Origin: Candidatus Poribacteria bacterium
GTDB lineage: Bacteria > Poribacteria > WGA-4E > WGA-3G
Direction: 5' to 3'
NCBI GenBank assembly: GCA_965197475.1
Contig: CBDANF010000003.1
Location: 1,760,001 to 1,824,000 of the forward strand
DNA length: 64,000 nucleotides
Shown: in pieces, positions 1-64,000 of the stretch
How the letters are laid out: each line of letters begins with the position of its first letter
Numbering within the stretch: position 1 is the first letter of the stretch
Position numbers and translations under genes: made by a program
The notes under the pieces: generated by a model
Told to the model about the DNA's origin: nothing
The model's database searches: none
Seen by the model: only the letters and a program-made list of their open reading frames with translations

Positions 1-326
1 TTGCCCCAGTCACCCACTTTTTTTGTGTGTGACGAACCTTCGCTAAATGTAAAAGCAATCTTACCTAACCCTGACGCGATGATGCTTGCCGTGTAAAAGG
101 CACGATCGGGAGGTTTAGTCGGATTGTATGTTCCTCCGACAAGTGCTCCGTATTGATCTATTTTACGGGTTAAGTGATAATTGGTGCCACTTGCTGGCGA
201 CACAGAGTAATCTGTTCCCCATGTTGTGAAGTATTCTGTCTCGTGAGGCATTGCATGAACATGAACTGCTGTAATAAAAAAGAGTGTAAAACTGAGTGTT
301 ATCGCAACATAAAAATATCTTCTCAT
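1..326 (-). CDS. Secreted variable protein of cassette D (runs off the window edge)
   Basis: Read by eye: ATG at 326 after an AGGAGG RBS. MRRYFYVAITLSFTLFFITAVHVHA is signal-peptide-like. Contains ASGLGKIAFTF...VGDWG, resembling the GxGxxxFT...(I/V)GxW motif of the other cassette proteins. Frame stays open to the edge. Confidence 0.75.
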   Translation of the reverse strand, partial: MRRYFYVAITLSFTLFFITAVHVHAMPHETEYFTTWGTDYSVSPASGTNYHLTRKIDQYGALVGGTYNPTKPPDRAFYTASIIASGLGKIAFTFSEGSSHTKKVGDWG

Positions 327-356
327 TCTAAAATCCTCCTTGTTTTGGTATAGGTT

Positions 357-1163
357 CTATTCTACTACTTCAGGTATAATATCAGATTGGTAAAGTCTCT
401 TTAGACGATGTTCTAAACCGAATTTACGGTAGACTTCTCTAATTGCTTCTTCTCGTTGTCTATGTGCTTCCTCCTCAGAAATAGGATCACCACTATAGAG
501 AGTGCCCGTTATTACAGGAGCAGGACCCCGGGATTTTGCTATTAACACCTTGAGTTCCGCTAATATCCGATCATATTCTGCAGTGTCACCACTACGCCTG
601 GCTTCAACAAGTTTTCTTTGTAAAATTTCGTGTTGTTCCCATTGTTCTGGTGTTGGTGCAAACCCATCATTGACAACTTTATAGAAGGTGGTGGTACTAT
701 TATCGTAGTGTTTTATTACTTCTCCGTTGTCATTACGCATATGCTCCCAGTTGGCACCGATGAGTGGGGGATCAACCCCCCATTCCTTACGATATGCTTC
801 TATTTCTTCTGGCGAGCGGGGTTGCCCAATCAATTCCGGCATCGGCACGAATTCGGGGAGGGTGTCATCCATCCTGTGTGTCGTGTCCGGTGTGCCTTTA
901 TTATCAGGCGAATCGTTTTTATGCCAATGCCCCTCGTGCCAATATCCCATTTCTTTGGTTTCACCGGGCGGCGGCGGCCTATTAGCATCCGTCAGGGCCG
1001 GATCATTGTGTTGCTTTTGACGATCTTCCAAAAGTTTTTTGGTTGCCTCACCTAATACCATTTCCGACTCAGTGTCGGTGTCCTGCGGTATCAGTAAGAA
1101 CACACCAGCAATTCCAATCAGTAGCATGAGGATTGCAAGTCCCCATATCATCTGCTTTTTCAT
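357..1163 (-). CDS. Membrane-anchored cassette protein D (constant N-terminal TM, PPPPG, GYWHEGHWH, GFAPT)
   Basis: 268 aa ORF with AAGGAG RBS. First ~46 aa are near-identical to three paralogs in the array. Confidence 0.85.
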   Translation of the reverse strand: MKKQMIWGLAILMLLIGIAGVFLLIPQDTDTESEMVLGEATKKLLEDRQKQHNDPALTDANRPPPPGETKEMGYWHEGHWHKNDSPDNKGTPDTTHRMDDTLPEFVPMPELIGQPRSPEEIEAYRKEWGVDPPLIGANWEHMRNDNGEVIKHYDNSTTTFYKVVNDGFAPTPEQWEQHEILQRKLVEARRSGDTAEYDRILAELKVLIAKSRGPAPVITGTLYSGDPISEEEAHRQREEAIREVYRKFGLEHRLKRLYQSDIIPEVVE

Positions 1164-1311
1164 AAGGATTCTCCTTATCTTTCATTTGCCTTTATTTCGC
1201 CGTGTCCAGCGAGCAAGGCATTTTGTTTTGTTCCATACAAGCGGGGTTTTCTGTCTGTGTAGCATCAATCATTTTGATTGTGCCAAAGAGCAGTCCGCCA
1301 CCCATAATAAC
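1027..1311. repeat. Conserved cassette linker, copy D (truncated)
   Basis: Near-identical to 2527-2811, 5237-5520 and 8068-8351. Homology ends abruptly at 1311, where CAGGACTTACGCA begins. Confidence 0.85.
1192..1311 (-). pseudogene. 5'-truncated two-Cys small membrane peptide (cassette D)
   Basis: Reads ...IMGGGLLFGTIKMIDATQTENPACMEQNKMPCSLDTAK*. The normal GTG start and RBS are replaced by an IS/MITE-like end. An internal ATG remains. Confidence 0.65.
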
Positions 1312-1324
1312 CAGGACTTACGCA
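1312..1324. mobile_element. Solo copy of the CAGGACTTACGCA terminal inverted repeat
   Basis: Identical to the left TIR of the 9490-9611 element and sits exactly at the break in cassette homology. Confidence 0.6.
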
Positions 1325-1437
1325 ATAATCTACAATTATGTTATACTGTTCTATTATGACTACATTTACACTTTCTAAAAAGAAGCACCACTTATTTTCT
1401 GATTATTGTCAATTTTTGTTAGCGAGTTTCACTAATT

Positions 1438-1767
1438 TTACACAAACCTATTTTGCAAACTATACGGAGAAACCGATCGATTGTCGTTTGCTATCCTGAC
1501 AGGGGCGAACTTGCATTCTGCAAAACCGAGACCTTTGACACCCGCCTCAAGAATAACATTAATCTCCCGATCATCTGTAGACCATTCTTCATTGCCTTCC
1601 TGATCTGTGTATTTGGTCATTACATTCTGATAACTTCTTGAATCGGAAGTAGACCCGATCGTAGGATCTGAGGTAAAACCTATTTCAGCGATTGCATGGT
1701 AAATAAAACAGGCAAAGATTCCAAGAACAAGGCACCCGATTAGCAAAAGGTTTCTATACGTTTTCAT
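1438..1767 (-). pseudogene. 3'-truncated secreted variable protein of cassette C
   Basis: Signal-peptide-like N-terminus, AGGAG RBS and AGVKGLGFAECKF motif, but only 109 aa versus ~457 aa for paralogs. Lacks the Cys-rich tail. Confidence 0.6.
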
Positions 1768-1802
1768 TAAAAACTCCTTGGGAATGTGTATTCTCTTTAT
1801 TG

Positions 1803-2663
1803 TTATCTATATTTTTCGGGGATGAGGTAATCAAACCCCGCTTTTCTATATTCTGCGTAAAGCACTTCTTTTTGTATCCGCATTGCGCGCTGGAGGAGCG
1901 CATCTGCGTGTGCATCTGTTGTTGTTGGGTGAGATAGAGAAACAACAAGATCAGGGATATTTCTATAGCATGCCTGACGGAACGCCTTGAGTTCAGCATT
2001 GATACGTTCCGCTTCAGCAGTCTGTCCCCATCCGTGCGCTTGGGTATACTCACGTTGCATTTCTTTATAACGTTCGTATTCTTCGCGTGTGGGTGCGAAT
2101 CCGATTTCGGTTACAACCCTAAAATAGGGTTCATAGTCTTTGTGTAAAATAGGATTACCGTTTTCATCCAGATCTAGCAACCCCTTTGTGTCTCGGAGAC
2201 GAATAGAGTATCCGGAGGGTGTATCTAGAAATCCGAAATTGTTCAGATCCTGAACCCGGACATTTATTCGTTCTTCTAGAGAAAGTTTCGTCCAGGCTTC
2301 AGGTAAAGTGCCGAAGGATTTCTGGAAAGGGATGTGACGGTCAGGATACGGTTCGTTTGATTGAGGTGCCGTCGGGAGCTCAACAGATGTCTTTCCCGGA
2401 ACGGTTCTGTGCCAACGGTCACCGTCCCAATGTCCTGTTTCGTGGGTTTCACCGGGTGGGGGTGGTCTGATACCAGGCTCAGGCGTGTTTGCTTCCTGCG
2501 GCGAGCCTTTTGGATTAGGTCCGTTCTCCAAAAGCTTTTTGGTTGCCTCACCTAATACCATTTCCGACTCAGTATCAGTATCCCGCGGTATCAGTAAGAA
2601 CACACCAGCAATTCCAATCAGTAGCATGAGGATTGCAAGTCCCCATATCATCTGCTTTTTCAT
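1803..2663 (-). CDS. Membrane-anchored cassette protein C
   Basis: 286 aa with the MKKQMIWGLAILMLLIGIAGVFLL constant N-terminus, GHWDGDRWH and GFAPT. Confidence 0.85.
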   Translation of the reverse strand: MKKQMIWGLAILMLLIGIAGVFLLIPRDTDTESEMVLGEATKKLLENGPNPKGSPQEANTPEPGIRPPPPGETHETGHWDGDRWHRTVPGKTSVELPTAPQSNEPYPDRHIPFQKSFGTLPEAWTKLSLEERINVRVQDLNNFGFLDTPSGYSIRLRDTKGLLDLDENGNPILHKDYEPYFRVVTEIGFAPTREEYERYKEMQREYTQAHGWGQTAEAERINAELKAFRQACYRNIPDLVVSLSHPTTTDAHADALLQRAMRIQKEVLYAEYRKAGFDYLIPEKYR

Positions 2664-2691
2664 AAGGATTCTCCTTATCTTTCATTTGCCT

Positions 2692-2856
2692 TTATTTCAC
2701 TGCGTCCAGCGTGCAAGGCGTTTTGTTTTGTTCCATACAAGCGGGGATTTCTGCCTGCGTAGCATCAATCATCTTGATTGTGCCAAAGAGCAGTCCGCCA
2801 CCCATAATAACAATAAGTGCCACGGTCAGTCCTATTTTTAAAAATTTCGTTTTCAC
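2692..2856 (-). CDS. 54 aa membrane peptide with a Cys-x7-Cys tail (cassette C)
   Basis: GTG start after AGGAGG. MKTKFLKIGLTVALIVIMGGGLLFGTIKMIDATQAEIPACMEQNKTPCTLDAVK. Conserved in all four cassettes and missed by the ORF track (<60 aa). Confidence 0.75.
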   Translation of the reverse strand: MKTKFLKIGLTVALIVIMGGGLLFGTIKMIDATQAEIPACMEQNKTPCTLDAVK

Positions 2857-2962
2857 AAATTATACACCTCCTTTCAAAATTAGTCAAAAAGACCGACCAA
2901 ACGATGACAACTGTAAATCAAAACATCAGTATGAAATACCTTTCATAATTAAAGACACAGTT

Positions 2963-3145
2963 TTAGACCGAAAAGGGTGCATACGATATAAAAAAATGAA
3001 TTTTGTCTAAAGATTTGGTAAAACCACCGCTTGCGCTCCTCACTTCGCGAAAGTTTTTCACACTATCCTGTATCCAAAAGGCGAGAAAGAGAATGCTGCT
3101 GAACAGGAGGAGCGAGACGAGATGTTTGAAAAGTGGGGTTTTCAT
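2963..3145 (-). CDS. ~60 aa hydrophobic small ORF (MKTPLFK...)
   Basis: Paralog at 5676-5864 differs by an in-frame 6-nt indel. One TM-like stretch. No clear RBS. Confidence 0.45.
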   Translation of the reverse strand: MKTPLFKHLVSLLLFSSILFLAFWIQDSVKNFREVRSASGGFTKSLDKIHFFISYAPFSV

Positions 3146-3160
3146 AAAAAACTATAAAGA

Positions 3161-3188
3161 GGGGAACCGGTACTATAACCGGTTCCCT
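3161..3188 (-). terminator. GC-rich hairpin after the secreted gene (terminator-like)
   Basis: GGGAACCGGT-N6-ACCGGTTCCC, followed on the minus strand by a T-rich tract. Same stem with a different loop at 5880-5907. Confidence 0.65.
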
Positions 3189-3216
3189 CTTATGTGTTAA
3201 TACGCAGGTGTAAGGT

Positions 3217-4593
3217 TTAATAAAATTCATCCGAATGGTAGTCATAAGCAGTTGTCTTACGTTCTCCTGAACAGATACCACGTTGCATGAGATAATTCTG
3301 ACATTTCGTGAAGAGTTCACCACAAGGTTCCGTTATCACCGTGCCATCAGCACGCCTGCCTATGATTATACTACGGATGCACGTATAGGTCGCACACGCA
3401 GTGTCTAAAATGCAGATCGGATTGATACATGCTGTGGCGGTCGTGGTACAACCACCATTGGGTGGGGGTGTGTTGCATCCACCATTGGGTGGGGGCGTGT
3501 TACAGCCGCCGTTTGAAGGGGGCGTGTTACAGCCGCCGTTTGAAGGGGGCGTGCCGCCGCCGTTCTGACCACCTAACGCAAGATAGTTGCTGGTGCCTTG
3601 CCCCATGCCAACGCCGCCGCCATTGCCCTGTTGTCCACCACCATCGCCTTGTTGACCGTCGCCATTGCCGCTACCACTACCGCTACTTGGGAACTGGTGG
3701 ATATGCGACGGATCACACCTATAAAAACCTTTTACAGTACAATAAACATTTCCTCCATCCTGGGTGATGTTAACGGGGCAATTAACTTGCCATGCATGTG
3801 CATATGCTTCACTTGGATCAATAATGTGAATGCCGCACTCACCCCGGATTTTATCGTTAATCGTGACGGAGTAACTTCCATTGTAAGGATCCGCATCAAC
3901 GTCACGAGGTATACCTGCCTCCCATTTCCAATATGATGACTCTCCAATAATGAAGCCAATTCCCGCGCCTGAGCTCCCCGCTTGCGCAGTTATTGCGCTC
4001 TGTTCGCTTCCGTATGTCACAATTCTCCGAGATTGTGTCGTGGCTTTACCTGTAGCATATATAGAAACAGTCGTAGGACTAATCTGAGCGGCATCATAAG
4101 CAGGTAGGTTGGGATTAACAACGCCATTAGGTTTTTTTCTACGGAAGGTGTAAACTTCACGTTCCGCTTTTTGTATCGGTTCTGAAGTCCAATGACCGAT
4201 GGAAAAATCCTCTGTCTCTCCGTTGAGCGTAAAAGCAACTTCGCCGTACCCGGTAGCACTGATGGATATCTTTAGGTAGTGATAGTTTTCGGGCTTGTAA
4301 GGTGTCCACGATTCCGAAAGTATAAAAGATACCGGAAGGTTGGGATCGGTGATGGTTCGTTCTCCATGCATATTCAAACCATTCATAGGAGTTGTCTGAA
4401 TTACCGGTTTAGAAGCGTATAAACCACTCGATTCCATATCTGCACGATTTTCTTCCCACCATAGCCGTGCTTCCCATGATTCAATGAAGTCAGGCGGCAT
4501 ATAATAGAGCATGCGGGCTAACGCGGTTGTGCTAATGCAAAAAACTAAAAACACTAAACAGCAAAGAAGAATCATATACTGTTTGTTTTTCAT
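3217..4593 (-). CDS. Secreted variable protein of cassette B with Gly-rich linker and conserved Cys-rich C-terminus
   Basis: Start reassigned to MKNKQYMILLCC (ATG 4593, AGGAGA RBS, just after the upstream stop at 4607). Signal peptide. C-terminus TACINPICILDTACATYTCIR...PCGELFTKCQN is shared with 5937-7307. Confidence 0.85.
   Translation of the reverse strand: MKNKQYMILLCCLVFLVFCISTTALARMLYYMPPDFIESWEARLWWEENRADMESSGLYASKPVIQTTPMNGLNMHGERTITDPNLPVSFILSESWTPYKPENYHYLKISISATGYGEVAFTLNGETEDFSIGHWTSEPIQKAEREVYTFRRKKPNGVVNPNLPAYDAAQISPTTVSIYATGKATTQSRRIVTYGSEQSAITAQAGSSGAGIGFIIGESSYWKWEAGIPRDVDADPYNGSYSVTINDKIRGECGIHIIDPSEAYAHAWQVNCPVNITQDGGNVYCTVKGFYRCDPSHIHQFPSSGSGSGNGDGQQGDGGGQQGNGGGVGMGQGTSNYLALGGQNGGGTPPSNGGCNTPPSNGGCNTPPPNGGCNTPPPNGGCTTTATACINPICILDTACATYTCIRSIIIGRRADGTVITEPCGELFTKCQNYLMQRGICSGERKTTAYDYHSDEFY
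3449..3556. repeat. 27-bp coding tandem repeat, about 4 x (N)TPP(S/P)NGGC
   Basis: Four copies here versus one copy in the paralog near 6170-6195. Confidence 0.85.
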
Positions 4594-4606
4594 GAGTCTA
4601 TCTCCT

Positions 4607-5374
4607 TTAGTAACTACGTTCCCCGTAGAGTTCGTAGAGGTGTTCAACGCCCATGTGCTGATAGAAAGATTGTAACGCTTCGTTATGAAGATTTCTCTCC
4701 TGCTCTCCAGAAATTGGGTCTCCATAATATCTAAAACCAACAGGATCTGGGATTTCACCTTGGGCAGCGTTAACAAGTGATCGAATCTCGTCGTCAAGAC
4801 GTTGCATCTCCGAGATGTTTTCTTTTGATGCAGCGTCTTTCATGGCGGCACGTAGTTGCTTGTAGCGTTTCAATTCTGCGGGTGTCGGTGCAAAATCTAC
4901 TTTTAGATCGTAGCGGGATACAGCAATCGTTCCTCTATAATGCCGATGGACATTTCCGTGATTATCACGAAAGTGTTGATATGAACCGTCTGGCGATGGG
5001 TCTTCTCCCCATTTATCTCGATATTCCGCGAGTTGCTGCTCCCGGAGTGCTTTGACCCTTGCCTTAATTTCTGCTTCAGAAAGTTTAGATAGTGTTTGCG
5101 GAGCTGTGGTGGTATCCGCGGGTGCCGCATGCGGTTCTTCGTGCCAAACGCCATCGTGCCAGTGTCCGTTAGGTGATGCACCGGGCGGTGGTGGTTTGCC
5201 CGCTTCTTGTGCAGACACCTGTTGCTTTGGTCCGTCCTCCAAAGGTTTTTTGGTTGCCTCACCTAATACCAGTTTCGACTCAGTGTCGGTATCCTGCGGC
5301 ATCAGTAAGAAAACACCAGCAATTCCAATCAGTAGCATGAGGATTGCAAGTCCCCATATCATCTGCTTTTTCAT
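4607..5374 (-). CDS. Membrane-anchored cassette protein B
   Basis: 255 aa with the constant N-terminus, NGHWHDGVWH and DFAPT. Confidence 0.85.
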   Translation of the reverse strand: MKKQMIWGLAILMLLIGIAGVFLLMPQDTDTESKLVLGEATKKPLEDGPKQQVSAQEAGKPPPPGASPNGHWHDGVWHEEPHAAPADTTTAPQTLSKLSEAEIKARVKALREQQLAEYRDKWGEDPSPDGSYQHFRDNHGNVHRHYRGTIAVSRYDLKVDFAPTPAELKRYKQLRAAMKDAASKENISEMQRLDDEIRSLVNAAQGEIPDPVGFRYYGDPISGEQERNLHNEALQSFYQHMGVEHLYELYGERSY

Positions 5375-5402
5375 AAGGATTCTCCTTATCTTTCATTTGC
5401 CT

Positions 5403-5570
5403 TTATTTCGCTGCGTCCAGCGTGCAAGGCGTTTTGTTTTGTTCCATACAAGCGGGGATTCCTGCCTGCGTAGCATCAATCATTTTGATTGTGCCAAAGA
5501 ACAGCCCTCCACCCATAAAAACAATCAGTGCCGTGGTCAGTCCTATCTTTCGCCACCGTTGCTTTTTCAC
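5403..5570 (-). CDS. 55 aa two-Cys membrane peptide (cassette B)
   Basis: GTG at 5570 is positioned like the paralog starts. MKKQRWRKIGLTTALIVFMGGGLFFGTIKMIDATQAGIPACMEQNKTPCTLDAAK. Confidence 0.75.
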   Translation of the reverse strand: MKKQRWRKIGLTTALIVFMGGGLFFGTIKMIDATQAGIPACMEQNKTPCTLDAAK

Positions 5571-5675
5571 AATTATATACATCCTTTCAAAATTAGTCAA
5601 AAAGACCGACCAAACGATGACAACTGTAAATCAAAACATCAGTATGAAATACCTTTCATAATTAAAGACACAGTT

Positions 5676-5864
5676 TTAGACCGAAAAGTGTGCATACGAT
5701 ATAAAAAAATGAATTTTGTCTAAAGATTTGGTAAAACTACCGCTTGCGCTCCTCACTTCGCGAAAGTTTTTCACACTATCCTGTATCCGTATCCAAAAGG
5801 CGAGAAATAGGATACTGATGAGCAATAGGAGCGGGAGGATTTGTTTGAAAAGCGGGGTTTTCAT
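5676..5864 (-). CDS. ~62 aa hydrophobic small ORF (MKTPLFK...)
   Basis: Paralog of 2963-3145. Confidence 0.45.
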   Translation of the reverse strand: MKTPLFKQILPLLLLISILFLAFWIRIQDSVKNFREVRSASGSFTKSLDKIHFFISYAHFSV

Positions 5865-5879
5865 AATAAACTATAAAGA

Positions 5880-5907
5880 GGGGAACCGGTTGCGACACCG
5901 GTTCCCC
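5880..5907 (-). terminator. GC-rich hairpin after the secreted gene (terminator-like)
   Basis: GGGGAACCGGT-TGCGAC-ACCGGTTCCCC. Confidence 0.65.
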
Positions 5908-5936
5908 ACTTATGCGTTAATACGCAGGTGTAAGGT

Positions 5937-7307
5937 TTAACGATATAGATCCGAATGATAGTCGCGAAGAGTTGTCAAACGTTCTCCCGAACAGATACCA
6001 CGTTGCATGAGAAGATTCTGACATTTCGTGAAAAGTTCACCACAAGGTCTTGTCACCCACGAACCATCATTTCTCTGGCTTACTTTTATCCTACGGATGC
6101 ACGTATAGGTCGCACACGCAGTGTCTAAAATGCAGATCGGATTGATACATGCTGTGGCGGTCGTGGTGCAACCACCATTTGATGGAGGTGTGCCACCGCC
6201 ACCATTACCCGCGTTCGCTTCAAGCGCATCGGTACACTCACTGCAAGTGCCACTAATTCTCGCGCAGGTCGCGCAGGTTCCACCACCATTGCCGGGGTTC
6301 TGCCCTATGCCACCACCATTGCCTTGTTGACCGCCACCATTGCCTTGTTGCGATCCACTACCAAATTGGTGCGTGTGATACACGCACTGGTAAAACCATT
6401 CCACAGTGCAAGTAAAACCGTTTTCATCTGTTTTGGAGCAACTTTCTTCAAAAACATGATTACCGGGATGCTTAAAACACGGATATGTATCCAGACATCC
6501 GTAGCATACGGTGTAATGCTCGTGGAGGTCATCCCGTAATGTAGACTTGCATATCCAGCATTGCAACTCTTCTGCATAGGACCAGCTCCCCGATTTGCTA
6601 GTGCTATCATGGGCACTAAATGTCCACATATCATCTGAAATCTCCGTTGTTATTGATCTTCCATTAGATAGTGTGACTGTGTGAGAGATACCTGGTTCAA
6701 AGCCAACAGACACTGTAGACTCTGAACCGTATTCCGTTGAGACAGTCACCGAGGAGGTGCCTTTCCATCTGACATTAGCGATTCTGACAGTCCCTGCCCC
6801 CGACCATGTGCCGCCTTTTTTCTCTGGAACATAAGCCCATCGCGACCAATAAAAAACAGCTGAGTCCGATTCGGCATAAGCTGTTCCATCTTCAATACCA
6901 TCATTTACGTTGATGTTTACACCCCAAGATCCGATCTCAGCGACGCGAGAAGCTCCGTTATAGTCAACCAGTGGTTCACCATTGATTGTCGCGGAATCAA
7001 TGGTGAACTGCGCCTCACCATACCCGTATAATGCGGCATTAAGCCTTACCTCTGCAATGCTAGGCATTAGTCCCGGAGTTCTTGTTACGGCATGTTCTCC
7101 ACCATAACTACATGGCGTAGACGTCGCTGCAAAATCTGGTATGCAATGGTATGCATACGTATAGTTTTCTGCCATGTTAGAGTCAACGAAACAGGGAGTA
7201 CCACTGTCATCAAAATTCAAAGTCGTTCTTCCACCGAATGAACTTTGTGGTAATATGAAAAAAATACTAAGCGTTATTGTCAAAAATAGTTTATTAAACA
7301 TTATCAA
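5937..7307 (-). CDS. Secreted variable protein of cassette A with Cys/His-rich segment and conserved Cys-rich C-terminus
   Basis: 456 aa, AGGAG RBS, signal peptide, YGYGEAQFT motif, Ser/Thr-rich middle, several CxxC motifs, Gly-rich linker and the shared C-terminus. Confidence 0.85.
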   Translation of the reverse strand: MIMFNKLFLTITLSIFFILPQSSFGGRTTLNFDDSGTPCFVDSNMAENYTYAYHCIPDFAATSTPCSYGGEHAVTRTPGLMPSIAEVRLNAALYGYGEAQFTIDSATINGEPLVDYNGASRVAEIGSWGVNINVNDGIEDGTAYAESDSAVFYWSRWAYVPEKKGGTWSGAGTVRIANVRWKGTSSVTVSTEYGSESTVSVGFEPGISHTVTLSNGRSITTEISDDMWTFSAHDSTSKSGSWSYAEELQCWICKSTLRDDLHEHYTVCYGCLDTYPCFKHPGNHVFEESCSKTDENGFTCTVEWFYQCVYHTHQFGSGSQQGNGGGQQGNGGGIGQNPGNGGGTCATCARISGTCSECTDALEANAGNGGGGTPPSNGGCTTTATACINPICILDTACATYTCIRRIKVSQRNDGSWVTRPCGELFTKCQNLLMQRGICSGERLTTLRDYHSDLYR

Positions 7308-7315
7308 ATCTCCTT

Positions 7316-8203
7316 TTAGTCTTCGACGATTTCGAGTTCCTGACCATCAATTATAATTGTCCGGGGTTCTGGACGAAGCAAATGCTCTAATCCCATATGT
7401 CTATAGGCTGCACGTAGGATTGGTTTCCTTTTTTCTGCAAGCGAATGTTCAAATGCTTCTGTTCCATATTCACTTGGATCTGCCTTCCCGAATGTAGAAA
7501 AGCTTGGAAGTTTACCCTGCGCGTCAGCAGTAAGGGAATCAATCTCTGCGGAAAGTTGCTGTATGAGGTTCATATCGTTGTCACGCTTTGCTTCCTTTAA
7601 CTTGCGTTGCAGTTCTTGGTACCGCTCATATTGTTGAAGCGTTGGCGCAAAGCCGGTATGCGTAGTTATCCAATATTGCGTGGAATCCGCCTCCATATTT
7701 ATCAAAAAAGGAGCACCGTTATCTAAGACAATTTCTTTATCATCTATCAAGAGATAGTCATAACCTTTAGGTGGAGGTTCTATCCCGAGAGAGAGATAAC
7801 GACGTATCCGCCTCAGATCGGCTCTTTGCTTACTGTTAACAGGAATAGGTTCACCATTCGAACCTATAGAACCATCCCAATACTTGCTGAGTTCAGTTTC
7901 GTTCAAGGGTTGTTCCCGTGGTGTCTGACCATCATTCGGTTTTCTGGAATGCCAGTGGTCACCGTGCCAATATCCTGTTTCTTTTGTTTCGCCAGGGGGC
8001 GGTGGTCTGACACCAGGCTCAGGCGTGTTTACTTCCTGTGGTGAACCCTTTGGCTTAGGTCCGTCTTCCAAAAGTTTTTTGGTTGCATCACCTAATACCA
8101 TTTCCGACTCAGTGTCAGTATCCCGCGGTATCAGTAAGAACACACCCGCAATTCCAATCAGTAGCATGAGGATTGCAAGTCCCCATATCATGTGCTTTTT
8201 CAT
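7316..8203 (-). CDS. Membrane-anchored cassette protein A
   Basis: 295 aa with the constant N-terminus, GYWHGDHWH and GFAPT. Confidence 0.85.
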   Translation of the reverse strand: MKKHMIWGLAILMLLIGIAGVFLLIPRDTDTESEMVLGDATKKLLEDGPKPKGSPQEVNTPEPGVRPPPPGETKETGYWHGDHWHSRKPNDGQTPREQPLNETELSKYWDGSIGSNGEPIPVNSKQRADLRRIRRYLSLGIEPPPKGYDYLLIDDKEIVLDNGAPFLINMEADSTQYWITTHTGFAPTLQQYERYQELQRKLKEAKRDNDMNLIQQLSAEIDSLTADAQGKLPSFSTFGKADPSEYGTEAFEHSLAEKRKPILRAAYRHMGLEHLLRPEPRTIIIDGQELEIVED

Positions 8204-8416
8204 AAGGATTCTCCTTATCTTTCATTTGCCTTTATTTCGCTGCGTCCAGCGTGCAAGGCGGTTTGTTTTGTTCCATACAAGCGGGGATTTCTGCCTGCGT
8301 AGCATCAATCATCTTGATTGTGCCAAACAGCAGTCCGCCACCCATAATAACAATAAGTGCCACGGTCAGTCCTATTTTTAAAAATTTCGTTTTCACATTA
8401 TACACCTCCTTCCAAA
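8068..8416. repeat. Conserved cassette linker, copy A (leading copy)
   Basis: Near-identical to 2527-2878. Confidence 0.85.
8232..8396 (-). CDS. 54 aa two-Cys membrane peptide (cassette A)
   Basis: GTG start after AGGAGG. MKTKFLKIGLTVALIVIMGGGLLFGTIKMIDATQAEIPACMEQNKPPCTLDAAK. Confidence 0.75.
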   Translation of the reverse strand: MKTKFLKIGLTVALIVIMGGGLLFGTIKMIDATQAEIPACMEQNKPPCTLDAAK

Positions 8417-8478
8417 ATTTATCAACTAAAACTAAACAAATGGCAGGGTTGTTTAGTTTTAAGTTTGTTCATTTAGTC

Positions 8479-8509
8479 GAAAGTCGCGACCGGGAGGTCG
8501 CTCCTACAG
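8479..8509 (-). repeat. REP-like GTAG-anchored palindrome
   Basis: Reverse complement CTGTAGGAGCGACCTCCCGGTCGCGACTTTC matches 14241-14271 with one mismatch. Confidence 0.7.
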
Positions 8510-8555
8510 CATAAAATAGGAAGTCGTAATTCGGAAGTCGCTTCTACAGAATAAA

Positions 8556-9203
8556 TCACGTTTGTTTTCCAAGAAGTGATTGAATTATCTCGCTGCCTAC
8601 CATATCGGTGTAATCGTCAGGGTATTTGGCTTTGAGCAGAGCTTTCAACTCTTTTCTACCCCGATTCAACTGAACCTTAACATTACCCTCTTTGATCTTC
8701 AACTGCTTAGCAATTTCTTTGTACGGCATACCTGTGGCACGTAACAGTATTGCATCCTTCTGCGTTTGCGGAAACTGCTCCATCAAACGGCGAACGATTT
8801 CCATATATTCGTTGTGAATCGTGATGCGTTCAGGTTCCAGATACGCAGATGCGGATTTAACATCTGTTTCCACAAATTCGTCTTCAGAAACGCCACCAGC
8901 GGGTTCATAGGACTCACGTTTTTTCTGATTTTCAAACCATCCTGCCTTTTTTCTGTTCGCGATGGTGAACAGCCAAGAATTGAACCTTTCAGGTTTCCGA
9001 ATTGTGCGTATGTTTTCCATCGCTGCAAGGAGCGTATCTTGGACGAGGTCTGCCACATCCTCCGGGTTTCCGATACCTCCATTGTAGAAAAATTGGGCAA
9101 GTCTGCGTCCACATTCTGAACAGAGGGTATCCCATGCTGCTTTGTTACCGGATTGGTAAGATTGGACAAGTTCTGCATCACGCTTAACTGTCTTAAGCTT
9201 CAC
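8556..9203 (-). CDS. ECF-family RNA polymerase sigma factor
   Basis: Region 2 (DVADLVQDTL...FNSWLFTIANR) and region 4 HTH (MPYKEIAKQLKIKEGNVKVQLNRGR). 215 aa. Confidence 0.9.
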   Translation of the reverse strand: MKLKTVKRDAELVQSYQSGNKAAWDTLCSECGRRLAQFFYNGGIGNPEDVADLVQDTLLAAMENIRTIRKPERFNSWLFTIANRKKAGWFENQKKRESYEPAGGVSEDEFVETDVKSASAYLEPERITIHNEYMEIVRRLMEQFPQTQKDAILLRATGMPYKEIAKQLKIKEGNVKVQLNRGRKELKALLKAKYPDDYTDMVGSEIIQSLLGKQT

Positions 9204-9489
9204 CCGATTCGCCTTTTTGGTCTACGGATAACAATTTATGTGTAGAAATTGGGAGAAATGTTACATGTTTTGCTCCCAATTGAACCAAATTCCTGCATAA
9301 AATGCGTAAACTCATGCATTTTATGCGTTTGTATAGTAGGTGCAGAAATCGGGTCAAAAAGTTACAAGTATTTTATTCAACAAAATCCGCCTCGTTCCAA
9401 CTACAGAAATTAGGAAACTTTAACTTTTTGCAAGCGTTATATATTTTGTAAAAAACAAGGGTTTCATGAAGCATTTTTCTTAACATACA

Positions 9490-9611
9490 CAGGACTTACG
9501 CAGCTGGTTCACAAGTCCCCTTGATAAGGGGGATTTAGGGGGTTAAAATACCGAAATAACGACTTTTTAAGTCCAATATTTCCTTTTTCTACTCAATTTG
9601 CGTAAGTCCTG
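9490..9611. mobile_element. MITE-like element (122 bp)
   Basis: Perfect 13-bp TIRs CAGGACTTACGCA...TGCGTAAGTCCTG, flanked by the 5-bp direct repeat ATACA (9485-9489 and 9612-9616). Internal TCCCCTTGATAAGGGGGA hairpin. Confidence 0.85.
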
Positions 9612-9706
9612 ATACATATCAATGTATTTCCAAAAAAATATAACACTGCTCCTACCAAAAAACAGAAACTAAAGCAAACGACTCTCTTGACCGGAGATGC
9701 TTCTGA

Positions 9707-10945
9707 ATGAACCCGAATCAGAAAATTCAAAAACTGACCTTGCTTCTCAATAAACATCATGAATATCGCGAAACCTGCTTGAACCTCATCGCCTCAGAGA
9801 ATACGCCATCACCGTTAGTAGAAGAACTTTTTGACGAAAAGTTGGCACGGCGATACGGAAATTATTCTGGAATTGATCTTTATCAGCGGAACTACAAAGG
9901 CAACCGCCATATTGCTGAAATAGAGGCGTGGACGCAGGAATTAGCAAAAGAATTGTTTAATGCAGCGTTCGTCGATTTCCGTCCGCTCTCTGGAAACGTC
10001 GCAGGAATTGCAGCGACATTCGCGCTGGCAAAACGAACTGATATCGCATTAGAGGTAGATGACGGTCATCGTTATGCTCATAAACTTGCTTCGTCACCAC
10101 TCAAGATAGATTTGCAGTCAATTCCGATTCCATGGGATGGCCTTCGATCAAACATTGATCTCCCTGCAACGCTTGTACTGATTGAGCAACATAAACCGAA
10201 AATCGTCCACATCGGCTCTGGGATATTTCTCTTTCCGCAACCTATTGCGGAGCTAAAAAGCGCGATGCGTCAAGCAAATCCTGAGTCATATCTCATTTAT
10301 GACGCTGCACATGTAATCGGACTCATCGCCGGTGGGCGGTTTCAGTCGCCACTTGCAGAAGGCGCGGATGTTATTATCTCCAGCACACACAAAACCCTCG
10401 CGGGGCCGCAAGGCGGCATGATCTTAACCAACAATAAATCTATTGCAGAACGAATTGGGCAAACGCTCTATCCGTTGCTGATGAGCAATCATCACCTAAG
10501 TCGGTTGCCAGCATTAGCAGGGACATTTGTGGAGTGGATGGTATGTGGTCCGGCACATGCCGATGCGATTGTGGTGAATGCAAAGGCTTTGGGACAGGCA
10601 TTATCGGATCGTGACGTGCCGATGCTCGCTGCTGAACTTGGATTCACGGAAACGCATACATTGATACCAATAGTGGACGCTTTTGGGGATGGAAGCGAAT
10701 TAGCAAATCAATTAGAAGCGTGCCATATTATTGCGGGTGCTGCGAGGCTACCTCCTGAAGTCGGCACCTCTGGATTGCGTCTTGGTGTGCAAGAGGTTAC
10801 CCGATGGGGAATGACACCAGAGGATGCACCGGAAATCGCAGATTGTATCGTTGACGCGCTTTCTGGACAATTACCTGATACAGTCAAACCCAAAGTTGCA
10901 CAATTGGCACAGCGTTTTAATACGATCCAGTTTACGGTAAAATAA
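9707..10945 (+). CDS. Serine hydroxymethyltransferase-like PLP enzyme (divergent GlyA)
   Basis: LNLIASEN, YDAAH, SSTHKTLAGPQGG (PLP lysine) and SGLRLG motifs. Confidence 0.85.
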   Translation: MNPNQKIQKLTLLLNKHHEYRETCLNLIASENTPSPLVEELFDEKLARRYGNYSGIDLYQRNYKGNRHIAEIEAWTQELAKELFNAAFVDFRPLSGNVAGIAATFALAKRTDIALEVDDGHRYAHKLASSPLKIDLQSIPIPWDGLRSNIDLPATLVLIEQHKPKIVHIGSGIFLFPQPIAELKSAMRQANPESYLIYDAAHVIGLIAGGRFQSPLAEGADVIISSTHKTLAGPQGGMILTNNKSIAERIGQTLYPLLMSNHHLSRLPALAGTFVEWMVCGPAHADAIVVNAKALGQALSDRDVPMLAAELGFTETHTLIPIVDAFGDGSELANQLEACHIIAGAARLPPEVGTSGLRLGVQEVTRWGMTPEDAPEIADCIVDALSGQLPDTVKPKVAQLAQRFNTIQFTVK

Positions 10946-10979
10946 AAGGTAATAAGGATTCAACATAACGACAAATTTT

Positions 10980-11006
10980 TGTAACGTTTTAGATTATTAT
11001 AACGTT
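10980..11006 (+). promoter_or_regulatory. Candidate ECF-type promoter
   Basis: TGTAAC-N17-CGTT about 100 bp upstream of the Rieske gene. Resembles AAC/CGT ECF promoters. Confidence 0.35.
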
Positions 11007-11110
11007 AATTTATTATAGCACTAATGTTTTATAGTTGTATAGGTTGTCATTAACATTTTAGGTGATGTTAATGTATTTTTAATCAGTAAATAGCAAAAAG
11101 GAATAAAATT

Positions 11111-12847
11111 ATGCAAAACCAAGCACCCGGTTGGGTGAAAGTTGCCGAATTAAGTGAGGTGCCTGAGGGAAAACCAAAGGCAATTCAGATGGGAGAGGGT
11201 CGTAGCCTTGCCCTCTTTAACGTTGATGGGAAAATATATGCGACCGATAATCAGTGTCCGCACATGGGTTACCCGTTAACACGAGGCACGGTACGAAACG
11301 GCATCCTGACATGTGATTGGCATCGCCGCAGTTTTGATTTAGACGGTGGTGGCTGTTTTCATGTCGAATGTGATGACTTACGTACCTTTCCCGTAGATAT
11401 CCGAGGCAGTGAGATTTGGGTTGAACCGGGCGATATGACCTACCGCCGCGCAGAAGAACATAAGCAGCTGCTCCGAGAAGGTCTTTTAAGCGAAGACAGA
11501 TGGACAATGTCCAAAGCAATTGCGCTGTTACTAAAAGGTGGCGTGCCAGAAGAAGAGGTTATGGGTTCAATTCTGGAACACGTCGCCCGACACATTCCTA
11601 CCGCTCACGGGTCAGAAGGTGGTGGTGATGTCTCTAAACTCATCAATGGACTCAAAGTCGGACGCAGGTACGAAGGTGAGGATCGTCTCATCGCGGTTAC
11701 AACCGCTGCATGCTCTGCTTCAGGAGAAGCATCCCAACGACTCGAAGTTGTACCATTGCCTGAGCCTGTCACCTGGGAAAAGATAAGTCGATGGATTCGT
11801 ATTTTCTCTTACGAAGGACAAGCCGGACGCATTGAGCGATGCTTGTATACAGCATATCATAAAGGGGATGCAGATAAATTGCGTCCTTTACTGTTTGAAT
11901 GTGCTGTTGAACCCAATTTTATTGATAATCCACAAATCCCGCTTTATGTTAGTTACCTTTCTGAAGTGGTTGACGAATTTGGGTGGGACCGAACTGCGGA
12001 TTTATTCTTCTATCTCGGTGCAGACCTCGTTGGGCATCATCCCGCGGATCCAGAACGGTACCGTAGAGACGCAATCAATCTTTTGAAAGAGATGCTGCCT
12101 ACCATTGAAAGTGCCGCTTTAGAACGAACCAATAAATTTGACGAAGATGCTTTTGTTGAAGCTCTTACCAGTGTCAATCTCCAACGCTCATTTGAGGAAG
12201 TACAAGCAGTCTTAGTAGATGGTGTAAAGTTAGACAAAGTCATTACATCACTTGTCTTGCTTGCAGCGGATAGGATGGCGAACACACCTGTGAATGTAGA
12301 TGCGGGTTGGTGGAACTTGACAATGGAACTCAACCTTGCGTCATCCTTACGAAGCGCAAAACAGATGGGAGGAAATCTTGTCGCAGCGAAAGGGCTTTTC
12401 CACGTTGCGTGGCAAATCTTCGCAGACCGCTGGATAAATATCTCCTCACGACCTCTCAGCGAACCGTTGAGTGAAGAAAAACTGGATGTGGCGAATCAAG
12501 ACGAAGGTATCAAGCACATTATTGGGACGATTGAGTCACTTAACGTACAAGATGTGGGACCACAGGTGCTTGGCTATCTAAATGCTGGCTATTCTGCTGA
12601 ACGGCTGATTGAAGAGATCGGACATTCAGTGCTTTGGGATGATACGGGAAGTGAAGTGCTGCCGACATTACGCACCGTATTTGAAGAATGGAAGCACGCG
12701 GAAGGACATCCCGCACAACCGCAACTGCTGGTTGGTTTGGCACGTTACGTCACAGATATCCGATCGAACACCGATAACAAATCTGCGGCTACCACAGCGA
12801 TGCGTTTTGCTGAAGGCAAAACAACAATTGAGGTCTTTGAGGAGTAA
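11111..12847 (+). CDS. Rieske [2Fe-2S] domain fused to a large helical domain
   Basis: N-terminal CPH...CDWH Rieske motif followed by ~470 aa with no catalytic motif I recognise. Confidence 0.85.
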   Translation: MQNQAPGWVKVAELSEVPEGKPKAIQMGEGRSLALFNVDGKIYATDNQCPHMGYPLTRGTVRNGILTCDWHRRSFDLDGGGCFHVECDDLRTFPVDIRGSEIWVEPGDMTYRRAEEHKQLLREGLLSEDRWTMSKAIALLLKGGVPEEEVMGSILEHVARHIPTAHGSEGGGDVSKLINGLKVGRRYEGEDRLIAVTTAACSASGEASQRLEVVPLPEPVTWEKISRWIRIFSYEGQAGRIERCLYTAYHKGDADKLRPLLFECAVEPNFIDNPQIPLYVSYLSEVVDEFGWDRTADLFFYLGADLVGHHPADPERYRRDAINLLKEMLPTIESAALERTNKFDEDAFVEALTSVNLQRSFEEVQAVLVDGVKLDKVITSLVLLAADRMANTPVNVDAGWWNLTMELNLASSLRSAKQMGGNLVAAKGLFHVAWQIFADRWINISSRPLSEPLSEEKLDVANQDEGIKHIIGTIESLNVQDVGPQVLGYLNAGYSAERLIEEIGHSVLWDDTGSEVLPTLRTVFEEWKHAEGHPAQPQLLVGLARYVTDIRSNTDNKSAATTAMRFAEGKTTIEVFEE

Positions 12848-12853
12848 TCTCTA

Positions 12854-14140
12854 ATGAGCCAAAATGCTTGGCACTTGCCACGTGTAGAGTATATTGAAGC
12901 GGTAAATAAAAGGGATGCGAATCGAGTCAAATCCTTGTTAGTAGATAACGAGGAACTTCTTGAGTTCATTGATGAACCTTGGTTCGTCTTTGATTCTCCT
13001 GCAGTTGTGTTTGCCGCTTCAATGGTTGATCGTCCGCTCGTAGAGGTGCTGCTTGATGCCGGGGCAGACATCAACGCTAAGAGTTCTTGGTGGGCAGGTG
13101 AAACTACTGCGCTGCAGCACGCAGCAGGTGCAATGCTCGGATACAACAGGGAATTGGCTGAGTATCTAATTGAACGCGGCGCAACGATTGACGCGCATGC
13201 TGCAGCTGGCTTAGATATGGTTGAAACGCTTGAGGCGTTGATTCGTGAAAATCCGGATGTTGTCAACGCACCGGGATGCGATAGCATGTCCCCGCTCCAT
13301 TTCGCAGCAACACCTCGAATAGCTGAACTGCTCCTCAAGCACGGCGCGGATATAAATCTTCGCGACCGTGATCATTGGGGAACTGCAGCGCAATGGACGA
13401 TGCGAAGACGACCTGAAGTGTGCCGATACCTACTTGAACAGGGTGCCGAAGCAGATGTTGTTCTCTATTGTGCTATGGGTGACGTTGAACGGGCAAGGAC
13501 GGAGTTAAAAAATCCTGAATTACTAAATCTTAGGATAAATATGAGAGCACCTGAAGGCTATATTATTCCATCGCCTAAGTCGTCAAAGGTTAACGATGAC
13601 CAAACAGAGGTCGTTCCCGGTGGACATGTTTATGTTTATCAGATTGGACCTACCATGCCGCTACTTGAGATAGCACTTCAGTCTAAGCAGCCAGCAATCG
13701 TTGATCTACTCATTGACTTAGGTTATGAGATCAACTTACGAGATTGGTATGTGCTGGTGGGTCAGGGACCAAACCGGTTTGATGCGTTGGTGAAAAGATT
13801 TCTTGCCAAAGGCCGGGATATTAACGCGCTTCAAAAGCATCGGCGTGGTATGTGGACACCGCTACATTGGCTCGCACAACGTGGTTTGACTAACGGCATC
13901 GCTTGTTTATTGGCAAACGGTGCTGACCCGAATGTGACCGATGACAAAGGACAAACACCGCTACACTTCATTGCACAGAAGGGTGTTGGCAAAAACCAAG
14001 TACAGTTGTTGGTTGAACACGGTGCTGATCTTAATGTCCGTGATGATGCCGGACACACGCCACTTGATTACGCCAAGAAAGCGAACAAAAAGTCAGTTTT
14101 AACATTTCTGACTGAATTTGCAGAGAAACGCAGTAGTTAA
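12854..14140 (+). CDS. Ankyrin repeat protein
   Basis: Multiple TPLH/SPLH...GADIN/GADPN repeats. Confidence 0.9.
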   Translation: MSQNAWHLPRVEYIEAVNKRDANRVKSLLVDNEELLEFIDEPWFVFDSPAVVFAASMVDRPLVEVLLDAGADINAKSSWWAGETTALQHAAGAMLGYNRELAEYLIERGATIDAHAAAGLDMVETLEALIRENPDVVNAPGCDSMSPLHFAATPRIAELLLKHGADINLRDRDHWGTAAQWTMRRRPEVCRYLLEQGAEADVVLYCAMGDVERARTELKNPELLNLRINMRAPEGYIIPSPKSSKVNDDQTEVVPGGHVYVYQIGPTMPLLEIALQSKQPAIVDLLIDLGYEINLRDWYVLVGQGPNRFDALVKRFLAKGRDINALQKHRRGMWTPLHWLAQRGLTNGIACLLANGADPNVTDDKGQTPLHFIAQKGVGKNQVQLLVEHGADLNVRDDAGHTPLDYAKKANKKSVLTFLTEFAEKRSS

Positions 14141-14240
14141 TTTAACTTTTTTCGGTAAGAGCAAATGTCTCTTACCTTTGATATGATAGAAGGGTTATTT
14201 AGTTCTTCATAGTTTCGATCACGTGTTCAGTGCCACTCTT

Positions 14241-14271
14241 CTGTAGGAGCGACCTCCTGGTCGCGACTTTC
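14241..14271 (+). repeat. REP-like GTAG-anchored palindrome
   Basis: Copy of 8479-8509. Confidence 0.7.
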
Positions 14272-14330
14272 AGACCGAATTGTGCAAAAAACCGAAACTA
14301 AATAACCCAAAATATAATAGGAGATGAAAA

Positions 14331-16079
14331 GTGTTAGCAGAAAATGGAAATTTCGTCAAAGTTGCTGCCCGCAACGATATAGCAGAGGGAAAACCGAGGG
14401 CAGTCAGAGTTGAAGGACATAGTATTGCCCTCTTTGAACATGAAGGTGCTGTTTACGCAACAGATAACCAATGTCCACACATGGGATATCCGCTAATAAG
14501 AGGACATGTCAAAAGAGGCGTTTTGTCGTGCGACTGGCACGGTTGGAGTTATGACATGGAAGGTGGCGGGTGCTTCACCGGTGGTTGTGATGACCTCGCC
14601 ACATTTCCCGTTGATGTACGGAATGGTGATATCTATGTGGATATCGGGAGTGGTGGAAAAAAACGGGATGATGCACATTTTCTCTTGCTGAAAGAGGGAT
14701 TATTTTCGCGTGATAGTTGGACACTTTCTAAAGCTATTGCCATTATGTTAGCGAAAGGCGTTCCAGAAGAAGAGACGTTGGAGATAATGGTTAAGCACAT
14801 GGTGCGGCATATTACGACAGCTCAAGGATTTCGCAGCGGCGGCGGACGTGTCGCAACGCTGATGCACGGAATTAAGGTCGCACACATGTATGAAGCGGAG
14901 GACCGTCTTATTCCGCTGATGATGGCGGCGACGCATGCGGCTGGTGGACACAGTGATCGTCCTGACCGCCAACCCCTTCCACCGCCTATTGACTGGGAAA
15001 AACTTGAAAACTGGATTAGAGTGTTCACTGTCGATAAAGAGTGGGAAGGTATCGAAAAATGTCTTATCACAGCAAGACAGTTGGGCGGACATGAAGACAA
15101 ATTCATCCCGCTTTTCTTGGATTGTGCGTCCCAATGGTTCTTTCTCAGCAGCTCCAGAAACCTTATTGATCTGGCACTTCTGGCTGAATTACTTGAAAAA
15201 TGGGGATGGGAGTTGACTGGGGAGTTAGTGTGCAACCTCGGCGCAAAGATACTTGGACAAGGCCGTGGCAGACCCGGTGAACGTCTTCGTGAAGCTATCC
15301 AAAAACTGGAAGAAATTGAGCATATCTTTGATGACCTTCCGCAGGAAAAATCGCCTGATGCAGACGTTGGCTTTGACGAAGATCAATTTTCTGCTGATCT
15401 GGTCAGTGGAGATATAGACACAATTTTTGATGCTATAACGAAAGTGCTCACCGCGGGTGTTCCCATTGACACAATTGCAACAACCATGGTCATGACCGCT
15501 GCTGATAGGATGGCAAGAACACCGGTTAACATGAGTCCCGGTTGGTGGGATTTACAAGAAGAGATGGAATTAGGGGCCAACATCAGAAAAGTGCTCCGTT
15601 TCGGTGGCACCAAAGTTGCCGCGAAGGCACTCTACCATTGTGGATGGCGATTTTTCAGTAACCGATGGCTAAACATACGACATCAACCGATTACAGAGCC
15701 GAGAACGTCTTCAACACCAAAAAACCTTGATGAAGATACAGCACTTGATGCAATTATAGATAGCATTGAATCTGTTCGCGTCCAAGAAATTGGAAGGCGC
15801 ACCCGTGAATATCTGAATGCTGGCTGTTCCGCGGAACGGTTGATGCTTGAAATGGGACAAAGTATCCTCAAGGATGATAGAGGAGACAATCTTCTCAGCT
15901 CGATTCACATTGTAGATAGAGAGTGGCATTACTGTGAGAAACATCCCGCAAGAAATCAACTGATAGTTGGGTTAGCACGATGGGCAACGGATATTCGCAG
16001 AAATGCAGGGAACGATTCTGCTGTGCAAACTGCACACCGTTTTGCAAAAGGTGAAACCGCTACGGAACTTTACGAGTAG
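14331..16079 (+). CDS. Rieske-fusion protein, paralog of 11111-12847
   Basis: YATDNQCPHMGYPL...CDWH, AADRMA.TPVN and RFA.G.T are shared over the full length. Confidence 0.85.
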   Translation: MLAENGNFVKVAARNDIAEGKPRAVRVEGHSIALFEHEGAVYATDNQCPHMGYPLIRGHVKRGVLSCDWHGWSYDMEGGGCFTGGCDDLATFPVDVRNGDIYVDIGSGGKKRDDAHFLLLKEGLFSRDSWTLSKAIAIMLAKGVPEEETLEIMVKHMVRHITTAQGFRSGGGRVATLMHGIKVAHMYEAEDRLIPLMMAATHAAGGHSDRPDRQPLPPPIDWEKLENWIRVFTVDKEWEGIEKCLITARQLGGHEDKFIPLFLDCASQWFFLSSSRNLIDLALLAELLEKWGWELTGELVCNLGAKILGQGRGRPGERLREAIQKLEEIEHIFDDLPQEKSPDADVGFDEDQFSADLVSGDIDTIFDAITKVLTAGVPIDTIATTMVMTAADRMARTPVNMSPGWWDLQEEMELGANIRKVLRFGGTKVAAKALYHCGWRFFSNRWLNIRHQPITEPRTSSTPKNLDEDTALDAIIDSIESVRVQEIGRRTREYLNAGCSAERLMLEMGQSILKDDRGDNLLSSIHIVDREWHYCEKHPARNQLIVGLARWATDIRRNAGNDSAVQTAHRFAKGETATELYE

Positions 16080-16096
16080 CACAATTGATCACTATT

Positions 16097-16460
16097 GTAG
16101 GGCGAGGTTAGTACCTTTGCCCTACTTTTTTATAGTTAGGTACAAATGCGTAGACACCACTGGTAGGCGCGCTTTGTAAGCGCGCCGTGTTGTGTATAGT
16201 CCATAAGTTGGGTTTCGCCTCTGCTCTACCCGTAGGTGTCAATTTAGCCCACTTGTTTCTATACACCTTTCGCCCGTTGGGCAAAGACATCTGTTTACCA
16301 CGTCTCTATACACCTTCCGCACCTCCGGTGCTGCTACCATCCCGTCAGGGAATCAACACCAATAGGTATACTTGAAAAGACGTAGTAGCCCCAGCGGGGC
16401 GACAGGTGTATAGAGAAAACAGCATTGTCCCATACAAAAGCACCAGCGGTGCGACAGGTG
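16097..16460. repeat. Cluster of REP-like GTAG hairpins and inverted repeats
   Basis: GTAGGGC...GCCCTAC (16097-16125), GTAGGCGCGCT...AGCGCGCC (from 16163), two TCTATACACCT copies against AGGTGTATAGA, and GCCCCAGCGGGGC. Confidence 0.6.
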
Positions 16461-16553
16461 CAGCAAGTGTGTTAATAAATCGGGCTTACAAAGCCCTCCC
16501 ACAAGAAAGATTAGACACTAATTGAAACCTATGAATTAAATTAACGTTATCAA

Positions 16554-17579
16554 ATGAAAAAAATCGTTCTACTTATTCTTTTTAGCTTATTATCCGTGTC
16601 AGTTCACGGTGCATCGTTGGAGTCCGCTTTTCAACTCGGCGAAAAACAGCAGCCACGACTTGACAGATTGCTCCCTGATGTTGCACAATATATGGCTTTT
16701 AACAAGGAGAGCACTAAACTAATTGCCAAAGGGATGGGTGGAACCGTAGTAGAGTGGGATATTCAGTCACGCCAAAAGCGAGAGGTAAGCAACATTCAAG
16801 CAAAGCGGTTGTTTGTTTATGCTGCCGAAGCCAATCAACTTTTAATTCAGAAAGAGGATGATGTCACTATTCTCAATCTCAAAAGTGGCGATGAAACACA
16901 GGTAACAAAGGGACAATATGAAAGTGGAAGTCTCTCGACGGATGGCACCTTAGCAGTATTGTCAAAAGGCGACAAAGAATTTGAGTTTTGGCAGCTCGCT
17001 GATGTAAGTTCAAAGACAGTAAAGACCTTTCAGACAACTTTACCCGTTAGGAATGGACTCACAATTTCTAATGATGGTAAGTTGATTGCGGCTGCCGAAG
17101 GCACATATCGAGATGGTGAAGGACATCGCACAATTATTGAAATTTGGGATGCAGACGATGAAAAGCATCCTATGCGTGTTTTCAACACCGGTGAAGTTCT
17201 TGGGATGTGGAATCTGATATTTTCACATGACGAAAAAATGCTCGCTGTTGACACGCAACTCAACGCTAAATCTGGAATCCGCGTATGGGATGTAAAAACA
17301 GGCGCACAACTCCTCAATAAATCCGGGTTTGAAGCATACTGGACACGCGCCCTCGCTTTCGCACCTAATAAAAAATCAAATTCTATAGAATATCTTGCCT
17401 CCGGAGACGAAAAGGGCAATCTCCGTGTATGGGAAATTCCTGGTAGTGAATCGACAATTTGGGTAAACTATTCAACTGGTATTCAAGCATTAGCCTTTTC
17501 ACCCAACGGTGAATATTTGGCAGTTGCGTTGTGGGATGCCACAATTCAGGTTTTAAGGTGGAAAATAAATGAACAATAA
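16554..17579 (+). CDS. Secreted WD40 beta-propeller protein
   Basis: Signal peptide, IEIWD, IRVWD, LRVWE and ALAFSPNGEYLA repeats. Confidence 0.85.
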   Translation: MKKIVLLILFSLLSVSVHGASLESAFQLGEKQQPRLDRLLPDVAQYMAFNKESTKLIAKGMGGTVVEWDIQSRQKREVSNIQAKRLFVYAAEANQLLIQKEDDVTILNLKSGDETQVTKGQYESGSLSTDGTLAVLSKGDKEFEFWQLADVSSKTVKTFQTTLPVRNGLTISNDGKLIAAAEGTYRDGEGHRTIIEIWDADDEKHPMRVFNTGEVLGMWNLIFSHDEKMLAVDTQLNAKSGIRVWDVKTGAQLLNKSGFEAYWTRALAFAPNKKSNSIEYLASGDEKGNLRVWEIPGSESTIWVNYSTGIQALAFSPNGEYLAVALWDATIQVLRWKINEQ

Positions 17580-18075
17580 TAATGAATCTTACACAGATGA
17601 CAAGGGACGCACCCGATGGCGCGTCAACGATGAAATTTCTGATAGACTACTTGAACTTCATACCTTCCTGATTATTTCAGACTACCCAGAAGACCATGCA
17701 GCGCGATATCCTCGTTTAGCACATTCTATCTCGCGTTTTCCAAAATCTGTGGCGGACCTCGTTGATCAAGGACGGTTACAAGAAGAAATTGGCGGGGTTG
17801 GCGAAATAGTCTCAACCATCATCACTGAATATCTACAAACTGGAACGTGCTCAAAAATAAAGGACTACGCAGGCGACATTCCACAGACAGTTGCTGAACT
17901 TGTTCTTGTTCCTGGACTTGGCGCAAAAACAATAAAGCGGTTATATGAAGAGATCGAGATTGATAGTCTTGCTTCCCTCCGAACAGCAATTGATGAGGGC
18001 AAACTCAAAGGTTTCAAAGGTATCGGTAAGAAAACGTTAGATAAAATTGAGGAACACCTCGATGCAAATTTGTAA
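17569..18075 (+). CDS. Stand-alone PolX/Pol-beta N-terminal helix-hairpin-helix protein (copy 1)
   Basis: NDEISDRLLEL, GVGEIV, VPGLGAKT and FKGIGKKT HhH motifs. No polymerase palm. Confidence 0.75.
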   Translation: MNNNNESYTDDKGRTRWRVNDEISDRLLELHTFLIISDYPEDHAARYPRLAHSISRFPKSVADLVDQGRLQEEIGGVGEIVSTIITEYLQTGTCSKIKDYAGDIPQTVAELVLVPGLGAKTIKRLYEEIEIDSLASLRTAIDEGKLKGFKGIGKKTLDKIEEHLDANL

Positions 18076-18104
18076 CAGGTGTTTCAGTAAAACGGCCGTA
18101 AATT

Positions 18105-18293
18105 ATGGCGAATTCACGAACAACCGGTGAAATGGTTGATGGTAAAAAACATGGGTATTGGATTACCTATTATGAAAATGGAATAAAACGTAGCCAGGGT
18201 CGCTACATTCATGGAAAAAAGATGGCATTTGGATTCAATACTACAAAAATGGCAGCAAGGCAACTGAAGCCTGCTTCTCTGATGATAAGTTGA
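18105..18293 (+). pseudogene. MORN-variant (YwqK-like) repeat protein, frameshifted or truncated (copy 1)
   Basis: GKKHGYWITYYENG. Similarity to 21254 continues in another frame after the A-run near 18215, then decays. Confidence 0.6.
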
Positions 18294-18448
18294 AGGAAAT
18301 TATATATCCTTCCAGTGAAAATGAGAAAATGGAAATTTCAGCATGAGAAGAACTACTCCAAATTCAGAGCCATTCGATTGTGGGCAAACGTTCTTGTAGG
18401 AGGGTTTGTAAATCCCATTTCAAACCATAGCAGTGATTGAGCCTTCAG

Positions 18449-18473
18449 ACCTAACCTAACCTAACCTAACCTA
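18449..18473. repeat. (ACCTA)5 microsatellite
   Basis: ACCTAACCTAACCTAACCTAACCTA. Confidence 0.8.
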
Positions 18474-18942
18474 CGCTCAGTTAAAACTAAGTACTACAAC
18501 TAATGGAGTCTTGTATAAACAGGGTGAGGTAGGAAACCACACCCTGTGAACCAATAACTTACATGCTAAATTCACGCCCATTGGTTTCGTGATGCTCTAT
18601 TCAACTCACGTGCAATCATGATGAAACATAAATATGCAATCCTTTTTGTTAGGCGAGTCTTATAAGAACGCGAATTGGCGGTATATCATTAATTGCAAAA
18701 TCTTTACATAATTGGAAAATTATGTAAAGATTTATCCGAAAAAGTGCTTGAATTTGCGAATTTTATTAATTTTTTTACAACTAACGTTCGGTTTTGACTC
18801 GAAACCGACTATAATATAAGAGGGTATTAATTATCGTTCGCAAATTGTTTTTATTATAATGTGAGTTCTATAAATGTCGTAAGTTGGGTGAACAATGCGA
18901 AACCAATCTACGATTACACTTGAATACTATTATTGATCTCAC

Positions 18943-19416
18943 GTGAATTATAAATATGTAAGGAGAAAATTAATGATAAGAAACGATCTGGACAAAAAGC
19001 CTAATATGTTTGAAGGTGATACGTGGACTCAAGTACAATCGCGCGGTGCACTCCCGATCCTTATTAAGTACGCAGAGGCACACAAAACTCTCAATTTCAA
19101 AGAATTAGCAAACGCCCTTGGTCTTGAAAGTTATATCTACGCGCTTAATATGATACCTGTGTGTCAGTGTATACGGACAACACTTTATGAGTTAGAATCA
19201 AGCAAAGAATGGCAGCATGACGCAATACCGAATATTACGAGTATTATCATTAAGTCAACGGGTGAACCCGCGTCATTTATTACTGATGAACTCAGAAAGG
19301 TTTTGAAAAGAGAACCGACGGAAGAGGACTATCAGGAAGAATATAAAGCAAGTTTCCATTACAAAAAGTGGGATGCTGTTCTTGACGCATTGGGACTTCA
19401 GACATTTTTTCAATAA
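18943..19416 (+). CDS. Hypothetical protein (likely start ATG 18973)
   Basis: ORF with an AGGAG RBS before MIRND, in an AT-rich region. Confidence 0.6.
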   Translation: MNYKYVRRKLMIRNDLDKKPNMFEGDTWTQVQSRGALPILIKYAEAHKTLNFKELANALGLESYIYALNMIPVCQCIRTTLYELESSKEWQHDAIPNITSIIIKSTGEPASFITDELRKVLKREPTEEDYQEEYKASFHYKKWDAVLDALGLQTFFQ

Positions 19417-19421
19417 TTATA

Positions 19422-19450
19422 TTGACAATTCAAATATGTTATAGTAAAAT
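19422..19450 (+). promoter_or_regulatory. Sigma70-type promoter
   Basis: TTGACA-N17-TAAAAT, followed by the palindrome GATGACTCA-TTG-TGAGTCATC (19462-19482). Confidence 0.5.
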
Positions 19451-19737
19451 AATAATGTATTGATGACTCATTGTGAGTCATCTAACGATTTTTCACAATG
19501 AGTCATTTAATGTTTAGACAAGGTCATCATTGACAGTGCTAACCTTGTCAAACCGAAGAATAGTTTGCTATCCCTCGTCATTTTAATAATATCATGTTTT
19601 TAAACGATTGTCAATACTATATTAATATTGACGGATTAAAATTAAATATGATATATTTCTTTGCTCAAGGGGTGGCAGCTATTCCTCATATCTATAAGAT
19701 AGATATAATATCTGTCTTATAATTGGAGGAATATAAA

Positions 19738-20454
19738 ATGAGAAGGATTAGATTTATAGGTTCCCGAACTATAAACTGTATTTTGATTTTCACATTATTT
19801 TTAATGATTGTATCCTGCAACCGAGATAATCCAGATAGTATAGTTGGTAATTCTGAATTGGATTTACAGAGTAAAGACATAGAATTAGAAACTATACCTT
19901 ATTCTGATATAGACTTACCAGAAATAAATATAGACGGAAAATTAATTGATCCTAAATATGATCCAGACGGAAATATAATTAATGAAAAATATTATCCGAA
20001 AGGAAAATTAATTTCGCCATATGGGAAATACGAATTAAGTTCTGGTAAATATAAAATGAAGGTAAGCGAAGCGTTAATATGTCCTGCTGATGACAAATAT
20101 ATTTATTTTCACAGCAGAATACGTGCTAATAAATGGAGGAATGAGTTTTGGATAGACACTAACCCACGTGAGAACGGACCTCATCCTTTTCCTTATTCTC
20201 GTTTTGAAGACGGACCTTATTATGAAGATCCTTGTAAAGTTCGTATTTATTTAGATCCGTCGATTGATAGTAATGTGGTAAAATATACTACATTTGGAAC
20301 ACTTCTAACAGAGTATAATTTTAAAGTGATTATAGAAATAATCGGAGAGGGTGAGTTAGATAATCCTTGTATGACTATTGATAATCCAAATACAGATAGA
20401 TCGCATACAATAGCCGGTTCATATATAGGGCGTCTAATAAGTATATTTGAATAA
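19738..20454 (+). CDS. AT-rich putative lipoprotein
   Basis: GGAGG RBS before MRRIRF, then a hydrophobic stretch ending in the lipobox-like IVSC. Much more AT-rich than the flanks. Confidence 0.7.
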   Translation: MRRIRFIGSRTINCILIFTLFLMIVSCNRDNPDSIVGNSELDLQSKDIELETIPYSDIDLPEINIDGKLIDPKYDPDGNIINEKYYPKGKLISPYGKYELSSGKYKMKVSEALICPADDKYIYFHSRIRANKWRNEFWIDTNPRENGPHPFPYSRFEDGPYYEDPCKVRIYLDPSIDSNVVKYTTFGTLLTEYNFKVIIEIIGEGELDNPCMTIDNPNTDRSHTIAGSYIGRLISIFE

Positions 20455-20573
20455 ATAGAGTAATATTTTTAGCATAATAAAATTGCATTAATTGCTTGCA
20501 ATTTTGTTATGCTAAAATTTCAAATTGCGAAATTATCAGAAAAATGCAAAATCCCAAAACTACTTATTGCGAA

Positions 20574-20726
20574 ATGAAAAGTAAAGAAGCACTTGGTGAA
20601 AGTTTAATTGCAGCAGCAAAACGTGACGATATGGCGCAAGTTCGTGAACTTGTGAATAACGGAGCTGATCCCAACTACAGCTGGATTCCCCCGTTCATGT
20701 GGGCATATTTTGGAGGGAACGTATGA
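20574..20726 (+). CDS. Short ankyrin-repeat fragment
   Basis: LIAAAKRDDMAQVRELVNNGADPN. Its stop overlaps the next ATG (ATGA). Confidence 0.5.
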   Translation: MKSKEALGESLIAAAKRDDMAQVRELVNNGADPNYSWIPPFMWAYFGGNV

Positions 20727-21199
20727 CAAAGAACACCGATGAACTGACCAACGATGAAATCGCACAGAAACTGATGGAACTCCATACTATTCTCATTGTC
20801 GCTGACTACCCGGAAGACCACGCGGCGCGCTACCCTCGTTTAGCGTATACAATTTCTCGCATGGAGGAATCTGTGGCGGAACTGGCATCTCGAGGAAAGT
20901 TACAAGAGGCGGTGCCGGGTGTTGGAGATATAGTCTCAACCATCATCACTGAATATGTTGAAACTGGAACGTGCTCGAAATTACAAGAGTACGCAAGTGA
21001 TGTCCCGCAGACAATTACTGAACTCATACCTATCCCCGGGCTCGGTCCTAAAACAATTAAACTTCTGTATCAGGAGGTAGGAATTGACAGTCTCCTATCA
21101 CTTCAAACAGCAATTGATGAAGGTAAGCTAAAAGGGATCAAAGGTATCGGTAAGAAGACGATAGAAAAATTTGAGGAATACCTTGATGAAAATTTGTAA
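20723..21199 (+). CDS. Stand-alone PolX N-terminal HhH protein (copy 2)
   Basis: Paralog of 17569 (DYPEDHAARYPRLA is identical). GGAGG RBS before ATG 20723. Confidence 0.8.
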   Translation: MTKNTDELTNDEIAQKLMELHTILIVADYPEDHAARYPRLAYTISRMEESVAELASRGKLQEAVPGVGDIVSTIITEYVETGTCSKLQEYASDVPQTITELIPIPGLGPKTIKLLYQEVGIDSLLSLQTAIDEGKLKGIKGIGKKTIEKFEEYLDENL

Positions 21200-21253
21200 T
21201 AGGTATTCCTAAGAAAACGGGCAAACATTTCTACTCTGCACAAGAGGTGAATT

Positions 21254-21717
21254 ATGGCAAATACACGAGATACTGGTGAAATGGTTGATGATAAAAAGCA
21301 TGGGTATTGGATCACCTATTACGCGAGTGGATTAAAGCGTAGCGAAGGAAACTTCGTCCATGGTAAAAAGGATGGGAAATGGATTCTATACCACAAGAAT
21401 GGGAACATTTCCAGCGTAGCCTACTTTCGTGATGATAAGTACGAAGGCGAGTATATATGCTATCATGAGAATGGAAATCGCAAATGGGGTGGTCCCTACA
21501 AAAAACATGATGGCAGCTCCTCCGATGGTAGAAAAGAAGGTGTCTGGCTTTGTTGGGAGGAAGATGGCGAGAATGTCTGGCGGATCATCACGTATAAAAA
21601 AGGTGGTGCCGCGCAAAACCGGATGAACATCCGTTCGGTGAATGCCACGGTTGCGGCGAAGGCAGACGTTCTACCTGGGGCGATAATTGCCCACGATGCG
21701 GCACAGAACTTGATTAA
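21254..21717 (+). CDS. MORN-variant (YwqK-like) repeat protein with probable C-terminal zinc ribbon (frameshift near 21609)
   Basis: GKKDGKWILYHKNG-type repeats. A shifted frame gives RAKPDEHPFGECHGCGEGRRSTWGDNCPRCGTELD* ending at 21717. Confidence 0.7.
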
Positions 21718-21757
21718 CACTAACAATTTGTAAACCCGATATTATCAGATTCCTTTT

Positions 21758-21880
21758 GTCTGAACCAAGATTTTCGAATCAACACCGAATGCGCGTGTAG
21801 CATTCAACGGGATTAGTCTTATCCTGTGCAATGCCAGCAAATCTTGGAAATATATAAATCTTGTTAATCCTGGCTCAGAC
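21758..21880. repeat. Small element with imperfect TIRs
   Basis: GTCTGAACCAAGATT...AATCCTGGCTCAGAC. The left end recurs at 52156 (GTCTGAACCAGGATTTTC). Confidence 0.5.
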
Positions 21881-22037
21881 TATCCTTCAATCCTCCGTTC
21901 TTCTATCCTTCCATCCGCAGCACATTTCCAATGTCTAACACCTCCCCCCACATCCAATAATTGGCAAAAGCAAGCCGATTCTTTCCCCGAAAATTGATAA
22001 ATGAAAGCCGAATGTTACAGAGAAACGCTATCTATAT

Positions 22038-22066
22038 TTGACAAAAATCAGTCAAAAGCGTATAAT
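22038..22066 (+). promoter_or_regulatory. Consensus sigma70 promoter
   Basis: TTGACA-N17-TATAAT upstream of the sulfurtransferase gene. Confidence 0.75.
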
Positions 22067-22173
22067 ATAAATAGAATTTAGCATGAAGACATAAATTCGA
22101 AATTTAGCCGCGTATGGCATAAATTTCTTTTAAAATTCCCGGATAGGTACCGGTAACAGGAGGCAAGATAAAT

Positions 22174-23022
22174 ATGGCTGATTACGCAAATCCTGATGTT
22201 TTGGTAAGTACGGAGTGGGTTGCCGAACACGGCAGTGATGCTGGCATCCGCCTACTTGAAGTTGATGTTGACACCTCAGCTTATGCAGAAGGGCATATCG
22301 CTGGGGCAGTCGGTTTAAATTGGCAGACACAGTTGTGCGACCAAGTGCGACGTGATATCCTCACGAAAGATCAATTTGAGGCACTCTGCAACGACAGCGG
22401 CATCGCTAACGATACCACTGTTATTTTTTATGGTGATAATAACAATTGGTTCGCCACGTACGCATTGTGGCAATTCCGCTACTACGGACACGATGAGAGT
22501 CTTCTCAAAGTTATGAACGGTGGTCGTCAAAAATGGATCTATGAAGGTAGAGAACTCGTCAAAGATGTTCCTTCTTATTCTGCGACTGGATATCAGGCGA
22601 AATTCCCCGATGACAACGTCCGCGCAGCAAAAGACAACATTTTACCCACACTGGAGCAAGGTGTTATTAATCTCGTTGATGTCCGTTCACCTGCAGAGTT
22701 TTCGGGTGAAGTGATCGCACCGCCAGGCATGAACGAAACTGCACAACGGGGTGGACATATCCCAGGAGCAGCGAATATCCCGTGGGCAACTGCGGTGGCA
22801 GAAGACGGCACTTTCAAATCTCATGACGAATTGGAATCCATCTACGGTGGTGCAGGCGTTGATGCCAATAAAGAGACCATCGCTTACTGCCGAATTGGTG
22901 AACGCTCATCGCACACGTGGTTTGCGTTGAAGTATCTACTCGGTTATGAGAAGGTGCGCAACTATGATGGCAGTTGGACAGAATGGGGCAATCTGGTCGG
23001 TGCACCCATTGCACGTGATTAA
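22174..23022 (+). CDS. Tandem-domain rhodanese / thiosulfate sulfurtransferase
   Basis: GHIAGAV, GHIPGA, active-site YCRIGERS and the YDGSWTEWG signature. Confidence 0.92.
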   Translation: MADYANPDVLVSTEWVAEHGSDAGIRLLEVDVDTSAYAEGHIAGAVGLNWQTQLCDQVRRDILTKDQFEALCNDSGIANDTTVIFYGDNNNWFATYALWQFRYYGHDESLLKVMNGGRQKWIYEGRELVKDVPSYSATGYQAKFPDDNVRAAKDNILPTLEQGVINLVDVRSPAEFSGEVIAPPGMNETAQRGGHIPGAANIPWATAVAEDGTFKSHDELESIYGGAGVDANKETIAYCRIGERSSHTWFALKYLLGYEKVRNYDGSWTEWGNLVGAPIARD

Positions 23023-23085
23023 ACATGAAAATGGGGCGATATGGAAGTCGCCCCAAATTCCTTGCAATATGCGAAAGATCGAATT

Positions 23086-23373
23086 ATGAGATTTGTTTCT
23101 GCTCATGCGATTGCCTGTATGACACGACAAGATGTGGCACGATTGCTCAAGCGATTTCAAGAAGAAGCAAGCGACGATGTCAGCAACATCCGTATTCTAT
23201 GCGATACGTTATCGGGTAGGATGGTTTGTGAATGGGAGGCACTCGACCGCTTAACACTTATTGAGTGGTTGAAAAAGTGCAACGTGCAGTTGCGTAGCAC
23301 AGGTGAATGGGTCATGGCGGTTCAATACGAATCGGTTGATGGTGAACTCAAAGTAGTGACACAAACACATTAG
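23086..23373 (+). CDS. Small DUF4242/SCO4226-like protein
   Basis: MRFVSAH...GRMVCEWEA.D pattern. Family assignment is from memory. Confidence 0.5.
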   Translation: MRFVSAHAIACMTRQDVARLLKRFQEEASDDVSNIRILCDTLSGRMVCEWEALDRLTLIEWLKKCNVQLRSTGEWVMAVQYESVDGELKVVTQTH

Positions 23374-24243
23374 GTGTTTTCTGATAAAGCACCGCATTTC
23401 GAAAAACCGATGTACTACCTAACACGGCAGACAGCCTTTGAGGCATCTCATTACAATCGGATTCCCGAATTGAGCAATGCTGAGAACTTTGAACTGTTCG
23501 GTGCCGCAGCGAATCCAAATAGCCACGGACACAACTACGTGCTTGAAGTGATGGTCAAAGGGGACGTAGATGCCAATGACGGGATGGTCATCAATTTAAC
23601 GACTTTAGATGCGTTGTTGAAAACGGAAGTGCTTGCGAATTATGACCATAAGCACTTGAATAGACAACACCCAGTTTTTGCGAAGAACCCGCACCTACAG
23701 CCGACCTGTGAAAACATCACGATTGAAATTTGGCAACGGCTTGTTCCTTCTCTTCCAAATGGACTATTGCATCGGGTTCGACTTTATGAAAATTCAAAGC
23801 GTTTTGCTGACTATTACGGAGACGGTTTGATGGTTTATCTCACGAAAGTCTATGAGTTCAGTGCAGCGCATCGCTTACATAGCCACGCGCTTAGTGATGA
23901 GGAAAATCGAGACATCTTCGGGAAATGTAACAATCCTGCTGGGCATGGACATAACTACATCCTTGAAGTCACCGTAAAGGGTGACGTAGAGGCAAAAACT
24001 GGACTGGTTGCAGGTTTAAATCTGCTTGACGAAGTGGTTGAGAAACAGATTTATACGCGTTTTGATTACAAACATCTAAATCTTGATACGCCGGAATTTG
24101 AAACCCTCAATCCGACATCTGAAAACTTTGTGAAAGTGCTTTGGGATGTTTTGGAACCGAATTTACGACCGGTGGTTTTACACCGTCTTCGTTTGCGAGA
24201 AACACCCAAAAATCATTTCGATTACTATGGAGAACTCTCTTAA
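23374..24243 (+). CDS. Tandem-domain 6-pyruvoyl-tetrahydropterin synthase (PTPS/QueD family)
   Basis: Two domains: FEASH...NPNSHGHNY and FSAAH...CNNPAGHGHNY, each followed by DHKHLN/DYKHLN and PT.EN. Confidence 0.9.
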   Translation: MFSDKAPHFEKPMYYLTRQTAFEASHYNRIPELSNAENFELFGAAANPNSHGHNYVLEVMVKGDVDANDGMVINLTTLDALLKTEVLANYDHKHLNRQHPVFAKNPHLQPTCENITIEIWQRLVPSLPNGLLHRVRLYENSKRFADYYGDGLMVYLTKVYEFSAAHRLHSHALSDEENRDIFGKCNNPAGHGHNYILEVTVKGDVEAKTGLVAGLNLLDEVVEKQIYTRFDYKHLNLDTPEFETLNPTSENFVKVLWDVLEPNLRPVVLHRLRLRETPKNHFDYYGELS

Positions 24244-24246
24244 TTT

Positions 24247-24855
24247 ATGAACGTTGAACAGGAAAGTGAAGCTGATCACAAGCATGAATTGCAAGATCAG
24301 ACAGCGAATTTAGAATCTCTTTATACACAGATTCTCGAAAATATGGGGGAAGACCCAAGCCGTCAAGGTTTGATGAGAACACCACTTCGCGCCGCTAAAG
24401 CATTAGAGTTTTTGACGAGTGGTTACCATCAGGATATTGATAGGATATTAAATAAAGCTCTCTTTGACGAAGATAACGACGACATGGTCATTGTCAAAGA
24501 TATTGAATTTTATAGTCTCTGTGAGCATCACATTCTACCGTTTTGGGGCAAGTGCCATGTCGGTTATCTTCCACAAAAACGGATTATCGGTCTAAGCAAA
24601 ATTCCGAGAATTGTGGACATGTTTGCACGGCGTTTGCAGGTTCAGGAACGCTTAACACGCGAAATTGCCGAAGTACTGCAAGCAGCTTTGGACCCGACAG
24701 GCATTGGGGTCGTAATGGAGGCCCAACACATGTGCATGATGGCGCGTGGCGTAGAAAAGCAAGCCTCAAAGATGACAACAAATGCTATGCGTGGCACATT
24801 TCGGGAAGATAGTTCAACGCGTGCTGAGTTTCTTAGATGTATCCAGGTTTCCTAA
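24247..24855 (+). CDS. folE: GTP cyclohydrolase I
   Basis: SLCEHHILPF, GLSKIPR, RRLQVQERLT and HMCMMARG. Confidence 0.95.
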   Translation: MNVEQESEADHKHELQDQTANLESLYTQILENMGEDPSRQGLMRTPLRAAKALEFLTSGYHQDIDRILNKALFDEDNDDMVIVKDIEFYSLCEHHILPFWGKCHVGYLPQKRIIGLSKIPRIVDMFARRLQVQERLTREIAEVLQAALDPTGIGVVMEAQHMCMMARGVEKQASKMTTNAMRGTFREDSSTRAEFLRCIQVS

Positions 24856-24919
24856 AAGTAACCCAAGTTGCTACTAACAAGTTTTCGACGTTTCAAGGGT
24901 TTTTACAGATTCTTCTCCA

Positions 24920-25075
24920 CCCCGTAGGGGTGATGTGTCTATAGAAAACGGCATATTTAAGCAACTGCACCCTGTAGGGGTGCTATGTCTATAGATAGGT
25001 GGCAACTTGGGTTAAAAGTAGTTGCACACACCATGTGCCGTAATAAAAGTAGTAGGCACACACCGTGTGCCGTAC
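24920..25075. repeat. REP-like repeats
   Basis: Two copies of CCC(C/T)GTAGGGGTG..TGTCTATAGA, plus the GTAGGCACACACCGTGTGCC hairpin. Confidence 0.55.
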
Positions 25076-25094
25076 ACCTATTTCTATATAAAAC

Positions 25095-25850
25095 ATGCCA
25101 ATGCCAAACAGTATCAACGATCTACAGACGAATAATCTCAAAGGAAAAGTTGCCGTTGTCACCGGTGCATCAAAAGGAATCGGTAAAGCAATAGCCGTTG
25201 CCTTGGTGGATGCAGGCGCAAAGGTAGTCTTGGCTGCGCGCACGCGTCAGACTGTGGAACAGGTCGCAGCGGACCTAAGAGAAGCAGGAGCCGACGCGCT
25301 TGCTGTCCCGTCTGATGTCACAGATGTTGACGCTGTGCAAAACCTCATCCAACGGACATTGGATACCTATCAGAATCTGGATATTTTGATAAACAGTGCG
25401 GGAAACGGTATATTTGGAACCGTTGCCGATTTCGACCCGTCAGATTGGGATAGCGTCATCAATTCCAATTTGAAAGGGGTCTACCTCTGTGCCAAATACG
25501 CACTTCCGCACCTATTAGCACAAGAAGGTGGAGGACAAATTATTAACGTGCTTTCTATTGCGGCGAAGGTTGCTTTTCCCGCTTCCGGTGCATATTGTGC
25601 AGCAAAAGCAGGGGCACTTGCCCTAACAAAAGTATTGGCTGCTGAAGTGCGAGACCAAAACATTCGGGTGACAGCAGTCCTACCCGGTTCCGTTGAGACA
25701 CCGTTTTGGAATGATATTCCACAGCATCCCGATTTTGAAAAGATGCTTAAACCTGAACATGTTGCAAACGCGGTTCTATCCGTATGCCAACAACCGATTG
25801 GAATGGTTACCGAAGAAATTGTTGTGATGCCACCGCTTGGGATTCTGTAA
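25095..25850 (+). CDS. Short-chain dehydrogenase/reductase
   Basis: TGASKGIG, NSAG and the YCAAK catalytic motif. Confidence 0.9.
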   Translation: MPMPNSINDLQTNNLKGKVAVVTGASKGIGKAIAVALVDAGAKVVLAARTRQTVEQVAADLREAGADALAVPSDVTDVDAVQNLIQRTLDTYQNLDILINSAGNGIFGTVADFDPSDWDSVINSNLKGVYLCAKYALPHLLAQEGGGQIINVLSIAAKVAFPASGAYCAAKAGALALTKVLAAEVRDQNIRVTAVLPGSVETPFWNDIPQHPDFEKMLKPEHVANAVLSVCQQPIGMVTEEIVVMPPLGIL

Positions 25851-25878
25851 GAAAGGGTTGTATCTGTCCACATAACGG

Positions 25879-27210
25879 TTAGGTATTGAATCTGCCGAGT
25901 CGCCGCCGAATACGAATTTTTCGGATGCCGCGTGTATCAGCATCTAAAATAGTGATGACTGCATCTCCGAGTTCTAATTCTGTACCAGTTTCTGGAATAG
26001 TACCAGTGCGTTCAAGAATATAGCCAGCGACATTTTCATAATCCCCTTGCGGAATTGAAAGCCCAAAATGTTCTTCCAATATACGAACTTCGGTTCTACC
26101 GTCACATTCAAGAATGTCAGGAGCAATTAAACGGATGAAATCCGTGTCATCACGCTCATCAGCAAATTCACCAACAATTTCTTCAATAAGGTCTTCAACG
26201 GTCACGAGACCAACAACACCTCTGTATTCATCAACAGCGAATACCATCGTATGTTGTGTATTCTGAATCTCTTTGAGGAGTGCGTTAATATTTTTTGATT
26301 CAGGAACAAAGTGCAAGTTTGTCCGGATAAACGGTTCGACCGTTTCAGGTCGGTTTTCTGCATAGATAACGTCTAAAAGGTTGACAATTCCAATAATGTT
26401 GTAAATGCGCTCATTGTAAACTGGAATCCGAGAATAGCCTGAATCAGCGGCAATTTGTAAAAAATCTTCACATGTAGTTGTTTTTTGAATTGCAACGATA
26501 TCAACAAGCGGCACCATAACCTGTGTCACGGTGCGGTTTTGGAAGTTGAGTAGACGGTGAATCATCCGCCGCTGTTCTGTCAGAAGGTTACCTGATCTTT
26601 CACCCATAGTTGCGAGTAATCGCAACTCTTCATGTTGCGCATCAAGACTGGGTGGAGTTGCCCCTCTATCTATGAGTCTGATAAGAAATTTTGTCACAGA
26701 TTGCACAAAATAAATAAGCGGGGCTAAGACAAATTCAGATAACCGCAAGATATAAGCATAACGCAGGGCAAGGATATCTGCCTTAACACGGAAAATTGTT
26801 TTCGGCAAGATTTCACCGAAAATGAGTAGCAAGACGGTTATATATATAATAGTGATTGCCCCTCGTAGCTCATCTGTAAAGTTTGGCAATAATTTTTCAG
26901 TCAATTGGACTCCAAATAGTGAAATCAAGACATTGGCGAGATTCGTTCCTACCAAGGTGAGTGCGAGCATCCTATCGGGGGATTCAACTAAACGGTGAAT
27001 AATTTTTGCCTTTGAATCCTGAGATTCAACAAGTTGGTTAATTCGGATTTTGTTGACTGAGACGAGGGCAGTTTCTGAACCGGAGTAGAAGGCGGAGAGG
27101 ATAAGGCAGACAAGGACCGCAAATACAAATGAACCGATCAGTATAGGTATCGCAAGACTTGTTCCGCTTCCAGCACCGATTAAAATGAGGGATAATAGAA
27201 GGAGTTTCAA
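25879..27210 (-). CDS. CNNM(DUF21)-CBS-CorC transporter / hemolysin-family protein
   Basis: SAFYSGSETAL, FGEILPK, SRIPVY and DEYRGVVGLVTVEDLIEEIVG. Confidence 0.9.
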   Translation of the reverse strand: MKLLLLSLILIGAGSGTSLAIPILIGSFVFAVLVCLILSAFYSGSETALVSVNKIRINQLVESQDSKAKIIHRLVESPDRMLALTLVGTNLANVLISLFGVQLTEKLLPNFTDELRGAITIIYITVLLLIFGEILPKTIFRVKADILALRYAYILRLSEFVLAPLIYFVQSVTKFLIRLIDRGATPPSLDAQHEELRLLATMGERSGNLLTEQRRMIHRLLNFQNRTVTQVMVPLVDIVAIQKTTTCEDFLQIAADSGYSRIPVYNERIYNIIGIVNLLDVIYAENRPETVEPFIRTNLHFVPESKNINALLKEIQNTQHTMVFAVDEYRGVVGLVTVEDLIEEIVGEFADERDDTDFIRLIAPDILECDGRTEVRILEEHFGLSIPQGDYENVAGYILERTGTIPETGTELELGDAVITILDADTRGIRKIRIRRRLGRFNT

Positions 27211-27225
27211 TAGTAACAGCCCCGG

Positions 27226-28569
27226 TTATATTTCGATATCAGATGTTTCGGGTGTGGGCACTCGCATAAACAAACCCGTGATTAGATTGCCTTCTGTTGC
27301 GGTAATCTCAAATTCTATACCGTTTTCGTCAACTTGAGATTCACCGGCAGATGGAATGTGTCCAAAGAGCCCGACAGCGTAACCACCGATAGTATCGGCA
27401 TCATCTTTTTGGAGTTTAAGTTCGAATTGCTGGTTGAGTTCGCGAATGCTCATGCGTCCTGACATTTCAAGCACCAACGGGTCATCTGAATGTTTGATAT
27501 ATTCAGGTGGAGAATCGTCCTTATCATGTTCATCAACGATATCACCGACCACCTGCTCAACGATATCTTCAGTCGTAACAATGCCGGAAATGCCGCCATA
27601 TTCATCACGGAGAATTGCTATTTTAGTTTTTTCGCGTTTCAGTTGGAGTAACAGGATTCCGATTTTACGGGTTTCGAGTACTAAAACAGGGTCGCGAATT
27701 AGCGGCGCGTTAGCGGGAACTTCTGCAATTTGCTCTCGTTTTTCTAAAAATTCATCAATCGTAAGCAAATTAATCTCTGTATTACGCCACTGTACGAGAT
27801 CTTTGACATAGAAGATGCCACAAATTTTATCAATCTGTTCACGGTAGACGGGAATGCGTGAGAACCCAGATTCTTTTGCCTGTGTTAAGGTCTCTTGGAT
27901 AGTATTTGATGTAGGTACTGCAATAACTTCGGTTCTGGGCACCATAATTTCTTTTGCCTCAATGTCTCGCAATTGAAGGATATTGCCCACAATTTCCCGC
28001 TCATCGGGTGGAAGTGCTTCCTCGTGGTAAGTTTTGAAAATTTCTTGTAAATCTGTCGTAGTAAGTTTTTCTGAAGGTGGCAGCTGTCCACCAAATATTG
28101 GGACAAGGAAATCAATGATTTTACGTAGAAGGGCGCGTAAAGGAGAAATGACAACAGAAAATACCCATAACGGTGGGGCAGTTATTTTGGCAAAGGACTC
28201 TGCATGCTTAATAGCGTATGTTTTCGGTGTCATCTCGCCAAAGATAAGCATAAGGAGCACACTAAGTGCTGTAGCAATGATAAATTGGATAACTGGGGGG
28301 GATTGCTGAAGCACTCGCGACACAAGTTTTAGCATCAGTATCGCGAAGGTGACATTAACCAGATTGTTACCGAGTAGGACAGTAATAAACAACCGGCGTG
28401 GGTTGTCAACAAAATTGACAACTGCCGATGCACTTCCCCGTTTGAAACGTATCTTTTCGATCTGGACTCGCGTTAATGCACATAAAGCCGTCTCAGAACT
28501 GGAGAAAAAACCGGAAAGGATGAGTAAACCTACTAATCCAATCAGATAAGGTAGTAATGGAACTTCCAT
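27226..28569 (-). CDS. CNNM(DUF21)-CBS-CorC transporter / hemolysin-family protein
   Basis: SGFFSSSETAL, FGEMTPK, FSRIPVY and DEYGGISGIVTTEDIVE. Confidence 0.9.
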   Translation of the reverse strand: MEVPLLPYLIGLVGLLILSGFFSSSETALCALTRVQIEKIRFKRGSASAVVNFVDNPRRLFITVLLGNNLVNVTFAILMLKLVSRVLQQSPPVIQFIIATALSVLLMLIFGEMTPKTYAIKHAESFAKITAPPLWVFSVVISPLRALLRKIIDFLVPIFGGQLPPSEKLTTTDLQEIFKTYHEEALPPDEREIVGNILQLRDIEAKEIMVPRTEVIAVPTSNTIQETLTQAKESGFSRIPVYREQIDKICGIFYVKDLVQWRNTEINLLTIDEFLEKREQIAEVPANAPLIRDPVLVLETRKIGILLLQLKREKTKIAILRDEYGGISGIVTTEDIVEQVVGDIVDEHDKDDSPPEYIKHSDDPLVLEMSGRMSIRELNQQFELKLQKDDADTIGGYAVGLFGHIPSAGESQVDENGIEFEITATEGNLITGLFMRVPTPETSDIEI

Positions 28570-28806
28570 TCGTTTTTGTGGACGATGTTTAATGAGGTGT
28601 TCGTCCGGGGTATCTAATCTCAGTTTCTGGTGTTAAAATATAACGTGTTTACTATTGTTATAACGTGGTTTAGTATTAATTATAACATGTTAACACATTA
28701 AACGCAAAAAAAATAGCAGCCCAGCAAATTCCGATGAATACTCACACGCAATTCTACTGCCAAGCAGTACTTAATCAATAGAAAACCAGACAAAATGAGG
28801 CAGTCA

Positions 28807-29448
28807 ATGACAAAATTAGAACAGATGCAACGTATTGAGGCATCCGGTATTGTCGCTATAATTCGTGCCAACAGATCAGATGAACTGATTGAAGCGGCAG
28901 CGGCTATTCAAACTGGGGGTGTTGATGTTATTGAAATAACGATGACAACACCAAAGGCGTTACGGGTAATTAGCGAAGTATCAGCACGTTTAGGCAATGC
29001 GGTCTTAATTGGGGTCGGTTCGGTTCTCGACGCGGAGACAGCTCGTGCAGCGATGCTCGCTGGTGCTGAATTTGTCGTCAGCCCCGTTACGAAACCAGAC
29101 GTGATTGAAATTTGCAACCGGTACGGCAAAGTCGTTATACCGGGGGCATTCACACCTACAGAGATTTTGACAGCATGGGAAACAGGTGCGGATTATGTGA
29201 AAGTTTTTCCTTCAAGTGGGGTCGGTTCTTCCTACATCAAGGATATAAAAGCCCCTCTTCCGCAGATTCCACTTATTCCGACCGGTGGCATCAATGCCGA
29301 AAATGCCGCTGAGTTTATTAAGGCTGGTGCATCCGCATTAGGGGTTGGAAGTTCCCTTGTTAGTAACTCTCTCATTGAATCTGGGGATTTCGCGACACTC
29401 ACGGAAAGGGCGAAGAATTTGATCGATGCTGTCAAATCCGCCAGATGA
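28807..29448 (+). CDS. eda: KDPG/KHG aldolase
   Basis: IVAIIR, IEITM, PGAFTPTEI, VKVFP and PTGGI. Confidence 0.88.
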   Translation: MTKLEQMQRIEASGIVAIIRANRSDELIEAAAAIQTGGVDVIEITMTTPKALRVISEVSARLGNAVLIGVGSVLDAETARAAMLAGAEFVVSPVTKPDVIEICNRYGKVVIPGAFTPTEILTAWETGADYVKVFPSSGVGSSYIKDIKAPLPQIPLIPTGGINAENAAEFIKAGASALGVGSSLVSNSLIESGDFATLTERAKNLIDAVKSAR

Positions 29449-29494
29449 TTGATAAACCAAAGTGATGCTGCAAACGTCTCATATTAGTAATTAG

Positions 29495-29648
29495 TTTCGC
29501 CCATGCCTATACGTTTTCGCCCATGCCTATACGTTCCACTTTCGCGATCAATTTCTACGGTATTAAATAAGATGATTACCAAAACCGATATACGAAGGGT
29601 AGACGACAGTTCTTCTTGATGGTTTAAGGGTAGACGACAGTTCTTCTT
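29495..29648. repeat. Two short intergenic direct duplications
   Basis: A 20-bp tandem TTTCGCCCATGCCTATACGT x2 (29495-29534), and AAGGGTAGACGACAGTTCTTCTT at 29595 and 29626. Confidence 0.7.
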
Positions 29649-29795
29649 AGAACTCAAATTTATTCTACATGATCAAATTAATAATCGTTTTTACGTTGAC
29701 AGTTGCTGCTATTTTTGCTAATTTCTTTATAATGCAAGAAAAATGAGCACACAGTAGTTTGTTAAACACAAGATATAGCCTAGCGAAAAACCGTT

Positions 29796-31781
29796 ATGAA
29801 GATTAACGAATTGATATTAGGTAAATATAGGTTGCTTGAGTACCTTAGTTCAGGTAGCTTTTCGTCTGTTTTTCGCGCGCGCGAAGAGATGACGAATCGT
29901 ATTGTTGCAATCAAAGCACTCTCCAAAGATGCTTATCCGGCGGATAGAACGCGCTATCTTTTCACCGAACTTCGAGCAATGTCAAATATATGGGGACATC
30001 CCAATATTGTCTCAATCCATACTGTTGAGCCAGGCAAGGACAACTATCTCGCATGGATAGTTATGGAATATATTGAAGGTGCTAACCTGCATCAACTCGT
30101 TCAATACGGCGATTTAACCTTAAACGATGTCCTCAATATCGGTTTAGGTATATGCAACGGTTTAAAAACTGCACATGCCCACAATATCTTGCACCGTGAT
30201 ATTAAACCACAAAATATATTACTCACTCCTGAAAAAGAGGCGAAAATAGCAGATTTCGGTATCGCCCGTATTTTTGGTGAGACAACAGAATTTGCCGTAA
30301 CTATGACCGGTACCCGACGCTACATGGCACCAGAACAACATTATGGGGCTTATGACTATCGGGCAGATCTGTACGCTACAGGTTTAGCCCTTTATGAGGC
30401 ACTCACAAAACAATTTCCATTTTCTGGTGAAGCTGATGAAATTGATAGAAAGAAAGCCTCAGCTGAAATAGAGAACATTGAAAAATGCCCAGAGGAATTC
30501 CGAAATTTTGCACTAAAAGCACTCCATAGAGATGTTGATAAACGTTACCAAACAGCATCTGAAATGTACGAGGAACTCGACCGAATTCGCCGTTGGCAGT
30601 ACGAACAGCAAGCCTCTATCTTTATTGCAGAAAGTGCGAATTCACCCGCAACTGAATTGGCAAGTGCTCTTGAACGTTGCCGAAAAACCTTCCGATTACA
30701 AATTGATACTGCCGAGCAAATCAACCAAAACCTTTTCTTTGAAATGCGTAGCAAAGCCGAAAAAGAAAATAGTGAAAGACTTAAGATCCGACTCAAGCAA
30801 CACTACAACGAAGCTTTTGAATACGCGCAGAACGGTGCTATAGATGAAACACTTCAAGAACTTCATAAGGCACACAACCTCTGTTTGCAGGATGCTGAAC
30901 TCGTTGCGCAAGCTGACTCACTTTTCAAGGAAATGAAAACACTTGTCCCAGCTTCAGATGCACCGACAATTCAAACAATTACCGAATTAATTGAGAAGTT
31001 ATCAGAGACAGAAAAATCAATTCTTCTGGACGAGTTAACCTTGACGGAAGAACAAGTTGACTCGGAAGAACAGGTTGATCGGGAAGTTTACCATGAAGAA
31101 TTGGATACGCCGCTTGTACCCAAAACCCAAACGCAATCCGAAAGCAATTATCGCGTCTTAATAGAAGAAGCCCCTCCTGAATTTTTATTGGATAAAGTCC
31201 ACGAAGATATTCAATATCCGCATGAAGAAGAAGCAGCCTACATCTATCAACAAGCACAAATTTTTACCCAACAAGGAAATATGCGCAGATGTCTTACGCA
31301 ATATAAGACACTCGGTGCTTTTTACCACAAACATGCTAAACGGTTTATTAGAATGGACGAGGTGGAACTCGTAGCGAATTGTTATACACGCGCACGATTT
31401 GCTTATGCAGCCGCGAAAAAGCCACGAGACGCAAAGAAAAACGCAAGAAACGGTGCCGTGTATTATGTTCATCTGGCACGGCAACTGGAAATGCAGCGCG
31501 CATGGACGGAGTCTGGCAAGTCATACATCCTCGCTGCAGACAATTATCGTTATGCCCAGCTTAGTCTGGAAGTGGAAAAGTGCGAATCTTCGGCTACTGT
31601 TTGCTATTTCAATGCTGCTGAAAGCGCACATCTTATTGGTGATCTCCAAACTGCTTACGATTATTATATGCGAATTTTAACAATCGGTGAGAAATTGCAA
31701 AATCCGCCAAGAGCAGTAATTGAGGCACAAAAATTACTTGGCGAAATTCATGATTCAAGTATAGGGAAAGTGCATGTTTGA
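29796..31781 (+). CDS. Hanks-type Ser/Thr kinase with a helical (TPR/SNAP-like) C-terminus
   Basis: VAIK, HRDIKPQN, DFG and GTRRYMAPE motifs. No TM segment. Ala/Tyr-rich helical repeats in the C-terminal part. Confidence 0.9.
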   Translation: MKINELILGKYRLLEYLSSGSFSSVFRAREEMTNRIVAIKALSKDAYPADRTRYLFTELRAMSNIWGHPNIVSIHTVEPGKDNYLAWIVMEYIEGANLHQLVQYGDLTLNDVLNIGLGICNGLKTAHAHNILHRDIKPQNILLTPEKEAKIADFGIARIFGETTEFAVTMTGTRRYMAPEQHYGAYDYRADLYATGLALYEALTKQFPFSGEADEIDRKKASAEIENIEKCPEEFRNFALKALHRDVDKRYQTASEMYEELDRIRRWQYEQQASIFIAESANSPATELASALERCRKTFRLQIDTAEQINQNLFFEMRSKAEKENSERLKIRLKQHYNEAFEYAQNGAIDETLQELHKAHNLCLQDAELVAQADSLFKEMKTLVPASDAPTIQTITELIEKLSETEKSILLDELTLTEEQVDSEEQVDREVYHEELDTPLVPKTQTQSESNYRVLIEEAPPEFLLDKVHEDIQYPHEEEAAYIYQQAQIFTQQGNMRRCLTQYKTLGAFYHKHAKRFIRMDEVELVANCYTRARFAYAAAKKPRDAKKNARNGAVYYVHLARQLEMQRAWTESGKSYILAADNYRYAQLSLEVEKCESSATVCYFNAAESAHLIGDLQTAYDYYMRILTIGEKLQNPPRAVIEAQKLLGEIHDSSIGKVHV

Positions 31782-31859
31782 AACTGTCCAAGCATTCGAT
31801 TTATTGAGGCAGTTCATAAATAATTACGGGTTTCATGCAATCGCACAGAACATAACGAA

Positions 31860-32861
31860 ATGTATGATCTTCTTGCTATTGGTCGCAGCTCCATAGACCT
31901 CTACTCTAATGATATAGGAAGCCCTTTTCCTGAAATCACAAGTTTTGGCGCATTTGTCGGAGGGTGTCCCACTAATATAAGTGTTGGCACACGCCGTCTT
32001 GGACTTCAATCAGCTCTTCTCACCGCAGTTGGCGATGACCCGGTCGGAGAATTCCTGCTCAAGTTTTTGAATGATGAGGACGTTGAAACTCAATTCATTG
32101 TCAACAAACCGGGACACCGTACAAGTGCTGTTGTTCTTGGAATTGAACCGCCTGATCGATTTCCACTAATCTATTATCGGGATAACTGCGCGGATATTGA
32201 ACTCACGATTGATGATGTTATTGCTTCGCCTATTGCCAAAAGCCGCGCCGTGCTGATATCCGGAACAGGTCTCAGTAAAGAACCGAGTCGGAGTGCTACG
32301 CTCTATGCTGTGGAACAAGCAAAAGCGATGGAACGTCAGGTGTTTCTGGATTTGGATTTTCGCGTAGACCAATGGCATGACCCGCGCGCTTTCGGTGTGA
32401 GTATTCGATCCACCTTACGTAATGTTGACATTGCTATCGGAACTGAGGAGGAGATTAAGGCAGCATCACTCACCGATATCTCCCACATGTCAATAGAACA
32501 TTCCCAAATTTCAAATCCGAATATTGAAGGAGATATGAACGCTGCCATTGAAACCATTCTAAATGCAGGGCCTGAGGCTTTAGTCGTGAAGCGTGGTAGT
32601 GACGGCGCAGACATCTATTTAAAACATGGGGATATTATTCATTCGCCACCCTTTCCGGTTGAAATCTATAATACGCTCGGAGCAGGTGATGCGTTTGCAA
32701 GTGGTTTTATCTATGGTATCTTAAACCGATGGGATTGGCGAAAATCGGCTCGGCTTGGTAATGCCACCGGAGCCATTGTCGTCACCCGGCACGGGTGCGC
32801 AAACTTTATGCCCACGATGGCAGAAGTCAACGCCTTTGTCGCACAAAGAGGCGAACTATAA
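31860..32861 (+). CDS. iolC: 5-dehydro-2-deoxygluconokinase
   Basis: IGRSSIDLY, GGCPTN, FPLIYYRDNCAD, FLDLDFR and GAGDAF. Directly upstream of iolD. Confidence 0.9.
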   Translation: MYDLLAIGRSSIDLYSNDIGSPFPEITSFGAFVGGCPTNISVGTRRLGLQSALLTAVGDDPVGEFLLKFLNDEDVETQFIVNKPGHRTSAVVLGIEPPDRFPLIYYRDNCADIELTIDDVIASPIAKSRAVLISGTGLSKEPSRSATLYAVEQAKAMERQVFLDLDFRVDQWHDPRAFGVSIRSTLRNVDIAIGTEEEIKAASLTDISHMSIEHSQISNPNIEGDMNAAIETILNAGPEALVVKRGSDGADIYLKHGDIIHSPPFPVEIYNTLGAGDAFASGFIYGILNRWDWRKSARLGNATGAIVVTRHGCANFMPTMAEVNAFVAQRGEL

Positions 32862-32941
32862 CCTATTTTCCGGACGGTAGGTGCGGTTTCTGACAGCACC
32901 TATGGATTGGAATCAAGTTAATTTGGTTAGAGGATTTTAAA

Positions 32942-34700
32942 ATGAAAACACGAAAACTAACAATGGGACAAGCCACAGTACAATTTCTCACGCAACAGTA
33001 CGTTGAACGTGATGGAATTGAGAGAGCCTTTTTCGCAGGCATGTTCGGTATTTTCGGTCATGGTAATGTAGCAGGGATCGGTCAAGCACTGCACCAATAC
33101 TCGGATGAGTTCCGTTTTTATCAAACCCGTAATGAACAATCTATGGTGCATACTGCTGCCGCTTATGCCAAGATGTCAAACAGGCTTAGCACTTTTGCTT
33201 GTACATCTTCTATCGGCCCTGGTGCAACAAACATGCTCACAGGTGCTGCTGGGGCAACGATTAACCGATTACCTGTTCTGCTATTACCTGGAGATATTTT
33301 CTCAACGCGTTTAGTCGCACCTGTTTTACAGCAACTGGAATCTCCAGATTCACAAGACTTTTCTGTCAACGATTGTTTCAAGCCGATTTCTCGTTACTGG
33401 GACCGTATCAATCGTCCTGAGCAGATCATCACCGCACTGCCAGAGGCAATGCGCGTGCTCACCTCACAAGCTGAGACAGGAACCGTGACGTTAGCCTTGC
33501 CCCAAGATGTCCAAGCGGAAGCATTTCCCTATCCTGAACAACTCTTTGAAAAACGGGTCTATACCATTCCAAGACCCCGTGCAGATGTGAACCTGCTAAA
33601 CCGTGCTGTCCAATGGATTTCAAATAGCGAAAAACCATTGATCATTGCTGGCGGCGGTGTCATCTATAGCGAGGCAACTGAGCAGTTAGCAAGATTTGCA
33701 GAGAAAACCGGCATCCCTGTCGGTGAAACATTTGCTGGCAAAGGTTCGCTACGGTACAACCAGCCTCAAAACCTTGGCGCAATTGGTGCGACCGGCACCC
33801 CCGGCGCAAATATCGCTGCGCGTGAAGCAGACTTAGTCATAGCTATCGGAACACGGTTGAGCGATTTCACGACTGCTTCTAAAACTGCCTTTCAAAATCC
33901 GAATGTTCGGTTTATCACTGTTAATATTGCAGAGTTTGACGCTGCGAAACACGCAGCATTACCGTTAGTTGCAGACGCTCGTGTCACGCTGTCTGAGTTA
34001 TCAGATGCTGTTGGCACCTATCGAATTAATACTGATTACGCAACACAGATTGAAAATTACCGAGATGCGTGGGAAGAAGAAGTGGAAAGGCTCTTCCATC
34101 TTGACCATCACCCACTCCCAAGTCAGAGTGAAGTTATCGGAGTTGTTAATGAATTTTCGTGTCCTGAAGATGTCGTTGTCTGTGCTGCGGGAAGTCTCCC
34201 GGGCGATCTTCACAAACTGTGGCGCACGCGCTGGAATACGGCTACTCCTGTATGGGATATGAAATTGCTGGAGGATTAGGCATAAAAATGGCTGATCCTA
34301 CGCGCGATGTCTATGTCCTTGTCGGAGACGGTTCATATCTCATGTTAGCACAAGAAATCATCACCTCAATTCAGGAAAACTATAAATTGATTATTGTGCT
34401 TATCAATAACGATGGGCACAGCAGTATCGGTGGGTTGTCGCAGGCAACAGGGGCACAAGGTTTTGCAACCCGATTCCGATACCGTGATGACAACACGGGA
34501 GAACTGAAGGGGATATTTTACCCGTTGACCTTGCAGCGAAAAAGTCTCGGTGCTAACGTCATTGAAGCAACAACTACGCAAAGTTTAAAGGCCGCATACA
34601 AGAAGCTCGGGAAGCTGACCGAACAACCGTCGTCAAGATTGATGTCCATTATGACGTGAGAGTTCCACAGTACGAATCGTGGTGGGATGTTCCGGTTGCA
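32942..34700 (+). CDS. iolD: THcHDO hydrolase IolD (ThDP-dependent), frameshifted in this sequence
   Basis: GIFGHGNVAG, RNEQ.M, SIGPGATN and GSLPGDLHKLW in one frame. EYGYSCMGYEIAG and VGDGSYLM in a second frame. ESWWDVPV near 34690. Confidence 0.85.
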
Positions 34701-37070
34701 GGTTCATATCTCATGTTAGCACAAGAAATCATCATTGCGCCTCTTCAATTCAGGAAAACTATGAAAATTGATTATTGTGCTTATCAATAACGATGGGCAC
34801 AGCAGTATTGGTGGATTGTACACCACGCGGACCCGATGTCAAATTTACCCGTGGGGCAACACCTTCGTCCCCTGGTAGGCACAAGGTTTTGCTACCCGAT
34901 TCCGATATCGTGACCACGACACTGGAGAACTACAAGGGGATACTTTTACCCGTTGACCTTGCAGCGAATGCAAAGAGCCTGGACGGAACATCGTCGAGTT
35001 GAAGGGCTTAGAGCATGCAAAAAACCTCGGTTATTTGAATTTAGGTGGTAACCAAATTTCAGACCTACGCCCGCTGGCGGGACTCACGCAATTAGAAGCA
35101 TGCTTTAAAGGTAGCATTGCAAGAAGCCCGTGACAATGATCGAACAACCGTCGTCAAAATTGATGTCCATTATGACGTGAGAGTTCCACAGTCAGAACGA
35201 ATCGTGGTGGGATGTTCCTGTTGCGGAAGTGAAGGTTTAAAAACCTTTTCAGAGGTAGATACTGCATTGTTGGGAAACAGGCATATCAAGACTATAAAGA
35301 AGCGAAACAGAAAGAGCGGTATTTCCTCGGGTAGGTTCACTTTGTAACCATAGGTATTAATTTAACGCTACTCCAACCCCGGTAGGTGCGGCCCTTATTC
35401 CCGTACACACAAATCATGCAGAATACCATACGCGTATTCTGCCACGCGCATTTGGCGTTGATTCACCGCACCATAGGTGTCAATTTAAGAAAATGAATCT
35501 GTTTTGTGGATATGTCAAGCATAGCGATTTAGATGGTGAGATGTATCTGAAAACTGGGGTAACTGCGGATGTAAATGGCGACGGCGTTGTTAACATACAA
35601 GATTTGGTGATTGTTGCGAATGCGTTTGGCGAAGCGGAACCTGATCTGAATGGTGATGGTGTTGTTAATATCCCCACCGACATCAAGCCCCAGCGGGGCT
35701 GAGGAATGGATGCCGGATCCTGGGCTGTGTGAGTGAGCAACTATTGAAAATTTCACCCAAGATGACATGCTGCATTTACACAATTATGTATTATAATAAT
35801 TATGCCAAAAACTTGGTTTTTTGAATTTTAACTATTTCGGACATCGTCAGGACTTACGCATTTAATACTTAGGACTTGGGGGCAACCAAATTACGGATGC
35901 CGGATTGGTCAACATTATAAAGCATCAGAACTTTTGAACAAATATTACTTAAAGCTTGAAAAAGTTTTCTTTCCACAATTCCGATCTCGAAGTTGATGCA
36001 ATTTGGATACGATGAAACTTGCGATTTAGAGGGTGTACCTATTCCTGACGGGTTGAGAGTCGTGAGTATCCCTCGGTATTCTCAGCATTTGGGAATATTA
36101 TCAACTTAAGCCTATCTTGGAAGGAACGCTTAGCATATCATGATTTATGAATAGCCAGTTGCTTGACCTGAAGTGGCTGCCAACCCCTGAAGGTTTGAGA
36201 ACCTTTCTGCATGTTGAATCTGCGAAGGAAGATTGGGAGGACATGCTCTCTCTGAACCCAAACATGATTTTCATTGTTCCGATGAACTATTCGGGAGCAA
36301 ACCCCGGTGAGTATCCAGACGATTGGCCTTATTGGTTAAGAGATGAAACAGGGAACATAATTAAACACGATACGAACCCTCAAATTGCGACATCACCTGT
36401 GTTCAGTGCCAAGTAGACGATCCTGATATTAAGATTACACCACGCGGTCCAGATGTCAAATTTGTCCGGGGGATTAGATTAACTTAAACAAGAGCCCAAA
36501 TCAATTGCCTGAACCGCTTGACAGTCCAAAGAACCAACAGAGAATGAGATTGTTTACCACAATGAGTCTCACACTTTCTGATGGCTACGTCATGTATGTC
36601 CCTGGACTTGGTCCCAACCACCAAATGCTTACGAGATTTGGGAGGGACATTCAGAGGAACACGCACGAGGTGTAGTTCATTCTCATGCACAACACTATTG
36701 GTATGATTTCTATGATGCCGATCTCGGTCGCCCTATCGGAGGCGATGAAACCAAAGGCGTTCTCTACAAAACCCCTAAAGGCGTGTCCATTGAGGGACTA
36801 TTTATCCGCGAGTTCACCAACGGCTGGGCGGTCTACAACCGCAGCGGTAAGGCACAAGAGATTAGCCTTCCGATACAAACTGCCGGCGTCGCAAGCGGTA
36901 TCACAAGTTTCAAGCACAAATCCCCGATTTAGATGGTGAGATGTATCTGAAAACTGAGGTAACTGCAGATGTCAACGGCGATGGCGTTGTTAACATACCA
37001 TTGTTGCGAATGCTTTGGGCGAATCGGAACTAATATCCAGGACTTGGTTATTGTTGCGAATGCGTTTTGA
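34701..37070 (+). other. Scrambled region: degenerate second copy of the iolD 3' end mixed with LRR, dockerin-like and hypothetical fragments
   Basis: 34701 restarts the sequence seen at 34330. LRR LGYLNLGGNQISDLRPLAGLTQLE at ~35000-35097. DVNGDGVVNIQDLV at ~35565, degenerate copy at ~36965. Internal duplications at 34819/36436 and 35526/36926. Confidence 0.7.
35848..35860. mobile_element. Solo CAGGACTTACGCA TIR copy
   Basis: Identical to the TIR at 9490 and 1312. Confidence 0.45.
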
Positions 37071-37135
37071 GTGTAAATTTGTACATAATCTCTATCTACA
37101 GTGCGATTAGTTTCAAGGTTATTTCGCATCTCCGT

Positions 37136-37868
37136 ATGTCGGAACAAATTGTTGGTAGAAATCCGGTCATGGAAGCACTCCGTAGTGGACATCAGATAGA
37201 AAAAATCTTAATTGTTCAAGGCATGAACATTCTCGTCTCCGACAAATAATTGATGCAGCTGAGCGCAAAGGTATTCCTATCAACGTTGTCCAAGACACCA
37301 TCTGGATAGCCTGCAGCCGAATCATCAAGGTGTCATCGCCTACATCAGTAAGTTTCAGTATACAGATTTACCACTCTTACTGAAAAAAATTGAGAACAAA
37401 AAGGATGTTCCTGCTGTCTTAATCATGTTAGATCAGATACATGATCCGAGAAATTTAGGCGCGATTCTAAGGACTGCAAACGCAACGAACACAGATGGCG
37501 TGCTGATACCCAAAAACAACTCGGTTGATATTACCGCTGTTGTCCATAAAGCGTCAGCAGGGAGTACTGAATATACCCCGATTACCAAGGTGACAAACCT
37601 CTCCCAGACCATTGAAAAACTTAAAGCTGTAGGGGTGTGGGTTGTTGGAACTGCTGAGGATGCGGAATTGTCTTATACTTCTGCTGATTTTACAGTGCCA
37701 ACATGCATCGTTTTGGGCAACGAAGGCGCGGGAATTCGGCGGCTTGTCAAGCAAAAATGTGATTATCTCGTGCATCTCCCGATGTTAGGTCAAATCCGTT
37801 CGCTGAACGTATCTGTCACTGCAGGAGTATTGTTATACGAAGTTCTTCGGCAACGTGGTGCTAAATAA
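37136..37868 (+). CDS. rlmB: 23S rRNA Gm2251 methyltransferase (SPOUT), 5' part frameshifted
   Basis: MSEQIVGRNPVMEAL at 37136, then LDQIHDPRNLGAILR, GNEGAG and SLNVSV. Confidence 0.85.
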
Positions 37869-38628
37869 CACCTTCCTCTTTTAAACTATAAAAGATACCA
37901 TCGCCGATAATGATGTGGTCTAACACTTTGATGCCGACATAGTTTCCCGCTTCAATCAATTGCTTGGTAGCACGGATGTCCTCTTGACTCGGCTGCGGGT
38001 CTCCTGAAGGGTGGTTATGGGCGAGAACAATGGAGTTTGCAGATTCTTCAATAGCAAATCGGAAAATCTCTCGCGGATGAAAAACACTGGCGTTTAAAGT
38101 GCCTTCAAACACTGTACTCTCAGAAAGAAGTTTTTTGCCCCAATGGATCTCGTTATCAGCATCACCCGCAATGCCCTGCGTTGTGATCCCGCCTTTCGTG
38201 TCAAGACACATCACACAAACCACTTCCTTTCGAAGGTCGCGCATGAGCGGCATCAATAGATCGGCAACATCACTTGGGGAGGAAATCTTAACCCGGTCAG
38301 CATGTGAACGGGCTAAGCGGCGTCCTAATTCAAATGCGGCGACCAGTTGTGCAGCCTTCGCAGCACCAACACCTTTAATTGACTCAAATTGCTTAGGACG
38401 GTTTTCCGCCATCCGTTTTAGATCGTTATCATACGCAGTCAGTATCTGTTCACCGAGTTGGACAGCAGTAGTGCCTTTGAAGCCGCTTTTGAGAATAAGC
38501 GCGAGTAATTCTGAGGTTTTCAGATGCGAGGGACCGTGTTTGTAAAGCCGTTCTCTTGGGCGTTCATCTTTCGGAAGGTCCTTGATTCTTAGTCTGTCGA
38601 TGTCGTACATATCAGTCCTTTCAATCAA
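37861..38628 (-). CDS. radC: RadC family JAB-domain protein
   Basis: ERPRERL, HPREIF, HNHPSGDPQPSQED and VLDHIII. Confidence 0.92.
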   Translation of the reverse strand: MIERTDMYDIDRLRIKDLPKDERPRERLYKHGPSHLKTSELLALILKSGFKGTTAVQLGEQILTAYDNDLKRMAENRPKQFESIKGVGAAKAAQLVAAFELGRRLARSHADRVKISSPSDVADLLMPLMRDLRKEVVCVMCLDTKGGITTQGIAGDADNEIHWGKKLLSESTVFEGTLNASVFHPREIFRFAIEESANSIVLAHNHPSGDPQPSQEDIRATKQLIEAGNYVGIKVLDHIIIGDGIFYSLKEEGVI

Positions 38629-38811
38629 TTATGAGAATTGTATCTGGGTTAAAGTATAGTCAATTTTGGTAATAAAGGCAAGTGAAATTTGTCATAGTCT
38701 TGATCGGTATTGAGTTAAACACGATATATTTAGAGATATATCGTAGATTTTATCTAAACCACAACACATCACCGATTTTTAACAAACTTGTTTCTATCAG
38801 TTTTAATTTTC

Positions 38812-38840
38812 TTGACAAACGATCTAAAATTATATATAAT
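38812..38840 (+). promoter_or_regulatory. Consensus sigma70 promoter
   Basis: TTGACA-N17-TATAAT upstream of the STAS operon. Confidence 0.75.
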
Positions 38841-38899
38841 AGAAACAGAATTAGTGAAGATGCCGTATAACTTAAAAACAGATAAAAGGGAGAAAAAGC

Positions 38900-39247
38900 A
38901 TGGCAACCACAGTTCGCTACAAAGATGGTGTGACAATTTTGGAACCGTCAGGAAAAATTATGGGCATTGGGGTATCCGAACTGAGAGAAGTTATTACAGC
39001 TGAGGTAGATGCCTCCGATACACCAAGAATTCTGATTGACTTTGAAAAAGTCAACATGATGGACAGTTCTGGTCTTGGAACGCTCATGGGAGCCCATGTC
39101 ACAATTACCCGGCAGGGCGGCAGAGTTGGTGTTATCAATGTTGGAAAGAATATCAAAAACCTGATTGTGCGCAGTCGGCTTGCGAGTATCTTTGAACATT
39201 TTACCACCGAAGATGAAGCTGTCTCGACGTTAAGCAGCGAAACCTAA
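38900..39247 (+). CDS. STAS anti-sigma-factor antagonist
   Basis: IDFEKVNMMDSSGLG phosphoacceptor motif. Confidence 0.9.
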   Translation: MATTVRYKDGVTILEPSGKIMGIGVSELREVITAEVDASDTPRILIDFEKVNMMDSSGLGTLMGAHVTITRQGGRVGVINVGKNIKNLIVRSRLASIFEHFTTEDEAVSTLSSET

Positions 39248-39287
39248 TACACATTTTCGTTATCGCAGTAACTTGGAGGCTGCACCA

Positions 39288-39654
39288 ATGGCGGTCATTC
39301 AATCAGAACGAGACGGTGTATTCATTTTCAAACTTGATGGTAGGATTATAGCACCTGATATCCAAGAGTTAACAGATATCGTTCAAAAAACCCTATCACA
39401 GATAAATGACGCACCGAAACTTGTCTTTGACTTTCAAAGACGTTACCAGTATGGATAGTTCAGGGCTTGGTGTGCTGATGAAAATCTATGCCGATATACA
39501 CCCACGCGGCGGAACAATTGCTGTGATTAATGTCAACAAACATGTCAAAAACCTTATTGTCATGGCGAGACTTATCACGGTTTTTCGGAACTTTGAGAAT
39601 GAAGACGAAGCGGTTTGGACACTATTAAATCCTCCATCCAAACCGCCGCATTAA
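39288..39654 (+). CDS. STAS anti-sigma-factor antagonist (1-nt frameshift near 39432)
   Basis: MAVIQSERDG...LVFDF joins KDVTSMDSSGLG in the next frame. Confidence 0.8.
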
Positions 39655-39672
39655 TTTTGTAAGGGAAGATCC

Positions 39673-40434
39673 ATGATAAAAAATATCCTCGTTTCTATAG
39701 GCGATGCCGATTACGAAAGAAATGCCTTTGATTACGCAGGACAACTTGCTGTTCCTTTAGGAACACACCTCTCATGTGTCTTTTTTCAGGACAGTGCTCA
39801 CGGTGGCAGCACAGAAGTCGCTGAGGCAGTTTTGCACCGAACTGAAAAGGAATGTGCGCATTACGATTTTTTGGATTACCATATTGAAGCAGTCGCAGGA
39901 AACCCGCGGCAGATGATCTGTCAAAAAGCACATTCCGCTGATTTAGTCGTAGTAGGGCTCCCGGAAGAAATTAAAACACGTGGGTTAACACTCATTCAAA
40001 ACCAAATTGACGATGTCCTCACACATATTACTAAACCGATTATCATTGTGCATGAGCAGTGCACCTTATTACGTAAAATTTTAGCTGTTCATCATGGGGA
40101 TATTTATTCTGACCATGTCCTTTCCCTTGCTGCAGAAATTAGTGAATTGACTAAATCAAGCATCCTCGGCCTCGCGCTTTCTAATACCACACAAGAAGCA
40201 ACAGAGATAAAGCAACAGATGGGATCCTACTTACAATTCTACGATGTCCCTGCTGAATTTCTAACCGCCCTTGGATTCACAGTGACGAATATCTTGGAAA
40301 ACGCTGAAGCAAACGATTGCGATCTGATCGCCCTCAGTGCAAGCCATCACGGACGATTGTATGAGATGGTTTTCCAAAGTACCACACAAACAGTCGTTAA
40401 ACTTGCCAATCGTGCCGTTTTGGTAACCAAATAA
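39673..40434 (+). CDS. Tandem universal stress protein (USP)
   Basis: MIKNILV, ADLVVVG, CDLIAL and STTQTVV...VLV. Confidence 0.8.
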   Translation: MIKNILVSIGDADYERNAFDYAGQLAVPLGTHLSCVFFQDSAHGGSTEVAEAVLHRTEKECAHYDFLDYHIEAVAGNPRQMICQKAHSADLVVVGLPEEIKTRGLTLIQNQIDDVLTHITKPIIIVHEQCTLLRKILAVHHGDIYSDHVLSLAAEISELTKSSILGLALSNTTQEATEIKQQMGSYLQFYDVPAEFLTALGFTVTNILENAEANDCDLIALSASHHGRLYEMVFQSTTQTVVKLANRAVLVTK

Positions 40435-40453
40435 AAATAATGGGGGAACCCAC

Positions 40454-42733
40454 ATGGCACCTGCATCTGAAACTTTTGAAAACCTTCCTTTTTTTCAGAT
40501 GTCATCGGATATGCTCGGGTATATCTATCTTGACGGAAAACTTCTTCCACTCAACCCTGCTTGGGAACAAATTCTCGGCTTCACCCGTGCAGAACTCCAA
40601 ACACGACACTGGATAGAACTTGTCCACCCTGAAGACCGACAACCCACGGTCGAAGAAATCTCAAAACTGAAAACAGACTGCAATACCGTCTCTTTTGAGA
40701 ATCGCTTTCAGTGTAGTGATGGTGAGTACAAGAGGCTCCGCTGGACAGTACAGCCAGATACGGAAGACTCTCGCTATTGTGCTATCGCTCGGGATATTAC
40801 GAGACAAAAGAGGATTGAGGCAAAACTCCGCGAAAATGAAAAGCGGTTTAAGCAATTGGCACAAACCCATTCACAGGAAAGTGATTTCTTCCACACCCTT
40901 ATGGATAATAACCCCGACCATATATATTTTAAGGATATTGAGAGTAAATTTATCCGCATTAACCGCTCCCTCGCAAACCGATTCGGTCTGAAAAATCCTA
41001 TAGAAGCGATCGGAAAAAGCGACTTTGATTTTTTCACACGCGAGCATGCACAGCAAGCATATCAAGATGAACGAATCGTGATTGACACCGGTAAGCCACT
41101 TGAGGGAAAACAAGAAAAAGAAACCTGGCCGGATGGACAAGATACCTGGGTATCCACCACAAAAGTGCCAATTCGAGATAGAAGTGGAAGGATCAAAGGC
41201 ACATGCGGTATTTCTCGGGACATAACAGAGTATCATCGTGCGGATCAAGCACTCCGAGATTCTGAGGCAAAATGGCGGTCATTGGTTGAAAGTGCTCCTG
41301 ATATTATTTCAACGATGGACCTTAACTACCAGTTGCAGTTTATCAACCGTATTCCCGCAGGTGTTGACATCACAGAGGACGATCTCATAGGAGAAAGCGT
41401 TTTTGATTTTCTGACTTCGGAGCATCATGACGGATTTCGTCGAGCCTGTCAACAAGTTATTGAAACAGGTGAAGTCGCAGATTATGAAGTTCAAGGGAAA
41501 CTCAGTCGAAATTGGTATGCATCCTGGATCGCTCCTATCACACGCGATGGCGAAATAGTTGGATTTGTGATGACTTCAACGAATATCACCGCCAGGAAGC
41601 AAGCAGAAATCGAATTGCAGGAGAGTGAGGAACGTTTTCGACGGGCAGTCCTTAATGCTCCCCTACCGATTATGATTCATGTAGAAAATGGAGAGGTTAT
41701 CCTCATCAGTCGCGCCTGGACAGAACTTACAGGCTATACTTTTGAAGATATGACCACAGTTTCCAAATGGTTGGAACAAGCAAACAGTGAAATGAGCGAG
41801 GAAATTCAAGAATTCCTTGGACAAGCAAATCAGACAAAGAAACGGGTTGCGCCAGCACAATACGAAATTATGACGAAGGCAGGTAAAAAGCAGATATGGG
41901 AATTTAGTTCATCCCTACTCGGAATTCAGCCAGATGGAAAACGTAGCATCATTAGCATGGCACTTGACAATACGGATCGAATAAAAGCACAACAAGCCAT
42001 GCAAAGCGCAAAGGAAACAGCTGAATATGCAAGTAGAGCAAAAAGCGATTTTCTTGCCAATATGAGTCATGAATTGCGAACACCTTTGAACGCAATTATT
42101 GGATTCTCCGAAATTCTCAGAGACGAACTCGTCGGTCCAATTAATGATGAACAGAGGGAATGCGTCAGCGATATCCGCATGAGTGGGCAGCATCTACTCG
42201 CAATGATTAACGATATCTTGGACCTTTCAAAGATTGAAGCTGGCAAAATGTTCTTACAACTTGAGAAATTTGCTATCGTGGATGCCGTTGAGGAAGTAAA
42301 CGCAATCATCAAAGCATTAGCTCTCAAAAAGGATGTCGAACTTGCACTGACGTGCCAGCAAAACGCCACGATTGAAGCTGATCGCGTCAAAATGAAGCAG
42401 ATCTTTTACAATTTGCTTTCAAATGCTGTCAAGTTTACGCCAGAAGGCGGTAAAGTAACAACACAACTAAAAGTTACACCTACCGACTTACAAGTCAAAG
42501 TTATAGATACAGGAATAGGAATTGCTGAAGAAGATCAAATGAAACTTTTCGCGCCTTTTACACAAATTGACACTTCCAAATCGAGACGTTATGGAGGCAC
42601 CGGGCTTGGTCTTGCGCTGACCCAACGCTTAATTGAGTTACATGGGGGCGAAATCCGCGTTACAAGCGAAGAGGGAAAGGGAAGTACATTCTCCTTTAAT
42701 ATTCCTAAAAACCAGCCCGATAAAAGTGAATAG
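40454..42733 (+). CDS. Cytoplasmic multi-PAS sensor histidine kinase
   Basis: Four PAS/PAC domains, FLANMSHELRTPL, NLLSNAVKF, DTGIG and GGTGLGL. Confidence 0.93.
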   Translation: MAPASETFENLPFFQMSSDMLGYIYLDGKLLPLNPAWEQILGFTRAELQTRHWIELVHPEDRQPTVEEISKLKTDCNTVSFENRFQCSDGEYKRLRWTVQPDTEDSRYCAIARDITRQKRIEAKLRENEKRFKQLAQTHSQESDFFHTLMDNNPDHIYFKDIESKFIRINRSLANRFGLKNPIEAIGKSDFDFFTREHAQQAYQDERIVIDTGKPLEGKQEKETWPDGQDTWVSTTKVPIRDRSGRIKGTCGISRDITEYHRADQALRDSEAKWRSLVESAPDIISTMDLNYQLQFINRIPAGVDITEDDLIGESVFDFLTSEHHDGFRRACQQVIETGEVADYEVQGKLSRNWYASWIAPITRDGEIVGFVMTSTNITARKQAEIELQESEERFRRAVLNAPLPIMIHVENGEVILISRAWTELTGYTFEDMTTVSKWLEQANSEMSEEIQEFLGQANQTKKRVAPAQYEIMTKAGKKQIWEFSSSLLGIQPDGKRSIISMALDNTDRIKAQQAMQSAKETAEYASRAKSDFLANMSHELRTPLNAIIGFSEILRDELVGPINDEQRECVSDIRMSGQHLLAMINDILDLSKIEAGKMFLQLEKFAIVDAVEEVNAIIKALALKKDVELALTCQQNATIEADRVKMKQIFYNLLSNAVKFTPEGGKVTTQLKVTPTDLQVKVIDTGIGIAEEDQMKLFAPFTQIDTSKSRRYGGTGLGLALTQRLIELHGGEIRVTSEEGKGSTFSFNIPKNQPDKSE

Positions 42734-42934
42734 TTTTAGTATGCAGCGGCTCAGGAAACCAACAAAGAAAATCATAATCCAAAACACCTGTCCCCGCCAG
42801 TGTTCCTCTTATTGCATAAAACCTATAATCACTAATTATGGTAATTATTCTGATCAATATCTAACGAAGTTTGACACCTTCGTAAAATTCGCAACACAAT
42901 TTCTGCCGTATCGCCTGAGCATAGGAGCCATGGA

Positions 42935-43318
42935 TTGATTACTGAGAATCCGAAATCAATCTTAGTCATAGAAGACCAAGCGTTGAACCGAAAAGTTGTC
43001 CGCATTGTCCTTCAATCCGAAGGTTATGAGGTCATTAAAGCGATCAACGCAGACGAGGCACTAACGTGTTTAGAAGAGACTACCCCTGCCCTTATCTTAA
43101 TGGACATCGCACTGCCAGGACAGAGCGGTGAAGAATTAACCCGACAGATTAAAGCCAATCCGGAATGGTGTAACATACCGATTATTGCATTAACCGCCGC
43201 AGCAATGTCTGGTGACCGGGAACGGCTTCTCAAAGCAGGATGCGACGACTACCTCAGCAAGCCAATTGATACCCAAGTACTTTTAGAACGCGTTGCACAC
43301 CATCTTAAAGGAATATAA
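42935..43318 (+). CDS. Single-domain response regulator
   Basis: LVIED, LMDIALP, ALTA and SKP. Confidence 0.9.
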   Translation: MITENPKSILVIEDQALNRKVVRIVLQSEGYEVIKAINADEALTCLEETTPALILMDIALPGQSGEELTRQIKANPEWCNIPIIALTAAAMSGDRERLLKAGCDDYLSKPIDTQVLLERVAHHLKGI

Positions 43319-43322
43319 CGAC

Positions 43323-44483
43323 ATGAACTCTGAAGAATCAGCAAAAATCCTTGTTGTTGATGATGAACCTCGCAACGTCAAAATCCTTCAAATCCACCTT
43401 GAGGCGCGTGGTTACACCGTCCTCACTGCTGGCGATGGGGCAGAAGCGTTAGAGATTGTAACGAACGAACCGCCCGATCTTATCTTATTAGATATTAACA
43501 TGCCGAGATTGGACGGGTTTCAAGTCGTAGCAAGGGTTCGATCAGATAAGACGACAGAATTTATCCCTATCATCATGATAACCGCTCTGCGCGATACAGA
43601 AGAAAACCGAATTAAGGCGGTTGAGGCTGGGGCTGACGACTTTATAGAAAAACCTTTCAATAGTTTTGAAGTCTTGGCTCGGATTAGATCCCTCTTACGT
43701 ATTAAGCATTATCACGACACACTTGAGCAACACAATGCGCGCTTAGAGGCAGAGCTTCAAATGGCTCGAACCGTTCAAGAAATAATGATTCCCCAGAACG
43801 GTTCGCAAGATTTAGCAGGATTTCGTATAGCCTCACACTATTGTCCTGCGCTTGCAGTCGGTGGGGATTTTTTTGATTTATGGGAAATTGATGAAAATCG
43901 GGTAGGGGTACTAATTTCTGATGTGATGGGACATGGCGCGTCAGCTGCGCTCGTCACAGTCTTTATCAAAACAGTTTTAGCGGAACATCGGGAACAAATA
44001 GAGGATAATCCCGCTCGGCTATTGCACATCCTCAACACGCGGTTCAACGATATAATTAGTTCACGCTTATTTATGTTTGCAACTGCATTCTGCGGTGTTT
44101 TCGACCTGAAAAAAGAACAACTTGTCTGCGCCAACGCAGGACACCCATTACCTTTCTTGCAGCACACACCTCAGTCTAACTGCGAACTCATTACCGATAA
44201 ACATACCGGAAATGGTTTGGGCATTCACCGAGAATCCGTTTACGAAAATTGCTATTATTCATTTAGTGCGTCAAGCAGAGTTTTTCTTTATACCGATGGT
44301 GTTTACGAAGCCAAAAATCCGCAAGGTGAAGAATTTACTGCAGAACAACTACAAATTGTAGTAACGATGTGTGATGCTGAATCGCCAGTCCATCTTATCC
44401 AGCATGTTTCTAATACCATCACCGAATTTACGGATGCTCGTCCGAACGAGGATGACTTAACGCTTATTGCTATTCAGGGTTAA
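43323..44483 (+). CDS. Receiver-PP2C (SpoIIE/RsbU-like) phosphatase
   Basis: REC domain, then VGGDFFD, SDVMGHG, YTDGV and DDLT. Confidence 0.92.
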   Translation: MNSEESAKILVVDDEPRNVKILQIHLEARGYTVLTAGDGAEALEIVTNEPPDLILLDINMPRLDGFQVVARVRSDKTTEFIPIIMITALRDTEENRIKAVEAGADDFIEKPFNSFEVLARIRSLLRIKHYHDTLEQHNARLEAELQMARTVQEIMIPQNGSQDLAGFRIASHYCPALAVGGDFFDLWEIDENRVGVLISDVMGHGASAALVTVFIKTVLAEHREQIEDNPARLLHILNTRFNDIISSRLFMFATAFCGVFDLKKEQLVCANAGHPLPFLQHTPQSNCELITDKHTGNGLGIHRESVYENCYYSFSASSRVFLYTDGVYEAKNPQGEEFTAEQLQIVVTMCDAESPVHLIQHVSNTITEFTDARPNEDDLTLIAIQG

Positions 44484-44926
44484 CTTTCGTCTGTCTGAAC
44501 CTCTCGATAGAAAATAGCCGTTACATCTGTCCCGCCAACTGAATTTGATTGTAGTTTGTGAACATCCGTGAGACATTTTATTAGATACAAACCGTGCCCG
44601 CTTTCACCTGCGGGTGAACGTTTTTTCTGAATCTCTGTTAATCTCTCAGGTGTTAACCAATCATGCATATCATCTCTGCCTGTATCTCTGACGACAATTT
44701 CAAGCGCATGCGTATCCACAGAAATTGTTAATTGTATTCCGGACGATACACATGTGGATCCATGATAGACAGCGTTGCTACAGATTTCGTCAAGGACAAG
44801 TTGAATATCTGCTATGCGTTTCTTAGAAAACCTCAGTGTTTCAGACAATTTTCCGATAAATGCACGTACCGATTCAAGGTAATACACATCACTCGGCACT
44901 TTCAACTCAATATAGGCTTTTTCCAT
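44480..44926 (-). CDS. RsbW-like anti-sigma factor / Ser kinase
   Basis: EICSNAVYHG, DTG and GHGLYLI. Confidence 0.88.
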   Translation of the reverse strand: MEKAYIELKVPSDVYYLESVRAFIGKLSETLRFSKKRIADIQLVLDEICSNAVYHGSTCVSSGIQLTISVDTHALEIVVRDTGRDDMHDWLTPERLTEIQKKRSPAGESGHGLYLIKCLTDVHKLQSNSVGGTDVTAIFYREVQTDES

Positions 44927-44957
44927 AGACTAACACCAATTTTTAGTTAGACATTGA

Positions 44958-45311
44958 TTAAAAAGCCGCAATAGCACTCTTCTCAGATTCATAAATTTCA
45001 ACAACGCTGGATGCCCCAATGAGATTAAAAGTTCGGGTGAGGGTTGAGGCTAAGTTGCAAAGTTTAAGGTCGCCACCGTTTTGGCGAAGTCGTTTTGCGA
45101 TGCCTACTAACGTTCCTACCGCTGTACTGTTGATGTGACTAACTTCACTAAAATTCACTACAACCTTATCTACCTTTTCCATCAGAAGGTCCTCCAGAAC
45201 CTTCCGCAAATCCGAGGCGGCGTAGTTGCTTAAGTCAGTCTTTACATCAATGATTTTGATATCCCCATTCTCCCGAAGAGTCATAAATTCGGTCCCGGTC
45301 ATAAAAATCAC
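44958..45311 (-). CDS. RsbV-like STAS anti-anti-sigma factor
   Basis: VNFSEVSHINSTAVG and GGDLKL. Confidence 0.88.
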   Translation of the reverse strand: MIFMTGTEFMTLRENGDIKIIDVKTDLSNYAASDLRKVLEDLLMEKVDKVVVNFSEVSHINSTAVGTLVGIAKRLRQNGGDLKLCNLASTLTRTFNLIGASSVVEIYESEKSAIAAF

Positions 45312-45442
45312 CTTCCGTAGTTAAAATCCATATCTATATTTTAATCTAGATTCATTAAAAAATCAAGCCTTTTTTGAATCTATTATTCTATCAATTTAAA
45401 ATCTCAGCACCTCAGCTTTTAATCAAAAGTGAAAGATTATTG

Positions 45443-45471
45443 TTGCATTTCTATGCACATTGTGATATACT
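45443..45471 (+). promoter_or_regulatory. Sigma70-type promoter for rpsA
   Basis: TTGCAT-N17-TATACT. Confidence 0.5.
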
Positions 45472-45570
45472 ATTAAGTAACCGATTTGAAAGTGCCAGAT
45501 GCACTTCGCAACAAGGAGGAACTGGCGGACTTAACGCTGTTTTGCGTTTTTAGGAGACCCAGGTATCTTA

Positions 45571-48330
45571 ATGAATAACGATCAGACCCACACAGATGAA
45601 TCCACCGTTGACGTGGAAGAAGAAAAACAACCAGTTGAAGATTCAACTGAAGTCGTGTCCGATGAAGCAAATGAACAGGGAACATTGACACCGACAGATC
45701 AAGTTTCCGTAAATGAAGCTGAAGTTGAGATCGATGAGACTGAAGCAGCTGCTGATGATGGTGAGGCAGAGCAACAGGATCCCACAGATGATGAAACCAC
45801 GCAGACTAATTCAATAGATGACACTGCCGAGGTGACTGAGTCTGCAGAAAACACACCAACTGTTGAGGCTCAAAGCGACACACCGGAGACCGAATCTGAA
45901 GAATCTGCTAAAATTATTGAGGCCGAGAGTGATACATCAGAAGCCGAACCTGCAGAAGACACTCCGACTGCCGAAACCGAGAGCGACACATCAGAAGCCG
46001 AGCCTGCAGGAGACACTCTGACTGCTGAAGCCGAAAGTGACGCACCCGAAGTTGAGTCTGAAGCAGGGACACCGACTGCCGAAACCGAGAGCGACACATT
46101 AGAAGTCGAGCCTGCAGGAGACACTCTGACTGCCGAAGCCGAAAGTGACACATCAGAGGAACAAGATGCCGCAATGAGTCAGGAATCTCTTGAGGAGGCG
46201 TATGATAATTCACTCAAAGCGTTTACTGATGGCGAGATTGTCAAAGGGAGCGTAGTAGATATAAGTCGTGATGAAGTGATGATTGACATCGGCTTTAAAT
46301 CGGAAGGTTATATTCCGGCATCTGAGTTTGAATCAGGTGAAAACGATCTGCCCTCGGTCCAAGTAGGTGATGAGATTGATGTGTATATTGTCCGTAGGGA
46401 AGACTCAGAGGGACAAATTGTTCTTTCAAAGAAAATAGCCGACCAGACATTAGTTTGGGACGAAATTGCCACAGCTTATGAGAGCGGTTCACCAGTCGAA
46501 GGTCAGATAACAGAGCGGATTAAAGGTGGACTACGAGTAACTGTAGGTTCTTTGCGCGGATTTTTGCCTGCTTCCCAAGTTGAATTACGTCCTATTCAAA
46601 ATCTTGACCAATACATCGGGGAAACTTTCCAGATGAAGGTCATCAGTATGAGTAAACGTCGGCACAATATCGTTTTGTCCCGCAGGGCGTGGTTGGAAGC
46701 TGAAATGGCCGAGAAAAAAGAGGAAGTCCTGAAAACCCTTGAGATCGGTCAACTCATAACCGGGGTTGTGAAAAACATTACGACTTTTGGTGCATTCGTT
46801 GACCTTGGCGGTGTTGATGGATTACTCCATAAGACAGACATGGCATGGAAGCGCATTCATCATCCCTCCGAAATTGTCTCTATCGGTGACGAAATTGAAG
46901 TCCAAGTTATTGCTATCGGCAGAGAAAGCGATAAAATATCTCTGGGCTTGAAGCAGAAGACAGCCGACCCCTGGGAAAATGTTGAGGAAAAATTTCCTAT
47001 CGGTTCTAAAGTTTCCGGCGCAGTGGTGAATATCGTCAATTACGGTGTCTTTGTCCAAATTGAAGAAGCAGTTGAAGGATTAATCCATGTTTCAGAGATG
47101 GCATGGACTCGTCGTAACGTCGCGCCATCTCGTATTGTTAGCAAGGGTGATGAAATTGAGGCAATCGTCCTTGAAATTTCTAAGGAGGATAAACGGATTT
47201 CCTTAGGAATTAAACAATTACAACAAAACCCGTGGGAACTCTTAGAACAGAAGTACCCTGTCGGAACCAAGATTATGGGACGCATCCGAAACCTTACAAA
47301 CTTTGGCGCATTTGTTGAGATTGAGGAAGGTATTGACGGATTAATTCATACCTCTGACCTTTCATGGACGGATCGTGGCTCTAACCCACAGGAGGTATTG
47401 AAGGAAGGTGAAGAGGTTGAGGTAGTCGTCTTACAAATTGACGCTTCGGAAAGGCGTGTTTCATTAGGACTTAAGCAGACTCAACCCGATCCTTGGGATG
47501 AAGTCCCCGAAAAATATAAGGTTGGTTCTGTCGTACGCGGGAAGATTGTCAATTTGACCAGTTTTGGAGCTTTCACAAAACTTGAAGAAGGTATTGATGG
47601 ACTAATTCATATTTCTGAAATCGCTGACCGACGAATTGAAAGACCTGAAGAGGTTGTTTCTGTGGGAGATGAATTAGATGTGAAAGTCATCAATCTTGAT
47701 CCGAAAGGCAGGCGTATCGGCTTGAGTTTGAAAGCAGCGATAGCAGACCAAGAACGGGCATCAATGCCACAAGAACAACAACAAGAACGGCAAGAACGAC
47801 CCCGCCGTGAACGTTCTTCCGCACCGAGACGCGAACCCAGACGCTCCAAACCCGTTGAGGAAGAGGAAACCATGATGGGTGCTCTGCTCAAACAGGAAAT
47901 GGGAAAAAATAACGTTGAAAATCTAATAAGTTCTCAGGAGGTTGAAACCCCCGAGGACTCTCAGGAAACTAATAGTCCTGAGAACGCTCAAGAGGTTGAA
48001 CCCTCAGAGGACACTCAAGAGGTTGAAACCCCTGAGGACACTCAAGAGGTTGAACCCTCAGAGGACACTCAAGAGGTTGAACCCTCAGAGGACACTCAAG
48101 AGGTTGAAACCCCTGAGGACACTCAAGAGGTTGAACCCTCAGAGGACACTCAAGAGGTTGAAACCCCTGAGGACGCTCAAGAGGTTGAAACCCCCGAGGA
48201 CTCTCAGGAAACTGATAGTCCTGAGAACGCTCAAGAACCTGAAACCTCAGAGGACTCTCAGGAAACTGATAGTTCTGAGAACCCCGAAGACTCTAAGGAA
48301 CCTGATAATTCTGAGAACCCTGAGAATTAG
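45571..48330 (+). CDS. rpsA: 30S ribosomal protein S1 with long acidic N- and C-terminal extensions
   Basis: Six S1 domains (IDIGFKSEG, FLPASQV, FGAFVDLGGVDGLLH, GLIHVSE, GLIHTSD, GLIHISE). 919 aa. Confidence 0.93.
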   Translation: MNNDQTHTDESTVDVEEEKQPVEDSTEVVSDEANEQGTLTPTDQVSVNEAEVEIDETEAAADDGEAEQQDPTDDETTQTNSIDDTAEVTESAENTPTVEAQSDTPETESEESAKIIEAESDTSEAEPAEDTPTAETESDTSEAEPAGDTLTAEAESDAPEVESEAGTPTAETESDTLEVEPAGDTLTAEAESDTSEEQDAAMSQESLEEAYDNSLKAFTDGEIVKGSVVDISRDEVMIDIGFKSEGYIPASEFESGENDLPSVQVGDEIDVYIVRREDSEGQIVLSKKIADQTLVWDEIATAYESGSPVEGQITERIKGGLRVTVGSLRGFLPASQVELRPIQNLDQYIGETFQMKVISMSKRRHNIVLSRRAWLEAEMAEKKEEVLKTLEIGQLITGVVKNITTFGAFVDLGGVDGLLHKTDMAWKRIHHPSEIVSIGDEIEVQVIAIGRESDKISLGLKQKTADPWENVEEKFPIGSKVSGAVVNIVNYGVFVQIEEAVEGLIHVSEMAWTRRNVAPSRIVSKGDEIEAIVLEISKEDKRISLGIKQLQQNPWELLEQKYPVGTKIMGRIRNLTNFGAFVEIEEGIDGLIHTSDLSWTDRGSNPQEVLKEGEEVEVVVLQIDASERRVSLGLKQTQPDPWDEVPEKYKVGSVVRGKIVNLTSFGAFTKLEEGIDGLIHISEIADRRIERPEEVVSVGDELDVKVINLDPKGRRIGLSLKAAIADQERASMPQEQQQERQERPRRERSSAPRREPRRSKPVEEEETMMGALLKQEMGKNNVENLISSQEVETPEDSQETNSPENAQEVEPSEDTQEVETPEDTQEVEPSEDTQEVEPSEDTQEVETPEDTQEVEPSEDTQEVETPEDAQEVETPEDSQETDSPENAQEPETSEDSQETDSSENPEDSKEPDNSENPEN
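45919..46159 (+). repeat. 60-bp coding tandem repeat (about 4 x 20 aa) in the S1 N-terminal extension
   Basis: AE(A/T)ESDTSEAEPAGDTLT-type units. Confidence 0.8.
47933..48327 (+). repeat. 27-bp coding tandem repeat (about 14 x QEVE(T/P)(P/S)EDT) in the S1 C-terminal extension
   Basis: CAAGAGGTTGAA(A/C)CC(C/T)C(T/A)GAGGACACT units. Confidence 0.9.
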
Positions 48331-48548
48331 TGTTTTTTACGCGTTATCAGAAGGCAATGACTGCCTGAATTTCCTGCAAATGAGCCTCGTAAGTATAGTT
48401 TCCTATTCATAATATTAGGCATTTCTACGTAATATCGGTTCAGATATACACTGAGATGATTCTCTATAACGAGAATTTGGATGCTAAATTTATTTCGCAT
48501 GTGGCACATGGAGCACATGGAGGAAGATATGCTGACAGGAGAACCGAA

Positions 48549-49676
48549 TTGAGTCGTAATTTTTTGTTCACTTCCGAATCGGTCACAGAAGGACATCCGG
48601 ACAAACTCGCTGACCAAATTTCCGATGCTATTCTTGATGCTATTCTGACAGAAGACCCTCAAGGCAGAGTGGCGTGTGAAACGCTCGTAACGACAGGGCT
48701 TGCCATCATCGCTGGTGAAATTACAACAACTGCCAGTCCTAATCTGCAAGAAGTTGCCCGCGAAGTCATAGCAGACATCGGATATACTGATGCCAGCTAT
48801 GGCTTTGATGCTGAGCACAGCGCAGTATTAATAACTATTGACAAACAGTCACCTGACATTGCAATGGGTGTTAACCCTGGCGGAGCTGGCGACCAAGGCT
48901 TAATGTTCGGTTACGCTTGCACCGAAACATCGGAATTGATGCCTTTGCCGATTACTTTAGCGCACCAATTGACTCGGCGTTTAGCACAAGTTCGCAAAGA
49001 AGGTATTCTTGATTTCATCCGGCCCGATGGAAAATCTCAGGTAACGGTTGAATATGTTGATAATAAACCTACCTGTGTAACGACAATTGTCGTTTCATCA
49101 CAGCATCATCCTGATGTTGTAGATTCCGACCTGAAAGAAGGGATCATTGAAGAGGTTATCAAAAAAGTTATCCCCAAAGACCTTCTGAGTCCAGATATCG
49201 TATATCATATTAATCCAACAGGACGTTTTGTGACAGGGGGTCCTCACGGTGATGCCGGACTAACCGGTAGGAAGATTATCGTGGATACCTATGGTGGAAC
49301 GGGACGGCATGGTGGGGGTGCGCTTTCTGGTAAAGACGCAACAAAAGTTGACAGAAGTGCTGCTTACGCCGCACGCCACGCTGCCAAAAATTTAGTTGCT
49401 GCTGGATTAGCAGAACGTTGCGAAATCCAAATTGCCTATGCAATCGGGTGTAAAGCCCCTGTCTCAGTGATGGTTGATACTTTTGGAACAGGGGATGATG
49501 AAATGGCGGCTAAATTAGTCAACCAGCATTTTGATTTAACCCCGGAAGGCATCATTGACAGATTGAAACTACGTGAGCCGATATATAGAAATACCGCTGC
49601 TTATGGACACTTTGGACGCGCTGAACCGGGGTTCACGTGGGAAAAAACCGATTATGTCGAAAAACTTAAGGTGTAA
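48549..49676 (+). CDS. metK: S-adenosylmethionine synthetase
   Basis: [19 protein letters not shown] and [12 protein letters not shown] start after AGGAGA. Confidence 0.95.
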
Positions 49677-49684
49677 GGAGGACG

Positions 49685-50947
49685 ATGGACTACGATATTA
49701 AAACAACAGACCTTGCAGATGTAGGAAAACAGCGAGTTGACTGGGCAAATCGGTTTATGCCGGTTCTAACATCTATCCGCGAGCGTTTTGCGAAAGAACA
49801 ACCCTTGCAAGGATTAAAAATTGCCGCGTGTTTACATGTCACAACGGAAACAGCAAATCTCATGCAGACTTTGAAGGCGGGTGGTGCCGAATCGGTGTTA
49901 TGTGCGTCTAACCCGCTTAGCACTCAGGATGATGTCGCTGCTTCTCTCGTTGTTAATGATGACATCGCGGTATTTGCTATTAACGGTGAAGATACCGAAA
50001 CTTACTATCAACACATCCATGCTGCGCTCGCAACGCAATCTAATATCACGATGGATGATGGCGCAGATTTGGTGTCACTACTACATTCCGAAGAAACAAA
50101 TCCAGCACTCGTCGAACAGGTCATCGCAGGAACAGAAGAAACAACAACTGGTGTTATCAGACTTAAAAGCATGGCTGCCGAAGGCGTTCTCAAATATCCC
50201 ATTATCGCTGTTAATGATGCGGACACAAAACACTTTTTTGATAATCGATACGGCACAGGGCAAAGCACTTTAGACGGTATCATTCGCGCGACGAACCTAC
50301 TCATCGCAGGAACAACTGTTGTAGTCGCAGGCTACGGTTGGTGTGGTAGAGGCGTCGCAAGTCGTGCCCACGGCTTAGGGGCGAATGTGATTGTCACAGA
50401 GGTGACTGCTTTAAAAGCACTTGAAGCCGTTATGGATGGATTCAGAGTGATGCCAATGCAGAAAGCCGTTCAAGAAGCCGGCCTTGTTATTACACTAACA
50501 GGTGATATTCATGTGCTCCGAAAAGAACATTTCGAGGCGATGAAGGACGGCGCGATTATTGCAAATTCTGGGCATTTTAACGTTGAAATAGACATCCCGG
50601 CACTTGAAGAACTCGCTGTTGATAAAGTAAAAGCACGCGAATTTGTAGAATCTTTCACACTTGCTGATGGACGTACGCTCAATCTCATCGGTGAAGGGCG
50701 GTTAGTTAACTTAGCTGCCGCTGAAGGGCATCCTGCCAGTGTTATGGACATGAGTTTTGCAAATCAGGCGTTATCCGTTGAATTTATTGCGCAAAACCAG
50801 CAAAAACTTGAAAATCGTGTCTATGATGTTCCCAAATCTATTGACGAAGAAGTGGCAAGGCTGAAGTTAGCCGCTTTCGGCGTTGAAATTGACATCCTCA
50901 CGCCTGAACAAGAGAAGTACCTCAACTCATGGGAGATGGGGACATAA
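49685..50947 (+). CDS. ahcY: Adenosylhomocysteinase
   Basis: [31 protein letters not shown] and EGRLVNL. Confidence 0.95.
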
Positions 50948-50975
50948 TCTTGGCTTAGACATGCTCTGAAAACCT

Positions 50976-51206
50976 ATGAAAAAGTCAGAAATCTGGGAAG
51001 GGGTTATATTACTTCTTGCAGCGTTGCTCTTGCTACCGATATGGTTAGCACGTTCTGGTAAGGTTCAATTCCCTCCGCTCATTTTCACCATACTTGAATT
51101 TTTACTGTATCCACTCATAATCGTGCTTGGTGTCATTCTGGTGCGTCGCGTGCACCGAATCATCAACGCAATGCGTGAGAACAAAAACCGCCCCGGGACG
51201 TTTTAG
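50976..51206 (+). CDS. Small two-TM membrane protein
   Basis: 76 aa with two hydrophobic stretches. Fits tightly between ahcY and the PfkB gene. Confidence 0.6.
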   Translation: MKKSEIWEGVILLLAALLLLPIWLARSGKVQFPPLIFTILEFLLYPLIIVLGVILVRRVHRIINAMRENKNRPGTF

Positions 51207-51214
51207 TCCGACCG

Positions 51215-52132
51215 ATGGAGAAAATAATGGGAGTGTTAGTTGTCGGGACGGTCACTTTAGATACCGTAGAAACACCACATAAGCAGGTTAAAGATGTGCT
51301 TGGTGGTTCTGGCGTTTATGCTGCTGTTGCCGCAAGTTTTTTTGGAAATCCTGTTCGGCTTGTTGGCGTTGTGGGTGCTGATTTTCCAGAGGAGTACGCA
51401 GACTTCCTGCAATCCCGAGGAATCGACCTTGAAGGATTAACGCGCGTTGAAAACGGCAAGAGTTTTCGGTGGGGCGGCAGATATGCTGATGACTTTAATG
51501 TACGTGATACGCTCTTTACAGAATTGAACGTTGTCGTTGACTTCCATCCCGTTTTACCAGACGCTTACAAGGAAACCCCCTACCTCTTTTTAGCAAATGA
51601 TCCACCACAGTTGCAACTGAGCATTATTGAGCAGACATCAAACCCAAAACTGGTTGTCTGTGATACAATGGATTTTTGGATACATGAGGAACGAGCGGCA
51701 TTAGATAAAACAATAGAACGCGTGGACATCCTTATCCTGAACGATAGTGAAGCAAAATTGTTAACGGGTGAATCTAATCTATTGCGCGCAGCGCGGGCGA
51801 TCCTGCATCATGGACCTAAGCGAGTTATTGTCAAAAAGGGTGAGCACGGAGCAATTAGCATCACGGAATCATCCTTCTTTAGTGCACCTGCATACCCCCT
51901 CACACAAGTAACAGACCCCACAGGTGCAGGTGATAGTTTCGCTGGAGGTTTTATGGGTTATCTGGCATCTGTTGATGATCTGTCAGAGAGTTCAATCCGC
52001 AAAGCGATGATGTTCGGCACTGTTGTCGCCTCATTTAACATTGAAGATTTCAGTATCAATCGACAAAAGTCTGTGCAGTTTGATGAAATTGAGGAACGGT
52101 ATCTGGAACTTCAAGAAATAGTCCGCTTTTGA
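51215..52132 (+). CDS. PfkB-family kinase (adenosine kinase-like)
   Basis: LGGSG, NDSEA, KKGEHG and DPTGAGDSFAGG. Follows ahcY. Confidence 0.88.
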   Translation: MEKIMGVLVVGTVTLDTVETPHKQVKDVLGGSGVYAAVAASFFGNPVRLVGVVGADFPEEYADFLQSRGIDLEGLTRVENGKSFRWGGRYADDFNVRDTLFTELNVVVDFHPVLPDAYKETPYLFLANDPPQLQLSIIEQTSNPKLVVCDTMDFWIHEERAALDKTIERVDILILNDSEAKLLTGESNLLRAARAILHHGPKRVIVKKGEHGAISITESSFFSAPAYPLTQVTDPTGAGDSFAGGFMGYLASVDDLSESSIRKAMMFGTVVASFNIEDFSINRQKSVQFDEIEERYLELQEIVRF

Positions 52133-52248
52133 TATTGTTTAGCGTGGTGTTAATTGTCTGAACCAGGATTTTCGGGATTAGGAGATTTTCAGGATTGCAG
52201 AATCTCCTTAATTAACACCTGTCTTTAAAGAATTGGCAAATTCTTTTC

Positions 52249-52613
52249 TTATACTTCATAATCATCCTCCTCTAATACTTCTCGAATGGCTTGGTTGAAT
52301 CTCTCTGGATCCTTGAAATACAACTTGGCATTTTCAACGACCCGCTTTAGCAATGCAAGATCATCTTGCTCAATGTTTTCCACTTTCAGCAGAGACCGAA
52401 TCTTTTCTTCACCGAACACACCATATAACTGACCTACCGCTGCATTTAGGAACGCTGCAGTCAGGGCAGTAACATTGTGAAAGGAAAGTGTAACGTGCTG
52501 ATCCTTTCAAGGGCGACAGCAAGGCGTTCATAAATCTTCTGCCCATCATCGGAGGCTACGCAAAATGGACTACCCACAACTTCAAATAGGGATATTCTAA
52601 TTTTTTCTGACAT
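52249..52613 (-). CDS. STAS-like (DUF4325-type) protein, 1-nt frameshift near 52505
   Basis: Read by eye: MSEKIRISLFEVVGSPFCVASDDGQKIYERL / VTLSFHNVTALTAAFLNAAVGQLYG...KRVVENAKLYF. Absent from the ORF track. Confidence 0.65.
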
Positions 52614-52668
52614 GTAGTTATCTCCTAAAAGGTATTTCAGCGTTTAGTCTGGAAGCAGATCTGGATAC

Positions 52669-54236
52669 TTAAGTATCTTCAGTGTCAGTTCCAAAAATAA
52701 TTCCTTTCAATTCATTGTAAGTTGTCATTCCATGTTTGATTAATGGAGCAAGTGTATCCCTCATAAATCCTGTATGAGTTTCACCTGCTCCGCGCACTCC
52801 CCACTCAATTACCTTTTTACGGATTTGATTAGGAGCACCTTTTATATCTGTAACATTCTCTCGTAATGCTATCAATTCGGATACTTTTTCATTACAAGGC
52901 TCCAACCTTTTATCCTGACATAGTGCCTGCAACACATCATCGGCAAGCAGATAGTTTTCGATTTTTCCTTGTTTTAAGACCTTTATTCCTTTTTCTTGTA
53001 ACTGCTCCACTTCTCGATGTGTGATGTCATCACGGTCTCTGAGTCCAAATACGTTTGCACCTTTTGTAATCGCGCCAATCACAGGAATGTAGTTCTGTAT
53101 ACCTCCCTTTCCACCTGCTGAAATGAATTTCGTATTGGGAAATTCTTCAGAAAAGATTTGATTGTAGCATTCCGCATCAAAACCTTCATCTCCATGGCTC
53201 CCTTCACAAATAACAATTTGATCCGGTGCGACGAGGGCAGCTAAATCCTCTAAAGCAATTTCATGCGTCTGCTCCCAGAATCTACGATCAGGCTTGGTAA
53301 TAGGTTTAATCTCAACTTTTTTGTCAAAATTGTGTCCGGAAAAATCCAAGAAAACTACTTCACCCGGGTTTTCATCTAAGATTTTTTTGAAGTTCGTAAG
53401 ATCCCAATGGAGTGTGTTCCAAGCCAAAGTTGTGAGTTCTCAGGAATTAACTCATACAAAATTTTAAGTAATTTGCTTTGCACACTCAATCCCATATGCG
53501 CCTCTGGCTCATCAATACACATCGCTGCATTTGGGTAAAATTCTCTTCTAATGATAAAATCAAGAAGTAAATCAAATGCTGCTTTTTCACCTCCTGATAG
53601 ATTGACAAAATTATACTTTTTAGCTGTCCCTTTCTCAAAATAGAAAGTGCCCCTACCTTCGGGGGTCTTGGAGTGAATGCAGGCACAGGTCAGGAAAAAT
53701 AGATTGCAACGAATCACGCACTCGCCCTATAACTTGTTCCTAATATCCGTATTGCTCCGTTCTTCTGGGTTAAATACTTCCCTCATAATTTGCCAATATA
53801 TCCTCTGATAATTTTTTTCGACTTCAGTATCAGGAGTGGAAAAATTTCGCTGACCATCCAGTCTCCAATATTCACTTTCATCAATCTTAGACATTGTGGA
53901 AACACTAAACTTTGGAGTATGCCGATACGCTGAACGCATATAACAGGCTTCTCCCAAATTTGAAGGGGGATCATCAGCATTAATAGTTACGCCTAAAGCA
54001 CTAAAATCTAAACGTGAACGAGAATTTGCTGGTTCCCCATCTCTCAATAAATACTCAGGGTCATAGTTGCTATTACGCTGATCTTTTCCCCAAGCATTAA
54101 TAGCCTCAAATAAGGACGATTTTCCGCTTCCGCTGGGTCCAACCAAGATAACAAGTTTTGCTGTATTAGGAATATCTTCAATAGTTAAGTCCACAAATCG
54201 CTTAAAATCTTTCAAATGTATGGATCTGATTCTCAA
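52669..54236 (-). CDS. ABC/SMC-type ATPase fused to a TOPRIM-like domain (OLD-like), split into 3 ORFs by frameshifts
   Basis: FKRF and GPSGSGKS (Walker A), LSGGEK, IDEPEAHM, H-loop GTHS, then ICEG and RDRDD. Confidence 0.75.
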
Positions 54237-54282
54237 ACTGTTACCTCACAATCATCATTATATTGTTACCGAAAATGCTTAA

Positions 54283-55659
54283 TTATAACACATGCACCGC
54301 ACGACCATACGCCGCTTCAGCAGATTCCATCACCATTTCCGAAAGCGTTGGATGCGCATGCACTGTATGCGCGATGTCCTTTGCATTAGCACCTAAGCGA
54401 ATAGCAACAGCAGCCTCATGGATAAGCGTTGACGCATGCACACCAACAATATGAACACCGAGTATATCACCGCTATCCGCATCAGTGATGGTTTTAACAA
54501 ATCCATCTGCTTCACCCATCCCAAGTGCCATACCACTTGCAGCATAAGGAAATTTCCCTACCTTAACCTCGTATCCTTCATCTGTTGCCTCTGTTTCGGT
54601 CATACCCGCATGCCCAATTTCGGGTAGCGTAAAAACACACCACGGGATAACTTGATAGTCCATCTCAGTAGTTTCACCGAGACAGTTTTGTGCAGCGACC
54701 TTCCCTTCAGCAGAAGCTACGTGCGCCAACAGATATCGACTTGCAACATCCCCAACGGCATAAATGCCGGGAATATTCGTCAGCATCTGTTCATTCACAA
54801 CGATTTTTCCATTTTCTGTCCGTCCCCCAACCTTTTCTAACCCTATCCTTTCAGTATTGTAACGTCTACCGATTGAAACAAGCATCTTTTGTGCGGTCAG
54901 ATTTTCACCGGATTCAAGCACTGCTGTGACTCCCGCATCCGATTTATTGACACTGGTAAGTTTCGCACCCGTGTGGATAGAGATGCCTTTTCGCTTCATA
55001 AAAAGCCGTATATGGCGGACAACCTGAATATCTTCGGTCGCCAAAATTGTAGGGAGAAGTTCCAACACGGTCACGCTGCAACCGAAAGCATTGAAAATGG
55101 AAGCAAATTCACACCCCGAAACACCACCGCCGACGATAATAAGGCTTTCAGGAAGTTCTGTGAGGTTAAGAATTCCTGTCGTTGTCAACACATCGGTTTC
55201 ATCAATTTCAAAAATAGGAGGTTCAGCAGGTTCAGACCCAGTGGCGATAATAACGTTTTTTACGTTTACCTGTTCGGTTGTGCCATCCGCTTTACGCACG
55301 GTAATTGTATTTCTATCCTCAAGTGAAGCATTGCCGTTCAAGGTCCGAATCTTGTTCGCTTTAAGAAGTTGGCTTATCCCACCTTTCAACTTCTGAATGA
55401 CCTCTGTTTTATGTATTAGTGTTTGCGAGTAGTCAACGGTTGTACTTTGTGCATTTAAAGCAGGGGTGTTTTGGATCTGTTCGGCAAGATGGGCAATAGA
55501 AAAAAGGGTTTTCGTTGGAATACAACCTCTATTTAGGCATGTACCACCCCATTCGCCTCTTTCTATGAGGCATACGGTGCCACCAAGTTGCGCTGCTCTT
55601 ATGGCAGCGACATAACCACCCGGTCCTCCACCAATAATTCCGACATCATACGTAGACAT
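54283..55659 (-). CDS. lpdA: Dihydrolipoamide dehydrogenase
   Basis: GGGPGGY, GGTCLNRGCIPTK and HAHPTLSE. Start MSTYD. Confidence 0.93.
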   Translation of the reverse strand: MSTYDVGIIGGGPGGYVAAIRAAQLGGTVCLIERGEWGGTCLNRGCIPTKTLFSIAHLAEQIQNTPALNAQSTTVDYSQTLIHKTEVIQKLKGGISQLLKANKIRTLNGNASLEDRNTITVRKADGTTEQVNVKNVIIATGSEPAEPPIFEIDETDVLTTTGILNLTELPESLIIVGGGVSGCEFASIFNAFGCSVTVLELLPTILATEDIQVVRHIRLFMKRKGISIHTGAKLTSVNKSDAGVTAVLESGENLTAQKMLVSIGRRYNTERIGLEKVGGRTENGKIVVNEQMLTNIPGIYAVGDVASRYLLAHVASAEGKVAAQNCLGETTEMDYQVIPWCVFTLPEIGHAGMTETEATDEGYEVKVGKFPYAASGMALGMGEADGFVKTITDADSGDILGVHIVGVHASTLIHEAAVAIRLGANAKDIAHTVHAHPTLSEMVMESAEAAYGRAVHVL

Positions 55660-55745
55660 AGCTGCTCCTATTCTCTGATATGAATATAATTCTATCACAA
55701 CAGGGCAGGGTTGTCAAGTTGAGGTGTTTCAGGACAAAATTTTTG

Positions 55746-55774
55746 TTGACGATTCACTGAATTTAAGGTATACT
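55746..55774 (+). promoter_or_regulatory. Sigma70-type promoter for gltB
   Basis: TTGACG-N17-TATACT. Confidence 0.55.
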
Positions 55775-55898
55775 ATTAATTAATTGTAGAAAAAATTACC
55801 GAATTCAGAAATTGAGGGCAAAATGCCTATACGTCTAACAGAGACACGGTATCCGAAGCATTTCTGACGAGACTATGAGTTAACGGATACCAAAAATC

Positions 55899-58800
55899 TT
55901 GAATACTTGGAGTATGAGTTTACAAATGCACGAACATTTATATGAGAAAGATGCCTGTGGAGTAGGTTTTATCGCAAACCGTTCAGGGAGTCGAAGTCAT
56001 GCTATCCTAAAAATGGCAATACAAGCGGTTGCAAATTTGACACACCGAGGCGCAGTAGCAGCTGATGCAAAAACAGGCGACGGTGCAGGCATCCTGACAC
56101 AGATTCCGGAGAAACTATTTAGAAAAGAATTAGAGAAACTTGGAATAAACCTTGATTCGATTAATGACTTTGCCGTTGGGATGATTTTCCTGCCGGGGAA
56201 TGATCTCGTTGCCCAAAAACGGGGACGCGAAATCGTTGCCAATATTCTACAGCAATACGGATTTCCACTCTTAGGATGGCGTTCAGTTCCTGTTGATGTG
56301 TCTGCTCTCGGAGAAAAGGCATTGGCAACAATGCCGTTAATACAGCAGGTGCTTATCGGTAGGCCAAACCATGTCACACCTGACAAGTTTGAGCAACGCC
56401 TCTATCTCTTATGCAAGGAATTGGAACATCGCATTACAGATGAGAAACTTGATGGCTTCCACATCGCCTCCTTCTCGCATCGCACCATTGTCTATAAAGG
56501 ACTCCTTGTCGCCTCCCAATTGGCGATGTTCTATTCTGACTTACGTGATGTTGACTTTGAAGCCGCTTTAGCCGTTTTTCACCAACGTTATAGCACGAAT
56601 ACATCCTCAACATGGTCGCTTGCACAACCTTTCCGAATGCTGGCACACAACGGTGAGATAAACACGTTGATGGGAAATAGGAACTGGATGCGCGCCCGTG
56701 AAGCCGAAATGAATTCCCCTGTATGGAATGAGGATATCAAGAAACTTACCCCGATTATCAACCCTTACGGTAGCGATTCAATGAGCCTTGACAATGTTCT
56801 GGAATTGCTAACATATTCTGATCGTAGCATTCTGCATTCAATGATGTGTTTAATGCCAGAGGCTTACGAACAGATACCGGATATGCCACCTGCTCTGAAA
56901 GCTTGTTATGAGTACCTCTCGTGTGTTAGCGAACCTTGGGATGGTCCGGCTGCTGTAGCATTCACTGACGGAAAGATTGTCGGTGCAAGTTTGGATAGGA
57001 ACGGTCTAAGACCCGCTCGGTATAAAGTAACCGATGATGGGCTCGTTGTGATGGGGTCTGAGGTCGGAATTATAGAATTAGACGATAGTTGTGTCGTCAA
57101 AAAGGGGCGTTTAGGTCCCGGACAGATGATCGCTGTTGATACTGCGCGCGGACAATTACTCATGGATACAGACATAAAAACTGAGGTGGCACATCAGAAA
57201 CCTTATTCCGTTTGGGTGAAACAGAGTACGCAGTTGGACGAACTAAAACCGCAGCCACTTGGAACGATAATACCAATACCCGATAATTTACACACACACC
57301 AGAAAGCATTTGGGTATATGACTGAAGATGTGGAACGTTTCATCAAACCGATGGTTATGCAAGCTAAGGAGGCCGTCGGGTCAATGGGGGATGATACCCC
57401 TCCTGCTGTCATTTCACGGCATCCACGCCTGCTTTATCACTATTTTAAACAACTTTTTGCGCAAGTTACCAATCCTCCAATTGATTCACTCCGGGAACGA
57501 TTGGTTATGTCTCTGACAACTTGTCTGGGAAAACGACACAGTTTGCTGACAGAGACCGAAGCACATGCACACGTAATCCGATTAACTTCTCCGATATTGA
57601 CAAATGAAGAATTACAAGCTTTGAAAGCACAAAACCTACCTGAGTATAAGCATGCCACTATACCTGTCTGTTTCCCAGTCGCTTCTGGCACACAAGGATT
57701 GGAAAATGCTTTAGACACATTATGCGCTAATGTTTTAGACGCAGTAAATTCAGGGAATACATTCTTGATTTTGAGCGATAAAGGTGTCAATGCTGAATTT
57801 GTGCCTATTCCGATGCTACTCGCGGTTGGGGCTGTACATCATTATCTGATCCGTGAAGGGAAACGAAGACAGGTCAGCTTGATAGCTGAAGCAGGCGATC
57901 CGCGTGAAGAGCATCATTATGCAGTGCTACTTGGATATGGTGCTGATGCTATCAACCCTTACCTTGCTTTTTCTACAATTGTTCAACTTACTGAAAACGA
58001 CGAATTCGAGGATATCTCAACAGAACAGGCGATTAAGAACTATAGAGAAGCTGTTGAAAAAGGTATTTTGAAGATTATGGCGAAGATGGGCATATCCACG
58101 GTGTCAAGTTATCGAGGTGCTCAGATTTTTGAGGCTATCGGTATCAACGCATCGGTTATTGATCGGTGTTTTGTCGGCACCCCATCAAGGTTAAGCGGTA
58201 TCGGTTTTGAACACATCGCCGCAGAAACACTTCATTTCCATACCAAAGCTTTTGAAGGTACTGACAGCAGACAATCCCTACAAGAAGCAGGTTATTTCCG
58301 ATTTCGAAGAAATGGTGAATTTCACGCCTTTAACCCGACCGTATTCAAGGCACTGCACAAGTTCGTCAAGAGTGGGGAAGCTGAAGATTATACCCAATAC
58401 GCTGAAGCAGTTGAGGAGGGCGACCCTTCCAGTTTACGGGATTTACTTGCTTTCAAGGCAAGCAATCCTATTCCCATTGAGGAGGTAGAACCCGCAGAGG
58501 ATATCGTTCGCCGCTTTACCACTGGAAGTATGTCTTTTGGCGCGTTGAGTCGTGAAACACACGAAACCTTAGCTATCGCGATGAACCGCCTCGGTGCCAA
58601 ATCAGGGAGTGGTGAAGGCGGCGAAGATAGTGGTCGTTTTGAAAGACAACCGAATGGTGATCTTGCATCAAGTGCTCTCAAACAGATTGCATCTGGACGT
58701 TTTGGCGTAACACCGCAGTATCTTGCTTCCGCAAGGGAATTAGAGATCAAGATGGCGCAAGGGTCAAAACCTGGAGAAGGTGGACAGATTCCTGGACACA

Positions 58801-60407
58801 AAGTAACACTGGAAATTGCAAAGATTCGCAACTCAATTCCTGGGGTGCCCTTAATCTCACCACCACCACATCACGACATCTATTCAATTGAAGACCTCGC
58901 GCAGTTAATTTATGATCTAAAACAGGTTAACCCGCGTGCGAAAGTCGCAGTAAAACTTGTATCCGAGTTTCTAATTGGTACTATCGCGTCAGGTGTCGCA
59001 AAAGGATACGCAGATGTGATTCAAATTAGTGGGCATGAAGGCGGCACTGGTGCCTCACCACTTAGCTCCATCAAAAACGCTGGCACGCCGTGGGAACTCG
59101 GGCTTGCGGAAACACAGCACCGCCTCGTTGAAAATGAATTACGCGATCGTGTCGTGTTGAGAGTTGATGGCGGCATGCGGTCAGGACGTGATATCGTCAT
59201 TGCGGCTATGTTGGGAGCAGAAGAATACGGTTTTGGAACAACAGCAATGGTCGCAACAGGATGTATAATGGCACGTCAATGCCACTTGAACACTTGTCCG
59301 GTCGGTGTTGCCACGCAAGACCCCGCACTTCGGGCAAAGTATCCCGGTACGCCTGAAATGGTTGTCAACTTTATGCTCGGTGTGGCAAACGAGGTGCGGG
59401 CAATCCTCGCAAACCTTGGCCATCGCTGTCTAAATGATGTCATCGGTCGTCCAGATTTGTTAGAACTTGCTGATTTGACTGCGTATCCAAAGGCAGCAAC
59501 ACTTGACTTAAGTGAAATTCTCGCCTCGGCTGACCCAACAGGAAAAAGTCCGCGTTATCATTTACAAGAACGCAACGACCGTGTAGATACACCTTTGGAC
59601 GACCAAATTTTGCAGGATGCTGAAACGGCAATTAGAAATAAAGAGCCGATCCAACTTTCATATCCGATACGGAATACTCACCGGACGGTTGGTGCTAAAT
59701 TATCCGGTGAAATCGCATTTCGATATGGCGACACACCGTTACCTAAAGAGACAATCCGATGCTACTTTACAGGTAGTGCCGGACAAAGTTTTGGCGCGTT
59801 TTGCATCAGTGGAATCCAGCTTGTCTTGACTGGTGAAGCGAATGATTATGTCGGAAAAGGCATGGCAGGTGGTGAATTGGTTATCAAACCTTCACCTGAT
59901 GCTCGCTTTGAAACACATGAAAATACCATCATCGGGAACACTGTGTTGTATGGCGCAACAAGCGGTGTTCTATACGCTGCAGGCAGAGCAGGTGAACGTT
60001 TTTGTGTTCGAAATAGCGGGGCGACTGCTGTTGTGGAAGGTGTTGGTGATCACGGATGTGAATATATGACTGGTGGCACTGTCGTGATCTTAGGTAATAC
60101 CGGACGAAACTTCGGAGCAGGCATGACAGGTGGAATTGGCTACGTGCTTGACGAAAACCAACAGTTTGAGAAAAAAATTAACCCACAGCTTATTAAGTTA
60201 GAACGTATAACCGAAAAAGTACACGAAGATACGCTGATTGACTTGTTACAAAAGCATCTTGAGTTAACTGGGAGCCCTCGCGCGGAACAAATCCTTACCG
60301 ATTGGGATGTATTCTTACCACTCTTCTGGAAAATTGTCACACCTCCACCCCCGCCGCCACCGGCAGCACAGACTCGTCGCGTCCGAAAGACAATCCGTAG
60401 GAAATAA
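55899..60407 (+). CDS. gltB: Glutamate synthase large subunit
   Basis: DACGVGF, HNGEINT, EPWDGPA, GSMSFGALS, KMAQGSKPGEGG and CHLNTCPVG. Start could be 55914 or 55926. Confidence 0.96.
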   Translation: MNTWSMSLQMHEHLYEKDACGVGFIANRSGSRSHAILKMAIQAVANLTHRGAVAADAKTGDGAGILTQIPEKLFRKELEKLGINLDSINDFAVGMIFLPGNDLVAQKRGREIVANILQQYGFPLLGWRSVPVDVSALGEKALATMPLIQQVLIGRPNHVTPDKFEQRLYLLCKELEHRITDEKLDGFHIASFSHRTIVYKGLLVASQLAMFYSDLRDVDFEAALAVFHQRYSTNTSSTWSLAQPFRMLAHNGEINTLMGNRNWMRAREAEMNSPVWNEDIKKLTPIINPYGSDSMSLDNVLELLTYSDRSILHSMMCLMPEAYEQIPDMPPALKACYEYLSCVSEPWDGPAAVAFTDGKIVGASLDRNGLRPARYKVTDDGLVVMGSEVGIIELDDSCVVKKGRLGPGQMIAVDTARGQLLMDTDIKTEVAHQKPYSVWVKQSTQLDELKPQPLGTIIPIPDNLHTHQKAFGYMTEDVERFIKPMVMQAKEAVGSMGDDTPPAVISRHPRLLYHYFKQLFAQVTNPPIDSLRERLVMSLTTCLGKRHSLLTETEAHAHVIRLTSPILTNEELQALKAQNLPEYKHATIPVCFPVASGTQGLENALDTLCANVLDAVNSGNTFLILSDKGVNAEFVPIPMLLAVGAVHHYLIREGKRRQVSLIAEAGDPREEHHYAVLLGYGADAINPYLAFSTIVQLTENDEFEDISTEQAIKNYREAVEKGILKIMAKMGISTVSSYRGAQIFEAIGINASVIDRCFVGTPSRLSGIGFEHIAAETLHFHTKAFEGTDSRQSLQEAGYFRFRRNGEFHAFNPTVFKALHKFVKSGEAEDYTQYAEAVEEGDPSSLRDLLAFKASNPIPIEEVEPAEDIVRRFTTGSMSFGALSRETHETLAIAMNRLGAKSGSGEGGEDSGRFERQPNGDLASSALKQIASGRFGVTPQYLASARELEIKMAQGSKPGEGGQIPGHKVTLEIAKIRNSIPGVPLISPPPHHDIYSIEDLAQLIYDLKQVNPRAKVAVKLVSEFLIGTIASGVAKGYADVIQISGHEGGTGASPLSSIKNAGTPWELGLAETQHRLVENELRDRVVLRVDGGMRSGRDIVIAAMLGAEEYGFGTTAMVATGCIMARQCHLNTCPVGVATQDPALRAKYPGTPEMVVNFMLGVANEVRAILANLGHRCLNDVIGRPDLLELADLTAYPKAATLDLSEILASADPTGKSPRYHLQERNDRVDTPLDDQILQDAETAIRNKEPIQLSYPIRNTHRTVGAKLSGEIAFRYGDTPLPKETIRCYFTGSAGQSFGAFCISGIQLVLTGEANDYVGKGMAGGELVIKPSPDARFETHENTIIGNTVLYGATSGVLYAAGRAGERFCVRNSGATAVVEGVGDHGCEYMTGGTVVILGNTGRNFGAGMTGGIGYVLDENQQFEKKINPQLIKLERITEKVHEDTLIDLLQKHLELTGSPRAEQILTDWDVFLPLFWKIVTPPPPPPPAAQTRRVRKTIRRK

Positions 60408-60428
60408 TAAGTCTTATCACCTTGACGC

Positions 60429-60461
60429 AAAAATAAGGCAGAGGTTGCTGCCTTATTTTTT
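60429..60461. terminator. Bidirectional intrinsic terminator
   Basis: AAAAATAAGGCAG-AGGTTG-CTGCCTTATTTTTT right after the gltB stop. Confidence 0.8.
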
Positions 60462-60507
60462 ATAAAGAATGTATTTGCTTTCCGAGAAACCCATAGCAAC
60501 ATGTCAA

Positions 60508-60553
60508 AACATATAGGCCTCTAATTGAAATTTCAATTAGAGGCCTATATGTT
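60508..60553. repeat. Perfect 46-bp palindrome
   Basis: AACATATAGGCCTCTAATTGAAA|TTTCAATTAGAGGCCTATATGTT. Confidence 0.9.
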
Positions 60554-60661
60554 ATTAATTCCGATCCAGAATCGCCCACAAACACGGTGACGAAAGAGAA
60601 GGCAGCAAGCACTGCCTTTTATAAGCAGCTTAAAGTCCTTCAACTTTAGCTAATCGTGCTA

Positions 60662-61105
60662 TCAATTGCCCGACGCTCCGCCGCCTTCGTCTTCAGAAAC
60701 GGCAAAAGCCACTTCAAGTCCTTCAACTTTAGCTGATCGTGCTTTTGCACGTTCTACCACGTCCATGACCCGTCCGTGTTTCGCGAGCTTATCTGCTTTA
60801 ATAATCAAGGTACTAATCTGGTGTTCATGGGAAGCTATAAAGAGTCCGACCTCTTCCAGAGTTTGCATCTCTTGATCATCAATAGCAATTCTGCCATCGC
60901 TGCTGATAAACAAGTTATATTTTTTCCTCGGAAATTCGTGTTCAGTAGAGGAATCTGGTAACGTGACACTAAACGGCGGGGGAACCCGCATGATGGCAGA
61001 AACCATGAAAAAAATGAGTAATAGAAATACACAATCAATCATAGGAGCCATCGGGATATCCTCGTCACTTGAGGTATTCCGTCTACGTCTCATTTGGAGA
61101 GCCAT
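60662..61105 (-). CDS. exbD: ExbD/TolR family protein
   Basis: PMIDCVFLLLIFFMV and IIKADK. Confidence 0.88.
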   Translation of the reverse strand: MALQMRRRRNTSSDEDIPMAPMIDCVFLLLIFFMVSAIMRVPPPFSVTLPDSSTEHEFPRKKYNLFISSDGRIAIDDQEMQTLEEVGLFIASHEHQISTLIIKADKLAKHGRVMDVVERAKARSAKVEGLEVAFAVSEDEGGGASGN

Positions 61106-61153
61106 TTGTATTCTCCTTCCACTACGGCTGGAACCGTAATTAGATTATGCGCG

Positions 61154-61603
61154 TCATTCTCGCGCGGTAATAGCAAATCCAATTTTATCAATACCTGCAT
61201 CTTTGGCTATATCCATTACTCGGACAATCTGTTCATGTAGAACATCTCGTCCGGATTGGACAATAAGCATCGTTTTCTGATCTTCAGGTGCAGTGAGAAG
61301 CAGTGAAAACATATCTTCAAACTGTACAACTGCGCCATTCAAAAGCATTGTGCCGGCTTTTTCATTGGCATTAGGATTATCAATTTTGACAACAAGCCCT
61401 TTTGGTTTGTCCTCTGAAGGCGGGCCAGGAGGCGGAAGTTGCACGCGAATTCCCGGCATTGGGGCAAAAGTTGTTGACACCATGAAGAAAATCAAGAGCA
61501 GGAACACACAATCAATCATAGGTGCCATACTGAGTGTAGGTGGTTTACGTTCCCGTATTCGGGTTGCCATCAGGCTCAATTTGGCTTCACCAAGTTGTTG
61601 CAT
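61154..61603 (-). CDS. exbD: ExbD/TolR family protein
   Basis: PMIDCVFLLLIFFMVST and VRVMDIAKDAG. Confidence 0.88.
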   Translation of the reverse strand: MQQLGEAKLSLMATRIRERKPPTLSMAPMIDCVFLLLIFFMVSTTFAPMPGIRVQLPPPGPPSEDKPKGLVVKIDNPNANEKAGTMLLNGAVVQFEDMFSLLLTAPEDQKTMLIVQSGRDVLHEQIVRVMDIAKDAGIDKIGFAITARE

Positions 61604-61661
61604 TTCAAGATTCTCCCTTTATGTAGGAGCAGGGCGAGTATATATTCCCGCCCGGCCGTAA

Positions 61662-62732
61662 TTAAGCGTTTGCTTCACCAACAATCAACTGGTTAACAAT
61701 TTCTGTGGATACCTGGGAGATTTCAACCATATGTCTATTTACCCAACTATCAAAGAGTTGGAAGAAAATCAGACAAGGAATAGCAATTGTTAAGCCGCCA
61801 GCAGTTGTGAGGAGTGCCTGGGAGATACCTCCCGCGAGTTGTTGCGGGTCACCGGTACCTTCAAGGGCAATAGTGGTAAAGGCGGTAATCATACCCGTAA
61901 CAGTTCCAAGCAGACCGAACAGTGGTGAAACCACAGCAACTGTTCCGAGTACGGGCAGGTTTCGTTCTAATTCTGGAATTTCAAGGAGACTTGCTTCTTC
62001 AATGGCTTCTTGGATTTCCTCTTTCGTAATATCTCGTTCTTCAATCTGGGCTTGACTATATCTGAGCAGTCCTGCTTTTAACACGTTGGCGAGCGGTCCT
62101 CCTGCTTCTTCACAAGTAGAGACAGCTTCCATAATGTTCTCTTTGCGCAATGAGTCAGCAATGCTTGCTATGAACTGTTCAGTTCCGATTCGTGAGCGGC
62201 TGCGGACAAATGTGAATAGTCTTTCAATAATGAAAGTTAACGCCACAATAGAACAGATGGCTAACGGATAGAAAACGAACCCAAATTTCTTGAAAAAAGA
62301 GATGATGTTATCTTTTTTTCTCATTTTGATCCGGTCAAATATCTCGCCTCCAGCAGCAACCACTTTCGATTTGCCTATTCGGTCACCATAACCTTCTTTA
62401 ACAACACTAATAATGTAACGCCCCGCGGGGAGTCCGGTCCTCTCATACTGACCATCTTTATCTGTTGTTACCGTATATTTTTGATCGTTACCACTATCCA
62501 CGATTGTAACGGTGACCCCTTCAATAGGGTTCTGCTCTGCGGAAGTATCAATAACTTCACCTTTAATCGTTGCCCCAGCACCCATGGGTTCATCTACTTC
62601 TTGAGTATCGGGACCCGCTTCAGGGGTATCAACACTTGGTGTCTCCACCGCTTCTTCTTCTTGTGCCATAATAATATTAGCTGACATAAACAAACACACA
62701 ACTAACATTAAAATCAAACTTAAACGAGTCAT
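61662..62732 (-). CDS. MotA/TolQ/ExbB protein with an N-terminal carboxypeptidase-regulatory-like beta domain
   Basis: Signal peptide, IKGEVID...PIEGVTVTI...TDKDGQY...LPAGRY, SPLFGLLGTVTGMI and GGISQALLTTAGGL. Confidence 0.88.
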   Translation of the reverse strand: MTRLSLILMLVVCLFMSANIIMAQEEEAVETPSVDTPEAGPDTQEVDEPMGAGATIKGEVIDTSAEQNPIEGVTVTIVDSGNDQKYTVTTDKDGQYERTGLPAGRYIISVVKEGYGDRIGKSKVVAAGGEIFDRIKMRKKDNIISFFKKFGFVFYPLAICSIVALTFIIERLFTFVRSRSRIGTEQFIASIADSLRKENIMEAVSTCEEAGGPLANVLKAGLLRYSQAQIEERDITKEEIQEAIEEASLLEIPELERNLPVLGTVAVVSPLFGLLGTVTGMITAFTTIALEGTGDPQQLAGGISQALLTTAGGLTIAIPCLIFFQLFDSWVNRHMVEISQVSTEIVNQLIVGEANA

Positions 62733-63071
62733 TCGTTCTGGTCTCCTTTAGTAATATGCCTATTTGGCAATAAGTTTCTATTTCTATAATTTAATAATGT
62801 GAAAAACATGTTTCTAACAACATGCTGCTACAGTGTATGAACTATTTCTGAATCATCAACACCTGAATACTTCAAAAGTTACACGTTTTTCAGGTTTTCC
62901 ATCTTATACTTTCTAAAGTTCATAGTTCTAAACAACAAACTTATATCCATTAACACCTGAGTGATTAAGAAGTTACGCTTTCGTTTGCATTAACCGAACG
63001 CAAGACATTTACGAATTTCCATAGTGGCTTGCTGGACACGATTTTTTCGCGTTCAGCAAGCCACTAAGAAC

Positions 63072-64000
63072 TTAGAATCCCATCATTGCTCGGACAAACG
63101 TTGTATTACTGGTTGTGCTTCTGCGCCGAATGGTTATGATTCTGTGCACAATGGTTGGCAAGATAGTTGTCCTACGATAACCCGCGAGAATGACGATATT
63201 GAAACCGAGCCATTCGCCTCTGTTGATGGCTTGGATTTCAAAAATTCGAGTCCGCAAATCCGGTCGGTAGTAATTATCTGGGACATCTTCATCCAGCGGG
63301 AAATTTCCCAGATAGTTTTTGAAATTATCATCTCGGTTGGTAAACTTTCTATATTGGAACCCGCCAAGGACGTTCATCCTCGGTGTAAATTGATAATCAA
63401 GGCGAACACCGAGAACATCTTCGCGACTTCTACGATTGAATCGTAAGTATTCAACCGGTTCCTCATCTGTCGGAACAAAGTACCGCGCGTTCAACACTAA
63501 GGGAATTTCCTCAGCACTTCTGTCGAAAGCTCGATCCCAAATATATTTAACCATAGGTGTCAGCGTTAAATCCTCGCCGATTCTGTCCATGAAAGGAAGA
63601 TCCCCAAGCGGGATTTCATATTTTGCCTTGAAAATCGTCTGCTGACTGCGTATGTTCCGTTCAGGGTAACGCCGTTTCTTCCAGTTATCAGCATCATAGA
63701 TTAAACCGACATCAGCAGCTGGGTCAAGTGGGTTAAGTCCGTGGTCAGGATAAAATGGATAGTCCCGTCTTTGAGCACTCGTCCGGACCTGTTCATCAGG
63801 GACCATGAAGTCAATGCGTTCATCCGGTTCAAACAAGTCTAATGCCGAATCATACTCAATATCTAAGAAGATAGCATCATCTTCTTCCAATTCAAATTGT
63901 TTCTGCAAAACAACGAGGAATTTAGCTTCCAGTGTGAGGTTAGGTAAGGCAGTATAAAGGAACTGAAGCGTTGTGGTATTTACCCGAGCGTTGTAGAAAT
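63072..64000 (-). CDS. Probable outer-membrane beta-barrel protein (3' part only)
   Basis: Frame open to the window edge. Amphipathic strands (LGVRLDYQF, VILAGYRR) and a terminal Phe. Upstream of exbB/exbD. Confidence 0.55.
   Translation of the reverse strand, partial: FYNARVNTTTLQFLYTALPNLTLEAKFLVVLQKQFELEEDDAIFLDIEYDSALDLFEPDERIDFMVPDEQVRTSAQRRDYPFYPDHGLNPLDPAADVGLIYDADNWKKRRYPERNIRSQQTIFKAKYEIPLGDLPFMDRIGEDLTLTPMVKYIWDRAFDRSAEEIPLVLNARYFVPTDEEPVEYLRFNRRSREDVLGVRLDYQFTPRMNVLGGFQYRKFTNRDDNFKNYLGNFPLDEDVPDNYYRPDLRTRIFEIQAINRGEWLGFNIVILAGYRRTTILPTIVHRIITIRRRSTTSNTTFVRAMMGF

Follow-up and report, generated by a model that had tools for sequence, protein, structure and literature searches.

The genome of a sponge symbiont in Candidatus Poribacteria (G000) contains a tandem array of six units, each in the order pep, M, S, where pep is a small membrane peptide with two Cys, M is a membrane-anchored protein, and S is a secreted, Cys-rich protein. 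The units lie downstream of a gene for an ECF-type sigma factor, the array ends in a gene for a 555-aa STT3-family glycosyltransferase-like protein, and all of these genes are on the minus strand. The initial annotation of the window (the 64-kb stretch of DNA that was analyzed) described a cassette array with this repeat order and at least four units. The array is real, but it is larger than was claimed: it extends about 8.4 kb beyond the left edge of the window, where units 5 and 6 and the terminal gene are found (G000:C3:1751560-1760000). With slightly less than even confidence, we interpret the array as a Poribacteria-specific amplified operon that encodes envelope proteins, exported and possibly glycosylated, along with their cognate membrane partners. 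The features in the window (from ORF calls unless noted otherwise) are as follows.

8556..9203, minus strand: ECF-type sigma-70 family factor, 215 aa, head of the array (Pfam and TIGR02937)
8397..8425, minus strand: promoter-like block TTGATA-N17-TATAAT, which overlaps AGGAGG and the start of pep; further copies at 5572-5600 and 2859-2887
8232..8396, minus strand: pep1, 54 aa (ORF 8232-8405; start at the second GTG, from the sequence and orthologue starts)
7316..8203, minus strand: M1, 295 aa, bitopic membrane protein
5937..7307, minus strand: S1, 456 aa
5880..5907, minus strand: terminator-like hairpin after S1, GGGGAACCGGT-N6-ACCGGTTCCCC
5676..5864, minus strand: 62-aa ORF, duplication scar, with the N-terminus of the 555-aa STT3-family protein (junction alignment)
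5403..5570, minus strand: pep2, about 55 aa (ORF 5403-5600; also junction alignment)
4607..5374, minus strand: M2, 255 aa, core related to M5 (also divergence)
3217..4593, minus strand: S2, 458 aa counted from MKNKQY, N-domain related to S5 (also divergence)
3162..3187, minus strand: hairpin after S2
2963..3145, minus strand: 60-aa ORF in which the STT3-like 5' fragment occurs a second time (junction alignment)
2692..2856, minus strand: pep3, 54 aa
1803..2663, minus strand: M3, 286 aa
1438..1767, minus strand: S3 remnant, 109 aa, of which the first ~100 codons (1470-1767) derive from S3
1312..1471, plus strand: first 160 nt of a ~1.09-kb insertion sequence, joining truncated S3 to truncated pep4
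~1192..1311, minus strand: pep4 remnant without its first ~17 codons (junction alignment)
357..1163, minus strand: M4, 268 aa, core related to M6 (also divergence)
1..326, minus strand: 5' part of S4 (3-326), 476 aa in all, running off the left end of the window to G000:C3:1758896

The initial annotation was right to place an ECF sigma gene at the head of the array: the protein matches Sigma70_r2 (PF04542, 36.3 bits), Sigma70_r4_2 (PF08281, 50 bits), and TIGR02937 (75.9 bits), all above their cut-offs, and with regions 2 and 4 only and 215 aa, it fits group 4 of the sigma-70 family, whose members have about 200 aa. At each of its three sites, the promoter-like block shares 11 of 12 positions with the sigma-70 consensus, and the block TTGATAAATTTTGAAAGGAGGTGTATAAT is conserved before pep in two other species as well; it probably acts as a promoter.

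Pep1 has a basic N-terminus, a single hydrophobic segment, and a tail with two Cys (EIPACMEQNKPPCTLDAAK). Besides its TM helix and variable alpha/beta domain, M1 has a Pro-rich linker and the motif PPPPGE..GYWHGDHWH. Its AlphaFold2 model (mean pLDDT of 81) did not match any known fold in fold searches. S1 starts with a signal peptide and a beta-rich N-domain, which is variable; Cys/His modules and a Gly/Asn-rich linker follow, and the C-terminal domain, with eight Cys, is constant. The structure model of S1 is poor (mean pLDDT of 36.7). Over the whole protein, the paralogues in the array are 40-49% identical to M1 and 37-43% identical to S1. Neither pep, M, nor S belongs to a family in Pfam, NCBIfam, or PADLOC at a significant level. 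In particular, S1 had no match in any of these libraries; at E ≤ 0.1, Pfam gave nothing for M1 to M4, S1, or S2 (the M proteins covered by the library scans were M1 to M4, and the full-length S proteins covered by Pfam were S1 and S2); and at E ≤ 0.01, PADLOC, the library of known anti-phage defense systems, gave 0 families for the eight proteins scanned. Across 22 distant relatives of S, there was no Pfam match at E ≤ 0.001 except for two sub-threshold rows for Peptidase_M15_3.

All three families are restricted to this lineage. Searches found 23 matches for pep (with a long paralogue as the query), 76 relatives of M, and, among 1.84 billion representatives, 98 relatives of S, and every named source is Candidatus Poribacteria. 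Among 5.8 billion proteins, S had 17 matches, including five from G000 itself. The S profile was found in 21 of 36 other genomes from the genus and in none of 24 genomes from three other families of the order.

The two complete units were said to end with a hairpin and an ORF of about 60 aa, which is the case: the hairpins at 5880-5907 and 3162-3187 are followed by ORFs of 60-62 aa. These ORFs arose as copies of the 5' end of the STT3-like gene, which makes them scars of duplication; this origin had been overlooked. The hairpins have stems of 10-11 bp and can be aligned across all of the junctions between S and the next gene, including the one that precedes the true STT3-like gene, and about 27 STT3-like codons and the ribosome-binding site accompany the hairpin at every internal junction. 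In the 62-aa ORF, for instance, the copied ribosome-binding site and the first ~27 codons are followed by unrelated sequence. The pep-M-S part of the operon would have been amplified to six tandem units through unequal crossing-over.

A single-unit operon (sigma factor, pep, M, S, and STT3-like gene) is kept in related species, which had also been overlooked. It is present in two of seven fetched loci (L042 and L043, from the same genus), with sigma orthologues of 57-60% identity at the head. More broadly, an M-like gene is upstream of an STT3-like gene in all seven loci, with an S match between them in five. The single-unit operon is probably the ancestral form, from which pep-M-S was amplified in the focal genome. 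The core types within the array seem to be old, as each is closer to proteins from other Poribacteria than to its array mates: identity is 84% between the M1 core and P0032, 90% between the M2 core and P0031, 79% between the N-domain of S1 and P0009, and 81% between the N-domain of S2 and P0006. Another point missed by the initial annotation is that pep-M(-S) recurs at roughly 7-10 other loci in the genome. Neither a sigma gene nor an STT3 gene is adjacent to these, so neither is an integral part of the module. With the focal array included, there are about 8-11 pep-M(-S) loci, and none of the others adjoins a sigma gene.

DNA identity shows a sharp mosaic of constant linkers and variable cores, as had been proposed. 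In blastn alignments, 2515-3472 and 5226-6192 are 89.4% identical, 2410-2881 and 7950-8419 are 93.4% identical, and 1027-1311 and 2527-2811 are 95.1% identical. The linkers had been placed correctly, and sub-blocks reach 98-100%, but to call them near-identical was somewhat generous overall. At the border in S, about 100 nt are enough for identity to climb from about 51% to 96-100%; at the border in M, it drops from 97-99% to about 57% across about 250 nt. The cores were described as looking unalignable at DNA level by eye, which does not hold for all of them: units 2 and 5 and units 4 and 6 share stretches with 70-100% DNA identity, and all of the M proteins and all of the S proteins are clearly paralogues. 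The two variable halves are indeed adjacent.

Divergence at synonymous sites (by the method of Nei and Gojobori) follows the same division: values for the linkers are 0-0.23, whereas the cores are mostly saturated. In M, dS is 0-0.18 for the first 46 codons, and pS is 0.70-0.80 for the rest, except for M2/M5 (dS of 0.36). In S, dS is 0.02-0.23 for the last 80 codons; for the N-terminal part, 6 of the 10 pairs have reached saturation, and the other four range from 0.79 to 2.48 (S2/S5, 0.79; S4/S6, 1.37; S1/S2, 1.65; S1/S5, 2.48). The core types are the same for M and S, namely (2,5), (4,6), 1, and 3. However, the N-termini of M pair as (1,6) and (2,5), and the C-termini of S pair as (4,5) and (2,6). 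This disagreement, along with tracts of 100% identity among units, indicates that the linkers are probably kept alike by gene conversion or recombination, a signature that the initial annotation had anticipated. Linkage alone could account for the co-variation of the M and S cores.

The short third unit is probably due to a deletion linked to an insertion sequence, which the initial annotation did not notice. P0007, a protein of 510 aa from another assembly, has the same N-terminus as the S3 remnant and continues to full length, and a Logan contig of run X1 departs from the window at 1470. Five further copies of the insertion sequence in G000 are 97.6-99.4% identical to the 160-nt fragment; over ~1.09 kb, four of these are 99.5-99.9% identical to the fifth, and they contain a 352-aa ORF. 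The broken unit is what one would expect if the array were a neutral, partly decaying tandem duplication, or an artifact of assembling repeats, with no special biology. Also, contigs from short reads break at every linker. In run X1, the undeleted form of S3 has a depth of 9.8, as compared to 9.2-12.2 in flanking unique sequence, so the deletion junction in the assembly lacks independent confirmation. Nevertheless, this explanation seems extremely unlikely. The unique cores were recovered with 0 mismatches in contigs of two runs, and their types are kept in other Poribacteria. The five full M-S pairs have open frames and retain conserved motifs as well as signal or anchor segments, and in every comparison with a measurable dS, dN is the lower of the two (dN and dS, respectively, of 0.175 and 0.358 for M2/M5, 0.307 and 0.791 for S2/S5, and 0.326 and 1.374 for S4/S6). 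Contigs from a sponge metatranscriptome (run X4) match S1, S2, S4, and pep3 with 0-1 mismatches; among the pieces listed and the depth bins for this run, none were on the sigma gene, M1, or M2. This is a weak hint that the array is expressed; DNA in the library may be the source of these contigs.

The complex of one cognate pair (M1 residues 95-295 with S1 residues 25-320) was predicted in three runs, with 3 controls. The ipSAE was 0.75, 0.00, and 0.74 (median of 0.74), and the best control reached 0.13; 116 of 157 solved complexes but just 2 of 215 mismatched pairs reach the 0.74 mark. Across the M1-S1 runs, contact agreement was at least 0% and the pLDDT of the partners was at least 37 (38-49 for S1 within the complex). 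In the predicted interface, a strand of M1 (235-243) pairs with S1 150-157. These models support binding between the variable parts of M1 and S1; the proposed partner relationship holds up to this extent, for this cognate pair and with one run at 0.00.

Predicted binding of adjacent, co-varying proteins, discrete core types common to different strains, and constant flanks prone to recombination are also what a polymorphic toxin-immunity array would have. S would be a secreted toxin with a variable, toxic N-domain, M would be its cognate, membrane-anchored immunity protein, and the array would be a repertoire for competition between strains of Poribacteria. Rhs, CDI cdiA-CT/cdiI orphans, and Neisseria maf are arrays of this kind, and they resemble the pep-M-S array in their co-varying adjacent pairs, in constant flanks that might provide homology for recombination, and in types common to strains. 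The initial annotation, which offered this option, also stated that Rhs, CDI, and Maf domains are absent, and Pfam found none. Nor did Pfam, NCBIfam, or PADLOC identify a toxin, toxin-tip, Rhs/YD, filamentous-hemagglutinin, hemagglutinin-repeat, MafB, or other known domain, and secretion-system genes were not seen in the array. In described polymorphic toxins, the delivery part is N-terminal and constant, the tip is C-terminal and variable, and the immunity gene lies directly downstream. In contrast, the variable part of S is N-terminal, directly behind the Sec signal, and M is upstream. Every unit is a full gene set that has start codons, a signal peptide, and a promoter-like block of its own, unlike the 5'-truncated cdiA-CT/cdiI orphans, and there is no orphan cassette. 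The conserved STT3-like linkage also argues against toxins, as do the large Cys/His modules and low-complexity linkers of S, which are typical of extracellular structural proteins. With no indication of a toxin or immunity protein, we consider this explanation unlikely. Thus, the initial interpretation is partly supported: its anatomy, adjacency, and recombination signature stand, but toxin-immunity does not.

The order of sigma factor, bitopic membrane protein, and exported protein, which is conserved in two other species, recalls FecI-FecR-FecA. In such trans-envelope signaling, S would sense a cue from outside, M would relay it across the periplasm, and pep would hold the sigma factor, which would switch on the operon. 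The predicted contact between the outer domain of M and the N-terminal part of S would fit as well, as FecR and FecA are joined through strand pairing. However, M has ~4 cytoplasmic residues and pep has ~7, which leaves no room for an anti-sigma domain, and Pfam found no such domain beside the sigma gene and no FecR, DUF4880, Plug, or TonB_dep_Rec match. S has no signature of a TonB-dependent receptor or other outer-membrane barrel. Furthermore, one sigma factor would be common to six sensor sets, and the module mostly occurs without one. Signaling of this type seems quite improbable.

We return to exported envelope proteins and the terminal gene. The 555-aa protein matches the membrane domain of STT3 (PF02516, 64.2 bits against a cut-off of 24.5, residues 11-302), and its best NCBIfam match is the archaeosortase-associated STT3 family TIGR04154 (E = 6e-17, below the cut-off for that family). 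When it is aligned to mammalian STT3A, EFDPYFNY pairs with ENDGYFYY and GSYDNE pairs with GFGDRD. In oligosaccharyltransferases, the WWDYG motif of the C-terminal domain binds the sequon; the STT3-like protein reads HWRFG at this position (aligned to yeast STT3, 2lgz, and STT3A). A gene for a CDP-alcohol phosphatidyltransferase adjoins the STT3-like gene, and L042 contains an ORF that resembles a family-2 glycosyltransferase by eye. AglB, from archaeal S-layer glycoprotein systems, is an STT3 homologue, and the bacterial PglB systems are comparable. As in those systems, an exported protein with low-complexity Thr/Pro/Gly-rich linkers adjoins an STT3-family enzyme, but S lacks PGF-CTERM or a transmembrane anchor. 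Given HWRFG and just 1-6 N-X-S/T sequons per S, glycosylation of S is a guess from gene linkage.

The array also resembles the surface-protein families opa, msp2/p44, and vls, which are homogenized by gene conversion and have conserved flanks, hypervariable centers, and mosaic identity tracts. Unlike these, it has no single expression site fed by silent, promoterless partial cassettes (as for pilE/pilS or vlsE): in each unit, the ORFs are complete and have start codons along with signal or anchor segments, and units 1-3 also have the promoter-like block. Also, the variable block covers two genes whose products are predicted to bind each other.

We propose that pep is a small peptide, either in the membrane or exported, whose tail has two Cys, that M is anchored in the membrane with a variable outer domain that would bind the neighboring S, and that S is Sec-exported and Cys/His-rich, with its variable N-terminal domain as the target. 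Gene conversion would keep alike the C-terminal linker and 8-Cys domain of S, the intergenic region (including the hairpin and promoter-like block), pep, and the anchor of M, while each M-core/S-N-domain block would be an old type that is inherited together. The linked STT3-like enzyme, which is non-canonical, may act on the constant C-terminal handle of S. The most likely role of the array is to provide several alternative proteins for the envelope or surface, with a separate membrane partner that would hold or mature each one. Overall, the array suggests that this symbiont has a repertoire of interchangeable exported proteins, every one paired with a membrane partner of its own.

The array is larger than the initial annotation had proposed. 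Its genes extend to the left of the window: a whole-genome search with one linker (the 3' end of S through pep to the first ~46 codons of M) found further copies there, and the ORF listing for C3:1740000-1770000 has six genes each for M and S, one of the latter being a 109-aa remnant, S3. (C3 and C2 are contigs of the source genome, G000, which has 5.7 Mb in three contigs; we number the genes by their unit.) The repeats described earlier were confirmed by blastn. Every gene of the array is on the minus strand, and the order pep, M, S repeats downstream of the sigma factor gene. Pep has ~54 amino acids, with a single hydrophobic segment and a two-Cys tail; M has 255-310 amino acids and a membrane anchor at the N-terminus; and S, which is secreted and rich in Cys and His, has 432-482 amino acids. 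The S proteins share a C-terminal handle, which consists of NGGC-N/T-TPP repeats and an 8-Cys domain. In protein database searches, all of the related proteins that carried a source name were from Candidatus Poribacteria. The main features besides the triplets are:

Window 8556-9203, minus strand: ECF-type sigma factor, which heads the array, with the pep-M-S triplets downstream
Window 1312-1471, plus strand: insertion-sequence fragment, the first 160 nt of a ~1.09 kb element
G000:C3:1751560-1753227, minus strand, left of the window: STT3-like gene (555 aa, PF02516 match), the last gene of the array

Comparing the whole array to itself gave a mosaic of blocks at 89-97% identity. In a sliding window with unit 2 as the reference, identity was 97-100% across pep and the start of M, dropped to ~55% inside ~250 nt, and returned to 96-100% inside ~100 nt at the S linker. 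Both comparisons bear out the division into constant and variable parts that had been noticed earlier. Some tracts are 100% identical, namely, the first 300 nt of units 2 and 5 and unit positions 2001-2200 of units 2 and 6. Synonymous divergence, computed by the Nei-Gojobori method, follows the same borders:

Synonymous divergence between units, by segment
M, first 46 codons: dS 0-0.18
M, remainder: pS 0.70-0.80, except for M2/M5 (dS 0.36)
S, last 80 codons: dS 0.02-0.23
S, N-terminal part: saturated in 6 of 10 pairs; S2/S5 0.79, S4/S6 1.37, S1/S2 1.65, S1/S5 2.48

The conservation of the constant parts extends to synonymous sites and to non-coding and scar sequence, so protein-level selection cannot account for it, and gene conversion or recent recombination is required. 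The groupings of the segments also conflict: the N-termini of M pair as (1,6) and (2,5) and the C-termini of S as (4,5) and (2,6), while the cores of M and S alike pair as (2,5) and (4,6).

The junctions between units suggest how the array grew. When all of the junctions are aligned, the stop codon of S is followed by a hairpin, GGGGAACCGGT-N6-ACCGGTTCCCC, and then by the STT3-like gene's first ~27 codons with their ribosome-binding site. After these codons come a breakpoint, ~170 nt of other sequence, and the block before pep. At the last junction, between S6 and the genuine STT3-like gene, the same hairpin and start run on as the gene. The ORFs of ~60 amino acids that the initial annotation had listed as components of the units are therefore duplication scars, that is, copies of the 5' end of the STT3-like gene. 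From the layout of these junctions, the repeat unit arose by unequal crossing-over; one breakpoint fell within the STT3-like gene, and its counterpart lay some tens of bases upstream of pep.

Unit 3 is short, and an insertion sequence lies at the break: the fragment at 1312-1471 joins codon 100 of S3 to codon ~18 of pep4. Five further copies of the element in the genome are 97.6-99.4% identical to this fragment, and an alignment of four of them with the fifth spans ~1.09 kb at 99.5-99.9% identity:

C3:1971039: insertion-sequence copy
C3:2306928: insertion-sequence copy
C3:2857518, minus strand: insertion-sequence copy
C3:75219, minus strand: insertion-sequence copy
C2:1074789: insertion-sequence copy

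The element is young and contains a 352-aa transposase-like ORF. A jump of the element into pep4 and a later deletion next to it explain why the 3' part of S3, one linker with its hairpin and scar, and the start of pep4 are missing. A full-length S3 is known from another assembly (P0007, 510 aa). In sequencing run X1, a contig of 1173 nt fits P0007 exactly, with 417 nt on 1470-1886 of the window, ~700 nt off the window, and 56 nt that are S1-like, and this undeleted form has about the same depth as the flanks. The form with the deletion is thus a strain variant or else is unconfirmed.

In other species of the genus, orthologues of the STT3-like protein are 64-81% identical. Seven such loci from related species were set against the proteins that the window encodes. 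An M-like gene is upstream of the STT3-like gene in all seven, and in five of them there is an S match between the two. Two of the loci, L042 and L043, have the whole set just once, in the order sigma factor (57-60% identity), pep, M, S, STT3-like gene. The last of these lies at:

L042:13306-15351: STT3-like orthologue
L043:8739-10778: STT3-like orthologue

The single unit is the ancestral state. Of 36 other genomes in the genus, a profile of S matched 21, compared with 0 of 24 genomes from three other families of the order, and a search of JGI metagenomes with an alignment (A2) found no relative.

The cores themselves are old types, as each has nearer relatives in other Poribacteria assemblies than among the units of the array:

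Closest relatives elsewhere of the variable parts
M1 core: P0032, 84% identity
M2 core: P0031, 90% identity
M3 core: P0034, 63% identity
M4 and M6 cores: P0028, 66% and 69% identity, respectively
S1 N-domain: P0009, 79% identity
S2 N-domain: P0006, 81% identity

Within the array, whole-protein identity to M1 is 40-49% for the M paralogues, and identity to S1 is 37-43% for the S paralogues. S1-like N-domains elsewhere (P0008 and P0009) carry quite different C-terminal domains. The pairing of M and S types seems to hold in other assemblies too: in locus L038, from a related species, an M2-like gene adjoins an S2-like gene, and equal lengths of the longest contig give only a hint that P0026 and P0006, as well as P0033 and P0008, may each sit on one contig.

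The cognate pair of unit 1 was modelled as a complex (M1 95-295 and S1 25-320, with an alignment for each). The ipSAE was 0.75, 0.00, and 0.74 in three runs, and the best of three controls reached 0.13; the benchmark given for the score mark is that it is reached by 116 of 157 solved complexes and by 2 of 215 mismatched pairs. Across the runs, contact agreement was at least 0% and the partner pLDDT was at least 37. The confident contacts pair a strand of M1 (235-243) with S1 150-157. For this one cognate pair, the model supports predicted binding of M1 to S1. Alone, M1 has a confident predicted fold (pLDDT 81), with a transmembrane helix, a Pro-rich linker that is disordered, a small hairpin at GYWHGDHWH, and an alpha/beta domain; the S4 model is poor (pLDDT 36.7). 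Foldseek found no fold match for the M1 model in the PDB (best E of 1.1) or BFVD (best E of 0.096), and the best hit from a wide VIA-align search (Z of 6.2) covers only a helical hairpin; the lack of a match is no proof that the modelled fold is new.

By sequence as well, pep, M, and S had nothing significant in Pfam, NCBIfam, or PADLOC; the weak rows (cwf21, PirA, GH49N, and FadJ) are all far under the cutoffs. S and M had no credible match among PDB sequence profiles, and S1 and M1 had no usable match in the ESM Atlas. None of seven paralogous large secreted proteins from this genome and three orthologues exceeded a Pfam cutoff, and 22 distant relatives of S gave just two sub-threshold rows for Peptidase_M15_3. 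We also considered pep as an anti-sigma factor, which we dropped as it has no cytoplasmic domain, and as a RiPP precursor, which we dropped as modification enzymes are absent nearby.

The terminal gene belongs to the STT3 family (PF02516 at 64.2 bits versus a cutoff of 24.5), and a CDP-alcohol phosphatidyltransferase gene comes next after it. Aligned to mammalian STT3A and the C-terminal domain of yeast STT3, the protein keeps both acidic motifs and has HWRFG at the position of their WWDYG. A phmmer search of the PDB with the L042 orthologue gave 0 matches. STT3-like paralogues are numerous in the genus: a single genome can have up to 24 matches.

A sigma-70-like site (11/12) precedes pep in units 1-3, and the block TTGATAAATTTTGAAAGGAGGTGTATAAT before pep is kept in two other species. 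This putative promoter block overlaps the ribosome-binding site, 0-3 nt from the start of pep. Scanning for AAC-N15-18-CGT did not find a shared ECF promoter motif; the one match, within the STT3 fragment, looks like chance. Upstream of the sigma factor (9204-9460, minus strand), TGTAACyTTTTTG-N5-GATTTCTGCACCTACTATACA and an inverted repeat, GGGAG..CTCCC, are kept in three species, which makes this a candidate regulatory region. REP-like palindromic elements lie at ~9509-9611 and ~8476-8515, and the genome has 16 occurrences of the 21-mer CTTGATAAGGGGGATTTAGGG; summed contig depth in the 9397-9700 bin was 553 to ~25,000 across four runs. L043 has a similar REP-like element between sigma and pep, and window 8476-8509 matches 14241-14275 in inverted orientation. 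The flank on the sigma side (9707-10945, plus strand) encodes a 412-aa ORF that looks, by eye, like serine hydroxymethyltransferase.

Contigs from sequencing runs X1 and X3 reproduce the unique cores with 0 mismatches and end at the linkers, and among the contigs listed, none spans a linker. Thus, short reads confirm the cores, not the order of the units. In X4, a sponge metatranscriptome, contigs match S1, S2, S4, and pep3 with 0-1 mismatches; among the pieces listed and the depth bins, none falls on sigma, M1, or M2, and missing RNA cover does not imply silence. This is a weak hint that S is expressed, and the X4 contigs could also be DNA carry-over. One ambiguous X4 joint (3370>6091) falls within a shared stretch of 77 nt.

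A profile search of every ORF in the genome placed pep-M-S or pep-M at ~7-10 additional loci, none of which has a neighbouring sigma factor or STT3-like gene. Examples are:

C2:1188206-1194501: pep-M(-S), two units
C3:579685-589807: pep-M(-S)
C3:2830957-2833875: pep-M(-S)
C3:3631020-3634909: pep-M(-S)
C3:3668541-3672312: pep-M(-S)

Pep is longer at these loci (~150 aa, with three hydrophobic segments) and has the same tail end, PC..PC.LDAAK. The N-terminal module of M (the anchor and PPPPGE..GHWHGDxWH) is also fused to other C-terminal parts, one of which has sub-threshold TPR matches. Some of the loci, including the first, second, and last examples, encode other large secreted Cys-rich proteins with no Pfam domain, and two are tandem duplications themselves. 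Another membrane-anchored family (~240-260 aa, all ending in ..GIDPYTFLDLPK) forms a tandem array at C2:1453000-1463000, with M-like genes interleaved.

Overall, the anatomy fits a lineage-specific module of an exported protein and its cognate membrane partner, which was multiplied with its flanks kept recombination-competent. Among functional readings, we rank first a set of alternative proteins of the envelope or surface, which the linked STT3-like enzyme may glycosylate via their common C-terminal handle. A toxin-immunity system ranks second, and FecIRA-like signalling ranks third. A bolder version, which we consider unlikely, is that pep-M-S is a new class of co-diversifying pair of exported protein and membrane receptor, found only in sponge-symbiotic Poribacteria; that the constant flanks are a cassette-exchange device by which strains swap whole cognate types of M core and S N-domain for recognition by host, kin, or phage; and that the S C-terminal handle is the dedicated substrate of a non-canonical STT3 (HWRFG for WWDYG) with a new acceptor specificity. 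Judging by the result listings of a full-text literature search, no published account of such a Poribacteria locus was found.

Poribacteria are uncultured, widespread symbionts of sponges, and to our knowledge, little is understood about their self-presentation to the host, phages, and one another. This locus, with three orphan, lineage-restricted protein families, is a concrete and testable candidate for it. It offers a predicted binding pair whose variable halves are both inherited as one block, clear evidence of recombination that keeps the flanks exchangeable, and a conserved linkage to a divergent bacterial homologue of STT3. It also documents both growth of an array, by unequal crossing-over with a breakpoint in the downstream gene, and shrinkage, through an insertion-sequence-linked deletion. 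If the S proteins are its substrates, then the STT3-like protein would be a rare case among bacterial STT3-type transferases, having an unusual acceptor family dedicated to it.
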